Shown here: positions 1 through 64,000 of the stretch, one piece after another
Layout of the letters: each line of letters opens with the position of its first letter
Position numbering within the stretch: position 1 is the first letter of the stretch
Assembly: GCA_963693365.1 (NCBI GenBank)
Contig: CAVNZM010000017.1
Location: 2,843,527-2,907,526, forward strand
DNA length: 64,000 bases
Source of the DNA: Amoebidium appalachense
Taxonomy: Eukaryota > Protista > Ichthyosporea
Direction: 5' to 3'
The notes under the pieces: model-generated
The model's input: only the letters and a program-made list of their open reading frames with translations
What the model was told of the DNA's origin: nothing
Database searches by the model: none
Made by a program: the position numbers and the translations under genes

Positions 1-11598
<11,598 letters not shown>

Positions 11599-13836
11599 CT
11601 TGGCTGCTGTGCAACCCTCCTGAGGGAAAAAGAAAGGGTCCAGATGGTAAGAACATGAAGCTGCTGGTATAACAACACGGCAGCTTAAAGCATAGAAATC
11701 TTTAAAAAGAGACACAAAAAAGGCGTCCTATGTTGATCAGAAAGCACCGTTGCCTGACACATATACACCCCTAGTCACCTAATTAGTGAACCCTGGGTCG
11801 TCTTCACAGAGTGTGTCTCTCTCGTCTGACCCAGGTACACCTAAGCTAATTTATAGTAATATGACCACAGCCGTGTCGTCCTCAGTCCCTAGAGCCATGT
11901 CTCCTTCTCACCCGAATTCCTTTGTCACAGCAAAAGGCTGAGCTAATGCTATTCTTCGCTGGATGACCCTCTGACCTGGAGTAGCATGCATGATGAACTC
12001 TTGTACATTGTGGGCACTGTAGACAACTTCTCCCCCCCCCCCCCCCCCCCCCCCCCCCCCACCTCCCCTCTCTCCTCCTCATTAGTGCAGAAACAATATG
12101 TTCTCATCGGGTCATACAACATTCGTTCCCTACTTACTTTGTCACCAGAAGCTTTGGTATTCTACAAGTATCCCACTCAGGCAAAAGTCCACATCCTACG
12201 AATCAACTCAGGTGTAGCTGCCAACTGGTCAAATGCTCAAAGCAACACGCGTTGAGGCAAGCCTGTTCGTTTTAAATCGAAATACAACACAAATAAAGAA
12301 GTCAAAAGTGGCTTGACCAGTGATAATGGGGAAAAACTACAAGAGATGCAAGAGAATGAGGGACTCTCGTTCTTGGAAAACATGAATCGTTGAAAGGTTC
12401 GTCACAGCGGAAGTGTCTCGGTTTGTGGAATTTTGCCTTGCCCGGGTGGCTGAACTTGGCAGAGTGAGTGTAAATTCTGGCACCCAGGCAACAAATGGCT
12501 TGTCTTTCCACTCACAAAAACCTGAAATTACATGGCTTGTAAACTGTTACAATAATTATCGCTTTTCTAACTAATATTAGTTAGGTTTTTGTAATTTAGA
12601 ATCAGCCATCAAATATATTCCTGGGGTTTATATACTTAAACAAAGCTTCTTCAAAACACGGTGAACCGTGAAGGCACAGTTTACCCCTCTTTAGGTTGCT
12701 CAGATGCACCAATAACAATCTTGATCTTCTGAGTCGTGTCTGGAATGTGACAAATAACCAATTAGAATGCTATTTACTAAAAAATCAATCAATCTAACCA
12801 ATCACCACCCAGATTTTACACACATGGTTTTTTGAAAAGAATCATAGGCTATAAACTAATGCTCTGATTTTGAAAAAGAAAAGCAATCTCGAGTACTAAT
12901 ATTTTATAACTGAAAAATAACGACACTTTTCTACTAGTCTAAGCTATATGGGATCAGGGGTACAGTCTGGTGACCCGGTAACGCTCCCTTCACTCTCCCT
13001 GGATCACGTTGTTGGCGTTGCCACGCTCACATGGGCAACTGACCAATCACAAGTATCATAAATGTTGATTGGGTGACACAAATTTTGGTGGAACGCAGGG
13101 GCGGCAGGGCAGGGTGACGTAACACGTTCTCAGTGATGTTTGAAGAAAAAAAATAGGCGCCTACAGTATGTACCGTACAGCTCTGTCAGTGACAGTGAGG
13201 CTGTGTGTGTTGTATGATCATTGACACAACTATGATTGCTGAATGGCAGCAGGAATTGTGTGCAATATTGATGTGCGAGTGATCATGTGAGTGAGTGAAT
13301 GAGTGAGTGATTGAGGGAGTGAATGGGGGAGTGAGTGAGTAAGTGAGTGAGCGAATGAGTGAGTGAGTGAGAGAGTGAGTAAGGAAAAGAGAGGGAGAGG
13401 AGAGATGGCACGTGTGTGTGTGTGTGCGTGCGTACGTGTGTGTGTATGTGAATGTCAGTGTTGTGTGAGGAGGGAGGGGGGGGGGGGGGGGGGGGAGGAG
13501 GAAACCAGGCGCAGGGTAGGGGGTAGCAGCCGCAGGGCTACGAGTTGGCCCGGAGGATTCATAGCGTGTGTGTGCTTTTGTGGCTGTGTGCGTGTGTACT
13601 CGTGTGTATATACATGTCTGTGTGTGTTTGCTTCTGTGTGTGTATGTGTTGATCTTGTTTCTGTACAAAGTGTGTGTGTGTGTGTATGTGCGTGTGCAGT
13701 GTGTCTGCTTGTATGTGCGGTGCATGTGTCTTTGTGTGCATGTGTGTGTGTGTGTGTGTGTGTTGGGCAGAGGGGAGGGAGGGGGGAGGCAACGGTAGCG
13801 AGGCGGAGGTGGTGAGTTGTGTGTGTGTGTGTGTGC

Positions 13837-13899
<63 letters not shown>

Positions 13900-14605
13900 C
13901 ATGCGTGCGTGCGTGTGTATTGTGTGTGAGCGTATGTGTGTGTGTATGGGTATGATTGTATGTGTGTGTGCATGCAGCTGAGGTTTTGCCAAAAATTCGT
14001 CTGTTCTAAGTTAGCTATCATTCTGCTTGTGCGCTTAAGGAGGCAACATCTTAAAGCATCTTGGAACATCTTGCGCCTGACAAAGCCCATCTACTATGTA
14101 AAATTGTAATTAGGTAACTCTTGTGCACCAGTGGCTGGGGCCGCGGTTTTTGCTTACGAACCACCACGGGTCGTTCCAACCATGCCCCGAATCCTCAAAT
14201 CACCGTTCCTGACTTGCGCCCCACACACACACCTCTCCCCTGCCGCCCTATGGCGCTGCTTGTTTATTTTTCGCATGCTGCTACTTCCACACACAACCTT
14301 CTTGTTTCACCCACCTCAGGTCACAGCCAGTCAGTGTCTCACCACCCTTACACGCTGGGAGCCTGGGTGCCTGGGACTCGCCCTTTATCGCCGAAGGCTT
14401 ACTAGGAATTAAAAATGCTTCAGCTGTGGTTTATCCGGAAGTTCTTTGGCTTTTGCACAGGGTTTTCAAAAGCAAGGTCCTGTTCAACTTGAAGTCGAGT
14501 GTCGACCCTCCTGGGCCCGGCCCCGGTGTCTGCCCCGAAGCCGATCACGATGGGCGAGACGGGACTTGCACGTGCATATGCATGTGGTCTCCATGGCTAT
14601 GTACC

Positions 14606-14673
14606 CACTGGCTTACGGTGACCGGGCACTACTACGCTGCGTTTTTTGTCCCCCGCGGCAACCAAAAAAAAAA

Positions 14674-14726
<53 letters not shown>

Positions 14727-16153
14727 GGAGGCCGCAGGCAGCCGGCTGACAGCGCTCACGGCAGAGTGTAACATGCACGAGTCGACTGTGTGACGCTACA
14801 TTTGTAAATACATGTACATGCCAGGCCCTGGGTAGCCAGGGTCCGGCGTTTTTATTTGTCTTTCGACAACACCTGGGAAGCTTGACTCCTTCTCGACCGT
14901 TTTACTTATGAATACCACTTCTTGATCGGTAAATACGGGATTTTTGGATCGTATCCTGCAGCCCCTGGTAATCACTCCCGACAGACCGGCGGCCGGCCGC
15001 GGCGGTCCAATCCGCAAATAAGAAGACAATAGCTCCCGAAACTTAGCAAGCTTCATGTTTTTTTAGAGGCCAGAAATCAAACAAGCTATTTTGCCTCAGG
15101 GGAGCTTACCGTCTTCCGCCTAGACACAGATCGTACTGTATAGCACACTCATAAGTCAGGATTCTAATTGACCCCAACTGGCACTATTTTTAGTTACGCC
15201 TTATCCCACGGTTCTAGCCGCAGCAACACTAGTGGGGAAGTGAGCACAGCTCACTTTAACATGACCAGCCGGACACATACACAAACATAAAGACTTGAAA
15301 GGGGAAGAGCCCAGGACGCTGACCCGAACCGTGGCCGGTGACTCGGATTGGTCTCCACACTTGAACGTTGGGCTGGGATGCCCAAGCGGCGCGCCGTCAA
15401 CGTCAGAGGGCCGGTGCTGTTCATGACGTCATGTCTTGCGGCCGGATGATAACAAATTGGTGGTGCTGCTTGACGTGGTCTGGGGTGATGGCTTCTAGGG
15501 GGCGGCCAGACCGGTGGACCGTCGAGGCAGAAAAATCGGAAGTATGTAACCAGGATCGATCCTGCGACTTTGAGCTTGACACGCAGAGATCTTACCATTG
15601 CACCAACCCGCCCCCCAGAAATCAAACAAGCAATCGCACAATTTTCTTTCAATGAGTGTTCAACTCAACCCGCTGAATCCCAGTGGGAAATGGGATAATG
15701 CGATACCACACCATGATATATAGGAAGTGACAGTTACTGTTCTTAATAAGCATGGATGTTCTTGGACTTGGGGCGTAGGATACGGAAAAAACTAGAAAGT
15801 TCATGGTTCTGCGCGCCCTCTGGCGGGGGCGCGCCTGCGGGCCTTACTACACACATTCAGGCACATACAGATATCGATACACACTCTCTATCTGTCATAG
15901 ACACGTATACATGACACACACACACCGGCACCCACACATGTGTACACACGCACACACAAATACACGCACACACACCAATACACAAGCGCACATGCATGTA
16001 CACACACACACACCACACACACACACACACACATGGACACACACACACACACGCACACACACACATGTGCACACACACACATGTACACACACATGTACAC
16101 ACGCACACACAAACACAAACGTACCTGGCATACCCACACACACACACACACAT

Positions 16154-16188
<35 letters not shown>

Positions 16189-16645
16189 CACGTGTACACA
16201 CACACACACACACACACATGTACACACACACCGTGACACACCGTACCGGGACTCAGTCTGTTATTATAATCATATGTATATTCCGAGTTGACCCAGACTG
16301 TCAGAGCCGGAAAGTGTATTCAATGGCATGATACGGTATACTGCCTTGGATGTGTGAGTTCGCAAACAGCTGCGTGTACCTGACCAAGAGGCAAAAATTG
16401 CTATGCCCCAGTCAGCGGCTGCGCATGTGCATGCCCTGCAGCTGCCTGGCACAGGCTGCAGCGCCGGCGCCACCATGGCAACGAGACAGGAACGTTTTTT
16501 CAGAAAAACAAATGGGCGCATAAGATTCGTTGTCACTTCAAGTTTAGTCACTCTGAGTGCTGTCTTCCCTGCGGCCTCTTTGTTTTTTTTTTTGTTTTTT
16601 TGTCCCGTGGCGTAGTAGTGCCCGGCCACTTACGTAAGCCATTTG
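14606..16645. mobile_element. Putative ~2-kb non-autonomous inverted-repeat (foldback/MITE-like) element
   Basis: Left arm ggcttacg..gaccgggcactactacgc...gaggccgcagg...gacagcgctca (14606-14770) is the imperfect reverse complement of the right arm (16545-16645); no TSD or transposase seen. Confidence 0.55.
15087..15614 (-). mobile_element. tRNA-derived SINE with a 17-bp target-site duplication
   Basis: Minus-strand head GGGGCGGGTTGGTGCAATGGTAAG (A-box TGGTGCAATGG) ... CAGGATCGATCCTG (T-arm/B-box-like); direct repeat ccagaaatcaaacaagc at 15070-15086 and 15615-15631. Confidence 0.75.
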
Positions 16646-17557
16646 GTCAATATCATCATCAAGGCTTGGAGTTGAGCGACCGGTCACGTGTCGGTCGATT
16701 TGATTGGTTTACCTAAAATTGCAGCGCGCCATTTCTCTTTCCTCCACCGGTCCGCACGGTCCTCGATCATGTGTGACAATGGGTTCCGCGTCAGGCAGCT
16801 CAGGCGCGCGCTGCAGCAAGTTGCAACCCAGCCTTTGCATTTGATGCACTACCGACCGCACGCAACATAGTGCATAAACAACACGTGTTACATGTCGAAT
16901 ATATGGCGTTTCTGGTACACGTGTGTCCTTATAAATTTTCTTTGGCGCATGGCGGCATGCATATGGGCCGCGTGGCGCGTGCGTAGTAAGTTGCTCAGCC
17001 TTCTAGATCTGTATTTGTTTGCCGCGTGCACACGATGCCATGATGCATGTGCATGGTTTACGTTTGAAACGAGCGCTAAGCAGAAGAAGCAATATCGCAA
17101 TCTCCTTTTGACTATAGAGTGGCTTAAGAAGACATAAAGATATTGCACACACATGAAGTTGGCTGATGCGCGGCGTCTGTGCCGTTGGTACGTGGCGCGC
17201 GAACATGTTGTGACACTGGCATGCAGCCAGCGCTAGCCGGCGCTGGGCATCCCCATGCCGACGTTTGGCGCCGGGGACCCCGCCGGATCTGAGAGTCCGA
17301 GTGCATGTTCCGTCAGTGACGCCACACATACGTCACGTGCGAGCTTGGATTTATTTAATGAGAAATAACAAAACGAAAACATATAGGGAAGCTATAATAC
17401 GATTGAGTTGTATCTGAGACCTGGGAGTCTGGTGCTCACGGCCACCCGGCGCGGGCCGGCATGTGAGGCCGCAAAGTGCGGGCCGAAGGCTCACAGGATG
17501 GAATGTTTCAGGAGTTTTTCGTGACCAGGATTGTCAAATGCATAAGAAAATCAGGAG

Positions 17558-17669
17558 TCATGGGGCGAGTGGCCGAGCGAGACCGAAGTTATTTCGGCGA
17601 GCCGTCGGCAAAATAATCGTCAAGGCGAGCCGAAATAACGAGGTCGAGCGAGGACACGAGCCGACATGA
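17558..17669 (+). other. Imperfect hairpin with repeated tandem GA/GA mismatches
   Basis: Left arm tcatg-g-ggcGAgtggccGAgcGAgaccGAAgttatttcggcGAgcc pairs with right arm ggcGAgccgaaataacGAggtcGAgcGAggacacGAgccGAcatga. Confidence 0.85.
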
Positions 17670-19197
17670 TCCGGTTACGATATGACCCATAAAGATTTAG
17701 CATTCACTTTATTGATACATTATGCAAACTTTAACTCGGTTATTTGATTCATATATCATTACATTCATATTTCAGGCTCATTTTCCTAGTGATCGCTTTG
17801 ATTGGCTAGCAGCGCACTCACCCATTAACCCGGTTATTCGATTCCTCTAACCCAATAGAAATGTCCATAGCCTGGTTATTTCGGTGAGTGCGCTCTAGGC
17901 CAATCACGGCAAGACTAACTGAAGTTAAAGGTCGTGTCGTCATCCAATCAGATCACACCCCGACTCTCGGAATATCGTAACCCTAGGTTCTATAAGCGTC
18001 CATTGGGCCTCTGTGGATACTAAATGGATAGTTCCGCGGCCCGGCGCATGTGCCTGAGTTTCGGAGATCGGCTGCCTGCCGTCCATGGTCTATAGAACTT
18101 AGAACTGAAGTGCGTTATTGCTTGAGCCCCCTGGATATTGAACTTACTAAGGCTCAAAATTATTTTCAAATTTCAAATAGATCAATAAAGAAACCATTGC
18201 TCGTATCTATGGGGCCTTTTTCAAATTTTGTGCTATCTAAACGTTTAAATATCATCTATCTTGCTGCTATACGTCATTGACACTGTTGCCGGGCAGCAAT
18301 AGTCTCATGGTGTCTTCTTGCATATTATACATTCAAGGCCCTTTTTTACGATTCGCTCTCCGAAAACCCCCCTCAATAACTACACATTCCGCACATAACT
18401 CAAATGTGCGGAAATCGTCATTGATTGGCTCAGTGCGCATCTAGTCTAAGTCCATGCACCATGTGGGTCCATAGCAGGGTATGAAAATCCTTTTTGGCAA
18501 TATAAGTGCCATTTTAGCAGCTTTCCCGCCTGCCTGGTTGTCCTTAATAGAGCCACCAAACGTTTTTAGGGGTATTTTTTATTTACATATTGGCTTTACG
18601 GAAGCCTTTGTCTATAAAGTCTGTGGACATAGCCTCAAAAATTGGGAACAGTTTTCGGACAATTCTGTGGCCATCAACTGACTAATTTCACAGCCTAGTC
18701 CATAGTGCAAGTTCGAACAACCCGACGGGCTCAGCCGCCCGCACTTACCTTAGCTACAGACTTCCTTTGCTCTTTTTTTTTTGCCTTAAGGGGCACACTT
18801 TCCAATTCCAAGTGATGAGCTGCAAACAAAATATAATGGTAAGTTATTCTCCGGATAGTGTGTCTCTTTAGACCATGCGATGACCATGGCGATGGCGGTG
18901 GTTGTTGGCGTCTCAGCTTGCCAACACCCTGTGTAAAAGTCAGAAATTTGTAGAATAAGGGCCTAGAAAGGTAAAAAAACCAAATCTGAACGCTATACAT
19001 CTCCTGTTAAGCCTTTCCTCATATGCTATGGTAACGCGACTTCGTATATATGGAAAACACGTCTGTATCAGTTCAATAGAACATGCAAGGCATGCCTTGT
19101 TATTAACGCATCACAGCACATAAATAGGGCTGTTTCTTAATCGTTCCAGTTCACTTCTTGTAGCCCAATCTCACACCACACAAGCACACACACAAGC

Positions 19198-19228
<31 letters not shown>

Positions 19229-19236
19229 TACGTGCG

Positions 19237-19290
<54 letters not shown>

Positions 19291-19302
19291 ACGCACACAC
19301 AC

Positions 19303-19376
<74 letters not shown>

Positions 19377-19404
19377 TTTTGCCAGAACATTGCATGATAT
19401 AATC

Positions 19405-20808
19405 ATGTCACAAACAGGGCCCCACACGGGCTCCCATCCATCCCTCGCCTCTTGCTCAGGCCGCCTAGGTCCCACGGTGGTCGGTTCAGTCAGCCAGGAA
19501 GTAAACATCGCGTCACTTGAGCAGGCATGGAACGAAAGGGAGAGTGGATGCAAACCGTGCCAGAAAGTGAGCCTACAGAAGCAGGTCACCATAGTGGCAG
19601 TTTTTGTCATCGCCATCCAGGCCGTTTTCCCAACGATTTTCGTACTCGAAATTCTGGACATCGGGCACGTAAAATACACGACGTACACTTATCACGAACT
19701 CTTAGCACTTGCGATAACATGTATGGTCGTAACGGGGTTAGGTCTTATTTCCGTTGTTGCGCTCCTGTTCGTGTACCTTAAGAACAGGTCGAGGTTAAGG
19801 GGGACCGAGAGGATGCCACTCCCCTTCATGCTCATATCCAGTTTGGGATACATCGGCGCAATTTTTTTCACCGGGATCTTATTCCTGGGCCCGTACTGCA
19901 AGGTTATCCCCCCAAGTGTCTACAAGTCGCCTGCGTTTGCAATACCCATCCTCAGCTTTTTCAACGACATCATCCGCGGCGTTGCCATCTGCCCGCTGAC
20001 TGTCCTCATGATGAGAATTATTTTCATATATCTCGGCCGGCCACAATTGTTTCCCCCCCGGTGGCTTCAGCCGGGACACCCATCCCATTCGGGCAGTCCC
20101 CTTCTGGCGAAGCGTAAACATGCGTATGTGTTTCTCTTCATTCTTCTCATTCCAAACATCGTTTTGTACATCTGGGATATACCCAAGTTCCTCATCCTCG
20201 GGTTTGACGGCTTCAGTGATGAACTCCCCGGCACGTATATGTTGGCTGCGATATTTGCTTTTCACTGTGCGCTCGACATGTGGTCTGCGATCAGTCTTTT
20301 TCTGATGAGGGGATTCCTCAAGAAGTATGACCTTGATCAGTCGAAAATGCTCGTCCTCCTGTCCATGTTGTGGACAATTTATACTATCGTCGTGTACATC
20401 CGCACGTATACATCGCAGGGGAAGCACCTCTGGCCGCATCTACTTGTCGTCATGCTACTCGCTGTGCAGATTGTAGTGCTGCTGGTGTATTTCTTCATCA
20501 ACATACGCAACATGCTGATGAATAATGGCGGAAACACGAAGCGAAACAGCGAAAACATCAGTGTGTTGATGAACTCGACAAAAAGGCCGTTTCAAAGGGC
20601 CAGCGTGCACCAACAATTAAAAGACGCCGAAAAGAGAGAGAGAGAGTTGGAAGTGAGCAGAAAGTCGGGGGATGTGGGTGTAAGCGGCAAAGCGGTGGTA
20701 GAAAAACAGGGTTTTGAGGCAGAATTGAGGGAGGGTGTGTACGAGGTAGAGCAGGTGGAGGGGTGTGTGACGGAGGCTGTGGGTGAGTTGAGTAAAGTGG
20801 GGATATAA
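19405..20808 (+). CDS. Intronless multi-pass membrane protein (~467 aa, about 8 hydrophobic segments), family not recognised
   Basis: 1.4-kb repeat-free ORF from ATG 19405; hydrophobic stretches such as VTIVAVFVIAIQAVFPTIFVLEIL, LLALAITCMVVTGLGLISVVALLFVYL and LLVVMLLAVQIVVLLVYFFINI; charged C-terminal tail. Confidence 0.85.
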   Translation: MSQTGPHTGSHPSLASCSGRLGPTVVGSVSQEVNIASLEQAWNERESGCKPCQKVSLQKQVTIVAVFVIAIQAVFPTIFVLEILDIGHVKYTTYTYHELLALAITCMVVTGLGLISVVALLFVYLKNRSRLRGTERMPLPFMLISSLGYIGAIFFTGILFLGPYCKVIPPSVYKSPAFAIPILSFFNDIIRGVAICPLTVLMMRIIFIYLGRPQLFPPRWLQPGHPSHSGSPLLAKRKHAYVFLFILLIPNIVLYIWDIPKFLILGFDGFSDELPGTYMLAAIFAFHCALDMWSAISLFLMRGFLKKYDLDQSKMLVLLSMLWTIYTIVVYIRTYTSQGKHLWPHLLVVMLLAVQIVVLLVYFFINIRNMLMNNGGNTKRNSENISVLMNSTKRPFQRASVHQQLKDAEKRERELEVSRKSGDVGVSGKAVVEKQGFEAELREGVYEVEQVEGCVTEAVGELSKVGI

Positions 20809-20843
20809 AGGGGAAAGTGGCGGAGAGTAAATGAGAGGAGGGG

Positions 20844-20881
<38 letters not shown>

Positions 20882-20959
20882 GGGGGGGGGCTGGGGCGGC
20901 TTTTACGCAATTTTGTAAACGAGTGGTCAATGCAAGTTAGCAACCATGTTTGTTTTTTG

Positions 20960-20993
<34 letters not shown>

Positions 20994-21010
20994 TGGTGGG
21001 TGGTGGTGGT

Positions 21011-21049
<39 letters not shown>

Positions 21050-21385
21050 GGGGGGGGGGGGGGGGGGGGGGCTTATTAGAATATTAGGATATGATGTATT
21101 AAGCAGAATTTATAAAAATAGGCGACCATGTTATAGACACACGTGCTTCTTTTAGCCCTTGAATGTAGTTCGCGTTAGAAGCGAAAAGGCACACTCAATG
21201 TAGACATTGTGTAAATATGCAGTTTTTTTATTGTACGTATTGCTTTGTTCAGTGGTGACTCCTTCGTTCATTAGTCTAAATACATAGTGGGCCACTGAGC
21301 TCATTTTCTTGTACCGGATGAACGACACATAAAGTACACAGGTAATGCACAATTATACACTGTATTGGTAGGTATGTGACGCTTT

Positions 21386-21859
21386 ACACACATGCCCGTC
21401 GTAAGTACACATGTGCAAAAGGGTTTACTTCTTGAAATTAGCATGCCTGGAGCACACTAAAATACAAGTTTTCTTCAGAGTATATTTTTGTTTGAAAACA
21501 ACACAGGCCGCTGTCTCACTCCCTTTGTATATACACTGGTGTGGGCATCACGTGTCATGCAAGCGATGGTATATAAATATAGTTATGAAATTGCTAGGTA
21601 TAAAAAGGAATATAAATTCTTGATGGTATACTTGCAATATTGCAATACTGAATTATAAAATTACTAGGTTTAAAATCATAATATAAATAAAAGATGGTAT
21701 GCTTCAATCGCCAATGAACACTGCCAAACCGGAAGGACGTTTTTCGCAAACACCTATTATTGGCACCCTAACCGTTAGACAGTTGAATCGACGACAATGA
21801 AGAAAGTGCAAACAGACATGTAAAAATAAAAGGAATACAAAGAGTAGGAATATCTGCAA

Positions 21860-21890
<31 letters not shown>

Positions 21891-22061
21891 TGCATGTACC
21901 AATGTTTCGTGCGCATCGTACGGATTAGCCAAATATGGATATTTTGGCGGGAAGTTTTGGCACGCAATATAGGGTTTTTTGAGATGTAGCCTTCAAAACT
22001 AATCAACGAATTGTAAAAATGCTTTTCACTAACTGTCAGTCGGGCAAGTTGCCCCCAGCCT

Positions 22062-22095
<34 letters not shown>

Positions 22096-22961
22096 CCCCC
22101 GTCACCCGCCCCAAATTTTAGCTCTATCCTTTGGTTATGCTTTAATTGTTGAACTGTTGGCAATGTTGAAATCAAGAAACTGTGACAGACAGCCGACCTG
22201 CCAAGATAACACAAACAAGGAATGCAATGTTACTCTGGTACACAAAGAAGATGCGGCCCTAGTTCTACACCAATAATCATTCGGATAATGCCATATGCAT
22301 GGGGCCTTGGAAAAAAAAATCTCCCTTCTAATACATAGGATGGTGTTATGTATTAGAAGGGAGAAATTTTCAACATTGCCAACATTGCCAACACACATGC
22401 CCGTCGTAAGTACACATGTGCAAAAGGGTTTACGTCCTTGAAATTAGCATGCCAGGAGCACACTTAAATACAAGTTTTCTTCAGAGTATATTTTTGTTTG
22501 AAAACAACACAGGCCGCTGTCTCACTCCTTTTGTATATACACTGGTGTGGGCATCACGTGTCATGCAAGCGATGGTATATAAATATAGTTATGAAATTGC
22601 TAGGTATAAAAAGGAATATAAATTCTTGATGGTATACTTGCAATATTGCAATACTGAATTATAAAATTACTAGGTTTAAAATCATAATATAAATAAAAGA
22701 TGGTATGCTTCAATCGCCAATGAACACTGCCAAACCGGAAGGACGTTTTTCGCAAACACCTATTATTGGCACCCTAACCGTTAGACAGTTGAATCGACGA
22801 CAATGAAGAAAGTGCAAACAGACATGTAAAAATAAAAGGAATACAAAGAGTAGGAATATCTGCGATCTAAAAAAAAAATTAAAAAAAATGCATGTACCAA
22901 TGTTTCGTGCGCATCGTACGGATTAGCCAAATATGGATATTTTGGCGGGAAGTTTTGGCAC
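21386..22961. repeat. Two near-identical ~570-bp AT-rich direct repeats separated by ~430 bp
   Basis: acacacatgcccgtcgtaagtacac...ggcgggaagttttggcac at 21386-21963 and 22391-22961. Confidence 0.95.
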
Positions 22962-23941
22962 TAGTACGTGCAGTCCACAATTGTGGTCGCGAACCAATAA
23001 AAGTAATACCAGGATTGCACAAGTATACATAAACAAATCCCGGATTGCGAGCGGGACTTGGTAATTTGAGGCAATATAATCATCATCATAATCGGCATCG
23101 AAGTTTTTACAAGAAGAGTATTCAGCTGAAGCACAATAATTCATTATATTGATCTAAACTTTGGGGGCAGCGCCAAAATATGGCCATATGGGCAAGCAAT
23201 ATCACAACATCTTTCCAATGCATATGGCAGACGTCCATCACGCACACCGTGAGTAGCAAAGTGTGTGAGCGTTGTGGGTGTACGAGAGGCAGTGTGTTTG
23301 CGCAAGATTGAATTGCTCAACATACCTCGGATGTGCCAACCTATAGCTATTGCCTATGCATCCCCCCCCCCCCCCCCCCCCCCCCCCTGCAACTGGGGTG
23401 TACATGTGTGTGTGTGTGTGTGCGCGCGGGTCTGTTTGTGTGTGTGTTAACGTTGGGGGACGGGGACGGGGGGGGGGGGGGGGGGGGGGGGGGGATGCAC
23501 GTGTTAAACACCCCTCCGAGTCCGTCCTGAAAGTACTTTGCCCCGCCCGGCCCGGCCCGGCCTGAAAATATGCCGGGCAGGCCGCCCCGCCACATGCACA
23601 TCTCTGGGTAGTAACACACACCCAACCATGCCGCAACACATTTAACCCCAGACTGAGCGGATAATCACACAGCCATATATGGCTAATCGGAGCTGCATCG
23701 TGTCCACAGTAAGATCAAGATACCAGATTCATTTTTTTACTTTTGTTATATCGGTGCCAGATCTTCCAAGGATCAAGCAACTATTCTTTAAGCACCCCTT
23801 AAAGGTACGCTAAGATTTACACTGGTGCTATTCTTGGCCCTAGCCTATCCTTAACATTCTACGGGTGGGCGCTGCCGTCTCACCTCAGGCTCTACAAGTT
23901 TAGCTATACCGGCCGAAAATAGGCAATAATATCTTAGAACC

Positions 23942-23982
<41 letters not shown>

Positions 23983-24691
23983 AGCAAAAAAAAAAAATTG
24001 ATACCGAAACACTAAGACCCCCCCCTCTTCCCCTCCCCTCTCCCTTTCCCCTCCGGGTTTAATTATTAAAAAGCAAAACATTTTCAAAAAGAGGGTTACA
24101 GAGGAAGGGGTTGAAAATTAAAACGAGTGTAGGAACCAAAAACAAGAGGAATACGGCAGAAGAACACGATAGAACATTGCGCTCTGCTGCGATACCAATA
24201 TCCGCAGCATATCGCACGAAACCCAGGGTTAACACTTATTACGACATACACTACTTGCTTTGCTGGGTGTTTCCAAACGACTGAAATTTGATACTGCTGG
24301 GGTACAAAACCATACCGTGCAGCCTACTGAAACCCCCTTAATATTTTCCGTGAATAAATCCCAAACAGCCATTACATCAAAGACAAAAATCCAAAAAACA
24401 AAAACAAAATCCGGGGATTTCGTTCATTTCCCCAGGTGTGTATCAGCAGCTTTAGCTCTTTACACGTAATTTTATGTCATTCATTACGGAAGGCAGGGTG
24501 GATTGCCAAAAATACAGCTACCATTACCAAGGCAATCCAACCCAAAAACCCGAATTCAAAAACAATTCCCGTCCCTTCCCTTCGGACACTGTCGGAGGCG
24601 GCACACAAAACTTTATGAAAAGGAATCGAAAAAACGGAAAAAACGGTGAAAATCACCGGGAAAAGCACCGGAAAACATATTATCCACCCAA

Positions 24692-46404
<21,713 letters not shown>

Positions 46405-46464
46405 TTCAAGCCCTTGCACCTTGGTGCCGCACAACGATCACCTCGCCTGTTTTTTTTCTTTTTT

Positions 46465-46653
<189 letters not shown>

Positions 46654-46955
46654 GGTGGGGGGGGGGTTGATGCAGGCAGAGGGGAGGAGCGAGAGGGGAG
46701 AGAGGTAGAGGAGTAGGAGAAGGGGAAGGACGGGAAGGGAGAGGGTATTTGCATAATGAAACAACATGTCTGCGAGTTGAACAGAGTATTATTTCTTCAA
46801 CTGTCAAAACCATCGAACAGAAATAACAATAACATTGTAGTGGTTAAACAAGCATATGTTCATAGACAAAATAAACACAGAATGTGTCATCCTAAGGTTC
46901 GTGCACGCATGCACACAAGAGTGCACGCGCACGCGCGCACGCACGCACGCACACA

Positions 46956-47006
<51 letters not shown>

Positions 47007-47033
47007 GCGCGCACGCGCACGCGCACACCCACA

Positions 47034-47077
<44 letters not shown>

Positions 47078-47091
47078 CACACGCACGCACG

Positions 47092-47132
<41 letters not shown>

Positions 47133-47230
47133 TAGCATATTCAAGAGGACGCATACACACCACATGTGCGCAGGTGCGCACGCACGCACGGGCATACGTG
47201 TGCGCATGCGCGCACGAGGACCCGCCAGCC

Positions 47231-47266
<36 letters not shown>

Positions 47267-49302
47267 CGTACGTACGCGCGCACGCACGCACGCACGCACA
47301 CAGTCGCGTGAAAACTTGGGAACACACCAACCCGTCTACGAGCACACACAAAAAGAGTACAACACGAGCACGCACGTGCACATACACAGCACACATACGG
47401 TACCTGAAGGCAAACTCTGATCAGAAACTACACACCACTTGCACACGCTTTTTGTGAAACCACTTTGTTAGTTCACTTCAAACATGGGCCACATAACTAC
47501 CGGGCAAAGAAAACAAACCGGCACCTGATATCTATCCGAAAGCGTGTACATACAAACACACACACACGTAAGCACGGACGTGCGCACACACACGTGCGCG
47601 CGCACACACACGTGCGCGCGCGCACACACACACACACTAGGAGGGTTAGATAAAGGTGTGTACATAGTTGCGCACAGCTAAACACACCAATAAACTCAGC
47701 AAAGGCACAGCCGACCGAACTGAGCACACGCTCTACACATCCATAGGTAACATGCACTCCCACCCATCCGTAAACGAGCACCACCCGAGAAGAAAAGCAC
47801 CTTGCTACTGTCATGACCTATTCATGGTAGAGCATCTAACGCTACGAAACATAGGAATGAGAAACCGCAACCACTTCCATTAATACATGTTATCCCCTTG
47901 AGCTACACAGGGGTTATATCCGCTCTGTTGGTTTGCCCTTGCTACTAGGTTAAACAGGTACTCAATAAGCTGACCAGGCCACCTACGCAAACGCATGTGC
48001 AAGCAAACACATTTGTCCGTTCAGTTATGAAAATACGCTTCCTCTCACCCACACCCCTCTCCTCCTCCTCCTCTCTCTTTCCCTCTCTCCCTCTCACTCT
48101 CATTGTTCTTTCCTCCTCGCTCTCTGTTCAGAAGGGCTACCCTTCCACCTAATCTTCTGACTCAAGAATCAGTTACTCAGTTCTGTTAAGGCATAAGCAA
48201 TGGCCCGCAAAATAAATAGCACACTTGCGACACGAATATTCGTCGGGCCCTTTTTGCGAACAGTGTTCCTCCTTAAGCGAAGAAACATCAAACGAGCCAC
48301 CCACATCAATACTAGGTCAACGGAGTTATTACCAAGAGAACAACATGACTATCAAATACAGAAAGCCAGAGGAATCATGTGGTATAAAACCCTCCACTCC
48401 GACCGCAATACAATGATACTTAATAGGAACTTACATTCATTAGAGCAGGCTTCAGTCGACCTGTGTCGCGTCGACTGCTCCGGCGGATGTGCCCACGTGA
48501 CTAAGTCCCCCTGGGATCTGTTCCTTTACAAATATACTAAGCCTCCCTAAATAATATTCAAACACATCATTAGGTAGATAAAACAACTAACAAGGTAACC
48601 CAAACTGAATCTTGGGGCAATCTACCTAATATAACTCCATCGCTAGTCTAGGAAGTTTCCTCAGACCTCGAAAAAGTGGGGGAGGGACCATATGATGCAC
48701 GAATCACCCCACCTGTGTTTGGGCCGAATCATAGAAAGCAAGCAAGGATTGTGATTGGCTGGATGTTCGCGCCAACGCGGATTTGAAACCAATAGGAATA
48801 CGTTATTTGTAGTAATTGACCCTATGTTTAGCAGGCCAATTGCAGGCCGCGGCTTATTTTGCAATGTTCGCCTTTTATGGTAAGGAAGAAAAGGTTCTAA
48901 GTGGCTCGGGTAAAGTGGTGCGTGCCCGATGCGCGTCGCGTTCGACGTGTTCTGTCGCATTCTGAAACTCCAACCGTAATGTTTTCGTATTCTGAACAAT
49001 AATCATTCACCGCGATATAACAGCATTTTTCCCCCCAGCTGTTTTATGTCTGCTGTTTTACTACAAAAAGGATTGGTTTTTGCGCCTTATCACGTTATGT
49101 CATGTGGAGAACGTTGTAGATTCCTGGACCGGGATGCCAACCAAATCAGCTGAAAACGTTTTTCTACAGGCTTGAAGGCGTGACGTCACTGACGTGCAGG
49201 TACTGTACTCGTGGCTACTCCTACTCATGAGGCTGGTAGACGGAAAAAATTAAGACAAACGCATACAAGCAACTCTAGATTTTACAGGGCAACGCGGGGG
49301 AT

Positions 49303-49420
<118 letters not shown>

Positions 49421-49428
49421 TGATATGG

Positions 49429-49459
<31 letters not shown>

Positions 49460-50440
49460 CTGGCTTCCACCTGGGCACATGTGAGGGGAAATGAAATACA
49501 CAGAATACAATTTGGAATATTGCCGCGCGCGCCGTGTATCGCCCAAAACAGGGATTCTTGATGTTGAAACGGGGAGGAAGGTAGTGAGCAGTAGTAATTT
49601 AGTAACTTTGTGTGTGTGTGTGTGTGGGGAAGGGGGGGGGGGGGGGGGGGGGAGGGGGAGGAGGGGGGAGGGGGAGGGGGGGGAGGCCAGACACCCATCC
49701 CCTTGGACAGGGTGATTTCCCTCCCCTCCCCCCCTCCTCCCCTTCGCCGGCTAGCAGGGGGGGGGGGGGGGGGGGGGGGTACCACCCACCTGCTAATATG
49801 TGGGGGGGGGGGGGGGGGGAGGGGGACCACCCACCCCATACAGTACTGTAGGCTGCCATCATGACTAGCCATCAGATAACCTGATCATGTAATAGTACTA
49901 TCTATATATTATTTAGCAGCGGTTGTATATACATTCCCACAGGATCATCTTCTAAATGTCATGTGAAGGTCATACTCCCCCCCTGCCGCCCCCTCCCCCT
50001 CCCCTCCCCCCCCCCCCCCTCAAACCCCCCTCCCCCCGGCTCCAACCCCCCCCCCCCCCCCCGCGCCCCCTGTCCCCCCCCCCCCCCCCCCCCCCGGAGC
50101 CCCCCCGCATTCGTCTCTACTGTAATATGTAGTCGCCCCACCTCGCGCACACACATACGCACACACTTTTACACCGTATTTAATTCACACGTACCTGCAC
50201 ATGCATGATGTGCCACACACGTGGGCACGAGGTGCACGAACTTTGCCCAGCCATGAGCACCCGACATGAACATGCAAATACCGTAACCCACACCACACAC
50301 ACACAAATCTCCCGCCACACAGATTCGCACATGAACACTGCATAGTGAGCACGATTGCCCGGCGCCAAATATTCATAATCTAAAAATTACTGTGAATAGT
50401 TGACCGTGGCATGTGTGTGTGTGTGTGTGTGTGTGTCACG

Positions 50441-50476
<36 letters not shown>

Positions 50477-50589
50477 AGGTGCACGTCCACTTACTTGTGT
50501 AAATGAGCAGGGTGGGCCCGGGTGGAGAAGGTGAGTAAGGCCACCTCTTTTCAAACTACGGAGGGAGATGGGGTAGTTGTTACCAAAAC

Positions 50590-51112
50590 AAAAGGCGAAG
50601 AGGCACCGAAAGTGTAAGCAAAAGAGAGAGAAAGAAGTTACCACAGGGGCATTTGGACAGTCTGTGTGTCTTGCTGCAAAATCGTCACCAACTGAGCAGC
50701 CCCCCGGAATAGGTATAGCATCGAGTGTGATAGATTTTCCGGGGAGAAATCTAGAACCGTTTCTGAGGGTGGCAAGCACACAGCTGGTTGTAGGGTGATG
50801 CACGAGGGGGTGGATTGCGGTAGTAAAGGTACTAGCAGCTCGGAGCCGCTGAGACCCCATGCGCATGCAGATGTACAGAATTTGGGTGCATCTTCTAGCC
50901 TTAGGGGCACGAAGACAGAGTTAGAGTGTGAGAAAGGGCCTGCCTTGACGGATACGGATGGAGAAAACTTTGGTAGATTAGCAAGGGAAAAGAATAGTAT
51001 GGGGGATGTTAGTGTAAGCAAGGTTTCCCCCTACTTCGGTAGTACCCGGGGGAAACGTAGCAAAGCCAGCTTTCCACAATGCCACCCTAGCACTTCAAAA
51101 GCAGGCAAGTGA
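50590..51112 (+). pseudogene. Inverted, degenerate copy of the Vsr gene's 3' tail (no nuclease domain)
   Basis: EVTTGAFGQSVCLAAKSSPTEQPPG...HADVQNLGASS...KTELECEKGPALTDTDGENFGR...SKVSPYFGSTRGKR matches 61010-60516 on minus; internal stop/frameshift. Confidence 0.85.
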
Positions 51113-51199
51113 ACTTAAGCATTAGTTTTTTTTGTGGTGTTGGGGTTGCTGATGGAGATAGTGGGGGTGAGGTGGGAGTATCCCCGGTTTTTTTTTTTT

Positions 51200-51278
<79 letters not shown>

Positions 51279-51654
51279 ACCCCTACGTATGTTATACGCC
51301 ACGTTTGTCTACGGAACACACTTTATTTATCTGGACCTGCCGTATGTAGACCCGTTGCGGAATATTAGCCGTACCCCACTGGTTGTTGTGTTTGGTCAGA
51401 GAAGAGTCCAGAAAAGGATGCTACTTATGTCACGTACTAATATACACAACTTATGTACTCTAACTCCGCAACCCTTAACACTACGTATACTTTGGTCAAG
51501 AGGAAGACATAAACACTACTTTCTCTACAAGGAAGCCCACTGGCAGATAAAACCATGTTTAAGCTTGCGTGCAATGCCTTCGAGAGTCATTTGCATAGTT
51601 TCCTGTCTTCAAGTGGTTTCTCTCGGGCTCCCAATCAGCCCCCCCCCCCCCCCC

Positions 51655-51687
<33 letters not shown>

Positions 51688-51777
51688 AGCCTTCGGACGC
51701 GTGCACTAGGCTGCCATTATATCATTACATTGTGAATGACTCGCACACCTTTCCCCATGACCGGAATTTCCTTGGAG

Positions 51778-52367
51778 CTAATTATGTCCGGCCGTCACGT
51801 GGACTTTGTGCCCGCCCTCGACTCCGGATTCCGGACGCCATGGGCGCGGCGGATCGATGCACCTCCAGCTTTCCCCCTCGTTACACACCAAACCCCAGTC
51901 ACAATCATCCTCGTCCACACACCGACTCCCGATTGGCTGATGGCTCGGATAGCCACAATGCTGTTCCCTGGGAGGCTTTGTCCTACAGGCCAAGCCCTCT
52001 ACGCAGTCACTGTTAAATCTACACTTGTCCCCATAACCGCCGCCTCCCCGTATAACACTGGCATGCCCTGGGAGGTTGGCCTTCGCTTTATAATTATTGA
52101 TCAATATGTCCGCCCTTTCCCGATTCCGGACGCCATGGAAACGGTGAAACGATGCACTTGTGTGTGCCCAGGTCACACTCCAGACCCCAGTCACAATCAC
52201 GGTCGTCCCTGCACGGCCGCGGTGCCCCGACGTTCTGGCCGTTGCTATGGTGGCGGGCCTCTGCGTCCACGTCACCATTAATTGTAGGGGTCCACCGAGC
52301 GGGGCACAATCGTCATGGCCATGCTGCTAGCGCATAGCAGCGCGCAGAGACAGTTTAGGCGCAGAAT
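51778..52367 (-). pseudogene. Secreted Cys-repeat peptide gene, disrupted copy 1 (three 4-Cys modules)
   Basis: Start codon ATG->ATT relative to copy 2; a 4-nt taat insertion creates a stop after DPYN; modules CRDDRDCDWGLECDLGTHKC, CRFNSDCVEGLACRTKPPREQHC, CVDEDDCDWGLVCNEGESWRC. Confidence 0.75.
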
Positions 52368-53181
52368 GGTGTGTATAGTGTGTATAGTCTATATATCTGT
52401 GTGTGTAGATAAACGCGCTCGAACTTGTGTGTGTTGTACTAAACGTGTCTGCCAGTGGCCGAGGTATTATAGACATGACCGCATTCCAATGGATAATTTT
52501 TTTCCCCGCGCCCCATTATGATTGGTCTGTGCGGCTGAGATGACGGTTTGTGGTTGTGATCGTTCACGGTGGTGAGTGCGGTGCCTACTGTACTGTATAG
52601 TTACCCCTCAGGAGAACACAAGCCCTCTCTCTATATGTCATTTCCGCAAACTGGCCCTGCCATATACATAGGCAGCCTGAGCAGCCGGCCCAACCCAACC
52701 CATTTCCAGCCCGAATGTGGGCATACTATCAAGCATACCTATCATAGAGGCAGCTGATTGGCTAATGTGCATTCCAGGGATTGCTTGGGAATCTAGGCTA
52801 CTCTAGTAGGCTGCAGCTGGACAACGGTCATCGGATGCGGCAGGCCCGTTCTTCACAACTTGGCGTCACAGTGATGCATCATTCACGGGCGCGGAATGTG
52901 ATCCCCCCCCCCCCCCCCCCCCCTCCGCCCTCCCTCCCCCTCCGCCGGCCGTCCCTCCCGCCCCATGGCCACTCACGATCCCCCCCCCCCCCCCCCCCCC
53001 CCCCGCGCCCCCTTTACACGAGTACCGTAAATGCACGTGCACGCACGCACGCACGCACGCCGGCCCGCACGCACACACGCACACACACACACAAACAAAC
53101 AAACACACACACACACACACACACACGTAGACGCACACGCACACGCACACGCACACACACACACACACATACACACACACA

Positions 53182-53352
<171 letters not shown>

Positions 53353-53769
53353 ACGGCCAACTAACTGTTTCGAAATTATGAAAAATTGGGGGCAATTTGA
53401 TTATTGTGATCATCATGCCGATGATGATCACGGTTCAGGTGTTCCTGTGCATATCCATTATCTGTGTGGCGAGGAATGCAACGGTATGTGTGTGTGGTGT
53501 GGGTGAGACGTGTATCTGCATGGGGGGGCATGGGGGGGAGGGGGGGAGGGAGGGAGGGGGGGGGGGGGGGAGATCCGGATCCGGACGCTGGGTGAATGTC
53601 GGATGTGGCTTCGATTTCCCTACACAGCCGGTGTACGATCAGAAACAGTGGTCCATATTGTAGTGCAGCAGAGCACGTTTTTTTCCTGATTAGCTTGAAG
53701 TCCTTCGGAGGCCTTTCCTTCATTACCAATTAATAGACCGAAAAAAGTCAATGCGTGTGTGCGTGTGTG

Positions 53770-53823
<54 letters not shown>

Positions 53824-53987
53824 TGTGTGTGCACGTGTGTGTGTATGTGCGTGTGTGTGTGTGTGTGTGTGTGTGCGTGCGTGTGCACGGTTTGTGTGTG
53901 TGTGTGTTTGTATGTATGTCTGTGTGCGTGTGTGTGTGTGTGTGTGTGAGCGTGTGTGTATGTGAGCGTGCGTGTGTGTGTCGTGGC

Positions 53988-54152
<165 letters not shown>

Positions 54153-54179
54153 CGCTCACCAGCAAAGAAAGAGTGTAAC

Positions 54180-54214
<35 letters not shown>

Positions 54215-54829
54215 AAAAAAGAAAAAAACGTGCACCTCCCACAGGCCAGAAAAAGGACCCACAGAAAGGGGGAGGGGCGGGGTGGGGGGGGGGGGGGGGG
54301 TGGGGGGGAGAGGATATAATGAAACCGAAGGCCGAGAAACTCACGATTTGACACCCTAAACCGAGTTTACCTGTTAAAAAGTGGGTGGTACCCCTTTATG
54401 TCGAGTGCGCATCGCTGGCAAATTCGTGCACGCCTGTGCATGTGTAGTACATGTGGTGTCTGGTGTGTGCATCAGGTACGCGTGAATTAGATACGTGTGG
54501 AAGTGTGTGCGTGTGTGTGTGCACGCGGTGAGGCGCCAGTGGAGATTAGTGTGTGTGTGGGGGGGGGGAAGGGGGGGGGGGGGGGAGGGGGGGGGGGGGA
54601 AGCGGCACGGGGAACACGGGCGCCGCGGGGGGGGGGGGGGGGGGGGAGGGGGGGGGGGGAGGGGAGGGAGGGGAGGGGGGGGAGCATGGCCGTACGGCAT
54701 ATCCTGAGCTTCACCTCTAGCGGGCGGGTGGGTCCCCCCCCCCCCCCCCCCCCCCCACCCCCCCTCCATCCTCCAAAGGTAGCCTCAGGGGTGGGTGGGT
54801 CCCCTCTTCCTCCGGATCCGGAGTGGGGG

Positions 54830-54873
<44 letters not shown>

Positions 54874-55156
54874 GCCCACCCACCCCTGCGGCTGACTAGT
54901 AAATTCGGATGGGAAGTAGTAAATATAGACGTCCGCCCTGGTGGTACGTCCCCCTCCACCCCCCGGGAGGGGGGAGGGGGGCACCCACCCACCCTTTCGG
55001 CCGAGAAACGTGGGTCCCCCACCCCTCTCCCCCCTCCCCCACCCTGCCCCGCCCCTTCCGCCCCACTCAAAATCCCTCCTCCCCCCCCCCCCCCCCCCCC
55101 CCCGCCTCCCCCCATCCGGCCTACTCATTTATACGGATACCGCACTGAATGCACGT

Positions 55157-55244
<88 letters not shown>

Positions 55245-55736
55245 ACTTTTTTTGGTCTATTAATTGGTATTAAAATGAAGGAAATGCTTCCGAAGGACTT
55301 CAAGCTAGTTATAAGAAAAGCGTGCCCTGCTGCACTAACATATGGACTTTTTTTTTTGATTGTGCACTGGCTGTTTATAGGGAATCTTCGGAAGCCACAT
55401 CCGACATTCACCCAGCTTCCGGATCCGGATCCACCCCCCCCCCTCCCCCCCCTCCCCCCCCCCCCCCCCCCCCCCTTTTAGTCATGCCCCCCCATGCAGA
55501 TACACGTCTCACCCATACAACACACACACACATTCCCTGCCACACAGATAATGGATATGCACAGGAACACCTGCACGGTGATTATGAGCACGATAATTAT
55601 AACCAATTGCAAGTTGCCCCCAATAATAACTCATAAATAAGAAACAGTTGACCGTTGCCATGGCATCATGTGTGTGTGTGTGCGTGTGCGTGTGCGTGTG
55701 CGTGTGCGTGTGCGTGTGTGCGCGCGTGTGTGTGTT

Positions 55737-55839
<103 letters not shown>

Positions 55840-56567
55840 ATTTCATATGGCGTGTGTTCGTGCGTGCCGGGTGCGTACGTACGTGCGTGCGTGCGTGCGC
55901 GTGTGCACGTGCATTCAGTACGGTACTCGTGTAAATGAGTAGGCGGGACGGGGGGGGGGGGGGGGGGGGGATTTGAGTGGGGCCCGGGCGCGGGAGGGGG
56001 CGCCGGGGCGGGGTGCACGTGGTGGTGGTGGTGGTGGTGGTGGTGGTGGTGGGGGGGGGGGGGGGGGGAGGGGGGGGGAGGGAAGGGGAGGGGGGGGGGG
56101 GTTTCGGTAGGATATGTTATTATGGAGCAATTACTAATATTCAACGGACGTGACACAATGCACTGTGAGGTTGTGAAGAACAGGCCTGCATCAACGTGCC
56201 CGCTGTAACAATAGATTCGCAAGCAATGCCTGGAATGCACATTAGCCACTCCGAGCTGCCGCTCTGTATATTATAAAGTGTATTAGTCCATCTACGGTCA
56301 TGAGTCATGACTCCACCAATTTCGGGCTGAAAATCGGTTGGGTTGGGCCGGATGACAGGGTCTGTTTGCAGAAAAGGCATATAAGGAGAGGGTTTGTGGT
56401 CTCCTGAGGGGTAACTATACAGTACAGTAGGCCGCTCCATCTCTGCCACCTGCACCGCACTCACCACCGCGTACCTTGAACGATCCAAACCGTCATCTCG
56501 GCCGCACAGACCAATCATAATGGGCCGTGGAACAAATTTATCCATTGGAATGCGGTCCTGTCCATAC

Positions 56568-57632
56568 CACTTTGGATCTACTATTCAAAAATCGATCAAT
56601 TTTTTGCTTCGCTCCAACACCCGAGGTTGGCCGCCATAGGGCCGTCGTTTGTCGGGCTGCCTGGCAGCGGCTCCAGCTGCCCGACGTAGAAGCTACTTCT
56701 GGCAAAGACAAACCCCTTTACGTAACAATATTTGCTTTTTCCTCAAAATGCTACACAGATGCTTTTTATTATAGATGATAATTTCTATCGTCTTAGTTAT
56801 TTTGGGGTTTGCAGGCTTGTTGCGTTGGGCGTTTTTCTTAGCCATTCGTGATCATGACATGCACCGTAGTTAACATATGCACAAGTACTACGGGTGTTGA
56901 ACATTTACTGCCTGCATGGTGCGTTTCTGCCAAATGCACTCTCTGGGGGTAGAGTAGGCATGGCGTGTGAACATTATACACACGTACAGCGTGATCATTC
57001 AGTCCACCTTTTTGTGGAATGCCCTGTCAACCATACACATACAGACAACGGGAAGGCGTTTCGGTCGAAAACACATCATGACTGTTTTCCACACCGTCCA
57101 ACGCAACCAGCAGACTCTGACAGACACCCTGTTGTTCTTTTTGTAATAAATTACTTGTTGCATATATCGTCTCGTCAAGTATCCCTTGCATCCAAAGGTC
57201 ACTTGAGTGCAACGTGTTTTGTTGCACAGTGCAGTGTGCAGAGGTAGCACTAGTATCGGTACGAGCCCACTATGTACTGCCACTAACATGAAACAAGTCG
57301 AATTAGATGCTTGCTACTTAACTGTATTGTTTTTCTTTCTCTTGCTCACGGATAAAAGAAATGCAAACCCGGCAGCTCTCTTTCTATTCTAAGTCTTTGT
57401 ACATCTACCCGTCTGTTCTCTCCCTACACAAGATCTGCGCAGAAGCTGCTAATTATATCTAACGTTACGTTGTCTTGGGCTAGCACTAACCCGGACCGTG
57501 CGTGTTTGCAAGCCGCCACTGCACCAAAAGAGGCCGGTTAATATACTGTGCCAGTGTGTCGTTTGTTACACAGGGTAAGTGTGTGTGTGTATTGCGCATG
57601 TGTGTGTACTGTGTGTGACATTAAGATGAGAC

Positions 57633-57730
<98 letters not shown>

Positions 57731-57932
57731 GTGTGTGTGTGTGTGTTTGTGTGTGTGTGAGTGATTGTGTCACGTTTGCGTGTGTATTTGTGCACGCGTA
57801 CACTTAGGCGTCTGTATATGCTTGTGTGTGTGTGTGTGTGTGCCCTTGCGTGCACGTGTGTGTATGCACACGTCTGTGTGTGTATTCTTTGTGTGTGCGT
57901 ATATGTGTGTCAAGTGTGTGTGTGTGTGTGTT

Positions 57933-58007
<75 letters not shown>

Positions 58008-58076
58008 TTTGTGTGTGTTGCAATCCGGTGGGTGGGTGTTTGTTAGAGTATGTGTCGTGTGTTTGTCTGTGTGTGT

Positions 58077-58129
<53 letters not shown>

Positions 58130-58192
58130 TGTGTGTTTCAATCCCGTGGGTGGGTGTTTGTTAGAGTATGTGTCACGTGTTTGTCTGTATGT

Positions 58193-58237
<45 letters not shown>

Positions 58238-58688
58238 CGCGCGCACGCGCACGCACACGCGTTCAGGTGTGAGTGTATGTCGACGTCAGTGAAGGTGTAC
58301 GTTGTTATGCTCTCACGGTCCTCTTCCTAGCCTTCCCTCCCGGGACCCTCCTCCCCCCCCCCCCCCCCCCCCCCCCCCCTCCTCTTTCCCCCTCCCCTCG
58401 CCAGGGGCACCTTGTTGCCCCGCCTCTCTTGTAGGTGCCTAGGGAGGGAGGTGGTGGTGGGGGAGGGAGGAAGGGGGAGGAAGGAAGGCATAAGGAACTT
58501 CGGAAAGGGGGGGGGGGGGGGGGGGGGGGCTGGCGGGCAAAAGTGGGGTTTGGGTGGGGCGGCTGGGGAAGGTGGGGTCGATATGGAGAAGGTAACAGAT
58601 CTGTGTAAGAAGTGTTGAAGTGAGCGAGGTCAAGCTGCCTTGTTTACATGTAGTTATTTGTGTGTTTATGTGTGTGTGTGTGTCACGG

Positions 58689-58753
<65 letters not shown>

Positions 58754-58762
58754 CTCTCTCGT

Positions 58763-58804
<42 letters not shown>

Positions 58805-59662
58805 ACTCTGGTGTGTGTGTGTGTGTCTGTGTGTGTGTGTGTGTGTACGACATGTGTGTGTGCGTGTGTGCGTGTGTGCGTGTGTGCGTGTGTGTTTGTG
58901 TGTATTTTTGTTTGTATGTGTGTGTGTGTTTCTTACGGCCCGGTGTTCTTGCCTAAGTTAGTTGTGTAGAGGGGGGACTAGTACGGGCGGGCCTTCCCAT
59001 GCAGTCAGGGGCGGGCAGGTGGGTGGTTATGGGCAGTGTATAAGTTGAGCATGATGGGGGTGGGACAAACTTGAGCCTATGCCTGAACAACCAAGTCATG
59101 TTTATTTGGCTTCTTCTGAGTGGTAGCACCAAAACCCCACTGTTTGCACCTTCTAGAACGGGCGTACAGTGGGACAAGCTCCGGTTACCGTAACAGGTTT
59201 GAGGTGTAGTGGCTTGTTGTCGATGACACAAAAAAAGTTGCAGTGACCGGGTTAAAGTGGTCTCTGCATAACCTTTGGCTCTTATAGGTTCTTTTTTCAC
59301 TCTACTGGGCCACGTCACGGCGTCTTCTAACCATAGTTCCGTGAACCACACACCATACCACCACGTCCACAGATCTAGACTCCGGAGGTAGACTGCAGCT
59401 CTACTGATGAGCGGGCATGTGCGTGCGGGGCTTTTGATTGTTTAACCAATATTTTAAACTGTTGTTATTTGTGTCATATACAATTACTCACTACTCTAAA
59501 AGTGCGCTTATACTAGCTTAAAGTAGGTTAGATAGAGTCGCTTCAGTTCTTGTAGGTGTTGTAAGTTTCGCACGGAAAACGCGGCTGCGCAGTCTGCACA
59601 CGGGAAGGCCCTATGGCTCCAGAGCCGCATTCCACAGATCGGCCTATTATAGATCCAAAGTG
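56568..59662. mobile_element. 3.1-kb TIR DNA transposon derivative with an 8-bp TSD; possible Merlin/IS1595 transposase remnant
   Basis: TIR cactttggatcta (56568-56580) / tagatccaaagtg (59650-59662); TSD gtccatac at 56560-56567 and 59663-59670; the empty site is visible in the other arm (~52465-52480). The peptide YTHVQRDHSVHLFVECPVNHTHTDNGKAFRSK (~56975-57070, +) resembles the ISXO2-like Y.H..V.HS..FV.P....HT..IE..W motif. Confidence 0.85.
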
Positions 59663-59753
59663 GTCCATACCTCGGTCACTGGCAGACGATTCGGTCCAGT
59701 TCGAGTTCGAGCGCTTTTACGTACACACTCACATATATACACTATAACACACC

Positions 59754-60050
59754 ATGCTGCGCCTAACCTGTCTCTGCGCGCTGCTATGCGCTAGCAGCAT
59801 GGCCATGACGATTGTGCCCCGCTCGGTGGACCCCTACAATGGTGACGTGGACGCAAAGGCCCACCATAGCAACGGCCAGAACGTCGGGGCACCGCGGCCG
59901 TGCAGGGACGACCGTGATTGTGATCACCAGGAATCTGGCGTGTGACCTGGACACACACAAGTGCATCATTTCACCGTTTCCATGGCGTCCGGAATCGGGA
60001 GAGGGCGGACATATGGGGAAAGGTGTGCTTGTCATTAAAAATGTAATATT
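59754..60050 (+). pseudogene. Secreted Cys-repeat peptide gene, copy 2 (signal peptide intact, frameshift in module 1, modules 2-3 deleted)
   Basis: MLRLTCLCALLCASSMAMTIVPRSVDPYNGDVDAKAHHSNGQNVGAPRPCRDDRDCD, then a frameshift; continues NLACDLDTHKCIISPFPWRPESGEGGH in another frame. Confidence 0.75.
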
Positions 60051-60083
60051 ATATTGGAAGCCTAGTCTACGTCCGGGGGGAAA

Positions 60084-60115
<32 letters not shown>

Positions 60116-60359
60116 GGGCCTGATTGAGAGAGAGAGAGAGAGAGAGACCACAAGACAGGAAACTATGCAAAATGACTAGGCGCAAGTAAATGCATGATTT
60201 ATCTGCCAGCGGGCTTCCTTGTAGAGAGATGGTGTGTATGTCTTCTATTCTAATAGAATGGTGTGTATGTCTAATATTCCGGAACGGGTCTAGATACGGC
60301 GGGTCCAGATAAATAAAGGTGTTTCGTGGACAAACTTGGAGTAAAATATACGTAGGGGT

Positions 60360-60407
<48 letters not shown>

Positions 60408-60834
60408 ACCCAACAACAACAACAAAAAAAAAACCAAAAAAAAGCGGGGGTACTCCCACCTCAGCCCAACTACCTCCATCATCAACCCCAACACCACAAA
60501 AACTTTGAACAGTTTTCAAGTGCCTGCTTTGGAAGTGCTAGGGCGGCGAGATGGAAAGCTGGCTTTGATACGTTTCCCCCGGGTACTACCGAAGTAGGGG
60601 GAAACCTTGCTTACACTAACATCCTCCATACCATCCTTTTCCCTTGCAAACCTACCAAAGTTTTCTCCATCCGTATCCGTCAAGGCAGGCCCCTTCTCAC
60701 ACTCTAGCTCTGTCTTTACGCCCCTAGAAGATGCACCCAAATTCTGTACATCTGCATGCGTATGGGGTCTCTGCTCTGAGCTGCTACCTTGAACTTCACT
60801 ACCGCAATCAACCCCATCGTGCATAATTCCACAA

Positions 60835-61872
60835 CTAGCTGTGTGTCTGACCCCTTGTTCTAGATTTCTCCCCCGGTTCATCAATCACACTCGATGCTAA
60901 ACTTTTTCCGGGGGGTTGTTCAGTTGGCGACGAGTTCGCAGCTAGACGCGCAGACCGCCGAAACACATCCGTCGTGACTCCTTTCCCTCTCCTTTGCTTA
61001 CACGCTTTAGGCTTCTCTTCGCCTCCTGTTTTGATAGCAACGACCCCAACTCCCTCCGTATTTTGAAAAGAGGCAAAGCTGGCGGTGTGTATGTGTTTTG
61101 CTTTCTGCTCGCCGTTCCCTTTTTGCACGGCGAAAAGTTCCAACCTCGGCCGCCGCTTGACCTTGCTCGGTTGCGTGTCGCCTGCAACTTCATGTTTGGT
61201 TTGTTCTTGCTTTCGCTGGCGCTTAGCGGACATAGAGGGTATAAGCAAATCCGTGCGTCGCTTTGAAGGTGTTGAAAGGAAGAACGGTGAACGGTCAGGC
61301 ACAGAAACGTTTTGCTTTTCACTCCTTGGTGCTTCACCTATTGTTTCTGAGCCCTCCCATGTTTCGGCGATCTCTGGCCGAGATGGTGGGAGTTTGGGGG
61401 CCTTGGGAAGAATTCTTTGTAGGCGCTCCGTTGCCGTAACTTCATTCAACAACTCACACTCCCAAAAAACATGTACCTTCCACCCGAGTGCCGTTAGCTC
61501 GCTTACATTTTCAGCATCTCGCTGCGTGTTCCTGGCGAACTTCCTCTCCCAAAACTCCACGTTCGTTGACGGATGCGTACACTTCTTACACCCCGCTTCC
61601 CTGCATGTTTCAATATCCGCGTGGTGTCTGTGCCAAAAGCATCCGTTCACAAACAGAACGGCTTGACACGCTTCGAGGACTATGTCTGGGCTGCCGGGAA
61701 GTTCACGGCAGTTATACTCTGCCAGGGATTCACACCCCCATCCTATGTTTGTCAGCAGTTTTCGTAGCTTTAGTTCTGGTCGGGTGGCTGTCTGGGGTAT
61801 CTTGCTCATCACGTAGCTGCGCTGCTCTGGTGTGAGTTTCTCCCCAACCCGTGGACGTTTCTTCGCACCCAT
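60835..61872 (-). CDS. vsr: Vsr (very short patch repair) G:T mismatch endonuclease with a long disordered C-terminal tail; probably extends to 60516
   Basis: Vsr motifs in order: LTPEQRSYVMSKI, TRPELKLRKLL, LPGSPDIV, FVNGCFWHRH, P.TNVEFWERKFARNTQRD, LGWKVHVFWECEL. Intronless; N-terminal KKRPR. Removing one base from the C5 run at 60870-60874 joins this ORF to the 60884-60516 ORF. Confidence 0.93.
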   Translation of the reverse strand: MGAKKRPRVGEKLTPEQRSYVMSKIPQTATRPELKLRKLLTNIGWGCESLAEYNCRELPGSPDIVLEACQAVLFVNGCFWHRHHADIETCREAGCKKCTHPSTNVEFWERKFARNTQRDAENVSELTALGWKVHVFWECELLNEVTATERLQRILPKAPKLPPSRPEIAETWEGSETIGEAPRSEKQNVSVPDRSPFFLSTPSKRRTDLLIPSMSAKRQRKQEQTKHEVAGDTQPSKVKRRPRLELFAVQKGNGEQKAKHIHTASFASFQNTEGVGVVAIKTGGEEKPKACKQRRGKGVTTDVFRRSARLAANSSPTEQPPGKSLASSVIDEPGEKSRTRGQTHS

Positions 61873-62159
61873 GTTCACAAAAAAAATCGGAACTCAAACG
61901 GTAAAAGTTTTAGAGGAGGAGGCAGTCTATTCTCATCACCACATCTACCGAAACCAATGTACGTATAGAAAAGACACCCTAAAAGAAAACGTTCTTTCCG
62001 AGGGCAAACTGAGGCTACTGTGACCCTGTTCCCGGAACCCACTTGTCTTTCTCTGAGCCCCTAATCGTAGACTATTACTTCATGTACGTGTTTTTGATTG
62101 TAGTGTGGATGTCGGCAATACTTATTTGGAGAAGTGTGACGTTATGCAACGTAGACAAA

Positions 62160-62877
62160 ATGGCGCCAACTTGTCGAGAGGCACGAGAAAGCCTCGGTCA
62201 TGAGAAGAAAGAAACTTTGCAGACATGCATATGGGAAGAAACTTTGCAGACATGTATATGGGATGGGAAAGAAGCAATCAACTCAAGAAGAAAATCCAAG
62301 AAAAGATTACGTTCAATAGCTGGCGATATGTCAGACACACCTTGCACGGAGAATGACGGTGAGAAACCACCGGATATTGTAGCAGAGAATTCTTTACACG
62401 TTGCTGCGATGGGGCAACAAGATCAATTAGGGTCTAGTGGTAGTTTCATTGTTCAGAAAATGTTGAATAGCGAAGGGGGACTTCAAACGGAAGGTGTCAA
62501 AGAAATTAACTTCATTGATGAGTCTGCAGGTGTGAATGTTGATAGATCTGGCGACACACGGGTAGAAGGGGAAAAAGTCGCACCGGAGGAGGGTGTGCCG
62601 TTGCAACGTGAAACGAACCCTAGTGGTTCCGAAGGGAGCGGCGGGGGAACAGATGGAAATGTAGTAGCTACGAATGTTCTGAATGGAAGGGATAATGATA
62701 ATGTCGAGGTTGAAAATGCTGGCAAAGAGAACGAAGCGGTTGGTAACATGGGTGAGATTGTGAACGAGCAGGAGACTGGGGGACCTGTGCGTCTAACGCG
62801 AAAACAGAAGAGGAAACTAGACAAGAAACGGAGGAGGAGGCTGGCTGCACTAGCACGGGAACAAGAAGAAAGAGAGA
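62160..62877 (+). CDS. First exon of an unidentified gene divergent from vsr (acidic disordered region, basic NLS-like segment)
   Basis: Repeat-free ORF from ATG 62160 to donor |gtaagc at 62878; RKQKRKLDKKRRRR; in-frame 27-bp duplication (ETLQTCIW x2); downstream exons unresolved. Confidence 0.65.
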
Positions 62878-63003
62878 GTAAGCTCACCTTTCCTTCTATT
62901 AATGTTTTCATATGTACATGCGCCTGTCTGCTTTGGCATGGGTTTCAGTGTATAGACGGTTTTTGTTTGTGTGTGAGTGTATCGGGTTGTGTCCGTGTGA
63001 CTG

Positions 63004-63099
<96 letters not shown>

Positions 63100-63821
63100 T
63101 GGGTGGGCGGGTGGGTGGGTGGATGTATCCAAGTAGTTGTTTCCCGTGACACGTGAAGGGCACCCTAACGGCAAGCGTGCGGGTGTGTCAGATGTTTTTG
63201 AGAGGTCTCTCGATGATTCTCAGATTTTGAAGGAGTGTATCTTATAGGCCTCAAGATTGCATGGGGACGAGTGTATTAGTTTGTGCTGTTTTTGAGGTAT
63301 TTAGTATTAAGGGATTTTGTTGTGCATGGCCCTTCCCCCCCCCCCCCCTCCCCCTGCCCCCCACCACCCACATATACACAAACTTTTTTATTTTTTTTCT
63401 GCTTTCTCCCTCCTCTTGTCTGTCAGCCTCTCTATCTTGTCTCTCTCCTTCTGCCTTTCTCTTCCTTTTTTTTGTTCGGAGAATTGCCTTCACCAATAAC
63501 TCCCAAAATACCTGGACGAAGGAGAGTGTGTCCTGGGGGGGGGGGGGGGGGGGGAGGGAGGGAGGGGGGGGGGAGAGGGGGGGGGAGGTGGAGGGGGGGA
63601 AGGGGGGAGAAGAGGGGGGGGGGGGGAGGGGGGGGGGGGGGAAGGGCAGTAGAGACACGTAGCACAGCAGTTTTGTTCGTAGTGCAGACAGAAACCGTCC
63701 GTGTGGTGATGGTGGTGGTGGTGGTGGTGGTGGTGATGGTTGTTGTTGTGGTGGTGGTGGTGGGGGGTGGGGGGGCTAAGGGCTGTAAATTGGCGATAGA
63801 AGATAATGGCCGCCTATATCA

Positions 63822-63908
<87 letters not shown>

Positions 63909-63936
63909 CCCCCTCCCCCCCTCTCTCCCTCTCTCT

Positions 63937-63989
<53 letters not shown>

Positions 63990-64000
63990 CCCTCTCTCTC

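Follow-up and report, generated by a model that had tools for sequence, protein, structure and literature searches.

The 64,000-nucleotide stretch of ichthyosporean DNA analysed here (the window) carries an intronless gene for a bacterial-type Vsr endonuclease, and this gene is genuinely chromosomal in its protist host. The encoded protein is a bona fide member of the Vsr family by all the sequence and fold tests applied, and it bears outside its nuclease domain three kinds of short motif known from nuclear proteins. We give even chances to the candidate function that these motifs suggest, namely that of a domesticated nuclear Vsr docking on chromatin and on MLH1 and nicking G:T mismatches left by deaminated 5-methylcytosine (5mC).

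The nuclease domain belongs to the Vsr family

The Vsr endonuclease domain spans aa 11-155 (61408..61842, minus strand), as delimited by Pfam, TIGR00632, an alignment of homologues and a structure match. In profile searches it exceeds the cut-offs of both family models, scoring 69.4 bits against Pfam Vsr (PF03852; cut-off 27) and 102.3 bits against TIGR00632 (cut-off 97.85), and its sequence matches E. coli Vsr (1CW0) with E=4e-20. The AlphaFold2 model is confident across the domain and superimposes on 1CW0 (E=2e-10, rmsd 1.7); a structure search with this model at E<=0.001 returned 2 matches only, 1cw0 and 1vsr.

The active site of E. coli Vsr is formed by E25, D51, H64, H69 and D97 (PMC12907096; PMC2677866), which align here with E33, D63, N76, H81 and D119, and the intercalating residues F67 and W68 correspond to F79 and W80, with W108 also present (alignment and PMC2677866). 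Asparagine is the commonest residue at the position of E. coli H64, being found in 87 of the 109 homologues. D63, G77, C78, W80, H83, W108, K111, W137 and C139 are conserved in 109/109 homologues, E33 in 107, H81 and D119 in 108 each, N115 in 97 and C95 in 90, and the query keeps all 12 columns that are invariant in an alignment of 113 sequences. Among these residues, C78, H83, C95 and C139 occupy the Cys, His, Cys, Cys zinc positions of E. coli Vsr, and K111 and N115 presumably correspond to the mismatch-recognition residues K89 and N93 of the E. coli enzyme. Two private insertions interrupt the domain, at aa 46-49 and aa 85-93; the latter places nine residues between H83 and C95, giving a spacing of 25 here versus 16 in 223 of 289 sequences. 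The residues support an intact Vsr active site, for which G:T nicking is predicted. Profiles, alignment and fold alike uphold the original prediction of a full Vsr motif set, including a catalytic-type PD, CFWHxH and the zinc ligands.

Corrected reading frame of the gene

The coding sequence lies on the minus strand at 60516..61872, starting with an ATG at 61872 that is followed by KKRPR and then by the Vsr domain. In the window as assembled, the frame opened at 61872 has its stop at 60835 and is 345 aa long; it does not include KVSPYF, which is found in a different frame. Base 60870, within a G/C run, is however missing from all seven runs that cover it (X2, X3, X4, X5, X6, X7 and X11), in each case from the only contig that the run has there. 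The frame break at 60870 is therefore an assembly error in the G run, and the true open reading frame, with this extra base discounted, encodes 451 aa. Contigs of 8 of the 24 listed runs were compared with the window, the eighth, X12, lacking depth at 60870. The equivalent position in a duplicated fragment of the tail also shows four G's. The assembly further differs from the 7 runs covering 60550, a difference that results in S441C. An intron was rejected as an explanation for the broken frame, since none of the 8 runs has a contig with an intron joint within the gene, in keeping with the intronless gene originally described. The claim that a single reading frame includes KVSPYF thus fails for the window as assembled and holds after correction with the run contigs. 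The motifs named from the sequence were all found in place: KKRPR at 61863-61849, PD (D63), GCFWHRH (aa 77-83), WEC (aa 137-139), RSPFF at 61293-61279 and KVSPYF at 60608-60591.

Run X12, from a related organism (organism C), differs from the gene by M22I at an invariant position, by S164P and by two silent changes. It also shows a +1 insertion at 61603 in its sole contig there (depth 10.9) and a mixed +1 at 61511, each duplicating one base. These insertions may reflect a broken allele or sequencing error; should they be genuine, a close relative has a broken version of the gene.

Chromosomal setting

The Vsr gene stands head-to-head, across a short gap, with a divergent host gene whose first exon (62188..62877, plus strand), defined from run contigs, ends at a GT donor at 62878. 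This exon encodes an acidic low-complexity region and a basic cluster, with no Pfam or NCBIfam match. Single DNA contigs from runs X2 and X3, which belong to two studies, extend from 60731 past 62900 and join the Vsr domain to the host exon, and a contig of X12 bridges 61512-62419. Because single DNA contigs join the Vsr domain to a spliced host exon, contamination is excluded, and the eukaryotic chromosomal location put forward for the gene is borne out by independent DNA. The GC content of the gene (0.52-0.53) is like that of the window. Its location had been described as lying among spliceosomal genes, which is accurate in that the neighbours have spliceosomal introns (the myosin V exons and the GT donor at 62878), but no gene for a spliceosome component was seen.

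At the other end of the window, Pfam and protein matches identify a myosin V gene with microsatellite-rich introns (1960-9299, minus strand). Its exon at 6456-6812 shows 85% identity with Ichthyophonus and 71% with Sphaeroforma and Creolimax, against at most 68% for animals among the matches listed; two matches of higher or similar bit score are ostracod proteins with 50-58% identity. The exon places the host in Ichthyosporea.

Part of the gene has been duplicated together with its flanks. An inverted segmental duplication pairs 50544-53850 (plus strand) with 55151-61073 (minus strand) in blocks that are 72-86% identical, and sequence alignment showed that the tail's final 185 codons recur within it as an inverted fragment, frameshifted and without a Vsr domain (50544..51113, plus strand; 82% identical). 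A degenerate Vsr domain in this fragment was sought with tblastn and rejected. Just ahead of the left copy lie a (GT)n repeat and, near 50479, a splice-acceptor-like site. Both duplicated blocks, at 51781-52326 (minus strand) and 59667-60014, contain cysteine-rich short repeats of the form C-x-x-D-x-D-C-x-x-G-L-x-C with a sub-threshold match to Pfam Toxin_12 (E=0.07), possibly belonging to a secreted protein. Elsewhere, 19405-20805 (plus strand) holds an intronless 467-aa ORF for a multi-pass membrane protein with a weak, below cut-off similarity to class C GPCR-like 7tm_3 (E=3e-4). Low-complexity sequence makes up 26,349 of the 64,000 bases of the window and comprises CA and CT tracts together with very long runs of G/C, of which one exceeds 100 bases near 49305-49417.

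Transcription

Contigs from runs X4, X5, X6 and X7 leave the window at 62877, directly before GTAAG, and continue in an identical stretch of 30 letters absent from the window, which indicates a splice from 62877 to an exon beyond 64000; four DNA-like runs have no such contig end. The splicing marks X4, X5, X6 and X7, from two studies, as RNA-like, a status judged from the splicing itself, the run labels being guesses. All four contain the whole Vsr ORF unspliced. The longest unspliced contig, in X5, covers 60424..62034 (minus strand, inferred from the ORF), and a single contig of X6 (60450-62010) likewise spans the ORF. The RNA-like contigs end at 62010, 62021 and 62034 in two studies, with a thin X4 contig reaching 62156, and contig cover is lacking at 62011-62187 in X6, for the alleles of the duplicated fragment in X4-X7 and over stretches of X12, gaps on which no conclusion was based; the ends at 62010-62034 hint weakly at where the 5' end of the gene lies. 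Transcription of the Vsr gene, with the strand taken from the ORF, is supported by its presence in these spliced-RNA-like runs.

Relatives and origin of the gene

The nearest relatives of the protein are bacterial, which, together with the family cut-offs exceeded, agrees with its first description as a bacterial-type Vsr. The named homologues are all prokaryotic, most matches carrying no name, and identity to relatives is at most 54% among the matches listed, with an end branch of 1.0 changes per column. In a tree of 156 rows, built by a quick method from a set leaving out 50 of 80 viral loci and most protein hits, the query was placed within prokaryotic Vsr, beside the Desulfobacula-labelled P0035 and P0039 (SH-aLRT 80), in no well-supported set, so that no donor can be named. 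These data support a bacterial-family origin and horizontal acquisition.

Three sets of hits (33 in one search, the best 120 from 168 in a second and the best 150 from 7162 in a third) contained no eukaryotic relative and no match to the tail, and a word-limited search of the ichthyosporean proteomes of the same database returned no orthologue, so the gene may be young or private to its lineage. A search of the ESM Atlas with the tail excluded matched Vsr clusters only, at 0.87. A giant-virus donor was considered and found to be without support: in an alignment scan of 467 of 557 stretches from viral contigs, the best 80 were all 34-47% identical, no closer than bacteria, and of 2 pattern matches in a single-protein scan of viral contigs neither was confirmed.

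Bacterial Dcm-Vsr systems combine the nuclease with a cytosine methyltransferase, and the C5 methyltransferase motif PCQx[FWY]S is found in 24 of 80 bacterial loci at no more than 2 kb from Vsr and in 34 of 80 viral loci at no more than 3 kb. By contrast, none was found in the six frames of the 64-kb window, where introns could hide one, and the gene is not part of a Dcm-Vsr cassette. Among prokaryotic-looking proteins we observed Vsr fusions to PF13563, which we take to be 2'-5' RNA ligase-like (P0001, P0012 and P0019), to PF03167, presumably uracil-DNA glycosylase (P0014, P0017, P0018, P0020 and P0027), and to C5 methyltransferase (P0008 and P0150).

Nuclear-type motifs outside the nuclease domain

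The basic cluster KKRPR (61849..61863, minus strand), a candidate nuclear localisation signal, precedes the domain, and only 5 of the 109 bacterial homologues have residues aligned to this region. Three further motifs are found on the same strand in the C-terminal tail. RSPFF (aa 194-198; 61279..61293) fits the MIP-box pattern [RK]-S-x-[YF]-F, KVSPYF (aa 422-427; 60591..60608) is a second MIP-box-type motif, and RRSARLAA (aa 305-312; 60937..60960) resembles the nucleosome acidic-patch motif of HMGN proteins, fitting RRS[AS]R[LI] with its three arginines. The last of these had been overlooked in the original prediction, and its putative role strengthens the case for domestication. In 200,000 shuffles of the 286-aa tail, two Sx[YF]F motifs arose with P=5.7e-4 and two SP[YF]F motifs in none. 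RRSxRL gave P=7.6e-4 by shuffling and KxSP[YF]F P=2.7e-4. All these values are for patterns chosen after inspection of the sequence. The MIP-type motifs first noticed in the tail are hence present and non-random, and three kinds of nuclear motif would be hard to get by chance on one bacterial enzyme.

Two reports give Sx(Y/F)F, with the consensus (R/K)SK(Y/F)F, as the core by which MIP boxes bind the C-terminal domain of MLH1 at its S2 site, and FAN1 binds this site via K124-x-S126-P-Y128-F129 (PMC13473659, PMC8424649), a K-x-S-P-Y-F pattern that KVSPYF reproduces. VSPYF-like motifs had been ascribed to MBD4-family glycosylases, an attribution that did not hold: the closest proven match is the SPYF of FAN1, whereas the MLH1 motif of human MBD4 is given as SLYFSS (PMC6838969), and a literature search for the string VSPYF did not find it. 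The HMGN nucleosome motif RRSARLSA and RRSARIAT of yeast Dot5 are described as binding the acidic patch (PMC12487698, PMC13347269).

The regions around the two MIP-type boxes share 10 of 19 residues, 8 of these through different codons, and 27 of 57 bases; sharing of residues through different codons points to selection on the peptide, with a modest repeat score that 51 of 1500 shuffles equalled (P=0.034). Comparison of the tail with its duplicated fragment over 110 codons gave 8 changes in codons that keep their residue against 37 in codons that alter it, with no signal of purifying selection; the frameshifted duplicate keeps KVSPYF, and its HMGN-like motif is destroyed. In the structural model pLDDT falls below 50 at aa 196-214, the tail has no alignment depth, and KVSPYF lies outside the model.

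Candidate function and alternatives

In the proposed mechanism, KKRPR would import the enzyme into the nucleus, RRSARLAA would anchor it at the nucleosome acidic patch, and RSPFF and KVSPYF would dock on the C-terminal domain of MLH1 at its S2 site. The Vsr domain would then nick 5' of the mismatched T in G:T pairs arising from deaminated 5mC, as E. coli Vsr nicks 5' of a mismatched T, and the nick would single out the T strand, a short stretch of which would be excised and resynthesised by host MutL-alpha, exonuclease and polymerase. The task of MBD4 and TDG would in this way be done by nicking instead of base removal. E. coli Vsr binds the MutL N-terminal domain, so MIP docking is without precedent and would be a new interface, in which eukaryotic peptide docking may replace the bacterial contact. 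Some bacterial Vsr enzymes cut G:T in all contexts (PMC6116569), which makes a CpG substrate plausible. Counting against the proposal, a G:T nickase that cut the T strand every time, whatever the sequence context, could cause mutations where replication errors occur. Of the originally proposed rewiring of an acquired Vsr for host repair, the data support the bacterial origin, the place in the chromosome, transcription, the integrity of the active site and MIP-type motifs that are not random; nuclear import, MLH1 binding, G:T nicking and a methylated host genome are predicted.

Several other explanations compete with a chromatin- and MLH1-docking nickase. It is unlikely that the protein is an active domesticated nuclear nuclease working without MLH1, its motifs being chance occurrences or CDK-type phosphorylation sites, or that its target is a different lesion, for example G:U or a recombination intermediate. 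Such an enzyme is compatible with reports that Vsr cleaves without accessory proteins (PMC6116569), with the S-P that opens both boxes and with the private insertions at aa 46-49 and aa 85-93, which could alter specificity, but two SP[YF]F motifs in 0 of 200,000 shuffles argue against chance, and the proven box of FAN1 is likewise an S-P phosphosite. The gene might instead be a transferred passenger, transcribed, dispensable and decaying, with a tail taken from a host gene or from non-coding DNA. The failure to find an orthologue (33 hits, best 120 of 168, best 150 of 7162), the apparent M22I and frameshift in organism C, the lack of introns and the tail comparison without a purifying signal all fit this explanation; it is nonetheless rather unlikely given that all invariant residues are kept despite identity of at most 54% among the matches listed and an end branch of 1.0, that the frame stays open for 451 codons with three kinds of nuclear motif, and that transcription is seen in two studies.

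A FAN1-like modulator of mismatch repair, whose two boxes would occupy the MLH1 S2 site in competition with MSH3 or EXO1 and so tune repair at abundant microsatellites, seems distinctly improbable, since a pure competitor would not need the mismatch-nicking core that is fully kept here. In its favour, an excess of E. coli Vsr, which competes for MutL with MutH, is mutagenic, low-complexity sequence takes up 26,349 of the 64,000 window bases, and the SPYF of FAN1 competes with MSH3 for MLH1 (PMC13473659, PMC8424649). Bacterial contamination or a chimeric assembly, to which the purely prokaryotic named homologues and the two assembly errors within the gene might point, is very improbable indeed: it is already refuted by the independent DNA contigs in which the domain is linked with a spliced exon of the host, and it also conflicts with the presence of the gene in spliced-RNA-like runs, with a GC content matching that of the window and with the duplication of part of the gene along with its host flanks.

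Methylation context

Amoebidium is credited in PMC11244446 with 18 DNMTs and with CG methylation of 40%, a level that reaches about 70% at CGC/GCG, and the other sequenced ichthyosporeans with no DNA methyltransferases. A term search of the main text and two supplements of that paper found no mention of Vsr, MBD4 or mismatch, and a term search of another methylation paper (PMC12344493) no report of a eukaryotic Vsr. The non-repetitive part of the window has an observed/expected ratio of 0.80 for CpG and 0.88 for CGC. Between four duplicated blocks, changes of the C-to-T type affect 11 of the 31 CGC/GCG sites and 7 of the 41 remaining CpG sites, a contrast that is not significant (P=0.066 one-sided, 0.10 two-sided; binomial 0.065), and for 9 of the 11 changed CGC/GCG sites the loss is in the broken copy. 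This weak deamination footprint is suggestive of a methylated host.

Comparison with known systems

The protein shares with E. coli Vsr (PF03852, TIGR00632, 1CW0, 1VSR) the fold and the active-site, intercalating and zinc positions, and differs from it in residing on a eukaryotic nuclear chromosome, in its N-terminal basic cluster and in a tail of about 290 aa with MIP-type and HMGN-like motifs; where the E. coli enzyme contacts the MutL N-terminal domain, contact through MIP-type boxes is predicted here. Human FAN1 likewise joins a nuclease to an arm with K-x-S-P-Y-F, disordered in FAN1 and possibly so here, but its nuclease domain and substrate are unrelated, and it has one MIP and a MIM in place of the two candidate MIP-type boxes. 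With MBD4 the protein has in common the proposed deaminated-5mC task and an MLH1-binding motif in a linker (here a candidate). MBD4 is however a glycosylase and not a predicted nickase, no sequence relation was found (Pfam reports Vsr only), and a putative HMGN-like motif would serve chromatin targeting instead of an MBD. RRSARLAA itself compares with RRSARLSA of HMGN, RRSSRLTS of Dsup and RRSARIAT of yeast Dot5, the putative motif being attached here to a bacterial nuclease.

The Vsr fold also recurs in Vsr-like homing endonucleases (I-Bth0305I) and in the pPolB2 polymerases of Polintons, which carry a VSR domain (10.1101/2023.08.22.554363). These are distant insertions or homing enzymes without the mismatch-recognition positions (PMC2677866), in contrast to the stand-alone, cut-off-passing Vsr found here in host sequence. 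Literature searches, with subscription journals outside their coverage, found no report of a stand-alone eukaryotic Vsr.

Eukaryotes are thought to mend deaminated 5mC with glycosylases, nicking by Vsr being the bacterial solution. It is conceivable, though we lean somewhat against it, that very-short-patch repair was imported and rewired with an import signal, a nucleosome anchor and two MLH1 boxes, and that, beside or in place of MBD4 and TDG, it helps this lineage to keep the heavy methylation that its relatives lost. A chromatin-adapted G:T nickase, if real, would be a useful tool. If it works in the nucleus, the enzyme would provide a third route for the repair of deaminated 5mC; if true, the proposal would show how short motifs can plug a transferred enzyme into host machines, and would open to test the question of why heavy CG methylation persists in one ichthyosporean lineage when others lost it.
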